Assembly: GCA_904063045.1 (NCBI GenBank)
Contig: CAJFCJ010000004.1
Location: 370,195 to 434,194, forward strand
Length of the DNA: 64,000 nucleotides
Source: Dimorphilus gyrociliatus
Taxonomy: Eukaryota > Animalia > Annelida
Direction of reading: 5' to 3'
The number at the start of each line of letters is the position of its first letter. Within the stretch, counting starts at the first letter, position 1. Position numbers and translations under genes: made by a program. Below the pieces are notes generated by a model, which was given only the letters and a program-made list of their open reading frames with translations, did not search any database and had not been told where the DNA came from. Shown piece after piece: positions 1 through 64,000 of the stretch.

Positions 1-43
1 AATAATTAGGAGTAATAAATATAATTATGTAAATATATATACA

Positions 44-44
<1 letters not shown>

Positions 45-82
<38 letters not shown>
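45..82. repeat. (TA)n microsatellite
   Basis: Perfect TA dinucleotide run. Similar shorter runs occur near 4382-4408 and 29364-29390, and a (TC)n run at 12729-12750. Confidence 0.95.
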
Positions 83-85
<3 letters not shown>

Positions 86-711
86 AATATATGTCGTAAA
101 AAGTGAATGTAGAATATACTGTACGACAAAAAATCTCTTATATAAAGGTGTATTATTGAACACTAAGAAAATCTCATATCCTGTAGTTATGTAAAAAAAA
201 TATTAACATATTGATTTATTCCTATTTTTTATTTTTTTTAAGTATTTCACAAAATAATAAAACAATTTATTAAATGTAAAAATTGGATAGAAAATATAAA
301 AGAAGGGCGATGAGTTGACGAATCTTACACATAATTAAAGACCTTCCGCTTTTCAATCCACGTGTATAGCACCAGTTGAAACGTCAAAAAGCTTGTAAAG
401 TACACGGATTTCCTTAAATACTAGTACAATCGAAATACATAAATAAGCAATTTTTACGTTTGAGTACTCTGACTAGTGATATTTAAGTTTCGGTAGAGAA
501 CTCTAAGAGGACAGATACGCAAAGACAGTGGATAGGAAAAGAAAGAAAAAGAGACAAAGAGACGGGAGCGACAAAGAAATAGAGTAAAAAAAAAAGAGTA
601 AAATATAATCGCCGTATCGCAGAATTTTCATTCATTGAAGTAAGGCCTTCAAAAGCATTACTTTGAACAATTCCATTGTGATTAAAAAAGTGCAAAAACT
701 TTAACGAAACA

Positions 712-3700
712 ATGTTTTATTCCTGCTGTTTCTTAATTGGATTATTTTATTTTTCTCAAGTAAGCATATTCTTCTATCTAGTTTTCTTAAACTTGAAGTT
801 ATTCTATTGTATTATTTATTTAAGTATTATATAATAATTAAGCATTAGAAATTGTTCGAAGCTAGAGAAGTTCAGATTAACACCCTGATCGATTTGACCC
901 TTTTTCAACTATTGAGCGTTTTGTGTTCAAGAAAATGAATTAAAATGTCTAGACAGTATATAATTTCATATTTTAACAATTAACCTATTATACTATCTTT
1001 ATTTAAGAGAAAAAATTTGTTAACTATACGCTAGAAGATCATTCACAAAAATATGATAGGCCTAAAATTGAGTATTATTTTATCTGTCCTTTCTCTTTCA
1101 AGGATAAATTAAGAATATACATTATATTAATACATATATATTGAATTTAGAGAGAGACAGAGAGAGAATCAATATTCAATAATAAGAAAACAAAGGAAAT
1201 ACAAAAGGATTGATAATAGTTTTCTTTTTTTTTTTCTATCGAAAGATTCGTGATCGACGTTATTAGGCTTATTGAATATTTTTTTTAGCTACCTATTCCC
1301 TTTTTTTGTTTCGTGTATTTAGTGCGTTTAAGTAGGGTTGTTTGAATTAAATCTTCAAGTCAAAAGAATATAAACTGCTTGAGTTTTATTAAAAGAAAAG
1401 AAGACTCTTTTCTTAAAAGTAAAATAACTAGAAAAGACTAAAGTTAAATTGAAAAAGAAAAAAAAAGAAACATTTTTTTTTTATACTTTTGGATATTGCC
1501 TTATGATTTAAAGTATTGTATTTCTTTGACATAAATATGCCTTCTTCCTTCTTTACATAGTGAATTAACAAACATTTTTCTATAAAGGCTTGTTAAAATT
1601 ATTAATATGTGTTACTAAATTAAGAGATCGAATAGATTAACATCTGATATATAATTCCTTTTTATTACGCTATTTACTTATTAGTATATATAGAAATCTA
1701 GTTGTTATATGATAGATATTAGCTGTGTAAATTATAGTAGTAAACCCCCAGGGCATGTACTAGTATACCATTCGACTATTAGTGTCATTCATTCAGTAAA
1801 AATTAACAAAACTATTGCATACAATATCCCACCCCCGCCCTATCCAATACATTTTAACTAAACTTATGAGACATGACGTGAATAATAGCCATGGACTGAA
1901 ATTTTCATAGGTTTCACATCGATAAAAGGCAAATTACGAGATAAAAAACGGTTATGACATAAAATATAAAAGACTTAGGTCTTGTCACGAACAAGTAAAG
2001 GTATCGCTTGAAAAGTCGCTATTATTCCATTAAAAAACTTATTTATTGAATTAATACAATCTTGAATAATAATGAAAATAACTATATTATTTGTACATGG
2101 TTAAGTCATGAGAAAAAAAAGCTTTTCATGTTTAACTTGTATTGCTTTTTCATCTTTATTAATCTATTTGTTTTCATTTAGGCTGAAAAACTCGAATTAG
2201 AGTTGCAATATCAACCAAAAGATTGTTCTAGAGATGTTTGGCTACAACATTGCGGATCCTGTGACGTTGATAAATGGAAGGATCTCGGACAAAAATGCCG
2301 GCAGGTCCGGCAACTTTTGGGCGATGAAAAAGATGTAAAATTTCCTATAAAATTATCCAATAAAGAAAAAAAAATCTAATAAAGTATCTTTCAACAGATG
2401 GATTCAACGTTTTCCTGTCGGTCAGCATGTAAGATAGGAGATATGGTCCTATCGAATGAACAAATAATACAAATATTAAAAGATAACGAGGAGGAAAAGA
2501 ACGAGAGAAAAAGGAGGAAAAAGAGAAAAATTCGATCATTCAAATCATTTCCTTCACAAAAATGGTCTTTACCAATTCTATATAAAATCGATAATTCTTT
2601 TGGTAATTAAAAATCAATATCGAATTTTAATTAATTATCACCCAATTTATATATATATATATAAACAGGTAAATGGGAGAAGGGCATTATTAAATCTGCT
2701 ATTGACATGTGGCAAAATAGAACTTGTTTAGAATTTAAAGAATTGAAATTAAGTCACTTTACCTACGATTCACATGTTATGTTCTTAAAGATAACAGATC
2801 AAGCGTACGTTATTCTTAATTCTTTTCTACGAAAATAATTTAAATACTGTTCTTTTCTTTCTTTTAATATAGTTGTTTTAGTTATGTTGGAAAAGTTGCA
2901 ATCGTTCCACAGCCAATTTATCTATCATCATCTTGTTTTAATGCTATTGCTGTTGTTGCTCATGAAATTGGTCATACTTTAGGTTTATTGCACGAACATC
3001 AAAGACCCGATAGGGATGATTATATCATTGTAAATAAAGACAATATCGACGACAGTCACCATTCGGATTTCAGTAAAATTCAATCTAAATTTGCTGAAGA
3101 TCTTGGAGTACCTTACGATTACGCCTCGGATATGCATTATCGTTCGTTTGTAAGTAAAATACGAGTTATAGATTTTCTTCATATAAAAGTTTTAATTTAA
3201 ATAAGTAATATAAAAAGTTTTATCAAGTAATAAAACAGTTAGTATCATTGATTAACATACAATAGATTATTATATGCATTGAATTATTTATCCATTCAAA
3301 AACCTAACCCTCTATTTTCAGTCCTTTTCTGTGAATGGCAAAACGACTATTGATACGAAAGATTCGCGGTATCAAAGAACAATTGGTCAGAGGAGCGAGC
3401 TAGCTTTTTCAGATATAAAAGTTATTAATTTGGCATACTGCCAAGGTATGTTGACCCTTTTCATTTCTATTTTCTTTCCTTTTATTCATTTTTTATAATG
3501 TTCTGGATTTTGGTAATCAATTTTCACAATTCTGTATTAATTTACATAGTAAAATATTAGTTTATAGTTAATTTATTATTATTATTACATATATACAATA
3601 TAAATATATCAACGCTCTTTTTTAGAAAAGTGTAAAGTTAAAGCTCCAAATTGTCAACATAGTGGCTATCAGAATCCGTTAAACTGTAATGACTGTCACT

Positions 3701-6700
3701 GCCCAGATGGACTTGGAGGAGAGCTGTGCAATTTTGTAGCTCCTCCAGTATTAGGTAAGGGAAATATGTAAGACGTAGAAATTGCTCTCGTCTTATTCAT
3801 CAATGATTATTTGTTATTGTAAATCGACGTGTCTCTAAAATGGTATTACTTTTGGAAAATACTTTCAATCTTACTAATAGTGTAAATAATTATTAATAGC
3901 ATTCCTGTTCTGTAGAATTGCGTAATAAAAATTTACATAGCCATTAGAAAAGTAAAAAAAAAAGATCAACCGGAACTGAGGAAAGAATAACCTTAAAAAA
4001 ACAGTTAAGTGCTGAGTTCAAAGAGTACAATAGGAAATGATAAATAATATTAAAGTTTACACATCCTAAACTCTACTTTTTGATATATCGCCATTTTTAA
4101 AACAGTATCAATAACATAGGTAAAAAAGGATATCACTATAACTATTGTTATTATGACAATAATTATTGTAATAATAAGAGAAGGAGCCTTGAATTATTTT
4201 TAGCCGGATATTTTGTTCACTTTGACGAAGTTGTTGAACATTTTCAAGAAAAGACAGACTATCAAAACCGTTTATTTGCTCACTTTGTCCAAAAATAAGA
4301 ACAACACAACATTATATTATTTTATAGAAATAAGAAAGATTACTAATCATTAATAAATTATATATACTAATATATATAAATTTATATATATATATATATA
4401 TATATATAATGTATATATATTAGTATATATTAGTCTATACACTGTAGATCATGTCAATATTGTAGTTCAACAATTTGTTATTAATAATTATTTATCTTTT
4501 CTATTATTTTCGAGGAATTAGCTTGTTTTATAAGAAATAAACAAGTAGAAAAGTATCACTGTAGTAGATGTCATTACGTTTAGAATATATATATATATTT
4601 GTATAGTATATATATATTAATATATCTGCAAATTTGGTGTAATAGTTAAATAATCTTTTACTCTTTTTATATTTCATCTAAAATAGATTTTATAATTGGT
4701 TTTGCTCTTTTTCTTGTTTATTAGAACAATGCGGTGGAAGATTGATTGCGATGAGCAAGGAAAGAGTTATAACTTCACCAGGTTACTCAGATAGGGGATA
4801 TTATCTGAATGGACAACAATGCAGCTGGAGGATAAGATCTATAGATCCTACAAAAAGGGTTACAGTACAGTTTACTGGGGATTTTGGCCTATACTGCTTT
4901 GTAAATTGCTACCATTGGGTTGAAGTGAAATTCAAAAAGAATCTAGGCTTGACCGGCCCTCGGTAAAATAGAAACTTTCTTATATAAAAGAAACTATTAT
5001 ATAAATACGATATAATAAAATATTATAATCAGCTAAGGGCATTGAAGGGCAAAGGGGTTACTATTAAATCTAATCGTAAAATTATTTAATACCTTTTTCC
5101 TTTTCACTAAAACTCATAAAGGTACTGTTGCGATGAAACGCCTAAAGAAACGTTTAAATCAGAGGGTGACGAACTTGTCGTTAGTATGAAAGCGATCAAT
5201 CACGTTATTGAAAATCGACATAGAAGAGGTTTTAAAATGATAATAAGAATGGGTTAGTATTATACAACTAATTATGCCATCATTCAACACTATTTCTATA
5301 TAGTCTATTAAAAACTTAAATATCGATTAGATGGCGATGAGTGTCAACCAAATCCCTGTAAGAATGGTGCAACATGTAAAGATCTACAATCCAACTATAC
5401 TTGTCAGTGCCTAGACGGATTTTCAGGGAAAGACTGCGAAATAGGTTAGAATTATTCTATTATTACCCTATATAATATAAAAAGAAAAGTACACTTTAAC
5501 TATACAACTAACTATAAGTTGGAAGAAAAAACGGGAAATATTATTTAAAAAAATAATGAATGAAACCAAGGTAATTTTAACAATGAGGAAAAAAAATAAA
5601 GGGATTTTTTTTGCCACCCGCATAGGGTCGTAAATCTTTTCTATCCTCTTTTATTAAATATTACAAGATACATTAATAATAGATTTGTTGTTTTTTCTAT
5701 TATCAACTATTATTCTTAATAAAAAGATAGAGAAACTATCGCTTCAATTGACAAAGAATTGAATATCGTTTTATAATTGTAACAGAAGCAGAAGTGAAGG
5801 ATCCTTGTAAAAGTAATCCTTGTTTAAAAAATGGTACTTGTATAGTAATTGATAAAGATAATTATCAATGTAAATGTGCACCATACTATATTGGTACAAG
5901 ATGCGAAAGATATTATAAACCGACAAGAAATCCAAGTAAGTAACAGCTAATTTATATATTTTATACTTTAAATATTATTTAAAAAGAATTTAAATATAAA
6001 ATATTTACTATCTGTCATAATATTATTTTAGGATATTTGATATTTTCTCTCTATCATTCTTTCTCTCATCTCTTATTTTCTTTTTATTTTTGTCTTCCTC
6101 TCCCCCTCTCTCTCGTATACTTCACCTTATATAGGCCTCTTGTTTTACTCGAAAAGATTTTATATATACATATATATATATATATATAGTATATATTTAT
6201 ATATATGTTGTAATTCAATAATAGTAATATTTGATGAATCTATATACATTTTGCACAGTGTTTACAGCTGGAATTGCTTTCTATCATTTCAAAGAGATAT
6301 TTGATAGATTTCTATGTAATTTGATTTTAAGTCTTAAAAAGAAAAAGTTCTATCACACTTTTCTATTGACACGATATCGATAATTAAATTTATCTTTTTC
6401 TAGAAAAAAAAGTAGAGATTGACGTAATATCTATTTATTCTATAAAGAAAATGCACCCATACGAAAGAATATCATTAAATTTAAACAGTATATAGTTTTA
6501 TTGATAAGAATAAATAAATAGCAATAATTGAAAATTTAGAAGAATATTTTTTGAACAAAGACAACCCCTTTTTTTCAAATAGTAATTCAGTATTCAGGCA
6601 ATATTTAACTGTAATAATGTCAAATTATCAATGCTTTATAAATATTTCTTGTCATTAATGTTCTCAACAGAAATAATACTAAAAACTAAGCTAACAAATT

Positions 6701-8716
6701 TGACTTTGTTGCCATGTTTTGTATAAAAACACTATAGATTAAGAGTTTCTACTAATATTTGTTTTGAAAAACAGTGTATTGGCTATTTTTTATCGTTTAA
6801 AGAAAGTGTCCTACTAAAACTTTTCACGTTAAAGGCATAAAATACACTTACATTCTCTCCTTTGTTAAATAAACTATTAAAAATCTTTAAAATGCTAATA
6901 AAACTTCTTTTTTAACATTAGTGCTCTTTTTCAGGGTATTGTAGTGCTTTGGTTGACGTTGCTTTGGTCCTAGATTCATCCAATGAGGTTGGCCTAAATA
7001 ATTGGAACAATGTTAAACAATTCGCTAAATCAATTGTTGAAAATATCGATGTGGCTCCTGATAGAAATAGAGTTTCTTTAATCTCTTACTCAGAAATTCC
7101 GAAAATTGAACATAAATTTTCGGACAGTCAAGAAATTCATAGCATTTACTCATCAATTGATCGTTCAGCATTCCTCGGAGACGATTGTAATTTATATAGA
7201 ACTTTAAAATCTCTCCGAACCAGTATATTTGCAAAAGATAATACCAGAATAAATGCTGTTGGTATTATTGTTTTACTCATATCATCAGAATGTTCAAAAG
7301 ATCTATCAGTAATTCGACAAGAAACATGGACTCTACAACAAATGGGAGTTGAAATTTTACCGGTGACAATTGGAAAGAAATATTCCCATAACTTAGTAAT
7401 TTCACTCTTTTTAATTATATTAGTTGTTTTATTTTCTCTCTTTTTTTTTTAAACTAGATTTCAAGTTTGTCTAATAAGAAGGAATTCTTCAAAGTTGATT
7501 ATTTTGCGCAATTATTAACTATCAGTAAAAATCTTCAAGCTATTCTATGCCCTCAAGAAAAAGTCTCTGACATCGCAATTATGGTTGAAACAAATCGTCA
7601 CGTTTCTAAATCCAAATACAATGTATTGCAATTTTTTCTTATGGAATTTGTCAAGAAATTTGAAATTGGTCTAACTCAAAATCTTATTAGCATTGGCAAA
7701 TACTCTGCACATACATATGTTGCAGCCTACTTGAGACAAAATCTTCAACCTTCTCAATTATCAACAATTATTACAACTCTAAATTTGGATTATCAAAGTG
7801 ATGATACAAATCTATTAGAAGTTATGGACACTTTGACAGATCTTGTATATACTCCTATTGAAGGTGGACGATCCTTCTCGAATAAAATAGCTATTGTTAT
7901 AAATTCTGGCCCTCTCAACGATCCCACAGTTATTAATCAATTAATGGAAAAAGGAAAAAAATTAAGAGAAAATATGACCTTTCTAATGGCAGGCATAGGC
8001 GATAAAATAAACAAAGACTTACTTATAAACTTAGCTGGAGGCAGAGAGAATACATTTTTCATGAGAACTTTTAGCGAACTTCATCAATTTTTGGAAAATG
8101 TTTTGACAAGGATCAATAAGATTTGTTGGTAGTCATTTAAAAGAACTTATTATCTATTATTAACAGTAAATTTGTGTCTTATTACAACAGTAAAAGCTAG
8201 AAAAACACTACCTACGACCGAACCTTCTTCGGGTAGATCGACTACACCGCTATTTAATAGACATTCGTTTTCGAGTTCTCTTAAACCAGCCACAACAACT
8301 TACGCTCCGATTAAAGGCTGGTACCAAGGTGAAACTTGCTATCCTAGTAAGACGGATGGCGAATGCTCTAGAAAGTGTGGGGGTTGTGGTCGAAAGATTA
8401 TTATTTATAAATGCTACATCGATGGTATATATCGTCGAGAGTAAGTTTTTTTCGCTAAAAATGTTTGAACAAACTCCTATTTAAACATCTACTTTACGCT
8501 TTTCAGACACAGGGAACAATTTCCATGCAATGTTAATGCCTGCACAAAAGAAGAAAAATGTCTCATATATGCTGCAGGTTTATTTTGGATGTAAGTTAAA
8601 GTATTTAATTGGAAAATTAGCTTTTATATTTTATATTTTCTTTCAGTCCGTGCGATGAATGCTGTCTAGGCTATAAGAGAAAAGGTGACATCTGTATTCC
8701 ATTGCAAAAATCCTGA
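712..8716 (+). CDS. Secreted astacin-family (M12A) metalloprotease: signal-pro-astacin-EGF-CUB-EGF-EGF-vWA-vWA-T-rich-TSP1-like-Cys-rich
   Basis: Exon 712-759 (MFYSCCFLIGLFYFSQ) splices in phase 0 to 2182 (AEKLELEL). Prodomain contains IGDM and a basic site RKRRKKR. Zinc motif HEIGHTLGLLHEHQRPDRD starts at 2961, followed by Met-turn SDMHY. Downstream: EGF CQHSGYQNPLNCNDCHCPDGLGGELC; CUB from about 4726; EGFs at about 5331 and 5786; vWA ORFs 6949 and 7467; CSRKCGGCG; stop TGA 8714-8716. Confidence 0.9.
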
Positions 8717-9063
8717 AAAACTACCGTTTATCCTCAAAAACTTTTAATTGTTTACTTCTTGTTTTATTTTTAAATCTGTAGTCTCTAAGATACCAAATAT
8801 TACCTTGGTGCTGGACTCCAATAAAGAGAAATATGCCATATGTGCTAGAAACACTTTCTTTTTTTTGTAATACTGTCTATTATCTATTTGTTTTATTTTT
8901 TTTTAATTAAATACAATTGAAAATCTGTTATGTATGAATTTTAAATACTATTAATTGTTAGTCAATAAAATGGTTGATTTCGAAGAAGCGCCAAAAGTAT
9001 ATATAATATAATAGTAACATTTTATGAATGTTTCACCAATTACCAGTTTCGTTATAGTAGAGC

Positions 9064-9986
9064 ATGGCGACCTCACGTTTAAAACAACTATCTTCGCTCA
9101 GGCGGTTTATCAACAATTCAGCAAACATCAAATCTGATAAAAAGGGGAAAAGGATTGAAAAAATTAGTGAGTTGATTATTCTGGTCAAATCAATCGTTTT
9201 CTTGAATAATATTTAACACATAATAACATCCATCTTTTTTTACATACTTATACATAATTTTTTTCCCAAAATAAGTTTGATACTGTAATGGTATTCAACT
9301 TACTTATAAGTATTTTATATATTAAAAAACTTGACTATTTTAAGAAAAATTTAAAGAGTTATATTAGGTAAAACTTTACATCAAGACGAGACAATGTCAT
9401 TCAATAATTTTTTCTTAATTGTTATTAAGAATAAATAAAATCAATTTCTGAAGTTACATATTTATATTTATTATGATTTTCCTTTAAACTAGAAAATTAC
9501 TTTATGACAATAATGGATGATTACCGAACGGCTGTTGTCGAAACTGGTCAAGATATGAAAAAAAAACCCCTAAAGTCTGGAATTTATTTAACAATTCTAG
9601 GAAGTTTGCTCTACATGGGTAAAAATAATCCATCTATGACGGATTTTGAAGAAAATTTGATTATTAATACAAACGAGCTTCTACAAGTTGGAGACCCGAT
9701 TAGAAATCCCACCTCTAATAATCATATGCAAAGAATATCTGGTTTACGGAATGAAGGAGTTTTAAAGCGGACATCTTTTGGTATTTTTTCAATAGTTTGG
9801 TATGATAATTATGATCCTATTGTAGATGTTTATGAAGCAAGATGTAAACATTTAAAAGTTGGTTGGGTTGAATTGTTTAGGGAAAGAGTAATTGATATCG
9901 GATTCTTAAATAAATGGTGGTGGATTCAAAAAGCAATGGAAGATTACGATATAAATCCTGAAGAATGGGGAGAGAATGCTTCTTAG
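9064..9986 (+). CDS. TIMM29: Mitochondrial import inner membrane translocase subunit Tim29 (C19orf52 family)
   Basis: Exon 1 9064-9166 is a basic presequence-like MATSRLKQLSSLRRF and splices in phase 1 to 9493. The C-terminus VIDIGFLNKWWWIQKAMEDYDINPEEW matches the recalled Tim29 family pattern. Confidence 0.8.
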
Positions 9987-10322
9987 ACATACAATTTTTT
10001 TAAAAACTAAAATATCGAATGTAAATACAAACCATTGAAAAGTCTTGTAATAAATTAATTAATGCGTCAAGACACTTAAGAAGATTATTTGAATAAAAGT
10101 CTGTAATTAAGCTTTTCACCTATCTTACTTTCCTAGGAACAATTGAGCTCATTAATAACAGAATATCTATTCTCCAGAGAAAGTAAAGTTAGAATGTCTG
10201 ATAGATGGCATTACTAACTGTACCACGCTATTCCTAACCGGATACAAAATAATTTTAGTCTTCGATTTCATTTCCGTTTTTAGGAGGTTACCTTCGACGT
10301 TTTTTTGCGAATCAAAAGCACT

Positions 10323-13300
10323 ATGACCAGTTGCGAAGAATCGAAAGAGGAAAACGTCGAAGCAAAGATTGAGAACAAATCTACCTCGAAAACTTTTGAG
10401 GAAAGACGAAAAGAGTGCGAATACGAGTTCTATAAGAACCAACGGCTGGTTTTATTAAACCTTCCTAAAAATGTAACGCCAGATGTAAGCATGCGTTTAT
10501 GTTAAATTTACTAGTTTTGATTATATTAATTTGTTATTTATATTTTGCAGGCCATTAGAAAATTTGTGAAGAGCGATAAAATTGAACATATACATATCAA
10601 TAAGAAACGCTTAAAATGTTAGTAAAGCAAGTTATTTATATATAATTTTAATATTTAACGATTTTATAATATTAAATTAAAGTTTGGGCTTTTAAGTAAG
10701 TTTATATATTTATGTAAAAGCAGATTAAACCTCTGTGTTAGGAGGCAACTTTTCATGACTAATATGTTTTGGTTCAAAATAATATGAAATGTTACTGTTC
10801 GGAAGTAGATATAAACTAAACTGTTTTTATATTTAGTTTTTATGAGCAAGTACTAGAATTAGTTATTAAAATTTTTTTTCTTTGAACAGCTATAATTACG
10901 CTCTCAGATGGCTACTTGGCTGATCAGTTCGCCAAAGAACTCAACGAGACAGAATTGGAGGGACATAAAATAACCGCTTGTGTCTCACAACCCGATAATA
11001 CCTTATGCATAAGTGGTCTTCCTCTCTCAATGGATAGTGAAAAGTTACGGAGAGAGTTAAAACATTACGGACGCCTAGAGAAATGTTTTGTTCTACCTGA
11101 TGAGCAATTCGGTAAGAAAAGATTTATATTATATTCCTATTCCAAAGTATATAACAGCAACGTTTGACGATCTTACAATTAAAGGAAATCGGGGTCTAGC
11201 AGTTATACAATTTGGTCTCAATTTAGAAAAAACGTCGAATGTGAAATTTGTAATGAGCAAAGTCGTATTCGACAAAATGAGAATCTCGTGTGACTTTCTT
11301 CCGTATGAAGTAGCGAAATTTGAACAACTTAATTCATGTGTAATTTTATTGAAGAATCTACCCAGCGATTTCAAAGAGAGAAAGGCTTTGGAAGAAGAGG
11401 CTAGAACAATGGGAGAGCCTATTTACTGTCAGGTGAATAAATCATTTTTTTTTCGAAGATCTTTTTTGCTTCTCGTTTTCTTAGCCTTAAAAGTTTCTTA
11501 ACAGTTGGGAATGAATGAGGGAAAACCCTTAGGTTTCGCTGTCATTGAATATTCAGTAAGTTCAGATGCTCTTGCTGCATGGCGTAAATTCCACGAAACT
11601 AAGCTATTCGGCGATAAATCGAAAACAACAGTCCATCTTGCTATTCCCGGTAAAACCGGTCCTCAGATCTTCAATAGTCAGATAGTAATACGTTTACGCC
11701 CTGTTAACAACGGCATTCTTCCTGAGCCAAGATCTTTGGAACGCGAACGCAGACCTTCCGACGACTTCTTCAGGGAAAGAGTCAATCGTGCATTCAACGA
11801 ATTGGCCGACCGGGAACGTTTCTATGAAGATTCCCGAGGTCGATTGGATGATAATTTTCAAGGTAGAAGAGCTTCTGCTTATGAGGTGGACGACAGATTC
11901 GGTGGAGCAAGTCTTATGCGAGAGAGAACTTCTTTGGAGCAGATGGCAGATCATAGACGTATTTGGCAAGATCCCCCCCTTATGAGCACTCAGAATGTGA
12001 AACCTTTGATGGATTTTAGTCAAATACGCAGACCAGGGCCGGGTGACTTGAAAGAATCTTTTCCAACTGATGAACGAGTTTCGAGTATCTTTGGTGAGGT
12101 TTACCTGTATTCTTTAACCGCCTTTTTTCTTGAATGTCCGCAGGCACACTTGATATCTTTTATATCGTTCGATTTTTCAATTTAAAACCTGTTCGAATTT
12201 TCCTAAATTTGAGTTAAACTTATAAAATGCGATCTGCCAATTTTCGCTTTGTTGTGAGTCTTTGGTATTTCACTGAAAGTTTTGTCACTTTCTTAATTTT
12301 TATTTCTTCAACCTTCGGTAGAGCTTCCTATAGTTCTTTAATCGTGGAATACCTTTTCCGTTAGACCGAAGGTAACTTAACTGGAAATTAAAAAATTAAG
12401 TTCAATTATCTGTTTGAAATTACTTCCTTATCTTTTATTTTATTTCTTTCTGAAATTTTATGCTATCCGCAACAATTTTAATCGAACAATAACAGATAAC
12501 AAGAGGCTGGGTCCATTCTTATTCATTTAATTAGAGCTCTTCACTTATCATTCAAAGCTCCTTACCATACTTTCTGTAGACATTCACAGATGCCTAATTT
12601 AACACCGGAGACGAATGAAAGAGCTAATTACAATGCATTTATATCTTCAAACTGTATAGTTGTGTATTCTATCTCTATCTTCCCCCAGACTCTAAATATT
12701 TCTAATTTATTTTTATGCTTTCTTTCTATCTCTCTCTCTCTCTCTCTCTCTTTTATTTAGTAAAAAAAAGCAAAATTTAGCAATCTGTTCAATATAGTGA
12801 CTTGACTTTCGAAATAACTTTGGTCTTCCATCTTCCTTATGTAAAGCATTTCAGTATGAAGCATCTTAATTAACCATGCATTGTTAAAAAATTTTTCACA
12901 GAGGATCGAAGAGAAACAGCTCATAGGAGAATGTTTGAATTTTTTGATGACGGTGAATGTTCTCGATCTCCCACAAGTCGAACTGCCGTACCCACAGATC
13001 CTAACTTTGTAGCAGAGGATGCTAGATCAGGAACCGCTGAATGTAACAATTTTAGAGGCGATAGGCATAACGATGCACCAGATCAAAGATCTAGAGAGAG
13101 AGATGCCAATTTATTGGGTGGTTCTAGATCTGACCTTTTAAGGGGTGAGGGCATAAGTAAGACATGGCAGGAATGGCCAACTCCAGCAATGGCTACAAAA
13201 TATTCAACGGAAGATTACATAGATCCCAAGGTCAGTCAAAATATTTGTTTGTCAATCAAGTGAAGAAAAATATATTTTTTATTTAATTTAGGTAAATATG

Positions 13301-14042
13301 GAAGATGTTCCTCACGTTGAAAAACCGGCAGATTTCGTTGATGTAAGTTATTCTTCCTTTCTTTTTCGAATTAGAAATCTCTCACAAAACAGCATTCGGA
13401 AAAAAAGAGCGATGTAGCCCGAAGAAAATGGGAGGAAGACAATAAACGCTTCCTTGAACAATGGAACAAGGTAAGATTCGACCATCGACATATATGTCAA
13501 AGATTAATTACAATTGCGTAATTTTTTACAGGGATCTCAAAAACCCCTTAACCCTAAGCCACTTGTTGATAGATTTCCGGAAAAAGATGGACAACCCGAC
13601 ATTCACCGAAATATGGACAAGGATGAAGAAATAGATAATTTATTGGGAAACCTAAAGAACGCCTTACATAATGAGAAAGAAAAGTCAAAGTTAATGAATC
13701 TCCTGCAGTCATTTTCTTCTTCTAGTGACAAAAGAGAGTTGGACAAGGATGAACCAAGAGCCTTCTCTTCTAATTTTTATCAACAGGATTCAACAAAAGC
13801 TGTAAAACGCGATAGCGAAGGGCATTTTGTACAGGTACTAAGGATAGAATATTTTGTAAAGACAGAAATTATATACCCATAAAATATAATTTTGCTATTT
13901 ACAGCAGGGTTACAGACCGAAAAGCTCCCTCCAATCTTTTCTTCCTACGCAAGAACCTGTACCAGAGACTGGGTATATTGGGCAGCATTCACAAGGAATA
14001 GGTGGACATTACGAAGATACATTTAAAAGGCGACGTCTTTAG
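10323..14042 (+). CDS. RAVER1: Ribonucleoprotein PTB-binding (Raver) homologue with 3 RRMs
   Basis: Three RRMs (LVLLNLPKNVT, LCISGLPLSM, ILLKNLPSDF...GFAVIEY) followed by GILPEP. The terminal exon EPVPETGYIGQHSQGIGGHYEDTFKRRRL* matches the Raver1 C-terminus (GSYVGQHSQGLGGHY...KRKR). Stop 14040-14042. RAVER1 versus RAVER2 is not resolvable. Confidence 0.85.
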
Positions 14043-14246
14043 AACATCATTCCTTTGTGGTTAACTATCTGTCCCTCCATACCCCCACCAGTCTTTGACA
14101 AAATCTTTGTTTACTCTTTGTCTGTTCTAAATGTTTTTTCAACTGTTATTAAAAAGTCGTTTATTTGGAGTTTTAGACAACGGTTCGTACGTTAAAAATG
14201 TTTGTAAAATAAAAAAAGGCGCTCTTCATGTTAGTAAAATATTTCT

Positions 14247-17200
14247 TTACTTGTCAGCAACTTGAACAACAATTATTATTGTCGCCGTAAGAGAAGCTAA
14301 AACAATCAGCACTTGAGCACAGCTCTTCACAAATTTGACCTGAAATATAAATTATTGATTTAAATGTGCATAAATATGATTTGTAGCTTCTTACCGCAAA
14401 ATGGCTTTTTTTCTCTTCATTGTTAGACTGACCAGCAGGTTGTAATGCATATGTATTGGATTTTTTTATCTCTGCATCACTGACGCAAAGTGGAACAAAG
14501 TCAAGTATTAAACCGACAAAAATTATGAAAAAGAAAAATCCGACGGCGACCCAAGAAACCCATGATTCAAGAGCAACTCTGTCCAGTCGAAGTCCAATAA
14601 CAATATTGATAATTCCAAGAATCAGTGCTGACAGACCAACTATTCTGTGGCACCAATTGAAAATGGGACGCTTTGAGTGAGTTGGTGCAGGGCGAAAAAT
14701 TGCCATTATAGGCTAAAAATCAGTTAAAATAGTAGTATACTGACAAAAAAAGAATGCTTGTGATAAGACTTACGTTGATAAGGACTAAAATTAAAACAAC
14801 AATTCCTATAAAAGGATGAGCATCATGTAGCTTTTTGTCATTCTGTATAGAGAAAAAGGAACATTTGAAAAAATTTAAATTTTTTTAAATATAGAAAAAT
14901 GTATAGTTTTGCATGATTTATTATAAGTTTTAACCATATGCCAGCCGACATTGTTAAAATCAATTGTTCTTCGTTCAAGAAATAGTACAGAATGGAAAAT
15001 TACTGCCAAGTTCGGCTCGTATAACAATCGATAAATCAATGACATTATCATGCCGGTGAAGCATGATTCTACGATGAAAATATTCCCAATGATAAATAAA
15101 TTTTAATTAATAATAAATTTTTTGTAAATAATTAAAAAAAACGTGTTAAGGAGTTGAAAGCCCCATTTCTCGGCAAGTCACGTTTCACTTTGAAAATAGG
15201 TCAGAAAAAATAGCAGTGACCTACTGCTAGACAGCTAAAACACGCAAGGTCGTTGTGTTAAAATACTAGCACGCTATATAAAGAAAATTATTGCTTAATA
15301 ACGGTTACAATTCATATCCAACTAGGATCCTCTAGGTGTCTACTTGACGACTTTCATTTGGCCGTGGAGCCGAGCAGTTGAAGGTTTGTTCTTTTTAAAA
15401 TACTTAAACTTTGCACTTGAACCTCAGAATAAAGGAAAAACTGGGGCATATGCTGATAATATAGAGATAATAATCAAGGCAATATTAAAATAATAGAAAT
15501 AAATAAGACTCTCTATGTATATGACACGTATATGGGGGAACATGTAGAGCAATTAGACTGGATATATTGAAGATGTCTTAGCCGTCTAGTCCTACGTTTC
15601 TTTTATATTACTTGTCTCTTTCTTACAGACGCGTTAAAAAGAAACGTATTAGAGATAAATTTAAACAAAGAAAACTTGAACCCAATTTGAAAAAAACAGT
15701 GGTGAGAATAAAATGGCGGAGAATCAGAATTTTTTAAACAAAGCCTTCCATCTTCTGGAAAAGTCTATGGCAGCAAAGAATTATGATCGGGAAAAGTTAG
15801 TTAATAATATAAATTATAATTTTTTTATTATCTTTTAATATGCTAAATAAATAAAATACTTGACTTGTTTACTTCTTTTAGTGCGCTTGTCGTTGACTAT
15901 CGCGATCCAAAGGATATGGCTAAAGAAATCGACTTCGACCTCGAAGGAAATGGCCGAAAATATGGGGATGATGAACTTCTTCAAGATTTTGAAAAGACTA
16001 TTAAACTATCAGTGAATAGTGGTCATCCACATTTCTTTAATCAAATGTTCACAGGACATGATCCTTACGCCGTTGCCGCTGGATGTTTACTTGAATGTCG
16101 TAATACTAGCCTATATACCTACGAAATGGCACCTGTGTTCACGTTGGCGGAAAAATCAGTGATAAATTATCTTGCTAGTCTTACCGGATTCGGAGAAAGT
16201 TATAATGGTATTTTTGTACCGGGAGGTTCAATGGGAAATTTTTTTGGCTTGAATTTGGCACGAAATCTTCGTTTCCCTTCAGTTAAAGAAAAGGGCATGA
16301 CTGAAGTAAAGAAGATGGCGATTTTTGCTTCTGAACAATGTCACTACTCAATCGGGAAGGGAGCCGCTTTTCTAGGTTATGGAATTGATGCTGTAAAAAG
16401 AATTCGTTGCGAAGAAAGTGGTCGAATGTCCGTTGAAGCTCTAAGAGAGAAGGTAAAGGAAACCATCGAGGAGGGTATAGTTCCATTGATGGTTGTTGCT
16501 GTTAGTGGTACCACAGTCATGGGAGCTTTCGATGACTTGGAGGGAATCGCTAAAGTCTGCAAAGAATTTAGCATGTACATGCACGTTGACGGATGCTGGG
16601 GAGGTCCAGCTTTATTAAGTGAGAAGAGAAGGCATTTGCTTAAGGGTATTGAGCATGCTGACAGTTTTGTTTGGGATGCCCATAAAATGTTTGGTGCAAC
16701 ACAGCAATGCGCAGTATTTGTTACCAAACATAAAGATCTCCTGAAACAAGCTCATGGTCAGGCTGCTTCCTACTTATTCCAACCCGATCGCTACTATGAT
16801 GTTGCTTATGACAGTGGCGATATGTCAATCCAATGCGGTCGTAAGGCTGATGCATTTAAAGCCTGGTTTATCCTTAAAGCAAGGGGCAAGAAACAAGTTG
16901 ATTTGATGATTGATCATGCATTTGGTATAGCAGAATATTTTGCTGATTTGATCAGAGATACTGAAGGATTTAAGCTAGTTCACGAGGTTAGTCCTCCTCT
17001 ATATTCTGTTCTATTATATTAATATAAAGCAAAAATTTTCCAGCCTCAATGTACCAATGTTTGTTTCTGGTATATTCCTCCATGTCTTCGGGGAAATGGC
17101 GAAAGAGATGATAAATGGTGGCAAAGACTAGGCAAAGTCGCCCCAAAAATCAAAGAGAAAATGATGCGAAAAGGGAGTATGATGATTGGTTATCAGCCAT

Positions 17201-20200
17201 TGGGTCACAGAGTTAATTTCTTTCGCATTGTTATACCGCACTTAAACTCCACAAAGGAAGATATGGAATTTGTTCGCGATGAAATTAATCGCTTGGGAAA
17301 AGACATTATTGTCTAGTCGAACACAACAGTCAACAACATCAACAAAAAACAAAAAATGTTTTTCAAATATAAAATCAATTCAGCGTCTCGATTTTTCCGA
17401 GATGCTCTACAATTTAATTCCAGTTAATAAATTACAAGATATCTTAAGATTTCTAATATAAGGAAACTTAAGATTTGCTCCTTTTATCCCAAACGAAAGC
17501 GACGTTCCTAGTTTACAATTAAACTCTCCTTGTTCCTTTTTGATAAAGAAACAAATATATAAAAGTTATGAGGGAAAACGAAGATAAAACTCTTGGGAAG
17601 AGTAATAATTCAAAGGGTATCGAAACGCAAAGAAGGTAATAACGACCATTTACGAATGCTTTCAAACAAAAAAAAATGATTCACTGGTATAAAAAAATTT
17701 ACTCACACGAACGATTTTTCCATCCAGGTCATATACAATGATTACGAACGCTGCAATTGTTGCAATTGTGGCCATTAACATGCTAATCCTGTGCAACTAT
17801 TTTGGAAGAGAAATTAAATGAAACAGGTAAAAAACCTTGGATTTTCTTTTTCTTTTTTTTAAAACTTACGACAAACCAGGCATCTAATTCACAGATCTTG
17901 TTAGCGTATAGAGTTTTAAAATATCTTGCATTAAATATTCCAAAAACTGCAAATATCAGCCAAGCAGCAGTCATTAAAGCGCCGTGAGCTATCACGAGTT
18001 TTTGAGTTTCTGTGTCCCCTCCAATATTTACTAACTTTCCCATTTTAATTTGTACAATCGATGCGATTTTATTCGAGCCGTGATAAGCTATGTCTTTTGA
18101 ATTCCTTGCCGTTCTAGAAGGGCCAGCAGCAAGAAGAGGTGTATATTCAAGTCCATCCTCCAAACTATAAATATTTTTGGAATTACTGTTTATAGTTTTC
18201 CTAAATTTACAATAAATTCCATTTTCAAATTTTGTATTCAAAACTGTTATTCCATCATTTCCAAGACGTTTAGGACTTTTATCTTCAGTGTAGTAAATAA
18301 CTACTTGTTGATCTGACAATATATCATTACAAACGAGAACACTATCATCACCCATCTTTTTATCGAAAGATAAACCTAAGGCGACATATTGAAATTCACT
18401 TGCTCCAGAAATCTCAAATTCGTAAGAGTCATCAACTTTCTTCCAAGTTGCGGAAAACTTACATGCTGATTCTGGATTACAATTAGCTGGTGATCTAAAA
18501 CAACTCTTTTTAATTCCGCAGTCGTCGAAGTCTATATTCGATGGTTTGTTAGGTGCTTTTGTCGTTTTAGGTGGTGTCGGTGGGATAGATACACTTTCGA
18601 GTAAAGTAAACTTTTCAGCTGTGCTTCTTTTATCTGGACCGTGATACTGAGGTACATTATCTTTGATTTTACCAACAGCAAGGAATAGATGATATTTCTT
18701 ATCTTTGGATATATCATAAATTTCATTATTATCCACTATCTTCTTCCTTTTGAAAACGCACTGAACACCATTTTCTGACGAGGACTGTCCCATTGTGATT
18801 CCCTGTTCGCCTATTTTATCTGGTAGACCAGCTCCTCTGGAATAGTAATTTACAGCTTTCGGAATTGGATCTAACGTTGAGCAAATTATGATTGAATCAT
18901 CGCCCATATTTCTGTCATGTGATAATCCAAAACCAACGTAGTCAAATCCTTTTGCTGCTTTCATTGATATTTCCATGCTGTCATCCGCTTCTCTCCAAGT
19001 TACCATTCCCTGGCACTCTGACTTTTCACAACCCCCTGGAAGCTTCAACTGGCCCTGACCGGTACTAGGTGGTTCCGTAGGAGCAGGAGGATAAACTACA
19101 GGATAGTCATAAGTTAATAATAGTTTAGGATAAAGAAAAGTTAAAACTTGCCTATATCCAATTTAATGTCCTCATTGTCACTAATGCTCACTGGAGATTT
19201 CGTAATAACTTTGGTAAAACCATGATAATATAATCCTTCATAACGTGTCCAATTAACGCTATAGTCGCTAATAGACATCATCAAGTAATATGAGTTGCCA
19301 GCACTTATATCGAAAAATTTATCTTCCTCTCCAGCCACAGACTTCTTTCTTCTTATTTTGCATTTTAATCTCTGTAAAGCATTGAACGATGCTCCATCAA
19401 GGATAACAGAATCAGGAATAGGTTTTCTTTCAATAATCTTACTGAAAAGGATATTTTGTGGATTCTTTGGGCTATAATAGTTATCAGCGTTAAATTCCTC
19501 AAAGTTGTTTTTTATGAAACAACCGAATATACTGTCATCAGACATTAGATTGTCTTTAGAAAAGCCGATACCAACTGATCTAAAACTGCCATTAACAGAT
19601 ACATCGAATTCAATATAATCGCCGGCATCTTTCCAGAATACAACGCCTTGACAGCTACTTTCAGAGTTACACGAAGAGGGAAATCGTAAACAGCCTCTTT
19701 CTTTGCCACATTTAGTAAAATCAAATTGATCTGTCGAACTTCCTGTATTCACAGGTGGAGGTGGTTTCTGATCATCAGCCACTCCAGGTCCAGTTAAAGT
19801 TAAAGCAGGTACCCTGAGCCAAAAGGTATTGAAGCTCTGAAGAATTGTAGCCCTTAAAAATTAAGCACGACTCAAATTAAAATAGAATATAAGGTGAATA
19901 ATATAATTAGGTGACACATAATACAATAATAGTTATAACTAGTTTCAAGAGTTTCTGTTGAAATGAACAAAAGTTCTCATTTTTCATAGAAAATAGAAGA
20001 AAGAGAATAAAATAGGAAAACAGTTGACAGAAAGGATTACTCGCCTAGAACCTAGTAACAGATTTTTTAACTATTTAATATCTTGTATGCTCCTTTTTTA
20101 TACAGTTATAAGGCTTCTTTTTTAAATAATCGTCCAATTTACTTGATTTTTAATTAAATCTCTTACTTGAATATAATATCTCCTACTGGAGTTGCAGGTG

Positions 20201-20731
20201 GTATCCAATTCAAATCAACCGAATCTTTAATTTTTCCGTTACTTTGACCTGTAGCTGTCTATAAGCGAAGAGACAAGCATAAAAATATAAAAACTACCAA
20301 TATATACAGAGAAAACACCAATCAACAATTGGAATACGAACGTAATAATCGCACATAGGTCTATTCTCTGCCCCAGCAAGAAATTTACCAACTGGTTGCC
20401 CCTTGCTATCATACGCGGAAACCATAAATCCCTTAAAACCAACTGTTGTCGATTGTTTCTTTTGTATTGTTGCTATAGAAAATATAATACATTTTTAAAA
20501 TTTTAATAGAGTCTTTTAGTAGTTACCAGTTATATTTGGAGTATTAGCTGTATATGAATAAGACGACAATATAATCTCATATGGGGAAACCGAATTTTGT
20601 CCCTCTCCGTGCGTAAAAACATTAGGCACAAGTCCGTGGCAAGCATGCCAACCAGGTCCCTCTGGGAAAGTTAAAACTTGTTTAAAACTTAAAAACACAA
20701 GTCCAAGCGTTAACAAGACGAAAAAATCCAT
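14247..20731 (-). CDS. Ferric-chelate reductase (FRRS1-like) A: signal-reeler-DOMON x3-cytochrome b561
   Basis: Signal peptide and reeler exons at 20731-19790. Three DOMONs, each with M(S/G)DD and YHG. b561 histidines lie in AHG (about 17990), LHR (exon about 17707-17799), AHP (exon about 14773-14842) and CHR (about 14650). Last exon VKFVKS...VADK, stop 14247-14249. Confidence 0.88.
15275..15282 (+). promoter_or_regulatory. TATA box of the nested decarboxylase gene
   Basis: TATATAAA lies about 30 nt upstream of a GC-richer putative 5' UTR exon that ends in a donor (GAAG|GTTTGT, about 15384), upstream of ATG 15713. Confidence 0.55.
15713..17316 (+). CDS. PLP-dependent acidic amino acid decarboxylase (CSAD/GADL1/ADC-type), nested in an FRRS1-like intron
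   Basis: Exons 15713-15795, 15882-about 16986 and 17044-17316 are phase-consistent. Motifs HPHFFNQMF, YTYEMAPVF, PGGS, HVDGCWGG, PLP-lysine WDAHK, QCGRKAD, NVCFWYIPP and NFFRIV. The F-x19-S-x-Y signature indicates CSAD type rather than GAD. Confidence 0.92.
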
Positions 20732-21148
20732 TTTTCTGTCAAGCTTTAGAATGGGCGAGGGCCACTATTGCGTCTATGGGTTATATTCAGATCACTCTCT
20801 ATGTTAACAAGTATAATCGTGACATGGCAAAAAAATGCCCAATATTGTATTATCCCACTTTCCTCAAGACATATAAAATCCATTCATGCTCAGTAACACG
20901 TGACACCTTTTACTTTGTAAGAATATAAGTAATGACATTTAACTACAATGCCTTTTGGCATTTCAAGCAAAGACAAAAACATTAACACTCTACTCATGAA
21001 AAATTAAATAATTACAAAATACAGATATTTATATATAAAACTCTTAGGTAAGTTAAATGTAAATGAGTACACAAAAGGTATTTAGTATTGTTCATGTTTG
21101 GAAAAGAAATATTGAAAAGCTTCTAAATGTTGTTTTTCATGTAGCGTT

Positions 21149-24100
21149 TTAATCTGTTCCAACTGCAACCAAAACTCGAATTGTCAGACCAATACCGGAT
21201 ACAATAATTGCTCCGTAGATTCCTTGTCTTGTTCTATACCTCTGTGAAAAAGAATATTAATAGCAGATTTTCCACTTTATAGTTCTATACATTATAAGCA
21301 AATCGATACGCCATCTAGTGTATAATATAAGAAAATTGTCAAGTTACTATTTAAAAATAAACGTGAGTTCAAGGTCAATTGACTTTAAAAAAGGCCTTTA
21401 CTTATTTTTGTAAAAACCATTAAGACTGGAATTGAACTAGATATCGAATTTTCATCGTAATTAAAGAAAAATACTAACAATTTTTCAATTAATAAACAAT
21501 AATTATGTTTAATTAATATTAATTAACGAAATTGAACTTTTTATGTTAAGCAATATATTAGTATATTTCATCCATGTAGGCCCATATGACATCTATGTAG
21601 TGTTTAAGTTTATATACATATATTTATATATCTAGTCGTGCTCTTTTCGGATAGAAATCTTTCTTCCTAAATCATAGAGATGCTATTTTGCTCTTAACCC
21701 AAAGACTTATATTAGCCTAGCTTAAGCTACATTAAGAATAATCTTCTCTTACTTATTATTAATAATATTATATTAATAAGTTGTATATATATAGGGAAAA
21801 TAATTTCTCTCTCTACGATGTATACGTGTATATAAAGTGTATAACAAACCTTTTCGTCACGTCCTTCTCTAGTGCTTTCATCAGGTTCACCGTCTTTACG
21901 TTCGGGTTTGTCTGCTCTGTCTGGTTTTGTAACAACTGAATCCATACCATGATCTCCATCTTCTGTGTTTTCAATTTCTTTTTTAATATTTTTAAGAAGG
22001 GAAGCAGATATATGCAAATTTAATAATTTGAAGCGGATAGTAAAAAAGCACACAAATTCTAATGTTTAAAAACGACAAGTATAAATTAATAACAAGATAT
22101 TATCTTATTTTGAATTCCGCTTAAAAACAAATAAAGGGATGCAATAAACAGAAATAGAAAAACTAGAATCTAACTATGATACATACTATTATCTTTATCA
22201 TTGTCCTCTCCACATTTAACCAAATCCAATATAATACCGTAAATCGTATTGACAATCAACATAACAAGAACCCACCATTTTACTGTTGAACTACCGGAAT
22301 TAGCCTTTGGAAGGTCTAATCCAATCATTACTTGGACCACTATAGAAATTGTATAAGTATATTAATAGTTGAATAAAATTAAAAGACCACAAAATAACTT
22401 CTTACAAGAGAGAATTGCGGCAAGAATACCAAACAGTCTGTGAATCCATAGAATGAATACACGTCTCGAATCATCCTTATCCATATTGCTTAAGAAAAGA
22501 CCACCAACAGGCTACAAAAATCAAGATTATGTACTCAATTAATTAATACAATACTTTAATCATCAATAACTTACATTTACTAAGCATACAACAAATATAA
22601 ATACTCCTAAAGGAGGATGGGCGGCATGAGGATACGAATCCAACTGTATATATAATTAATTATATGTATTAATCAATTGATGATATAACAATTAATTAGT
22701 AAAAATAGATATAAATTTTTAAATTTTATTACTAACGCTTTTGTAACCTCCATTTTCAATGTATATCAAAGCGAAGGCAATTACTGTAAGTACAACGGTT
22801 GTTGCCATACACGCCCAATGTATCTGTTGTTCGAAAAGTAAAAATTTTTTCCATGAAATTGAGTAAAAATTAATAATGAACCATTACTCACGAAGGACCA
22901 CGCTTCGTCTGGATTCTTTTCCTCTTTAAAAAAAGTTTTAAGATATCTTGCCGTAAAGATTCCAACTGGGGCGAAAAACATCCAAGCAATAGCCATTAAA
23001 CATCCATGCGCCTTAATATAACCGCTTGTTTTTACTTTTCCATCGGTTATTGGTACAACTTTCATAAAATCTATTTTACGATTTTTAATAATATAACGCT
23101 TATCTTTATCGTGTTGTTTTATTTCGTTATTGTCGATTTTTCCTCTGGCAAAGAGCGCATAATATTTTTTTTCATCAATGTCATATATCTCAGTAAAATT
23201 TGTATTAATCCTTCTACCAAATTTACAAGTAACAGAACCATCAACCACCCAAGTCTTTGCGTTTCTAATATTGTATTTTAATATATCTGGAGTTCCAATA
23301 TTTTTCGGTGCTTTTCCATGGTCGGCTGTATACAACATTTGAATTCTTTTATCATCAGCTCCTGTTCTCAAGCAAGCCAAGACAGAATCTTTCCCCTAAG
23401 AATAACAAAAAACAAGAATGAAAAATGAATCAGACAGTCTATATTTATTAACCATAAAAAAACAAGGTACAGAATTGTTTATACAAGAATCGATTATTCG
23501 AGAGTTCCAGAATAGAAATACCTTTTTATCGTGATACCATAAATAAGCTATGTATAATTAAACAATTAGTTTATTATACTTCATTTCCTATTAAATTATT
23601 AAATGAAAAACTTCAGACTACCCTTTACATTAAAATAGTCATAAGTCATACTTTTTTTACGTATAATTAATCGTATAAAAACCAAATGCTGAATGCTATT
23701 ATAAGAAATAAAGTTAACCTTGACTCTTTATTGAGCCTTTCTTAAAATAGCTATTTTCTGGTGGCAGTTACCACGGGTGAAAAAAAGTTCTTCGACTATA
23801 TTTTTAAATTTTTACAGTATATGCATTTATATATATAGATACTATATACAGTATATACATATATAAATAGAAGGTAATAAGTAATGTAAATATATACCAT
23901 TTTTTTGTCATTTGACAATCCAATAGCTATATAGTGCTCTTCGTTTTCGTACATTTCAAATTCAATGAAACCGTTATCGTCATCCTTCCAAGTAACAATT
24001 GTCGAGCAGTTCTTATCGCATCCGTACGGAAGTCTATAACAACTCTTATATCTTCCACAATTGTCCAGATCAATTGTAATATTGTTCCTATCCGCCTGTA

Positions 24101-24224
24101 ATTTATTTGCATGTTTTAAAATCAATAATTCTATTGTTAATGTAATTTAGCCATAAATCATTTCAGTATAGCTACTTACCAAAATTAAGGTGAATAAGCT
24201 ACATATCACCCAAACTATCTTCAT
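21149..24224 (-). CDS. FRRS1-like B: signal-DOMON-cytochrome b561, no reeler
   Basis: ATG 24224 (MKIVWVICSLFTLIL). DOMON with CGRYKSC, DKKM|GKDSV and QH. b561 histidines in AHG, IHW, AHP and IHR. Last exon RYRTRQ...VGTD, stop 21149-21151. Confidence 0.82.
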
Positions 24225-25294
24225 AACGTTCACACAAATATCTGTAATAGAAGTTAATAAATAAACAATATTGCAAGAACTTCTATACTGCAGTAAACAG
24301 GTTTTGTTCGATTGCCCCTTGTCAGGTAGTTAGATACGCCATACCTGCTTTTTGTCTGACTTAAAAACAAGCAGAGCAGTTAAATACAACTTTTAAGCAA
24401 ATATAAAGCAGATTATATGTAACATTTTATGTTTAAACTATATATAAAGTTTTTGATAAGTTATTTTCATATAGGCTTACCGGTAGGTGTTCAAGAAAAA
24501 AACAGTAAGAGGCCACCTTTATGTGCTTATGTGTTTACAATCGTTTGGTCACGTGATGCACTCATTTGAATAAACATTATAGAAAAGTGTTCCGTTTACA
24601 AGGACACTGCTAATACTCATAGGCCTCACTTACGATAGTCTGGGTAAATTACAGATAAATGAATTGGTAAACAGGTGTTGCAAACATTTTAAATGAATTA
24701 TATCTATATTATATCGGGGTTAGAGATATGAATCAGTAACTAATTCACTTATATATCTATATATACAGATAAACGTGTATGTACATAGAGAGATACAGAT
24801 AAAATTCTTTTAAAAATCAGGCCTACATATTTTCGACATACCCAGCCGGTTCCAGACAGTTTATTGTTCGCGTTTTATTACCATAAAAAAAATTGCAATC
24901 AATACGAGAAAAACTGTCTAGCAATAGTCAACAAAATATATTATACAAGTTTAAAGAGTTGAAATTCTAAGAAACATTAATTGTATTAAGGTCAATACCA
25001 AATACGACCATTATAAATTGTTTTAAGGAAATCATAGATGGATCGAGCAGGAAATTTTGAATATATTTATATCAGGTGTCCATCAACTAGATCTATTTCT
25101 AAGATTTGCAGTAAGATAACATTACTACATTGTTTGATAAACAGAATATGAGTTATATATATAAGCCAATAAATATAAATATAGATACTCACTATTAGTC
25201 TGAATGCTTACTTCTCAATAATATTTTTCAGTTTAGACAATCAGCAACCAGATGTCGCTGAAAACATAAAAGTCTCGATGAATGTTGGCGGTCT

Positions 25295-27096
25295 ATGGTG
25301 CTGCCCCCAACAAATAAAACTGTCACTCAAACTGAAACTATAACTGAAGCCAAAAGACATGTTAGCTTACTTATTAAGTAGCGATGTGATTCCAAATGGA
25401 GTTAGAAGCGGCTCCTTAATTATTATATTTATCCTATCCGTATTTTTTGATCGGTCAGTATGGCTGGGAATGGATTACTTGATTTCCTTTATTACCGGTC
25501 TGGCTTTGTTCATCGTTCCACAACATTTGCTGCAATTTCAGGTACTATAATACTTATAACAAGTAAATTATTAAAATATCATATAAATATCATAAAATTC
25601 ATTTGAAAATGTACATCAAGTTTGATAATAAAACTTATTTCTGTAAAAATTACAATAAAAAAAACAGAGCATTAATCAGTTCTCTGTTATATGTTGCACA
25701 GAACAACTCAAAAATCTGGATGTTTACACACTGCTATTGTTTATCTAGAATTTGCAAAACAAAGAATATTCTTTTGAGAATAATCAAAGAGAATATTAAA
25801 ATGAAAAAAAACAACAACTAGAATATTTCTACTAGAATTATTAAATTGTTTTTTATAGCGCCTATCTTTTTTTTAAAACTAGGCCTAATGGGAGAATAAA
25901 AATATTTATAACATTGTTGCCAAAAAACAACAATAATATAGTTTAAATTGATTTATTTCCTTATAGATATTTGGAACATTGGATAGTCATCATTATATCT
26001 TAGCAAGGGCACTTGGTGTAGTCATTCTATCTAATGTCTTGTATTGTTACTTGGTTTCAAACTCGAGGGACGGTACCGTTCATATATCTTATCTAAGTTC
26101 TAAATCAGCGGTAAAAAATATTCTTATTATCTTTTAGCCAATTGAATTATTTATTAATTGTATTATACGTTTTCCTCCTCGCAGAGTCTCTGCTTAATGC
26201 TATTGGCTGGTGCACATGCTGTATATGGGACAAAAGCCACTAGCAAACCCAGGTTAACCGATGAGGTAAATATAAGGCCTAGAAGTAGTGAAGAGTTTTT
26301 GCAATATAATTTTATAAACAGAATATTAACTTTTTTTCCTTTCTCTTGTTCCACAATAGCAATTTCTATCATTTAGTGGTTTGGCTTGTTTACTATCACT
26401 CCTTGGAAATATTTATCATCTAGCCTTATCAAAAGACTACAGTTCTTTTCCAAATTATCATATAAGATTTCATATGCACTTACGACTAGACTTTCTAATT
26501 TCTTGTACAAGAGCTATTGCAATTTATGCATTTCCAATTATGGCAATGAAAGCATTGGTTAGTACAAATCTACAGTTATATTAATAACAATTATAATTGA
26601 AAAAATATAATATTTAAAACAGAATGTCAAGCAAGATGTTGTGTCTCATACTCTACTAAGATTTATTGCCAGCGAAGATATACTAGCTTCCTTAATATCG
26701 CTACAGGCTGGAACATTCTTATACGAACGTGAAAAAACTATAAAAATGTATTGTCGTATTCAGGTAAAGTATTTATTTCATATATTTAAATCAATAGAAT
26801 AAATTTTAATTGATTATTTCTTTATTAAATTTTTCTAGAGCTCTATTACGCAAATATTATTCTTCTCCTACGTCTGCTTCTTCTCCAACTTAAATGTATC
26901 ACATTCTGTGTTTTACTTATATTGCGGTTTAAATATTCTTTTAATTCTGAATGCCGCTTTTTCGTTAACTGAAAGTGCTATGCTTATACACGATTATCGT
27001 TCACCGAGTAAGAATGGAAAAGATGATAATATCGATCATAGTTGGTTCGAAGCAAGAAAGACTCCCGAGAAAGTAACGAAGCAATTGTTCACCTAA
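25295..27096 (+). CDS. Multi-pass membrane protein with two TP53I11/PIG11-like 4-TM units; 5' end uncertain
   Basis: Spliced exons give WLGMDYLISFITGLALFIVPQHLLQFQ|IFGTLDSHHYILARALG... and a second unit HLRLDFLISCTRAIAIYAFP...|NVKQDVVSHTLLRFIA..., with stop at 27096. The family assignment is by recalled resemblance only. Confidence 0.6.
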
Positions 27097-27486
27097 AAAT
27101 TGAACTTTTATTTTTTTCATCTTTTTATAGGTCTTTCATTATTGATCATAAAATGTGTTGTGCTTATTCTTGTGTTTAGGGTTATAAAGTAGTCTCAAAA
27201 ATTTTTAAGTTACGCTCTTCAGTGTGATGCCAAAAGATTTGTAAGCTTAATATACATATATTTATAGTTTTGTTTCGTAATATCCTTTTTGTTCTATACT
27301 TTTTTTTGGTGTAAATAATAATAATTTTTTTTATAGTTATTACTATTTTTCTAAAAATTTTTATGTAACAAACAGAAAAGAATCAGGAAATTTTTCCTAT
27401 ATCATTTTAGGATTATATATTAATGTTACTCCAAAAACTTTCAAACATTATTTTGGCGCTCTTTACTATTATTAAAATATATTATT

Positions 27487-28229
27487 ATGAATCAATATGG
27501 TGTTGCTCACGTACGATTTTTACAAAAAATTATGAGCAAAAGTTTTATGTATGGTTCAGAGGTTAAAGAATATTTTGAAAAGTGCCTAAATGCATCAAGT
27601 TAGCTTAATGATTGCCTATTTTCAACGAGTTCTTTCACATTGATTGCTTCTCTCTTTCAGATATTGAACCACCCGACGATTTAAAAGAGGGTCTTTTTGA
27701 ATTTATCAAGGCTATAAAGTTGAATATTATGAAGTTAAATTACGATATTGAGAGATCTGTCTGTGAAAAGACTGGTAGAAGCTGTTATGTATTCTGTTGT
27801 AAGAAGGAATCTTTCAAAGACACTATCAAGCCAGAACTTCGTCAGTTCCTGACAGCAATTATCAATCAAATAGTGGATAATAATGGCAGATTAGGAAATA
27901 TTGCGATAAGTAACATTGGTAATTCGTTTAATGAGTATAAACTCTCTGCAGGAGAGTGTGATGGACTGTGCAGAGAATTTATAAAATCTGGTTGGCTTAT
28001 TGATGACGATAATTGCGGAGTTGTTCTATCCCCGAGAGCTCTTATAGAACTAAAGGATGATTTGAAAGATAGAAATGTTCCAGATTGTAACGGTTGTAAA
28101 ACAATCTGCGTTTTAGGAGATAGTTGTCAACATTGTGAGACCAAAATGCACTTTAGATGTGCTAAAAAATTATTTGGAGGAGACAATGGTAAATGCCCAA
28201 ATTGTTCTGCAGACTGGATTTTTTCTTAA
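27487..28229 (+). CDS. NSMCE1: SMC5/6 complex subunit NSE1 (winged-helix plus RING-like)
   Basis: Exon 1 27487-27598 (HVRFLQKIMS) splices in phase 1 to 27661. Contains GWL...LSPRALIEL and a C4HC3 finger CxxC...CxxC...HxxC...CPxC...W. Confidence 0.88.
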
Positions 28230-28678
28230 ATATACCTCATATTTCAGTTGCAAAAACACTTGAAAAATTATTCTATCAGTAAATAAACATATATTTCATT
28301 AAACTCATAAAATTTCAAATAATATAATAATTTCACTAATAACTGAAAATTCTTATGGCATACTGAGACAATATCAACTGAAAACAGTTTTTAAAGGCCT
28401 AAAAATATTTAGTACATCTTATCCAACATTCATTAATACTTTTGTACACCACGCCTAGTAATTATAAAGTAACAAAAGCAACAAGAATAAAGGTAATAAC
28501 TGGAAAGAAATATTTTTTTTTTCAGTGAAAAAACAAACAACACCGAAACGGCAAGTTTTATTGACTGAGCACTGAGCGATTTCTGGTTTTCAATTCTAGA
28601 ATTATAAACATAAAGAATATTCTAAAAGGAAAAACAAATATGGAAAAAGGTAATATTTTTGCAACTTAAACAGTTTTT

Positions 28679-29361
28679 TCACTTAAGCATGCCAAAGTTC
28701 ATTCTTAGCTGTTCAAAAAATATGAAAGTTATAATTGTGTGTGGTCCTAGTCTAACAAATGCCGGAACGAAGCCCTTGAAAAAACCACTGGGTCCTGCCT
28801 TTAAGATGTCTTTAGCACAATGTCCAATGCTCTTTAAAAGTATGGACAATAATTAAATAGTATATTTAATAATAAATAAATGGTATTGCCTATTTAAAAT
28901 GAACTTACCGAATATGTTCCTGGTGGGGCATTCATTAATCTAGTTTTCAAAACATCTAATGGCATTGTTAAAAGAGTTGCTATGGCACCCTAAATATTAT
29001 TACAAAACGTAGTTTTTAGCGGTTTTGTTATTATAGATTTATAGCATATTACTTACAGCTGCAAAGCTTGAGGAAAAATGCAAAACTATATTATCCTTGA
29101 ATACTCCAGTCATGAGCAACATCTATTTATTTAAAAAAAATATCAATATATTCATCGATAATAAAGCAATTATAAAAAGAACTGAGATATAATACTAACC
29201 ACTTTAATCTGATCGTAAAATGATAGCTGACCAATAGTGACAAGCACTGCTCTTGAACTTGCCATAGTGGCTCCAGAAAAGAGTTTGGACGCTCCTTCTT
29301 TACTATAAACTTTAAGGAGACCATCAATTGCATGTTTATAGCTGGAAAAAGAATTAATTTA

Positions 29362-29392
<31 letters not shown>

Positions 29393-30030
29393 GGTTATTA
29401 TAGTTTTTCTTACTTTCTTCTTTCGTTGACTGGCAGTTTAACATCATTTTGCATCCTACATTTAAATGAATAAAGGCATTTATCTAATTTATAAATAAAT
29501 GTATTGCTTGAAATTTACCTAACGTTTATCATATCAGCCGGTGTACCAACAAAACCACCAACTGCTCCAGCTACTCCACCTAAGAGTACTTTTTGATAGA
29601 ATGGTACTTCTTTATCCGATCCTAAAATATTATTTTTAACTCCTTCGTAGATAGCAAATCTTGTCATAGAATAGGTCAGCTGATTAAATAGAAAGTATTT
29701 TTAGAAATTTTTTGTTTTTCTAGAAGAATTGTTTTAAAATAATACCTGTCTTAATATTGATGCTGATAGGCCATTATAAAGGGAGAAAAATCCATGATTT
29801 CTAACAACTTTAACAGCCATGCCAGATAATCGTAGATTAGACTTCTGTTGAGTTTGTAGATGAACCTGTCACGCAATCGAACAAAAGAGATAGTATACAG
29901 ACGAACCTTATCAAGCTAATTTTCTTACTTTTAGTAAATCCAAGGGATGTGTACAACATGCTGCACCAGCACTTGCAAATCCACCAAAATACCATCGTCC
30001 AACTCTCTTTTTATCAGTCTGCTCTGACAT
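28679..30030 (-). CDS. SLC25A10: Mitochondrial dicarboxylate carrier
   Basis: N-terminus RWYFGGFASAGAACCTHPLDLLK|VHLQTQQ, then LSASILRQ-type and PLDVLKTRLMN motifs, and C-terminal FKGFVPAFVRLGPHTIITFIFFEQLR. These are characteristic of DIC. Confidence 0.92.
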
Positions 30031-31025
30031 ATTTCCTTTGGTGAAATCGAAAATGAAAGGCGCGAACGCAAAGTGACCAGTATAAATGCAAAGGCCGGTC
30101 TATATTCAATATCAGCACACGCCACTCTGTTTCGTGCCCTTGTTTTGCAATGTCAATAACGAGTGACCTTGACAGACCTGACTGATCGAAGAATAGAGAT
30201 TGTAGAATATGCTAAATACGCATGCGCCACTTAATGGTTTAGCCAAGAAAAGCGCGGTTGTATGATTCAGTGACACACTATATAATATAATAGATCATCG
30301 AAATTTCAAAAAAACTATAGTTTTAATGATTTCTCAACATGTCTTATCTATAAAACATATGTTTTTTAAATAAACTCTAAAAAATGTCTTATTTATTAGG
30401 GTTTTTTGTCGACATTAACATAATTAAGAACTATATATTATCGCTCATAAAAATTTATCAATACGAAAAACATTGTTGAAATAATTAAAATTTTGTATGG
30501 CGACATTAAACAGATTTAATATCACTTTTAAAGAAAAATATTACTCTAAAATCTTTTTATAGATAATTTTAAAACATTTATTTTTGAAAAGAAGTTGATA
30601 GTTTGTTAATAGTTTCTATTCTTAAATTTTATCAATTGATCAGTTTCACAAATATATATTTTTATTATTATTATTACTTATTATTGTTATTATTATAATT
30701 AGTATATAAATAATATATCTAGTTTTCCCGATTAATAAGTAATCTTAAACTTAAATCTATATATAAAATACTTGTTAATATACATAAAAAATGACTCTCT
30801 GTATTCTAAAATTGTATGTTTCTTACGGTTTTCAAATTTAATTATTTCCTATTGAAATTCTAAAATCGACATCGTTTGACTAACAATGTCTATGCTACTT
30901 GTTTTATAAAGTTTTTTTGTTTTCAGTTGAATAGCTCTTCTACCGTTTTTCAATATGTAAAACATTCTTCCTAGTAATAAACGCCATCTGTCAGTGCCGT
31001 CGTGTTCACTACAATTTGAATTAAA

Positions 31026-32423
31026 ATGTTCAACGGTATATTTTCTGGGCTTTTAATAATTGTCATTGCGCAGTATACAACTGCTAACGATGATATAAAT
31101 TACTCAACAATGATGCCACTTGAACTTAACCTCTTCGTTCAAGACCATGAATATGTTCTTGCTTATTATGGTGAGCGATAGTATATGCTTAACACTTTTA
31201 GTATGCATTTAACTTTATTTATTTATTATAGAGTATAAAAGTAATAATTTCTGTCAATTGAAAATTTTCTTTTTATAGATTAAATTAAATTAAGCAAAAG
31301 TGTGTTTTAGACATTATACTTCTCTTAAAATTAACATGCAACTTTTTAACTGGTCATTTAGGCTAAATTAATTTTTAAAAAATGGTAATATTCTCTAAAG
31401 AAATGTTCTACATGTTGAAATGGATAAGAGTCAATAAAAGTTTTTACAAATCAATTATAAACAACTGTTAAAACAAATTTCTACAAAACACAATTTTGAA
31501 TAAACAGCTCCAACAGATTGCGAAAATTGTGTAGAACAGGAAAAACTTGTTAAAGACATTATTGGTTCATCTTACATATCTACCTTATATGGAGTTAGAA
31601 TTCTAAGTTATCCATCATTCATCAATAAACCGTCGCTTATATTCTTTAGAAAAGCAATGCCCATGATCTATCCCTCACCTATGATAGAGAAAAATGATGT
31701 TATTATATGGCTAGAACAACATAAGAATGTGGTAATGAGGATCTTAACCGATGATAACTTTGAACACCTTACTCAAGCATCAACAGGTGCTACTACAGGA
31801 GATTGGCTAATTAGCTTGTAATAACCATTTAGAAGTTGTAGACATATTAATAACCTACTTAAATTTTCAGTGAAAAGTCCGGTTGTGACCAATTTACTCC
31901 TCTATTGGAGGCTGTCGCCCACCACCTACGTCAGAAAATTAACGTGGCAACAGTAGATTTGACAAGACAATTAGAATTGAGAAAGAGATTCAAGATAGAG
32001 GGTTGTCCTTCAATATATTTGTAAGTTTATACTTGAACATCTATAATCAGCTGTTGTTATTTGTTCAATTTCCCAAAAACAGATTTCGACATGGTAATAT
32101 GTACGAATACTCTTTCAAAGAGTTTACCTTTCAAAGTCTCACCGAATTCGCAGAGAATACCTACAAACATAGTAAAGCCGAGAAAGTTCCAAATCCTCAA
32201 AGTCCCTTGTAAGTTTTTAATGAGATTAAATACAAGACATGTACTAATTGTTTTATATTAATTTTTCAATAGTGATAAACTAGTTGAATATGTCGTTGAT
32301 CGTCTAAAAAAATCAAGAACTCTTTTCTACACTCTAATTAGTATCCCCATTATTATAGTTCTTATCAGTCTTTACATTGTTAGAAAAAGAAGGATTGACC
32401 AAAAGAGATTCAAGCTTCACTAA
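31026..32423 (+). CDS. Type I membrane thioredoxin-domain protein (two Trx-like folds)
   Basis: Signal peptide MFNGIFSGLLIIVIAQYTTA, then CENC. Contains the conserved invertebrate motif LTDDNFEHLTQASTGATTGDWL, a TM segment LFYTLISIPIIIVLISLYIV and a basic tail. Stop 32421-32423. Confidence 0.8.
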
Positions 32424-32647
32424 AATAAGGAAATAGACAATTTTCTAAGGAAACTAGTCAATTTAGCAGGAAAGGTAAAAAAGATCAACCTTCCTTTTAT
32501 TGTCTTATCAAGGAATCCGGGACTTCACTTTTTTAAAAGATAATAGCTGAATATTTATTATAGAAAATTGAATAAAATTTTTGTCAAAAAGAAAATTCTT
32601 TTAGTGGGATTCAATATTATTGTTCAATAATCTAAAAAAAACAAAAA

Positions 32648-33970
32648 TTATACATGATTTTTTACAAAGGGTAAATTTTTGTAGAATGAAACATTTAAAT
32701 CAGTTTTCTCTTCATTTCGCTTGTAGAACCACTCTTCCATGCAGCTGAGAGTTAAGGGATCTTGATCTATATCAAATTTGTTTACAAACAATTCGTACCT
32801 ATCTGCTAGTCTATATAAATCCCCTAATCCGATAATGCAGATAAACCTTTGCCATGTTCCGCTGCATTTTTCAACCTTGGTCCACCAAATTTTATATCTG
32901 GAAACAAATGGTTTTAAATCAGGATTACCTTTGTAAGAGCCAGGAACTTTAAGATGAGGAGAATGATTAAGAGATGAGAAATAGTGTTCATCAGGAACTC
33001 TAATGTCAGCCATCCAATACAACAAATCACGAGCGATTTTTGAGTTTAGAACATATCCTATGAATTTTCTAGATACTGCCATATGAGCCGATCCTTTAGT
33101 TATAAGAACTTCGTGCGGTACAGGACCCTTTCGAGAGTTAGTTCTCCACCACTCTGTTCTCCAAGAATATTCGGTCCATGCGATAGGACGTTTGTGGGGG
33201 GTGCCATCAACATCGTTGCCCCCATTGAAAGCATGCAAGATTTTTACCAATTGTTTGTTGGTTTTTAATGGAAAATCTTGTCCTGTTAAATTTATAAGGT
33301 ATTTCCATTTTGTTGTTGAATTGTACAGTTTCTTGAGACACATTAGTTCAGCCTGAACAACAGTTATTTCAGCCCACCGGACAGATATAGGATTTTCAAT
33401 CGTCAAAACGTTTTGAAAGCACTTACCTATTGACTTGATGGCACTTTGCATACTTTCAGATGCTTTGGCGTCAACGTGAATACAATAAACATTGTGAGGG
33501 CGATAAATTGCTCTAAGTAAACGTTCGGTTTGCTCCGCTGACTTATAAACAAGAATTGAATATGCAATAGGGAACTTCTTCTCTTCTTTTGAGGATTTGA
33601 ACTTGTTATAACCTCTGTCCATTTTAAACTTCTTACAATCTTTCGTCATGTCGATATATTCACTGTCAGATATGGCATTAGGTCGGTAGCACCATTTATA
33701 ATCTCTCATCCTTAAGAGTTCCGAAGTTCTTGTCGGAGACTGTGAAAAAAATGCAGTGCAGTCAACTTCGAAAGGAGGATCGTAGATTGAATATCTTTTA
33801 GTCGGGACTCTGGATTTGAATACTGAAGGGCACACAACACTTTCATAATGAGGCTTTGAGAATATCAGAAAAAGGATAGTAAGAGCGATAATAAGTGTAT
33901 AAGAGGATGATAACAAATTAATTGAAAACTTCAGAATCAAGGCGATGAATGACCAAATCTTTTTATTCAT
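32648..33970 (-). CDS. Core-2/I-branching beta-1,6-GlcNAc transferase (GT14), intronless
   Basis: 440-aa ORF with a type II TM anchor and GT14 motifs FPIAYSILVYK, RLLRAIYRPHNVYCIHVD, WKYLINLTGQDFPLKTN and PDEHYF. Confidence 0.93.
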   Translation of the reverse strand: MNKKIWSFIALILKFSINLLSSSYTLIIALTILFLIFSKPHYESVVCPSVFKSRVPTKRYSIYDPPFEVDCTAFFSQSPTRTSELLRMRDYKWCYRPNAISDSEYIDMTKDCKKFKMDRGYNKFKSSKEEKKFPIAYSILVYKSAEQTERLLRAIYRPHNVYCIHVDAKASESMQSAIKSIGKCFQNVLTIENPISVRWAEITVVQAELMCLKKLYNSTTKWKYLINLTGQDFPLKTNKQLVKILHAFNGGNDVDGTPHKRPIAWTEYSWRTEWWRTNSRKGPVPHEVLITKGSAHMAVSRKFIGYVLNSKIARDLLYWMADIRVPDEHYFSSLNHSPHLKVPGSYKGNPDLKPFVSRYKIWWTKVEKCSGTWQRFICIIGLGDLYRLADRYELFVNKFDIDQDPLTLSCMEEWFYKRNEEKTDLNVSFYKNLPFVKNHV

Positions 33971-34389
33971 CCTAATTTCTTCTTAGCTCATGACAAATTT
34001 CCTCAGCAAACACGGCTAAAATTATTTTAAAAATACCATATCCTAACTAGACAGTAGCTTCCCTCATTTTCGTATTCGAAAGAACTTTATACCACGTAAT
34101 AGCAAATTACCGTTATCGAATGATGAAAACTGTAACAGTTGTATTTAACTCTATTGAGTTTTATTAACAATTCAATAATATTTGGCGAAATAGTTATTTT
34201 ATTCCCAGAACACTATTTATATTGATAGAAAGAAAAACGAAAATTTGACGATTTAAATCAATCACTAAAAAAAATTTCGTAGAATTAATTAATTCACTAA
34301 AGAAGCCTATAGAATGCTATGAATTATAAAATAATATTTTTCTAACAATTTAAAGATGATCCGAGTTATTTCTAGGAGATATATCATAT

Positions 34390-35241
34390 TTATAATTTTG
34401 AAGGGTACGAGGATTCATTATTAAAATATTCAATATTACCCAAAGTAACTAATCTGTCTTTAACCACTATTTCAAAGTAAAAATAGAATTCATTAATTTT
34501 CCAACAGTTTGCAATCAGAACATCTCCAAGTAGACATTCACCCTTATAAGAAATATTTGCCTTTTTTACTTGATTTCTTTCCGGTGAAAGTTTCTTAATA
34601 CACCTTTCCGTTAGATGAATATAAACCATAAAATTTGTATGGTTATTAGCATCTATATCATTATCATCTATGGTATGTTCTGTTATTCCATCGGGCTTTC
34701 CTAGGTTTATTAATTTGACAATTCTATCAGGTAAGCTATGAGACCACCTAGTATAAATCTTTTCTCTTGAGAAGTCTCTGTCAAAAAAATCGGTTATGGG
34801 TTTTCTCTTCTTGGAATCAACCATTACTGATCTACTTGTAAAATACACGATATCTTGACCGTCTAATGTTTTTATGATATATTTTTCCCATGCTGATGAG
34901 GATTTTATATTATGTGTAAGGAAATATCCTCCAAAATTCTCGAATGATTTTTTACTCTTTAGCATCGTATAAAATGCAGGCAGGAAAAGTATTTCGCATT
35001 GTGCTATAAAAAGTAGAGTTTTGCCACTATTCCATCTTAACGCATTTGTAAACCCGTCGGGAACATCAGTCTGGAAGACATCTCCCAAAAACGTTCCAAG
35101 AGTTAATGGAAATGACGAATATTTTCGTAGCAGTTCCATCTTCATCTCTACGTTTTTTACACGAATGGTAACAGGATCTATAACATCATATTTTTTCTTT
35201 AAATATACTTCTAAAATTGATTCGTCTTCAATTAAATTCAT
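34390..35241 (-). CDS. Double-HotDog acyl-ACP/acyl-CoA thioesterase-like protein with PTS1, intronless
   Basis: 283-aa ORF with DIDANNHTN (FatA/B-type D-x-N-x-H-x-N) and ISYKGECLLGD (compare YxxECxxGD), ending in SKL. Confidence 0.7.
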   Translation of the reverse strand: MNLIEDESILEVYLKKKYDVIDPVTIRVKNVEMKMELLRKYSSFPLTLGTFLGDVFQTDVPDGFTNALRWNSGKTLLFIAQCEILFLPAFYTMLKSKKSFENFGGYFLTHNIKSSSAWEKYIIKTLDGQDIVYFTSRSVMVDSKKRKPITDFFDRDFSREKIYTRWSHSLPDRIVKLINLGKPDGITEHTIDDNDIDANNHTNFMVYIHLTERCIKKLSPERNQVKKANISYKGECLLGDVLIANCWKINEFYFYFEIVVKDRLVTLGNIEYFNNESSYPSKL

Positions 35242-36414
35242 ATTTTACAAAAGTATTTTCCAAATAGTTCTATTCAAGCAGACGACAGGATTAGAGGTCA
35301 AAATATAAGAAAAAGCAGAGTTTTTTTATAACAGTTTATCAATTGATTTAAACTATTTATTAAAAGATGAATAGATTATTTGTGTACTATAGACTTTTTA
35401 GACGATTTTATACATTATTTTATCAGTTCATTTTTAGCCTTTTACCAACTGTTGTCGGCAAAGTTAAGAAAGAATTGAAATCATATAAGTAAACATATGT
35501 GAAAAGCTAGGTCTCTATTAATAGTTTCATGTTCATGTTTAAGGCTTCTTATAGTTGTGATATGAGTACTGTACACTGTTCATATATTGAGTATTTGCAA
35601 GCTGGTATTAAAAATAAAAATCAGCATTATTTCAATGTTGGTAGATAAATTCATTCTTAATAAGAGTTAAATCTTAATCGACGTATCGTCACATTTACTA
35701 TAGAAATCTTTAGAAGTTTCTGCTAATAAAAGAATTATATTTAACCCTATTTATATCTAAAATTATTCTTTTAATTCATTCTTTTCTTATTTATTTTCTT
35801 CGAAACATTGATTTTCTTTTCAAAAGTCTTCAGCAATAATATCGTCAACAGAAAGTTTTGAACTCGCTAGTATTACGAGATATGCAGATTATTCAAATCA
35901 ATCGATGGCATAAAAAATGTTGTCGATTATAATATATTAAGATTTATATAAATTATATAAAATCTTCTCAAATCATTATTTAAATAAAAGGAAAAAATTT
36001 TTGACTTATCTATTTCTTTGCGAAGAGGAAAAGATTGCTATGAATAGTAGTTATTTTATACATTGGAAGATACCTTCTAAACACTCACCCAAGTCTATTT
36101 ATACCATTAACATCATATATTGATTAAAACATAAAGACCATTGGTCTTTTTTTCCTTGCTTAAAATAGATTAATACTTTTATAAAATGTGGCAAATTAAT
36201 AATTACTTTGATAATCAATCTTGTATAGATTTCTTACAAACTGAATAGGAGACATTATTTTTGTCAAATGTTACCGGAAGTTGTATATATATATATATAT
36301 TTTAAAACTTTATTGAAATACTAAAGGAATAAAGTCAGTGGCATTTAATTATAGATAAATTTTAATTAGCTTGTTAATTAATAGTTAAAAGATTTCATAT
36401 ATTTCTTTGACTGG

Positions 36415-37744
36415 TTATAGAGAAGATCGTTGAAAGATAAAAAGGTGTATTAGAATTAACATCCTATAGCTATTTACCGAGGACAAATTTCTCTTCTGAA
36501 AAGTTTCTATGCTATTTTCAGACTTAAATACGTTATTGTCTAGTTAAAATTATAATATAATCTATAAAGTAATTAACTTTTGAATTATTCATATAAACTT
36601 ACATTTTATTTCATTTGGAAAGCATAATTTATTACTCTTATAACAACAAGAGAGAATTTTCTGTCCTATTGATAAATTAAATATTCTCCCTTGAATTCGT
36701 TGTAAATTTGTCACGTAGAGATTTTCTGGGCAAGCGTAAATAAACCGAACGTCTACTGAATGTTCATTTTTGTCTATACTAAACAACTTTGATCTTGTTA
36801 AATTATATAATAATCTTTGACTGCAATTGCAGAAGAGAACGTTGTTTACGTAGAATTGATTAAAAGCTTTCATAATATTCTCCTCTTCGTGCTTATAAGT
36901 TGGATTTAAAAATAGATTCATTTTATTCACAATTAGGTTTCCTTTGTATGTTTATAAGTGAAAAAAAGAACAAAAGATAAGAGAAAGAACTCTTTTAAAC
37001 CATACCGTAAAATTTTCTATGAATATTCCTTATCATTAATGAAGCAACATGTTCCAGATCGTTTTCAATGTATAAATGATTTACTCGGAAACTCCATGAT
37101 ATGTCTTTGTCGCAATGATCTAATGATATGATTTTGTTAAAATCATACATTATTTTGTATTCTGTATTAATTCTTGCATCATCAGCAAAACTTGGCTGTT
37201 CTATCATTGAAAATATAAGATTCAGTTTCTGATGTGATACCAGTCGACAAGGAAGTTTACTATTAACCATTACTAACTGGAGTAATGAGTTATCTATTTC
37301 TATAAGTATATTGAATAGATTTTGGATACATACAAATTAGCTATTTAGCAATTGGACGATAGAAAACTATAAGATGTCAATACCTTTTGTTCTATATATG
37401 GCCCATTTTCTATTCAAACAGTTTCTAGCCGTTATTGTTCCCACTTTTGTAAATATATCAATTAATATAGGCTTATATGTTAGATCTTTGCCAGTATTAT
37501 CCTGCGCACATATTAAATCATAATATACTTTCACTTGGGATTTTTGAAGGAAATTTTTAGATATCCTATTACAATTTGCATCACTTCCTCCCAAAGTATT
37601 TTCTGTACATATATAGCTAACAACTATCTCTTGTCTAGTTTCACTCACAGAGCATTTGCAAATATCTCTTACTCTACTGAAGGAAGTTAGAACTTGGTAG
37701 TTAATTAAACCTATCGAAGCAAAGAGATATTGTAATGTAAGCAT
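36415..37744 (-). CDS. Orphan secreted or GPI-anchored Cys-containing protein, about 372 aa, with an LRRCT-like segment
   Basis: Exons 37384-37744, 37006-37299, 36603-36941 and 36415-36539 are joined by three phase-1 GT-AG introns (84, 64 and 63 nt). Total length is 1119 nt, which is in frame. N-terminus and C-terminal tail are hydrophobic. Confidence 0.6.
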
Positions 37745-37981
37745 GATAACGGCCTATATAGACTTTCTTTTTATTTAAATTTAAATTTAAAAATACTGCA
37801 TAATCCTTGTGTCGATTCAGGATTAATTAATTAAGTAATTCTTTACTAAAACAGAAAAATAGTCTTGTAAATTAGCTTTTAATGAGAAACAAATTTAACA
37901 CGTCTTAGTTGACGTAAACAAAAGAACTAAGCAAAAATCAAAGGTTCTTATTAAAAACCCATATCGTTTTTTAAGTAAAAT

Positions 37982-38664
37982 CTATAAATTTCCATCTAGA
38001 ATTTTTTGTTCACTATCCGAAATTGCTCTATTATTTTTTCCATAATTTCTAATTAAAGGTATTTTGGGTCTTTCTGTCATTGGATTTCCTTTCCTTGCCG
38101 CCGAGCTCATTTCGAGATATTCTAATAGAGGTGGTAAGTTCATTTCGGTCGGAATAACATTTTGAGCCGGGAGTTCTCCAGTATATGATCTAAACTTATC
38201 CTCTTCGTGCCTTGGGACTAATCGCCAATCTGCTTTATAGCCTTTAGTTATTTTCAGTTGACCTTTCGGCTCTCCTCGAAACGTTGCTAACCCCCATGCG
38301 TAAGAGTCAATTTCTTTCTATAAAGGTATAAAAGTTGTAATAAAGAGGCAATTATAGAAGAATGCTCTTAAATATATTATGAGTCTATCCAAGAAGGAAT
38401 GATATTAAATTACAAGTTTATTTGCAAATTATTGGGTAGATTAGTGAAAATTTTTAAAAAGAACCGTACGAAATTTTGGGGGTCCTTCATATTTGGCTGT
38501 ACTTTAGTGATGATGTAGTAGCTGGGCTGGGGATAGTTTTCATTGAATGTGTATCTATAGACCATCCTACCAACTCCGAAATTTTTTAATCGACATAAAA
38601 TGTCAAAAAGGCGTTTTCCTTTATACTTTAAATAATCTCGACCAACATATCTTACAAGCGGCAT
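37982..38664 (-). CDS. MRPS34: Mitochondrial ribosomal protein S34
   Basis: Motifs GKRLFDILCRLKNFGVGRMV, SYYIITKV, WGLATFRG and YKADWRLVPRHEE. Two exons. Confidence 0.88.
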
Positions 38665-39577
38665 GATTTGTTTCTACATAAAAGTCGCTTTGGGTATTAC
38701 TAAAAACCATCGGTAAATAGTTTTACCAGTTTTGATTTTTATTTTATAAGATATACAAGTATTAATTACATCGTTTTTACAGCTAATTGCTGTAAACAAA
38801 AGATACGTGTAATTTAATACTTTAAGATTGCATACCTATATTGTTTTGAATATTACAAAGCTTTTAGCAGTACTTGTAATTAAAACATACAGTAAAAAAT
38901 GTTGACAAACCATTCAATAAATTTTTATATTCAAATCATTATTATCATTGTATTCATAGAGAAAAAACAATAAACAATCAAAGATGAAAACTATTTTAAA
39001 ATAATTTATTCAAGCAGCTGAGGCAAAAAAAATAAAAAATAGAAATTGACAAACATGATAAAGTATTAAATACCTAAATGACGAGAATGAACTGAACATT
39101 AAACGTCTTATTCATCTAATCATGGATGTATAAGTTTGTTACAATATCAAAAAAAAAAAAAAACAAATATGTTAAAGCACTTTGCGAATTATAAATAGTA
39201 AAAACAAGAAGAAACTTGGAGACTGTGCAGAGGAGGATGATATTTAATAACTCTGTCTATATAGTTCTTATATTAAAAAAAATAAACAAGAGTATAAATA
39301 TCACATTGATAATATATGTTTATCACAGAGTTTCTGAAAAAATATAATAGAAACAGTACAACAATTCACAAACTAATTGACAATTTAATTTGATTAATGA
39401 AACCAATACGTACTAGTTTTTCTTTTCTTGTCCTTTTTTTACTATTTTTAATTATTATTAATTTATAAGAAAGATACAAATTTTTATAAACTTTAAAAAA
39501 AATTAATAAACTCTTTTAGCTAAAAAATTAACAGTTCAAACATTTCGTCTTGAAGAGGTGGAAAGAAAAGAGATTTA

Positions 39578-42500
39578 TTATTCAATTTTCTTTGGTAAAT
39601 TGTTGTAGCCATTGCTATTCAGATCTGTGGAATTTTTTTCCCAATTATGTCGTACTGGATCGTATACTGGATGGTCAGCTGGTAAAAAACCTAAACCATG
39701 AGCGTGTGGACCCATATTTTCATCCCATATAAAATCCCATATGACTTTAAACCAACTCGTATGACATGGTATATTATCGTAATACTCTGGAGCTATTTTT
39801 CTGACCTGTTCAATAAGACGTAGCATATGAATGAATAATCAATGAAATGTGGGATATCGTTAATAGGAATATATTAAATATTCGCTTCTTGCTTTAGTAA
39901 AGTTCATTATACTTACTTCTGGTAGCTTCCTCCAGGGTATATAAGGGAAATCGTGATGTTCATTGTGATATCCGACATTATATAATATAAAGTTCAGAGG
40001 ACCATAGTAACTATGAGTTGCTTGTCCCTTATTAAATAAATAATGTTCGCTAATAAAATGTCCAGCTAATGGATGACAACCAAGAGCCATAAGGGTACCT
40101 GTATTAATTAGAAGATGTAAATATAAGTCTATAAATGTCAAATTGGTCATTTATCATTTATTACCTATTATAAGATAGGCTAATGCTTTATAGCCGAAAA
40201 CGTATAAGATAAAGAAATTGAAAGAAAATTGGCAAATTAAATTCGTTATTTCCAACCAATTTGGAGGTTTTGGAGATTTAACGTAAGGTCTAATACCATG
40301 GATGACAGGGTGAAGTATAAGCCAAATAATTTTAAGTAGTGGATGACGGAATAGCCAAGATTCAAATACAGTTGGAACATCGACATCTTTTTCATCATGA
40401 CCCAAATAACGATGATGATCGGAATGATATCGTTTGTACGTTACACTGATTGGTATTCCCATAGGTAAATTTGTCCAGAAACCCAATGCACGATTCCTGT
40501 GGAGAGTTATATAAACACACATATACTCAACTCAATTTGTTATACTTTATATAATAATATTAAATACAAACCATAAAGGATATTTATGACCAAACGCTAA
40601 ATTATGTCCAATTTCGTGTATAGCACTACCTAGGGAATGGTTTATCGTGCCACCTGATTTGAAAAAAAAACACCTTATAAGTTATATAACAAACAGGAAG
40701 TCGTTGTTTATATATACATATGTATTAGTATATGTATAGAGACTGTATATATATTTTATAACTCAATAATTTTTTGCAGTAGCCTTTAAATAAACTTGCT
40801 ACTATACCTATAACATAGGCCGAAATTAGTAAAGTTGGCCAATTAGCGTCCTGGATAATATAGCACATAAATAGTTGAATAATTATTTCTATAGTCACAA
40901 AAACGACCATCCAAGGATCATGACCCATTAATTTTTTAATTTGAGGATATTTCCTGGAAAATAAATGAATGAAATTATTTAAATTCCATAGAATAAGTAG
41001 AAATGTCTTATGCTAGTAATAAGAAAAACTTTATTAATAAGGGAAAGTCTATCCATTATGAATATTCATTATTAAAGGAGAAATATTAATAAATTAATTA
41101 AAATTTCAGTTAATAGATATCAACATAATAAAAATTTTTTCAACTATCAATCATTATCATCAATTGATGAGAAATAATCAATGAAATACATAAAAGAATT
41201 GTTTTTTGATAACAGTTTAAAAACTTGTATTTTTTTAATTCATATAGTCATAGTCGAAAATGTCTTATATGCCATAGAATTCCCATTTAATGATAAATAT
41301 AAGATAAAAATGCCTTTTCTATTTTTTTTCAATAGAAAACTCTGTCAAAATTTATAATAAATAAGGTATTTTATAGAATTGATGACTAGGCCTAATGTCT
41401 TCGAAAGAGTAAGAAATCACCTTATTGTCCTAATTAATGTTAACAACCTAAGACAAATGAAAATAGTATTGAGTGATTATCTTTTAAAATAAGTGGAAGA
41501 CAACGTAAAATGATTGTGAAAAATACAAAGAGTAAGAACAAATGAAAAAATCAACGATGAAAGAAAGAATGTTGTATTGTTATTGAGGAATTAATATTGA
41601 AAATTCAATTGAAGTCAGAAAAAGACGGGAACGTATTTTTCATAATGAAGGGAGAAAGAGAAATGAGCCGAAAAATATCAAAATTAGGGTAAAGCTAAAA
41701 GAGAATGAAAGTGATTTTACTTGAATCCTTTATATTTATTGTTATTTCTTACCGGCAGGAAAGCTACACACAAGCGTACAAACAGAAATAAGTAAATATA
41801 TATATATATATATGTGTATATTACATATTTACGAAAGAAAAGGAATGTTTAATACTACAGCAGATAAACTCTATATTGAGAGATATTTTGCTATAGCATT
41901 ATTATCATTTGAATAGGTAAAACATAGTGACCGATTGTACTGATTGTAAACCATAGCTTTTATTGCGTAAAAGAAGTAACGGCGTCGAATAATTAGTGAC
42001 AAAATCTATCTATATTTAATCTTACTATTATATTGGCTATTTATTTTATTAATAGGTGTTTAGCAAAATGCAAAATAAATAAATAAATATATATACACTT
42101 TTATACATTGTAAAGAAATCTATATCAATGATAAGGCTAAGAGAAAAAGACAGGAAAAATCAATTTACACAAGTCTAATCTTAATTTCGATGCTAAAATA
42201 GAATTAAGAATAAAGGTAAAGAGTAGAAATAATTCTACTTAGTATAAATTCTGTATGTTAGGATATTGACGATAGTTTGTATTTAGGATTTAAATTTTGA
42301 ATATACTATGAAAAAACTACGTTTGTTTTTTTTTCCTATTTTTCTGGATTAGACGTCTGAATGATCGATACTTACATATTTATTATATAGAGTACACATA
42401 TGGCAGTACGACATTTCTTTTCTCTTTACTTTGTATAGCTTACGATTTGATAAGGAGAAAGAAGGATAGCAACAAAAATATATTTAGATAGAACTTTAAA

Positions 42501-42617
42501 AGCTTACCTGAGAATTTCTTTTCTTCTATCAGAGTGGGGTTCTTCTTCATATAGCCATGGTTCGTCAACATTAGCCGCTTTATAGCTTAGTTCGACGAAA
42601 CGATGAAATAACGACAT
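39578..42617 (-). CDS. DEGS1: Sphingolipid delta(4)-desaturase / C4-hydroxylase (DES family)
   Basis: Exon 1 encodes [12 protein letters not shown]. His boxes [14 protein letters not shown] and YHNEHHDFP, plus GHFISEHY. C-terminal KKIE is a KKxx ER-retrieval signal. DEGS1 versus DEGS2 activity is not resolvable. Confidence 0.9.
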
Positions 42618-44772
42618 AACGTATAACTTTCGTCTTCTCTACTCTACGGCAGGCGAGTTAATGCTTATCACCGATCAAGCTCTATTGACGATGACTCATC
42701 AGTCATTCGCTGCGCAAGCCTAATGATTAAAGGTACAAAGGTGAAATAAACCGAGACAAGCATATTGATGAAAGAATTTATAAGAACATGTATTAAAACT
42801 TTAAGGGCTATACATTTCTTTTAAAAATACTTGTTTTTGTTGGAAAAGTCTTCGTATTTTTTGTCAATATAATAACACGCTATAGGCCTAAACATTGAGT
42901 TTTAAGTTTGTTAAAATGGAAAGTATTGCAGAAACAATATCTATTGTATGAGATACAAAAAAAGTCTTATCAAATGTATAGAAAAACGGTTTACTATATT
43001 AACTACTGCTTTAAAACTGTAACGTTATCTAATAAAATCACTTACATTGAGGAATGTCAAACGATACTAGATCATGCACGTACTACAATTGCGATTTTCG
43101 AATAAATGCAACCCAAAGTGCGGGGAAAGGTATGCATTCTGAAGTCTGTGGGGTTGATATATATGAAAGTGAACAAACTCCCCTTTCATCAGGTGAGAAC
43201 CCGCAGTCATTTTATTAATATATATTATAACTCGATTACAGACTCTGGCTTATCGATTCCTATGCTTATTTGCAATTTTCTCTGAATAGGGATAAAAATT
43301 CATGGTAAACTTCGTCGATAAATGTTAAGTGAGAATAATAAATTATCCTTAATTGAAATAAGGGGTAAGATCAAGGTTATTTAAATAAGGACTTTGGGGA
43401 CAAACTATGAGTCATAAAAAAAATCTGGGTTACTCTCTCGTATTAGTCATTCATTCTGCGTATTCTATATATTATTTTTACTCTGATTATATAACTTGAA
43501 GTGATATGTAGATGATAGTGAGTCATTGAAATATTATCAATTGTTCCTAATTATTTATTATAAAAATTTGATTTCAACAATAGATTATAAATTTATTTAC
43601 TGTATTATCATAAGAATGAAAATAAACTCTCTGATTAACATTCGCCAGTTATAACCAGGGAAAATTAATGAAAAAATATAAATATATACTATACATTCAC
43701 TTCATATATTTAAATATATATATATGCTGTATATATCTATATTATTTTTGTGTCATAAGCGAAACATATTATCCTAAAAGTTTGAAAGAGGCATAATAAA
43801 GGCGAATTATTCTTTCATTGATGTTGCAATTCCTTTTATTTTTTCTTTCCGCCAAAATGAAGTTGATATCACATATTTTTTTAAATTATAACAATGTATT
43901 TCCTCGTTTATTTTAATAGTAATCCTGTAGGAAATAAGGAAACTGTTAGTTATAGTTTTTCAGGCTGATATATCTTTGTAAAATCAATAAATATTCGTAA
44001 AATTATAACATCTCTCCTCTACATTTACTAATATCTCATAAAAATATATAAATAACAACTTGAAGAGATGTAAATTATTTATTGATTTTCATTTGAGTTT
44101 AGTTAACAGTGATATAAACTACATGAAAAGAGAGAACGTCTGGTACAATAAAAAAGCCTTTTTACCCTAAAATTATTCAGGCATTAACAAGATATTCCCA
44201 AAGAAAATAACAGTTAGGTATTATTATTGATTTAGTTTGTTTTATTATGTTTGGGATAAACATCAAGAAAGAGTATTTAAATCTATAACCGACCAAGAGC
44301 ATTTAGGTGTTAAACAAAATAATTGAAAAAATAAGAAAAATCATAAGCGACAGATATATCTTACCATCTTTTCCTTTCCTGTTTATCTTTTCTAAATGAG
44401 ATAATTAAACTCCTTAATTAAACTTGTTAGGTGGAAAGAACAACCCACATACACAAACAGTAATAGAACACACAGTGAACGTTATTGATTTTTAGACCTT
44501 AGAATTATATGTTTTATTTATGAATCGACATCGAAAAGTGAACACCCAAGTCTCTCTTTATTTACGGTGTTTACCTAACAAATGAATCTCTATTAAATTT
44601 ACTCTAAATTTATTCAAATAGGTGGCGTAGCTATCATAACTTTTATTTTTTCGATTTCGATCTTTTTTTTTGAAAAAGGGAAATAAAACACAAAGTGCTC
44701 TTCAGGTGTCAAGTGTTACTCAAGGAAAATATAGTATTTTGGTTTTTAATTAAAAAGACTGCTGCTTTAAAA

Positions 44773-47310
44773 TTAGTTGTTTTCAAGATTTTCCTACAAA
44801 ATACATACAATTTAAAAATATACAGCTAGCTAACCTGAAAAGAATTCATCACTCCATTAGCAAGAGTTGATAATTTTCCAGCAACATTAGTAACAGACTG
44901 TTTAAGGCTCTCTTTAACATCAGCCAAGTCGGGACCTGAAGGAGAATCTCGCCTGGTTTCTTTTTCACCGAAAAAGTCGGCACTAGATATAGCATTACTT
45001 CCTTCGAATCGGCTAAGACTTTGTTTTGTTTCAAACTATTGGTGAAAAAAGCACAAAAATTGTTACATTTAGTGAATTAAATAAATGAATAAAGTTGATT
45101 ATATAATATGTATATTACATTGAATTTACTTTCTAAAGATTGTAACATTTAATTGCCTCTTAGAACGAAATTCTTTTTAAAATACTTTTAATAGGCGAGT
45201 AAGAGTAACAGTTTCATGAGAGTGCATGAACTAAGTTCGAATGGGAACCCAAAGTTGCCTTAGTTCAATATTGTAATTAAGGAAAAACCTAGTATATATC
45301 TTTAATGACTTTAATGAAATTTTTTCTTTTTACAATTACTTACATCGAGTCCTTCATTACCAAAAAATTGAGCTGAGCTAATAGATTTCGCATTTCCAAA
45401 TTTCTTTTGCGCGTTCTCCGATGCAGATGATTCAAAACTCGACGAAATTCCCTTTCTAGAACGTCCTTTATCATCGCTATCTTTCATAGATGGAATGAAA
45501 TCTGATTTGTAATCTGACTTGAAGTCTGAGTCAAAATGTGATGAAGTCTTAGATTCAAAACGGTCTGCAGGTGTATCCCAAGAGGATCCTTTGACAGAGT
45601 CATCTAAAGTGCGAGAGTGATAACCAGTAAAGCCGAATTTTGAATCGAGTTCATCGTCCAGGTCTCGGCTGTACTTGGAGCGTACCGAAGAACTTGGCAG
45701 TTCTTGTTGAATAGAATGCATATCACTGAATGCTGAATGACTAACATTTCTCGAAGCTGAAGTGGAACCTAGACCCATTCCTAGAAAAATTTGAATATTT
45801 AAAAATTTTCAATATGTTCATTTAAATTTTCAATTTTATCATACCTAGCCTTTCAGCTTGTGCAGCTTTTTTGGAATCCATATTTTTCAGAGCTTTAGAT
45901 TCCTTTTCTTTCTGATTTGCACCTAAATCTTGATAGGCCAACCTCGCCTGAGCCATTCTTTTCTCTTCTTCCTCTTTGGAAATTGCAGCTTGTTGGGCAT
46001 ATGCAACGGCGTCTAATTGCTTTTGTTTATCTCTGGCGGTAGCTTCCGCTTCTAATTGATTAAAGTTAGTTTTTACTTTTTGTGCACCTAAACCGCCTTT
46101 CTTAACTCCTAAAGCTTTCTTATTTGCAACTGGCTTCCTAGTGCCTATTGTTGACTTTCTTACTTCTACTTTCTGAGCTGCTTCTGTTGGCGAAATGCTT
46201 AGAGCAGCAGAGACATCAGGCGCCGGACCATTTTCATTGTTACCATTCTTAACAGGTATTGGTTGAGTCATTTCTCTTTCTAAAGTATGTGATGCCAAAT
46301 TAACTGCCTCGCTGTCATGCTCCTGGAAGAAATCAACGTCTTTCTGAACGGGCGATTGCACGTGAGCCTGGTGTTCAATATGTAAATCCGTTCCATACAG
46401 TTTCATCGCTTTAACCGAGTCAGCTTGTAATTTATTTTTGTATAAGGTAGCAGCCCTGTGGTTGTACTTCACTTGAGCATCTGATGTACTACAACCATGT
46501 TTCCGGAAAAATTCAGACTAAAAAAGGAAATATATTAAATAATTATTCTTTCAAAATTTTATGATTTGTATTGTTTCTTAAATTATGTTGTACTCTTAGT
46601 ACTGCTAAGATTATATATCAAATGAAAATAGAAGTCCGGTATGTTTATATCAACTTCATTGTTTTAGCATAAACAAGTTATACAACCATGAAAAATAGTG
46701 TTGATAAAGCAAAGAAAATAAACAATTGATTGAATTTTACACTTACAGCATTTGCATTTCCACCACATTGCATTGCTCGAAGCTGTTGCCAAGTCCATGA
46801 AGTGTCCAAGTTTGTGGAGCGAATAAATGTAAGGTGAACTCCAAGACCTCTATGTACAGCAGAACAGTCTATACACAAAAATACTCCATATGTCACACTT
46901 GCCCATGTTGGGTTATTTGCACCACAATCAAAGCATTGCTGAAAGTAATAAGGTTTGTATTGCGAACAATTTTTTTTATAAAACAAATGAATCTTCTGAA
47001 GGAAATTCTTATTGCCATCAACTGAGTTTAGTTTATAATATTTGATATGATTTTTCCTAGTTCTTGGATATAACAAGATACTTATAAAGGTACTTTGTTA
47101 ATAAATTTTTTTGCAAATATCTTCTTTGATAACACATGTGTTTACTGTCAATAAAAGATGTGGTGGAGATTGTACGGTTTGTATAATGAATTTTCTTGAA
47201 TTTTTAAAATTTTAATTGTGATAAATATCAATACTTACTTTATTAGAACCAATACTTTTTAATCTTTTGAATACAGCTTGAATATCTGATTTAGAAGGTC
47301 CAGATGCCAT
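44773..47310 (-). CDS. ARFGAP2: ADP-ribosylation factor GTPase-activating protein 2/3
   Basis: Motifs [51 protein letters not shown], two Glo3 motifs ([20 protein letters not shown]) and [11 protein letters not shown]. The terminal exon is less certain. Confidence 0.9.
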
Positions 47311-47745
47311 TTTCTCTTACTAAACCGATGACGTCTGCACTGTGTTGTAAACTACCCAATCAGCGGCCATCAATGAATCATGTGATACCAAGTGGTTTTA
47401 AAATTCTTTTCGTATTTTAAATACTTCGAATAGATTTTTTTCACTCTGCTGAAATTAAAAATTATTTAATAAGCTGTTTCTAGAAAAAGTACGAAATTGC
47501 GCGAAAACGTAAAATCGGCCCGGTAACAATTGTGGACATTTCTCCTAACACGTCTATTAAAAGGCCTCCAATTGGCCAATTTTTTTTCGAAACTATTACT
47601 ATACAATATCGTTGAAAATATGTTATGCTATTAATAGCTTTTTAATTTATAATAAATAATAAAAGATATTCGATTTTATTAAAAAAAAAACATTTTTATT
47701 GCTATGTAAAACCATTCATTTTAAACAAAGAACAGCTATGAGTTT

Positions 47746-50700
47746 TCAACACTGTTTTGAAAGAATATTTTTCATTTCTAGAATAGTAGCTTTCTTTTTC
47801 ATTGGTCCATTGTAGCTGCTAACAACAATGTATTTATTATTATTAATAATTTCAACACTTTCAACAGAACCAGCGGCGTTATAACTACATATTTGCTGTC
47901 CTGTTTCAATATTCCATAATCTCACTGTATTATCAACAGAATATGTAATTATATTTCTTCCATTATTGAAAATAATGGTATCGGTAACTTCTCTTGCGTG
48001 GCCTTTCAATGAAATTTTCTTTGTGAAATTATCAGTTTCGTATAAAATAAGCTTGTTGTTTCTATGAGCTACTGAACCTAATTTGGTGTGATGATTGCTA
48101 TGCCTTCCGGAATATATCTTACAAACATAATCCATTTTGTCCTTTTTAATTCGCATTAGGCCAATCGAAATTGTATCATAACTTTTATCGCCTGACAAAC
48201 AACAGAGGTAATAGGTTCCACTATCAAAACTTCTGTAATTTACACCTTGTGTATAAAGATATCTTTTTGAGTGTCCTTCTTCTATATCAATTAGATCGAA
48301 ATATTTCTTAATTTGGCCCATGGGAACGGAAATAATAAAAAAACGTTCGTCTTCCGTAATTCCAATCTTATAGAAGGATAATTTTCTCTTAGATCCAGAA
48401 GAGTCAAATGTTGGTAGATCCATTTTTAAACTATGAATGTTTATCGACTTTATTAAATCAAAGTTCGGTATGGAATATATTTCCAATAAACCTTCTCTCA
48501 TAAGATAGATTTTATCATTGTAGATGATCTGTTAATTATCATTTATAAACGCCTGATTGATATTGAAAATATGAAATATACGAAATACTTACATTAAAAT
48601 ATGAATCTTGCAGCATTTTATGAGCAGTTACTGTCCACTTACTTGCCTCCGTATCATAGAAACTTATATAGAATGATTGCTCATCTCTTATAAAATGATT
48701 AACAATAAAATATTTATCAACAATTGTTACATTTGCTCCCGGCTTCCGTTTGAATTTTATTGAACTATTGTTTTCAAGAGATTGTTGATACGTTTCGGTG
48801 AATGAATACGAAACCTTTTCATCGATAGTCCCATCAAAGTTCCAGAAGCGAAGACCAGCTGGAAAAGAACTTGGCAGAGAAATAATATGTGTTTTTGTGG
48901 AGGTTAACTTAAGAAAATCTTCATTTACATCAATTAACTTTTCTCTTATAACCAGAGGCTTTTTTTCGACTGGAGCAGCAATATCTTTATCATCTTTATC
49001 TTTATCGTCTTTATCTTTATCATCTTTGTGTTTATCATCTTGGTCTTTATCATCTTTGTGTCTATCATCTTTGTCATTACAATCTTTGTCTTTATCTTCT
49101 TTGTCTTTATCATCTTTCTCCTTATCATCTTTCTCCTTATCATCATTATCTTTATCATCATTTGAACTGGACCCCTCTGGAACTTCTTTTGATTCTTCTT
49201 CCTTCTTACCATCCTGAAAAATATTTTCAGCACTAATACTTGTTATATCCAAGTTAAGTTCATCTTGATTGTCAATATTGCCTTTAGCGGGTGAGGACTC
49301 TAATAAATTATCAATATCCCATATTTTCATATACTGATCTTGTCCCATACTTAGAATAGAATTATCACCAAACTGTGACAAACTGGTAATGGTATGATTA
49401 TGAGCCTTAAACTTTCGAATATGAGCTAAACTTTCAATAGAAAGAATAATAATTGCTCCGTATTGAAAACCAATTAAACAATAAGTAAAATCTTTTACTG
49501 ATATTAAACTGGTAGGACTTTTAACTAAATTTTTTAACAATTCCATAGAGTATTCATCAGTCTTTCTATTCCATTTACAAATGTAAGATGGCTTTTTCTC
49601 AGTGGATTTAAATTGACTAACTATTAGAATGGTGGATGCATCATTATTAAAATTAACAGCAAGTGGTTGAGCTATATTATTTTTATCATTTCCTTCTTCT
49701 ACATTCTTTGGTTGGGTTAATTCACTTTTAGTGAATGTTTTAGTTTCACAATCGAATATAAGAATTTTAGCATATTTTTTGAAACCTCCAAGAGCTCCAA
49801 TAATTTGGGAATCGTTAGAAAAATTGACATCGAATAAAGATCCATTTAAATCGATCATTTGTTTCTCATATAGAATTTCCATTTTTTCTAAATCATATAA
49901 ATAAATCATGTCATGTGAAATAGTTAATAGCCATTTCTCTTCTTTCACTAGTATGCACTTTTCTATATGTTTTCTTGCTTTAAATTTTACATTATGCAAT
50001 ATGGTATCTTCTTCCAAATCGACTACAAATATTCTTGATGTATAACTGCCAGATTTATTAGTGTGACCGCCTTCGAATAGTCTTATTCCCATGATTAATT
50101 TGGAATCGTCCTTTGTAATTGTTATGCATCTTACTGTTATTTTTCTATCTTGCGGAGCAGGTTCGCAATATTTTGTAATTTTATACGAATCGCCAGTATC
50201 CAATTCATAAATTTTTACCTTATTCATTTCTGCGTAAATAAGATAACGGCAATTGTTTGTTGTTATAAATAGAGTTTGTTTCATTAAATCAATTGTTGCC
50301 ACTTGTTCTCTATTACTATTTACTATTGTTAGTTGAGTTACTGTTGAAGTTATTTCACTTCTTAATGCAACTAATGTTTGAAAGTCTCTAGTTGTTTTAC
50401 CAATACTCCCAATAAGTCGACTGAACTTTAATGGGCTCTCGGGACCTTGACCTCTGATGTTGTTTATAGGCACCAACACTGGATCGCTAGTGTTCTGCAT
50501 AAAGTTTTTACAGCTATGCAGTATGCTTGCTATTCCAGGATGAGTTTGAGATATAATATACAGTCTTTTTAAAATCTCATGCGGGAAAGAACTGGGATCG
50601 AGAAGGAGGGCGCCGTAGGACAGCTGAAGGAAATCTTTCATATAGCTAACCTCAATATCCTTCTGAACATCGAGAAATGTATCATAAGTTTGACATATAT

Positions 50701-53700
50701 CATAAAGTGGCTGACATTTTAGTTTTGTGCTCAAGAAATTGAAATTTAACAAACATTTCTCTTTAAGTTGTTCCAACTGATTAGATTTCAATAAATGATA
50801 CGGTAAAGAGTTTAATTTACGAATATTATGAATCGAAGTTGGTTGGTGTGAAATTTGCCTGTCAGCGTCCTTAAGTAACTTTTTATTTCTCCATTCCAAT
50901 TGTATTGATCTTCTAATTCCACTTTCAGCAATGTAAATTTCAGATAATTTGGAATGAAGTTCTATTTCCCTATCTTTAACGTATCGATTGAAAGCCGTCT
51001 CTAAAAATTGCCTATGATACCAAGCTAAAACAGTCTTTCCGTCAGTCATTCTTTCAGCAAGATATTCTCTAAGATCGTGCTGAATTCTAGACCAGAGTAG
51101 AGACGGTATTCGAACAACATCTTCAAGGGGCGGATCGTGATATCTGTAGACGTCGTTGAGAACCTCATCATCGCACGATAAAGCGTCTTCGACTTCAATA
51201 GGACTCAAACCTTGTCTACCACAAGTTAAATAGCCCATAGACCTGGCCACTAATAATTTTCCATTCTTCCTTTCAACTCCATCAAATAAATATTTTATCG
51301 CTTCGTTAGCTGTTTCAGATATTTTGATTGATTCTATTGGATCATAAGAATGCCAGGTTTTGGCATAATCTAAGGATAATTTGAGAAAAAGAGGTTGTTT
51401 GCTTCCCTCGAATGCTTTCAAAATAAGGTTACGCTGTGGCTCAGTCAATGTCTTTTTCCTCTTTTCCAAATAGGCCGTAATAATGTCTGAAGCAACATTG
51501 GCCGATAAAGGCCTTAATGAGACGAAATCTTTACAGTTTAATCTTCTCCGGACATTTTCAACAAGAGTCGTATTTTCGGACAGAACCGATATTATTACTT
51601 TGACGTTTTTTGGAAACATTTTTGGCAACCATGCCATTGAATGTGCACCATACGAATTGTTTAACTGATCTATTGAATCTAAAATAATGACCAATTTGAC
51701 TGTTGATCTCCTCTTCTTTATGAAGGCAATCAGTTTTTGAAATTCGAATCTTATGCCACTCATAGTTTGTAAGGAATCTTCTGGAGGCTGTATTATTTTG
51801 AAAACTACACATATCTGTTCAACAAGACTCTTTAACGTTGACAAAACGGAAGAACTCGATGCTGATGTTCCAAGAAACCTGTGTATGACGAAAGTTTTGG
51901 GATAAACACTTTCCCATTTGGGTATTAGACGAACTATATGGGCCAATAAAGCTGTTTTGCCAAATCCTGAAGGTGCACAAACAACTAAAGGCTGAGATTG
52001 ACCTTTTCGAAGAATATATTCACGAATTTCCTCAATCTCTTCTTCCCTTCCAAAGAATACCTCGCACTTGGTATTGGCAAATTTAGAATGATGAAGAGCC
52101 TCTTGATAAACTGCAGGATAGGATTTAGCAATTTTCTCATCCTTTAATTTCTTTTCTATGAGAGTCTTGAGGTCATTTATGAAATGCTCAGAGAATTCTT
52201 TCAGGTAGTTTCCGTGTTCTTCGTGTTGACAATCTTCCAGAGAGCACTTGTCCCAAGCTAGTTTATATTCACGAATATTCTTTCCTTGGAGCTTGAGAGG
52301 TATTCTTTCAGTAGCTAATTTAGTTCTAAAATGCAAAGAACTATTATCCGGAACTCTTTTATTAGAATCAATATCTATGAATCTGGAAGCTGTTGAAAAA
52401 TCAATATTCTCCTTTAGTCCATGAAGTTCTCTGACATAGCAGAGAGATTTCTCATCGGCATTATCAACGTTAAGAAGTCCCCTTTCAATTTCATTTTCCG
52501 TAACACTGAGAAAATACCTAATTCTGTTACTCTCATCTAAAAGTTTTTTATCAAAAGCTGCTTGTGCGCTTTGACGTAATATAGACCGTAATTTCTTAAA
52601 TACTTCCTGCCACTTCGCAATATGTTCCGCTCGCTCTTTTTCCTTGTCAGAATCGAGGTTGTTATAGTGTTCGAGTCTGGAAGTAATCGGCTGAAGTACA
52701 TAAACTGGTGGAATCGTATTTGTGCATTCCTTAAACCAGTCGTCCAGGAGACCAACATCATCAGGACATAAAATTTTAGCTTCTTCCTTTATGATTGAAA
52801 ACTCAGTAGATTCTATATGATGGGGAAAAGGTTGAAATCCATATCTATTTCCAATCAGTGTCTGAAAAGATAGAGATAGTATATAGTAATTGTAAAAATG
52901 CAATGACTTACTACAAATGCTGGTCCGACAGATAATTTTTGACAATTTTCTATTTCCATTAGGCACAAATCGGTAACTTGATGGTCGTCAACCATATCTT
53001 GAGTAACTCCCCATCTCATATCGGCAACTTGAAAGTCGAGGCCGTTGTTTGAACAGTAGTTTCGGAGTTCAGGATAGGCTCTTTGTGGAAGAATATTTCT
53101 CTCCGCCTTGAAATCAGTAAATGTTGAGCTAAGGAATATCCGGACAACATTTGAAGGCATAAATGGTGGGCTGTCAACATCCCCTCTCAAAATTCTCATA
53201 ACATCTAGGGAGTATGGTTCCATATCATCAAACGTATCTTCAGTCTCCTCATCACTCTGGATGTCATTTAAAACTTTATCATCCATATTAAGCATAAATC
53301 CTGTTGTTCCTGCTGTTAATGGTTCTGTAGGTGTCACTACCGGTGTCTTACTTGTATCTACATCTGTTATAACTAATTTAGATAGTTCTTTCTTTTTTTT
53401 CGATTTTTTTGCAGTAGCTTGCGTTATTTCCGGTTCAGTCACCGACAGTTCAATTTGTTGTTCTTCTTGTTTTTTACCAACAGTTGTACTATCAATAATG
53501 TCTTCAACTGGTTCATTGATCAGTGGGAATCTGTTGGATAAAGAAAAAAATCATAAATAGTAAATATCTAAAATGTTGATTTTAGCAAAATCAATAAAGT
53601 TTGAATATGAAAATGTTTTTGCTATTTTTTATAATTTGAAGGCAGTAAGCATTGAAGAAAAATACAAAAGAGTAACATCAATAACATTAAATTATGAGTC

Positions 53701-54106
53701 TTTTTTTGTCATCTAATTGATATCATACTTTTTTTCTGATGTTTTCTTCGTCTCCTTTAAATTTTTCATCTCTTCATCACCACTCTCTTCATTATGTAGT
53801 TTCGATATGGTCTCAGAATTATCATCCTTAATAAATGTATCCCAAAAAATATTATCATCACCCATTGCTTTCAATTTTTCAACGCATTTGATCAAAAAAT
53901 CTACTGGAGAGTCTGGCTTTTTGAATACCAGAGCAGCAGTCAAGTACTACAATACACACAATATATACTGTTTATATGTGGATAGATGAACCTATAGTGT
54001 ATAATTTGTTTGTATGTCAATTACAAACCTGAAATAACTCTGGTATTCTCCTTTTAGCTAAATATTCCGCTGTGTCACCGCTTTCAGAGCGGGGGAGTTC
54101 AGCCAT
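47746..54106 (-). CDS. NACHT- and WD40-repeat protein (NWD1/NWD2-like STAND NTPase) with an N-terminal RIIa/Dpy-30-like docking domain
   Basis: Exons 54029-54106 and 53729-53946, then an exon starting at 53530 that encodes the DUF4062-like RIFLSSTFTD...DMRWGV. A 4269-nt exon 48593-52861 carries Walker A APSGFGKT (51953-51976), Walker B IILDSIDQL and WD repeats. The last exon ends at 47746. Confidence 0.88.
48983..49160 (-). repeat. Coding imperfect tandem repeat (about 15-nt period) encoding DKDDK-rich charged low-complexity sequence
   Basis: Repeated ATCTTTATC/ATCATCTTT units translate to DKEKDDKEKDDKDK...KDDKDKDDKDKDDKD between WD repeats. Confidence 0.9.
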
Positions 54107-54237
54107 TACACTCTTTTTTATTAATTAGGTTGCTTAAACTACTTCTATGAAAAATATTAATTGATTATCAAAATAAACTGTCCCTTGCCTCTAGATTTTA
54201 GATCAAAGTAGTATTATATTATCACGTGATAATACCT

Positions 54238-54250
54238 GTCGCCTAGTTAC
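54238..54250 (+). promoter_or_regulatory. Putative RFX X-box in a bidirectional promoter
   Basis: GTCGCCTAGTTAC has 2 mismatches to GTTGCCTAGTAAC. The palindromic E-box ATCACGTGAT is at 54221-54230. Both lie between divergent ATGs at 54106 and 54577. Confidence 0.4.
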
Positions 54251-54576
54251 GAGTAAACGAACGGTGTGTTATGAAGTATTTATTATTATTTTGACATTAA
54301 TAAAAAAAGGTAAACTTTTGACGGGAGGGTAAAAGAAAAGAACCTAAAATGAACTGTTACATTCATTAATTAACATAAATTTTTTCTTAACGAAAAAGAG
54401 AGAAATACTCGATTTTCAATTAAAAATAATAATAGTACAAAGCGAGAGGGGAACCAGAGGGAGACGGATTTTATTGCAAATAGAATATAAACTAATCAAT
54501 AGTTTCTTAGGCTTTGCAATTGTGTCTTATTTGAGAAAAAGATTGCAGTAAAGAGCAACTTTAATCTTACTACGCC

Positions 54577-57383
54577 ATGGTATTTTTTTGTTATTTCTAA
54601 TTTAACTAGAACCTAATTAACGATTCAATTTAGCTAATTACTGTTAATGTACACTATTCTTTAAGCCTACCGAAACATCAGCTATTCGAGTAATCGCTAA
54701 ATGTCGTCCTACAATAAAAAATGAACAAAATAAAGCTGGTAAAAAGATTACTAAAATCCAAGGCGATAAACTATCACTGGACGTTCCTGGAAAGGTAAAT
54801 AATTATGTGACATGAACTTCTTATCATTCATTTTTTGTTTAAGGATCAAACCTTTTCATTTGACAAAGTATACGGAGCAGATGTAAAGAATGTAAGTAAT
54901 AATAGTACAGTATACTGTAAATTTTCCAGATATTTATGTATTTTGAACGTTTAACAATAATGTGAAAATGTTGAAAATATTCACGACAGACTCAAATATT
55001 TCGGGAAGAATGCGATAGTTTAGCTCAACGTTTGCTAAATGGATATAACATTTCTCTTTTAGCTGTTGGGGCAGTAAGTTGCGTTTTTCTAATTCCCTTT
55101 CATTTTTAGTTTATATAATAGTATTGATTAACTCTGTCTACTAGACTGGATCGGGAAAGAGTCATTTAATGAATGGTACTGAACTAGATCAGGGAATAAT
55201 CCCTCAAATGATTAAATCCGTAAATAATGAGATGGCCAATCAACGCAATCAAAAACAATTTTTCTCAACTATAAGTTATGTTGAGGTGATTTGATTAATT
55301 AATTTAAGTTATGACATTTTAAAAATACCCTTCACGTTCATTAACAGATTTTGAATGAAGAACTAACAGATTTATTAAATCCTCATGATGATGAGATGTG
55401 CATTAGAGAGCACAATCAATTGGGAATGTAAGAATATAGATGATTATTTTGCATAGCTATCATTGAAATTAAATCCTTAAATGCAGATATGTGGAAAGAT
55501 TATCTGAATTAATCTGTAAAGAAGAAGATGATATGATGAGCTATTATGAACAAGGTAATAGAGCTAGGAAGATGGGAACAAATGATATACATAATCATAG
55601 AGCTAAGTGCGAGCTTAATTTTAAGTAGAAAAAAGAAATCTACTACTATCTTTATCACAGGGCAAACGGTATTGTTATAATACAAATCGAACAAAAGGAT
55701 CTTAAGAGTACAGGGAAATTGGGAGTTAAATCAAAGTTGGTTATCGCTGATATGGCTGGTATAGAGGGGGCTTTTAATAAAAAGGATAAAGATAAGAGTA
55801 TTGAAACGTTCGTTAGCGTTGTGACTGCGGGTAAGCAAGGAGGCAATAATCCAAAGGGAAATTCCAAATTAACCAAAATTTTATCCGATGCTATTGGTGG
55901 AAATTCTATATGCTATACATTTCTAACATTATCTCAAATGGATTCGGATTATTTAAATACTCAGCATACTCTTAGCGTTGGACAAACTTTGAAATCAATA
56001 AAGAACAAATTTAAAATCAACTTGAACGAGACAAGTAGCGTCATTAACGACTTAAGAGAAGAGATAGCGAAATTAAGGGAGAAAATCTCAAAGAATCCAG
56101 ACAACTGTAAAGAAGATGTTGCAAGAATGCAACAATTAATTCAAGATTTGAAAACTGCTAAACAACAGAATTGGGACGAGAAGGAAAAATTATCAGAAAG
56201 ATATTCCAAAGAGAGGCAGAAGAATCTAGCTAATAAAGGGGTTTTAGATTGGGTTCTTGACACGTCCTCCAATAAAGGGAATAAGGAGAAGCAAGAACGT
56301 GCTCTATTATTACAGAAGGAGAAAGATCAGTTAACTCTTGAATATAAAGAAAGAAGGAGAGCAGTAGATGATCTTAAAAATGATCTTCAGATGAAAGTCA
56401 GCGAGCACTCTCAGTATTCTGAATCTGGTAAAGTTAACAGCAACGAAAATAAGAAGAAAATTTCTATAATACATGAAACAAAGGAAAAGCTAAAAGCGGA
56501 GAGTGAAGCTCTCAAAGATGTAAAGAAGAGATTAAAAGAAGTACAAGATGATTTAAAAACTACTGATGATGTATGTAGAAAGTTTTTAAAGTTTTTATTT
56601 ATTTTACTCTTTATTTTATCTTATAGGATGCTTCCGTATATATAGTTGCAAAAGGAGACTTGGAAAGTAGAATCAAAGTTCAAGAGATTGAAAGAAGACG
56701 ATTGGAGGATAATCACAAGGCACATTTAGATGATGAAACGGAAAAGATTCGAATGGAAATTGAACAACGTAAAATGGAAATAAAAGTAAGAGGATTCTGT
56801 TTATCTTCATAAAAAGATTTTTATTTTAATAATCTTTCTTTAAGTCACAAAACAAGAACTACACAACCGAAGATGGAATAAGATTGGAGCAAGAATTAGT
56901 GGGACTCAAATCAGAGAAACATCTTGTGTCTCTTAGAGTATATATCTTTGTTCTATTTCATCAATCTAATCAATTGTAATATTTCATCTTGATACATCTG
57001 TTCAACTAGATTCAACATCTTCAAGAGGAGAAGCTTAAAATAGAACAAGACTTACATCAGATGCAAAAGAGACAAAAAGAGGAATTTGAACTTCAACAAT
57101 TGCAACATTTTCAAGCATTTAGAAAATATCGCGAAATTTACGATAAACAGAAAGCTGTCATTGAGGAAAGATTTCGTAAGTTGCTTGAAGATTCTGTGCA
57201 GGATGCAATTTTTCTGTCCGTAAGAAATGAGGAATTAATGGGGGAGAATAATAAGTTACGTCAAGGTGACTATTGTTATTATTAGACTAGAAATATACAT
57301 TACATATATTAACAATTTCAGAGATTGCTCAATTGAAAGATCAAGCGAGCGTAAGGCCAAATTCGAGCAACAAAAGCAAATAA
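54577..57383 (+). CDS. Divergent kinesin-like protein (motor domain plus coiled-coil tail)
   Basis: The coding part of exon 1 is the ATG only. Then IRVIAKCRP, FSFDKVYG, P-loop GA|TGSGKS, ISYVE|ILNEELTDLL, DMAGIE, SKLTKILSDAIGGNS and a long coiled coil. Stop 57381-57383. Confidence 0.85.
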
Positions 57384-57518
57384 TCAACAAAACAAATTCT
57401 ACTGTATGATGAATGAACTATTAAGATATTAATTTTTATTTTTTTCATTAGAATAGAATGATAGCGAAACAATTTTGTCTTCCTGCATTTCAAATTATAT
57501 TTATGATGCTTCCTAAGG

Positions 57519-59402
57519 CTAGTTAATATTCAAACTTTTCAAGTAATTTTCCAGGCCGTCGTCACCTTCATTCGATTTAGATATATATATAGATGAAGTT
57601 TCGCCGTCAGGTGATTTATTGCACTGTAAAAATAGGAACGGTTCAATTAAAAAGTTTGCAAAATCATTTTTTTTAGAAAGCTTACAAGTTTAAATAATTC
57701 CTCTGCCAAAGGGCTTATAACTTCACCATTTATAAGCTGATCCCTTATTTCTCCCTCTCTAGTTACTTTTGCGCCTACACAAAACTTTACTCCTGGAAAG
57801 GGCTTAGCCTGCCCTCTTTTATTCATATAATCCTGTAAGCATACAGCTCTTATGAAAAATTTTTACTATAGAATCAATTTAACAAACATTACCGTTAATT
57901 GATTGAGAAAAATTTCTAAATCAAAGATTTTTGTATCAACATCCGGATCACTGAAAGGTAGAACTGAACCCATCGGTCGTCTCAACTGTATAATTCCATC
58001 TCGTTGATTCTGATCACTACAAACAACTGATACTTGACATCGTCTAGAATAAAATATGTTGCCGTATTCGGCTCGAAATCCAAAGCTGTGAAGCATGTTG
58101 TTATGAATTTTCTGAAAGTTTTTATATCTAGTTTCATTCAGATTATATAAGTTTTTGTCTGAAATGTAAACAGGTTGTGATCCAGGCCATATAGCCATAG
58201 TCCTAGATTCAAAATTGGTAGTTTGTGGAGATATTACAAATCCACGTTCAGTGTCAGTTTCTAAAGTTTCACATATCATGCTATCTTTTATCCTTACATT
58301 TAATTTTAGCTTATCTGTAGTACATTGATGATGATTATTTAGAAAACTATTATTTGCATATATTTCTCACATTTGTCCGTTTCGTACAAGTTGCCTAAGA
58401 GAGCAAAGCATTTATCGGAGCTGCTTAGTGGAAATATCGTCAAAGCCGGAACTTCCGCATGTTGTTCAATCTCCATAGAACTCTCTCTAAAACTATCTTC
58501 AATGTAGTGACAGAGTTCTTCTGTTAATTGACCTAATAACATAGTCGGAGTTGTAGAAATTACAAATAAAATTGAATATAATGATATTTACAATTTTGAC
58601 GAATATTGTCTGAATTTTCATTTTGAGTTGGACTATCAGAAATCGAACTCGGACTTATCATATTTTCAGTTTGACTAAAAAGATCTTGTGACAATTCGGT
58701 TTTTGAATCGCTCAACATAGGTGTGTCTGTCAAAATGAAAGCATAATATGAATAAAGGGAATTGAAATGTTGAAAATTACCATAAAATGGTTGAAGTTCT
58801 ATATCGCCTAGATCAGGGATATAACTGTAATCTTCGTTTTGAGGTATAACCTCATTTAGTAGATAACCTTTTTATATTTAAATTGATATATATTAAATTG
58901 CGAAATCATAATATAATAAACTAAGAACCTGGTGTAATATTGGCTGCTTCAGTAGGACTTTGTTCATCATTTCCTAAAGTATAATACTTATTTAATATAT
59001 ATATATAATTTTATTACAAATCTTTCTTACCTATGAATCTATAAATTTTAACTTGAATGTTTTCACTATTAGCATGCGTTGATTCAACTAACTCAAGATA
59101 TTTTGACTTTTTTATTGCGCTTGAGAACGCAGCTCTAACATTATGCTTCTGATCTGAGAAAGGTCTATCTCTGTTGTTCAATACCGCCCATTCCTAAAGA
59201 AAAATATTATATTCCATCAAGATTACCCGAAATACGAAATATACTGTACGTGAAATATATTTTTCCCTTGAACTTCTTTAGAGTCTTTCTTTGGCCATGG
59301 AACCTGAAAGGTTTGCTTATTTTCGTCTATCCATTGCAAATGAGGGATATCGTTTTTCCGTAAATGTTTATGGAGGAAATCTCTGAAGCTATGCCTTGCC
59401 AT
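57519..59402 (-). CDS. Interferon regulatory factor with a DBD and an IAD1/SMAD-FHA domain (IRF3/4/5-supergroup-like)
   Basis: DBD: IPHLQWIDENKQTFQVPWP...IFH|EWAV...KHNVRAAF. IAD: INVRIKDSMICET..ERGFVIS...IFYSRRCQVSV...KFCVGAK...QLINGEVISPLAEEL. Stop 57519-57521. Confidence 0.85.
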
Positions 59403-62400
59403 GTTATCGCAGGTTATAAAATTAACGCTTCGACATGTATTTATATATTGGCCTGTTGGTTTTACAACTCTGGATTCCAGTTTCTGTTAACCATACCTGA
59501 ACCAGTCTAAACGATGACTAATGGGAATTTTTGAAAACAGAAACTAGACTAGTATTATTTCAAGTATATCAGATTTGATAGTCCACGTGTATCAAATATT
59601 AAAATATTGTCTGATAGATCTTTTCATTCATAATAAAAACAAACTCATTACAACACAAACAGAGAATTTAGGAAATATTTTTCAAAAATTAAAAATAAAC
59701 ATTACACCTTTTTGTCCTAAATGATTTTTTTTAGCAAATTTTATGAATTGAAATAAATTTTATACTATCTTTTCAAAAAACTTTTACTTAGGAAATCCCT
59801 ATTTGAACATAAGGGGATACCAGTCTAAGTTATATTTAGAAATATCTTTATACAATACAAAAGGAATTTTGAACTTTTGGTTTTCATTCCATTTCTTTCA
59901 ATTATTTGTTTGTTTATAAGAATCTTAATGAACGATAATAGAGTAAATAATTATTTGACAATAAGTTATTATTAATCCACAATTTACACAAAATATGAAA
60001 TTAATTAAATATACAGTATATAGCAATTTCAATATACATAATGTACGAATAAATAGAGAACTAATGTGAAATAAGATAGAGATAGAGAGAAGAGATGAAA
60101 ACAATAAGCTGAAACGAAAGGAAATAGGTAAGAACTATATTTATAATGTACGTCATACTGGTTCGATAATTTGTTCAGCAAAAGGAAAATCGTTTAATAA
60201 AAAAACAATGAATTGACTTGAATTTCAATTTAAAAGCTTCATAAAAAAACTATAATAACATAATATTTAATTATTTCGAATTAATTCATTCATGTTTTTT
60301 TTATATATATCTATATATATTGAAATTTTTTTAATAGGCCATTCTATTTATAGAATATATGATAGATATTACAAACCTTACATGTTTATTGCCTATATAG
60401 TATTGTAACTAGGATATATTCAACATAGATATCGGATAGCTATATCTTAAAATTTCCCCAGTTATAACTTTATCTTTTCTCTTCAATCTTTAGAGTAGAT
60501 GAGAAAGAAGATATTAAAATAAGATAGATTCTATTGCCATAAAGATGTTTACAATTACTAATTAGCTTTAGGATTATACGTTATTTTTAGTCTAATACAA
60601 TATCTTTTATGACAATTTGTTATATTAATAAATTTCCTTTTGGTTCTTTTAATACAAAAATATATTTGATCATATATCTTTGTTTTAAAGCAATTTATAA
60701 CATTCGAATTATTTCGATCCTTATCGATTATGTAAATAAGAATGTATTGTTACAGTATTTTCAATTGATATAGAAACTGGACAAGTGTATTTATATACAC
60801 TATGAACTTTATAGCTTTTATGTAGAAATTTCTAAGAATAGTTCAATTAGAAAAAGGTAGTCATTCCTACATAAAAATCTTTAACTATATCTTACCTATA
60901 TACTATGTTTAAACATATATACCTGTATATACATATAACAGAATATTTGTATATTCTATATTTTAAACCAATTAATTTTAATCAATATGCAAATATTTTC
61001 TACTCTTCTTAATATTACTTTTACAGTAATTATTCATAATTAATAAACTGTAAATTTTATTGATATACCCTATTAATAGAATTGAAAAGAAAACTACCGG
61101 AAGTTAATACTATAATAGGGTAAAAAAATGGGAAAAAGGATAGTAAATAGTCATTCTTTTATTTAAAGAGAAAGAAAATTTTCATTCTTCAATGAAATTT
61201 TCTCATTTGAATAAACAATATATCAATTTTTTCCCACTCATTTCTTAATACATGCAACATTTACACATAAATAATTCTATTCTAATATTTATTACTTCAA
61301 TCGGCCTATCTGTTAGCTTATTCTTAGAAATGGAGTTGTAAAACTCTACCTGTCGAAAAATTTTAGTTTGTCAGTCTTCTCTTATATATTATCATATATA
61401 TATATAGTATATACTGTATATAGAATAAGACCTTTCTTCAGATAAGGTTTTAATGATTAATGGTAACAAATAGCTTATATCTCTTGATAAAAAGAATTCA
61501 ATCCATAATTCATAATTCCAGATTGAAAAATAATTTTTTTTCTAGACTTTTAGCTTAAATAGTTAGTTCTAAAGATTATTTAAAGCCTAAGAAATAGGTA
61601 AAATATATTTCAAAGTGTATTTTTCCATATACTTTCTTTTTGCTTGTAAAATTTCCATAAGTGTTCTATTACAAGAAGATCATGCAATTGAATAGTTAAA
61701 TAAAGTTTAAATTTAAGAAAGAGGTGGAATATTGGATCTGATTTCAAATCAACAATCTCATATAGGTCTAATGAATAGTTGTATCTTATACACTCAACTA
61801 ATTGATTCTTTTGAAAGAAATTGGCAGATTTTCCATCACACTCATTTTACGTTATTGCTTTCAAATACTTGATATGTTCTTTAACAGAATGGAGGAAGTT
61901 GTTAGAAAAATAGTATTAGATACTACAGCTATCTGTTCACTCTTAGATTGAGGAGTATTTTAATATGTTCACTCACCGCTGTAAATCATATATTTGCTCA
62001 CTATCTGTTTCTCCTCCTTTCTCTTCCCACTCTTTCTCAATATTATATATCTTTTAGCGTAATATAAAAGGAACAGAATAAATATTTATAAATTTACGTA
62101 AAACCTTTTATTACTTTTAGTTTCTGGATTAGTTCAAGGTCTAAGCCTAGAAAGCGCTTTAAGCTCTGTTTTTTTATGATAATATAAAATTAGTAATTAC
62201 ATTTCCATTACATAACTTAATATAGTATAGATACAATTCATCATTCTCTGTTTACAACATATCAGGGTTATGTGGACGCCAAGGTAGACGTTATCTTGTA
62301 TATTGTTTTCACTCCTAAAACTATGAATGTTGGCTACTATAACAATAAGTATACTATGGGTAGCATTCCCATCATCATTCACGCAAAACGAATATAAAGA

Positions 62401-62857
62401 TAGAAAAGATAAACGGAAGCAAAAGAAAATTAATTATAGATTTTTTTTTTAAAAAACAAATGTAGCTTAATAAAATGTTCTTATTAATAAAAATAATTTA
62501 TGAAACAAAAGGATAAAGATGAAGAATAGACGACTAAATTGCGCTTCCTATACACGACATATTATATATAAATTATGATATATAGCTTACTAATAATACT
62601 AAATAATAAGCTCATCTCCTTCTCTTATTATAATTATAAAGGAAACAATTGTTTTTTTTTTCGTACTCCTTCAATTAAACAATAAATTATCCACAAAATT
62701 ATAAAAAATTCTACAGATGGAGTGAATTGTTTATTGTAATATCGCTATTATCGATGAATAGGTAAAAAATCAATACAGCTCATTTTGTAACTCTTTATAT
62801 AATAGTGTGGAAACATTATTTCTATCCCATAATTTATTTGTATCTTTTGCCAGAAAC

Positions 62858-64000
62858 ATGCGTAATTTGTTGCTTGTAACAATAATTTTTGGATTAATAT
62901 CGACTATCTCTTCATCAGGAATCTTAATTTTACTAGATGATGATAAAATTCTAAACGAAGCAGTTCAAGATGTTTATAACAGTAAATTTCCAGATGAAAA
63001 TTATAATAAAGCTATATACAAGTTAAATGGTTACGACTACTCTGCAATATCGAATGTATGCAGGATTTTGGAGGACGATAATATTAGTTTAATACTTGAC
63101 TTTGCATCTGCAGAAGTATCATCATTTATACAAAATATTGATATGCCAATTGTTTCTTTCGCTAATCCTTATTTTAGAAAAAGAGATAAAGAATCCATTA
63201 TATTTTTGGATAGGGCTAGCTATTCCTTCACTCAAATAATTAGAGAGATTGTTTTGGTAGAAAATTTAACTAATATCGGCATTGTTTACGATGAAACGTT
63301 TGATTTTGATCAAATGCCTAAATTATTATTAAGTAATACAAATTGTAAACATTTTTTTGTTAAATACTCTTCCGACGTTCTTGATATTCTAAAACTGGCT
63401 GAGGTTATGCATATCTTCCTGGCAACAAGCGATAAATCTGCAGAGAATTTATTAAGGAAAGCGAAGAATGATGGTTTTGCAGAAATAAAGTATAATTGGT
63501 ATGTACTGTCTCTGACATTTAAAAAATGTACGAATTGCACGGAGTTTACCCATATTCTAAGAATTATTCCATTTAATCAATTAAATATTGAAAACTTTAA
63601 TAATTTCAACCAATTACTAATATCATTAGTATTAAGTTCATCTTACAAAACAATAAAAGGTAAATTAGTATCATTTTAATTGAAATTTTATCACTAATTG
63701 ATTTATTTCTATTGAAACCGCAAAAGAAATCGATATGAACGCTACTAGATTTGGTACTTGTTCCACACCTCCAAATTACAAAGGCATAACGATCTTAAGA
63801 AGAATAAATAATATATTCGAAAAGCAATTGAATGAAAGTTATCTGGAATTTAAAAGGAACTCTCCGAATAGTTTCGATTATAACGTAATCTTAAATATAT
63901 CAACATCTTTGGGAAGAGTTGCTTCATGGCAAAAAAATAAAGGTTTCACAACTGAACTTTCACTTATCGGTCGTACACCTAAAATAATCTACAGAATAGC
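62858..64000 (+). CDS. Ir25a: Ionotropic receptor co-receptor IR25a-like (iGluR family), 5' part, truncated by the window end
   Basis: Signal peptide, then an ATD with IIREIVLVENLTNIGIVYDETFDFDQMPKLLLSNTNCKH (IR25a-type IRxIV..NxTNAxILYDxxF..D....LL.N...RH). Ends at WQKNKG...IIYRIA, the start of S1. IR8a or another iGluR is not fully excluded. Confidence 0.72.

What the first reader, a model, noticed from the sequence alone, without database searches (positions are those of the whole stretch)
53729..54106. RIIa/Dpy-30-like docking domain fused to a NACHT-WD40 STAND NTPase
Two small exons encode AEYLAKRRIPELFQ|YLTAALVFKKPDSPVDFLIKCVEKL, the pattern of PKA-RII/Dpy-30 dimerisation-docking domains. 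They splice in frame (phase 0, then phase 2 into 53530) to the DUF4062-NACHT-WD40 body. Vertebrate NWD1/2 are not known to me to carry this domain. These domains bind AKAP-type amphipathic helices and are enriched in axonemal proteins. Inference: an AKAP-anchored, pre-dimerised STAND switch, possibly in cilia or sperm, rather than a classical immune NLR.
Basis: partly seen in the sequence, partly recalled or inferred. Interest (0 to 1): 0.7.

Follow-up and report, generated by a model that had tools for sequence, protein, structure and literature searches.

The report
Docking domain fused to NWD1-like ATPase
In the tiny marine worm Dimorphilus gyrociliatus and its relatives, a large NWD1-like switch ATPase starts with a small dimerisation/docking domain of the type that anchors adenylate kinases and radial-spoke proteins in cilia, a domain combination I found described nowhere.

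Summary
The window is Dimorphilus gyrociliatus (annelid). The two small minus-strand exons (54106-54029 and 53946-53729) have canonical GT-AG borders. They join in frame (phase 0, then phase 2) to exon 3 at 53530. The public gene model DgyrCDS2759 (1988 aa) uses exactly these junctions.

The 60 N-terminal residues are a true docking/dimerisation (D/D) domain of the RIIa clan, of the AK5/EFCAB10 subtype. This rests on sequence matches to solved structures, a family profile and a predicted fold.

The comparative evidence is strong:
- Exon 3 opens with 76-79 conserved, stop-free, ATG-free codons in two species, so it needs an upstream start exon.
- The same split D/D exons lie upstream, on the same strand, of NWD1-like genes in 7 of 9 loci examined. 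All fall in one well-supported clade.

NWD1-like proteins outside the clade lack the domain. Deuterostome, cnidarian and nematode members carry a C-terminal CaaX box; several mollusc-clade members carry an N-terminal MGxxxS motif.

Best reading: a clade-specific protein-docking address tag on a STAND NTPase. Anchoring in cilia is plausible but only circumstantial. Novelty: a new variant of a known kind.

The parts
54029..54106 (-). Exon 1: start codon at 54106, 26 codons. It encodes the N-terminal helix and most of helix I of the D/D domain (...AEYLAKRRIPELFQ) and ends in phase 0.
   Evidence: Homologous exon 1 with the same phase-0 donor after ...LFQ/LLQ/LFK occurs in L001, L002, L008, L009 and L010. 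pN 0.12 against pS 0.65 versus L001.
53947..54028 (-). Intron 1 (82 nt, GT..AG). It splits the D/D domain.
   Evidence: The intron position is conserved in five other loci.
53729..53946 (-). Exon 2 (218 nt, ends in phase 2). It encodes the end of helix I, the Pro-containing turn, helix II, the conserved G..N.xWDTF extension, and then an acidic linker.
   Evidence: pN 0.09 against pS 0.83 over the first 45 codons versus L001. Profile hits in L001-L003 and L008-L010 at E 1e-9 to 1e-24.
53827..54085 (-). Coding span of the D/D module, residues 8-66 of P0001, interrupted by intron 1. Predicted helices are 8-18, 21-35 and 40-54, followed by the WDTF extension.
   Evidence: AlphaFold2 with a 60-sequence alignment: mean pLDDT 78.5, blocks 11-50 at 88-93. 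The top seven structural matches are all D/D domains. PDB sequence matches.
53531..53728 (-). Intron 2 (198 nt, GTATGA..AACAG, 22% G+C). It has an in-frame stop at 53715-53713 if retained and holds no AATAAA or ATTAAA.
   Evidence: The L001 counterpart is 251 nt, diverged, with the same phase-2 donor.
52912..53530 (-). Exon 3: a disordered linker with a basic cluster (KKSKKKK) and an acidic patch, then the start of DUF4062.
   Evidence: (DUF4062 25.4 bits, cut-off 24.7).
53302..53529 (-). The 5' part of exon 3: 76 codons with no ATG and no stop. It is conserved as protein in L001 (79 codons) and therefore needs an upstream start exon.
   Evidence: 0 stops in frame against 9 and 9 in the other two frames (L001: 0 against 5 and 11). 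Chance of 76 open codons is about 1.6e-3. pN 0.26 against pS 0.55. An in-frame TGA at 53553-53551 lies just upstream of the acceptor.
48593..52861 (-). Exon 4 (1423 codons): the rest of DUF4062, the NACHT NTPase (Walker A GFGKT), the NWD1-type winged helix and the WD40 propellers, including a D/K-rich low-complexity insert.
   Evidence: (NACHT 33.5 bits, HTH_NWD1 46.6 bits).
47746..48528 (-). Exon 5: the last WD40 blades and the stop codon. The C-terminus is ...NILSKQC, with no CaaX box.
54223..54250 (-). Promoter footprint 117-144 bp upstream of the ATG: an X-box-like GTAACTAGGCGAC (54250-54238) and an E-box CACGTG (54228-54223). Both are also present upstream of the L001 ortholog.
   Evidence: The site count is not significant on its own (2 matches in the window against 1.44 expected). 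The conservation is what counts.

Best explanation
This is the 5' end of one five-exon gene (54106-47746, minus strand) of Dimorphilus gyrociliatus. The gene encodes an NWD1-like STAND NTPase (DUF4062, NACHT, NWD1-type winged helix, WD40 propellers). Its first 66 residues form a docking/dimerisation (D/D) domain of the RIIa clan, AK5/EFCAB10 subtype. A disordered linker of about 160 residues with acidic and basic patches joins it to DUF4062. The same architecture marks a whole clade of related, probably annelid or other lophotrochozoan, NWD1-like genes. It was most likely acquired once at the base of that clade. Inferred mechanism: like other D/D domains, the module pairs with a second D/D helix pair, either its own or that of another D/D protein (as EFCAB10 does with AK8). 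The pair forms a four-helix bundle whose groove binds an amphipathic helix on a scaffold protein. That would fix the N-terminal DUF4062 end of the switch ATPase at a defined protein platform, possibly the axoneme. It would take the place of the lipid anchors that other NWD1-family members carry (C-terminal CaaX, N-terminal myristoylation motif). Shown: the exons, their frames, the domain homology and fold, conservation in relatives, and absence of the domain from other NWD1-like proteins. Inferred: splicing at the RNA level, dimerisation, the docking partner and the location in the cell.
For: Splice model: canonical sites and phases, identical to public model DgyrCDS2759. That model came from EvidenceModeler with PASA transcripts weighted 10 to 1 (PMC7854359). 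Exon 3 begins with 76 (L001: 79) ATG-free, stop-free codons under purifying selection, with an in-frame stop just upstream of the acceptor. Intron 2 is only 198 nt and has no poly(A) signal. The species has no operons or trans-splicing (PMC7854359). L001 (73% identical body) keeps both small exons, the phase-2 donor and the in-frame acceptor, while the introns differ in length and sequence. More distant loci L002, L003, L008, L009 and L010 (about 37-39% identical bodies) carry the D/D helix-II exon upstream on the same strand. All but L003, where exon 1 was not found, also show exon 1 with the intron at the same place. In-frame GT-AG paths to the DUF4062 exon exist in L002, L008 and L009. The basic linker cluster lies in the D/D exon in L008-L010 but in the DUF4062 exon in the window and L001. 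No adenylate-kinase exons occur in the window or any locus. Domain identity. One clade. Other NWD1-likes lack the domain and carry CaaX or MGxxxS instead.
Against: Whether transcripts supported this particular public model is unknown. Pfam RIIa (PF02197) and Dpy-30 (PF05186) do not hit P0001 itself; only sub-threshold Tex55 and DUF5586 hits appear. Foldseek against the PDB gave no significant match, and the VIA-align Z scores are modest (4.8-6.2), as expected for a 45-residue helical domain. In L002, L008 and L009 an in-frame ATG lies shortly after the candidate acceptor of the DUF4062 exon, so separate genes cannot be excluded there from sequence alone. No D/D exon was seen within 4.3-5 kb upstream in L004 and L011. 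The word-based protein searches found no second annotated full-length fusion protein. The top 150 of the 564 profile hits contained no NACHT-WD40 protein; the remaining 414 were not listed. The species behind L002-L011 are unknown. Dimerisation, docking and localisation are untested.
Confidence: 0.72

Rival explanations
1. There are two separate genes. A small D/D-only protein of about 102 aa (exons 1-2, ending at the stop at 53715-53713) lies just upstream of an NWD1-like gene that starts at an internal Met of exon 3 (MLNMDD...). The public model and the reader's model would then be chimeric.
For: An in-frame stop follows the exon-2 donor after 4 codons (window) or 3 codons (L001). Small D/D-only ORFs exist in metagenome contigs. 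Deuterostome NWD1-likes start only about 25-35 residues before DUF4062. In-frame ATGs exist in the DUF4062 exons. L001 has an ATTAAA right after the stop.
Against: The 76-79 codons upstream of the first Met of exon 3 are open, ATG-free and protein-conserved in two species, and an in-frame stop lies just upstream of the acceptor. A 198-nt gap would have to hold a 3' UTR, a poly(A) site, a promoter and a 5' UTR, yet it contains no AATAAA or ATTAAA. The phase-compatible donor and acceptor are conserved in L001. The linker's basic cluster sits on either side of the intron in different species. Collinearity holds in 7 of 9 loci across a deep clade.
Confidence: 0.1
2. The fusion is real, but the locus also makes shorter products. 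One would be a D/D-only peptide from retention of intron 2. The other would be a D/D-less NWD1-like isoform from a downstream start. The docking module would then be an optional, regulated tag.
For: A stop follows soon after the exon-2 donor in both species. Conserved in-frame Met codons (GFML) lie in exon 3. PMC7854359 analyses intron retention by intron size.
Against: There is no transcript evidence either way. Stops soon after a donor are expected in introns of 22% G+C.
Confidence: 0.15
3. The resemblance to docking domains is fortuitous: the segment is just an amphipathic helical N-terminus.
For: No direct Pfam RIIa or Dpy-30 hit. Foldseek was not significant. The single-sequence AlphaFold model was poor.
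Against: phmmer matches EFCAB10 at 1.5e-6. 564 profile hits, 74 at E<=1e-10, form one family with Y15, L24, F25, L32, P37, W61 and F64 kept in this protein. The family profile hits EFCAB10, FAP385, RI-alpha, AK8 and DPY30 structures. 18 of 60 members hit Pfam Dpy-30. The top seven VIA-align matches are all D/D domains.
Confidence: 0.02
4. Exons 1-2 are really the 5' exons of an adenylate-kinase or EFCAB10-like gene that overlaps or surrounds the NACHT gene.
For: The nearest large family with this domain is multi-domain adenylate kinases. The best solved match is EFCAB10.
Against: No adenylate-kinase exon occurs in the 64-kb window or in any of the 11 loci. Pfam finds no EF-hand in exon 2. The arrangement recurs in many species with only NWD1-like exons downstream.
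Confidence: 0.01

Closest known systems
NWD1 (NACHT and WD repeat domain-containing 1) and its C. elegans ortholog QUI-1
   Same: The body is the same: DUF4062, NACHT, NWD1-type winged helix and WD40 propellers. It is 30-36% identical to named NWD1-like proteins of hemichordates, echinoderms, a coral, molluscs and nematodes.
   Different: Those proteins start about 25-35 residues before DUF4062, or have other extensions. None has a D/D domain. Deuterostome, cnidarian and nematode members end in a polybasic CaaX box, and several mollusc-clade members start with MGxxxS; this protein has neither. It belongs to a separate clade that is sister to bivalve LOC proteins.
AK5-type N-terminal D/D domain of adenylate kinases (AK5 and multi-ADK kinases)
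   Same: This is the closest sequence family. It shares the helix pair and also the following G..N.xWDTF extension, at 38-47% identity over about 60 residues with profile E down to 8e-27. The domain sits at the N-terminus in both.
   Different: Here the domain is followed by a STAND NTPase and not by adenylate-kinase domains. No kinase exons are nearby.
EFCAB10 D/D domain (radial spoke; PDB 9fqr)
   Same: This is the best solved match by sequence (E=1.5e-6 alone, 9e-10 with the profile). A chain of the same entry is also the top structural match (9fqr_Pr, Z 6.2), although the tool does not name that chain's molecule. EFCAB10's D/D domain pairs with the AK8 D/D domain and binds RSPH3B, which gives a working model for docking (PMC12541429).
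   Different: EFCAB10 is a roughly 130-aa protein named for an EF-hand domain. No EF-hand is found here, and the residues after helix II follow the AK5 pattern.
PKA RI/RII D/D domains and DPY30 (RIIa clan, as surveyed in PMC8339350)
   Same: The predicted fold is the same: rmsd 1.6-2.2 A over 41-49 residues to RII-alpha and RI-beta D/D domains. There are weak but consistent sequence matches.
   Different: The relationship is only distant, and the Pfam models of both families miss this protein. That survey's human table (18 members) and list of metazoan and non-metazoan family members name no STAND protein, and the words NACHT, NWD and WD40 do not occur in its main text.

Membership tests
D/D domain superfamily (RIIa clan: PKA-R-like and DPY-30-like) | Significant sequence similarity to established D/D domains | tested here: met
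   EFCAB10 at E=1.5e-6 with the single sequence. The family profile hits EFCAB10 at 9e-10, FAP385 at 2e-5, RI-alpha at 3e-4, AK8 at 6e-4 and DPY30 at 1e-3.
D/D domain superfamily (RIIa clan: PKA-R-like and DPY-30-like) | Direct hit to Pfam RIIa (PF02197) or Dpy-30 (PF05186) above threshold | tested here: not met
   Neither hits P0001:1-60, 1-110 or 1-300 at E<=10; only Tex55 (22.2 bits, cut-off 26.6) and DUF5586 appear. Among 60 family members, 18 hit Dpy-30 (best 5e-6) and 1 hits RIIa. Membership therefore rests on transitive homology.
D/D domain superfamily (RIIa clan: PKA-R-like and DPY-30-like) | Helix-turn-helix of about 45 residues with a Pro-containing turn, superposable on solved D/D domains | tested here: met
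   AF2 model with helices 8-18, 21-35 and 40-54, and pLDDT 88-93 over residues 11-50. The top seven VIA-align hits are D/D domains with Z 4.8-6.2; five of them superpose at rmsd 1.6-2.6 A over 38-50 residues. Foldseek was not significant.
D/D domain superfamily (RIIa clan: PKA-R-like and DPY-30-like) | Forms an X-type four-helix-bundle dimer that binds an amphipathic helix | not testable with these tools
   Only single chains can be folded here. This needs multimer prediction or biochemistry.
AK5-type D/D family | Conserved Y..(I/V)P.LFE, (R/K)P.DP..F(L/I) and G..N.xWDTF signature at the N-terminus | tested here: met
   The nearly invariant columns Y15, L24, F25, L32, P37, W61 and F64 are all present in P0001; E26 is Q.
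AK5-type D/D family | Followed by adenylate-kinase domain(s) | tested here: not met
   There is no ADK in P0001 and no ADK exon in the window or loci. The protein shares the domain but is not an adenylate kinase.
NWD1-like STAND NTPases | DUF4062 + NACHT + NWD1-type winged helix + WD40 propellers in this order | tested here: met
   DUF4062 25.4 bits (cut-off 24.7), NACHT 33.5 (26.7), HTH_NWD1 46.6 (27), several propeller families, and WD40 29.1 (27) in exon 5. E=0 to 1e-100 to named NWD1-like proteins.
NWD1-like STAND NTPases | C-terminal polybasic CaaX box, seen in most complete deuterostome, cnidarian and nematode members | tested here: not met
   P0001 ends ...NILSKQC, and its clade ends in ...KRGLILKIQNL-like tails without CaaX.
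EFCAB10 | D/D domain followed by an EF-hand domain in a protein of about 130 aa | tested here: not met
   Pfam finds no EF-hand in exon 2 or P0001:1-300.

The most novel reading that the evidence does not exclude
NWD1-family switch ATPases may need a subcellular address tag, and evolution has swapped that tag at least twice. The tags seen are a C-terminal prenylation box (deuterostomes, cnidarians, nematodes), an N-terminal myristoylation motif (molluscs), and in the Dimorphilus clade a protein-protein D/D dock. In the boldest form, the D/D dock heterodimerises with the near-identical D/D domain of axonemal adenylate kinases, as EFCAB10 does with AK8, and sits on an RSPH3-type helix. That would place a STAND nucleotide switch inside motile cilia, next to the enzymes that set the local ATP/ADP ratio.
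Probability: 0.15. Interest if true: 0.85.

Novelty: new variant of a known kind. Interest (0 to 1): 0.55.

Why it matters
STAND NTPases such as NLRs, Apaf-1 and NWD1 are usually thought to be brought together only when a ligand triggers oligomerisation. What NWD1 proteins do, and where, is still poorly understood (PMC8871372). A conserved N-terminal docking/dimerisation domain offers a concrete handle. It predicts a fixed binding partner with an amphipathic helix, and a pre-paired or scaffold-bound resting state. Both can be tested with a 70-residue fragment. Seeing three different anchoring devices on one protein family suggests that localisation is central to its function. The finding would also add a member to the D/D domain superfamily, whose 2021 survey lists no STAND protein. 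Finally, it shows that a D/D domain can go unannotated when an intron splits it and the Pfam models miss it.

Tried and rejected
- Pfam on each exon alone gave nothing for the D/D part, because the domain is split by intron 1.
- Pfam on P0001:1-60, 1-110 and 1-300 gave only sub-threshold Tex55 and DUF5586 hits.
- The word-based protein searches were blank, both for the N-terminus within long proteins and as a 102-aa stand-alone query.
- The single-sequence AlphaFold model was poor (pLDDT 53) and was not used for searching.
- Foldseek against the PDB gave E>=3, with DPY30 ranked first.
- The closest small D/D ORFs (P0073, P0075, P0081) lie on 0.7-1.4 kb metagenome contigs without context.
- Cluster look-ups gave no organism names for the relatives.
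- The idea that exons 1-2 belong to an adenylate kinase gene was rejected.
- The neighbouring divergent kinesin is kinesin-3/KIF13B-like by its best partial match, which gives no clear ciliary signal.
- Literature searches linking NWD1 to ciliated cells found almost nothing beyond QUI-1.
- The IQ-TREE quick search did not finish in time, so the tree is from FastTree.
The joined N-terminus was used only as the stored public protein P0001, and relatives were searched exon by exon by reference.

Full report
**What is there.** The window is AT-rich (about 30% G+C). The large minus-strand ORFs match, at 100% identity, the public protein DgyrCDS2759 of the annelid Dimorphilus gyrociliatus (P0001, 1988 aa).
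- Exon 1 runs from the ATG at 54106 to 54029 (26 codons, phase 0, donor GT 54028-27).
- Exon 2 runs from 53946, after AG 53948-47, to 53729. It ends two bases into a codon, before donor GTATGA.
- Exon 3 starts at 53530, after a pyrimidine tract and AG. Its first base completes the split codon, and the frame runs into DUF4062.
- Mapping P0001 back on the window gives five exons: 54106-54029, 53946-53729, 53530-52912, 52861-48593 and 48528-47746.
Its precomputed Pfam list has no RIIa or Dpy-30 entry.

**Is the N-terminus a docking domain?** Scanned exon by exon, Pfam sees nothing, because intron 1 cuts the domain in two. On the stored protein, residues 1-60 give only sub-threshold Tex55 and DUF5586 hits, and no RIIa or Dpy-30 hit.

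Against solved structures the same 60 residues match the D/D domain of EFCAB10 in a bovine sperm axoneme (9fqr, E=1.5e-6). They also match the Chlamydomonas radial-spoke protein FAP385 (0.015) and DPY30 (0.04-0.1).

A profile built exon-wise from four species found 564 proteins at E<=1e-3 in the 1.84-billion-protein library, 74 of them at E<=1e-10.
- All ten long hits that I scanned are adenylate kinases with one to four ADK stretches and this domain at or near the N-terminus.
- From my own knowledge, the vertebrate-like members are AK5.
- The closest hits (41-53% identity) are small ORFs on short metagenome contigs.
- The family shares the helix pair and a following G..N.xWDTF extension. This protein keeps Y15, L24, F25, L32, P37, W61 and F64.

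A 60-sequence profile of the family hits EFCAB10 (9e-10), FAP385 (2e-5), PKA RI-alpha D/D (3e-4), AK8 (6e-4) and DPY30 (1e-3). Eighteen of the 60 members hit Pfam Dpy-30.

AlphaFold2 with that alignment gives helices 8-18, 21-35 and 40-54, at pLDDT 88-93 over residues 11-50. Foldseek finds nothing significant. An exhaustive VIA-align search puts D/D domains in all of the top seven places:
- the top hit is a chain of the bovine sperm axoneme entry 9fqr, the entry in which EFCAB10 is the best sequence match;
- then FAP385, RI-beta, RII-alpha with AKAP, a human axoneme chain, a PKA fusion and a radial-spoke head-neck chain;
- Z is 4.8-6.2, and five of the seven superpose at rmsd 1.6-2.6 A over 38-50 residues.

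The ESM Atlas feature search also points to RIIa, Dpy-30 and DUF5586 clusters, as a lead only. The domain is therefore real. In the terms of the D/D superfamily survey (PMC8339350), it is of the AK5/EFCAB10 kind rather than RII or DPY30 proper.

The case rests on four lines of sequence evidence.

1. Exon 3 needs an upstream start exon.
   - From its acceptor to its first Met (GFML...), exon 3 has 76 codons with no ATG and no stop. The other two frames have 9 stops each.
   - An in-frame TGA lies just upstream of the acceptor.
   - The chance of 76 open codons at the local composition is about 1.6e-3.
2. A 73%-identical relative (L001, a Logan genomic contig) has the same two small exons, the same phase-2 donor (AA|GTAYGA) and an in-frame acceptor.
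   - Its intron 2 differs in length (251 against 198 nt) and in sequence.
   - Codon comparison gives pN/pS of 0.12/0.65 for exon 1, 0.09/0.83 for the domain part of exon 2, and 0.26/0.55 for the ATG-free part of exon 3. In L001 that part is 79 codons, again without an ATG or a stop.
   - That stretch is therefore translated, and only an upstream exon can supply the start codon.
3. The gap between the exons is too small for two genes.
   - Intron 2 is 198 nt, 22% G+C, and has no AATAAA or ATTAAA.
   - The genome paper reports no operons or trans-splicing and a median intron of 66 bp (PMC7854359).
   - The annotation gave PASA transcripts ten times the weight of ab initio calls.
4. More distant relatives carry the same exons.
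   - In L002, L003, L008, L009 and L010 (bodies about 37-39% identical), the helix-II exon lies 0.3-3.7 kb upstream of the DUF4062 exon on the same strand.
   - L002, L008, L009 and L010 also show exon 1: a Met, then ..KYL.E..I.EL(F/L)(Q/K), with a GT donor at exactly the same phase-0 position. Exon 1 of L003 was not found.
   - In-frame GT-AG paths to the DUF4062 exon exist in L002 (through a basic linker exon), L008 and L009.
   - The linker's basic cluster lies in the D/D exon in L008-L010 but in the DUF4062 exon in the window and L001. That ties the two halves into one reading frame.
   - No adenylate-kinase exon exists in the window or in any locus.
   - L004 and L011 show no D/D exon within the 4.3-5 kb available.

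I put the fusion in Dimorphilus at about 85%.

**How wide is it?** A FastTree phylogeny of 41 NWD1-like proteins puts all D/D-positive loci, and the two undetermined ones, in one clade of 15 rows (support 100). The clade splits first into P0005+P0010, whose loci I did not examine, and the other 13 rows. Those 13 then split into Dimorphilus+L001 against the rest.
- Its sister group (support 99) is a pair of bivalve proteins without the domain.
- Next comes a clade of MGxxxS-starting and other mollusc proteins together with nematode QUI-1-like proteins.
- Deuterostome and coral NWD1-likes lie outside.
- The IQ-TREE run did not finish.

None of the other 69 NWD1-like proteins has the domain. Complete deuterostome proteins start 25-35 residues before DUF4062. 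One gain at the base of the clade is the simplest reading. The organisms behind the unnamed loci could not be determined.

**Address tags.**
- Most complete deuterostome, coral and nematode proteins end in a polybasic CaaX box.
- Four proteins of the mollusc-containing clade, two of them named scallops, begin with MGxxxS, a myristoylation-like motif.
- The D/D clade has neither.

My table agrees for the relatives I hold.

**How it most likely works (inference).** D/D domains pair into a four-helix bundle whose groove binds an amphipathic helix. EFCAB10's D/D domain pairs with that of AK8 and binds RSPH3B in the radial spoke (PMC12541429). DPY30 and PKA R subunits work the same way on ASH2L and on AKAPs (PMC8339350).

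By analogy, the N-terminus would dimerise the STAND protein, or pair it with another D/D protein. It would then tether the DUF4062 end, through a flexible linker of about 160 residues, to a scaffold.

A ciliary address is suggested by four hints:
- the radial-spoke proteins among the nearest solved relatives;
- the adenylate-kinase family, whose multi-ADK forms are, to my knowledge, flagellar;
- an X-box-like site (54250-54238) with a CACGTG (54228-54223) that is conserved upstream of the L001 ortholog, although its count is not significant in the window;
- QUI-1, which acts in ciliated sensory neurons but is largely cytosolic there.

None of this is a test, and I give the ciliary reading roughly 35-40%.

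**Novelty.** The gene model is public, but its D/D domain is unannotated. The D/D superfamily survey's human table and its list of metazoan and non-metazoan family members name no STAND protein, and the words NACHT, NWD and WD40 do not occur in its main text. I found no paper linking NWD1 proteins to such a domain. The finding is a new variant (domain accretion) of a known family, conserved across a clade. It is not a new kind of system.

**Limits.**
- There is no RNA evidence.
- The relatives are unnamed.
- The tree is from FastTree only.
- The structural Z scores are modest.
- Dimerisation, partner and localisation are untested.
The joined N-terminus was used only as the stored public protein P0001, and all relatives were handled exon by exon.

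Noticed in passing
window 54223-54250; L001 440-485: An X-box-like motif lies a few bases upstream of an E-box CACGTG. It reads GTAACTAGGCGAC in Dimorphilus and GTAACTTGGTAAC in the relative. Both motifs are conserved between the two species in an otherwise diverged promoter, 117-196 bp upstream of the ATG. The motif count alone is not significant in the window (2 found, 1.44 expected).
   Followed up: partly
P0013, P0020, P0022-P0026, P0028, P0031, P0042, P0043, P0045, P0047, P0049, P0058 (C-termini); P0033, P0046, P0050, P0053 (N-termini): NWD1-like proteins of deuterostomes, a coral and nematodes end in a polybasic CaaX box. Four proteins of the mollusc-containing clade, two of them named scallops, start with MGxxxS (myristoylation-like) and end in acidic tails. 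The clade with the docking domain has neither.
   Followed up: partly
window 48946-49233 (minus strand, inside exon 4): A D/K-rich low-complexity insert of about 60 residues (DKDKDD-type repeats) sits between WD40 blades. The L001 ortholog has a much shorter acidic stretch at that place.
   Followed up: no
window 53713-53728; L001 1017-1029: In both species a stop codon follows the exon-2 donor within 3-4 codons. Retention of intron 2 would therefore give a docking-domain-only peptide of about 100 aa. In L001 an ATTAAA lies right after that stop.
   Followed up: no
window 53380-53420 (KKSKKKK); L008 about 2290-2330; L009 about 5190-5230; L010 about 3800-3850; L002 about 4730-4790: A basic cluster (K/R-rich, followed by L.x.K/R-hydrophobic) recurs in the linker about 100-130 residues after the docking domain in all species. 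It might be a nuclear-localisation-like or lipid-binding patch. Its exon location differs between species.
   Followed up: partly
window 54835-57300 (+ strand): A divergently transcribed kinesin gene lies head-to-head with the STAND gene. The end of its motor domain and its neck best match KIF13B (kinesin-3) and OSM-3 in the PDB. The family assignment was not resolved.
   Followed up: partly
L005, L006, L007 (metagenome contigs ERZ23499020, ERZ28653860): The closest relatives of the docking domain (41-53% identity) are encoded without the intron that splits the domain in the annelid-like loci. They sit on very short contigs, so what they are fused to is unknown.
   Followed up: partly
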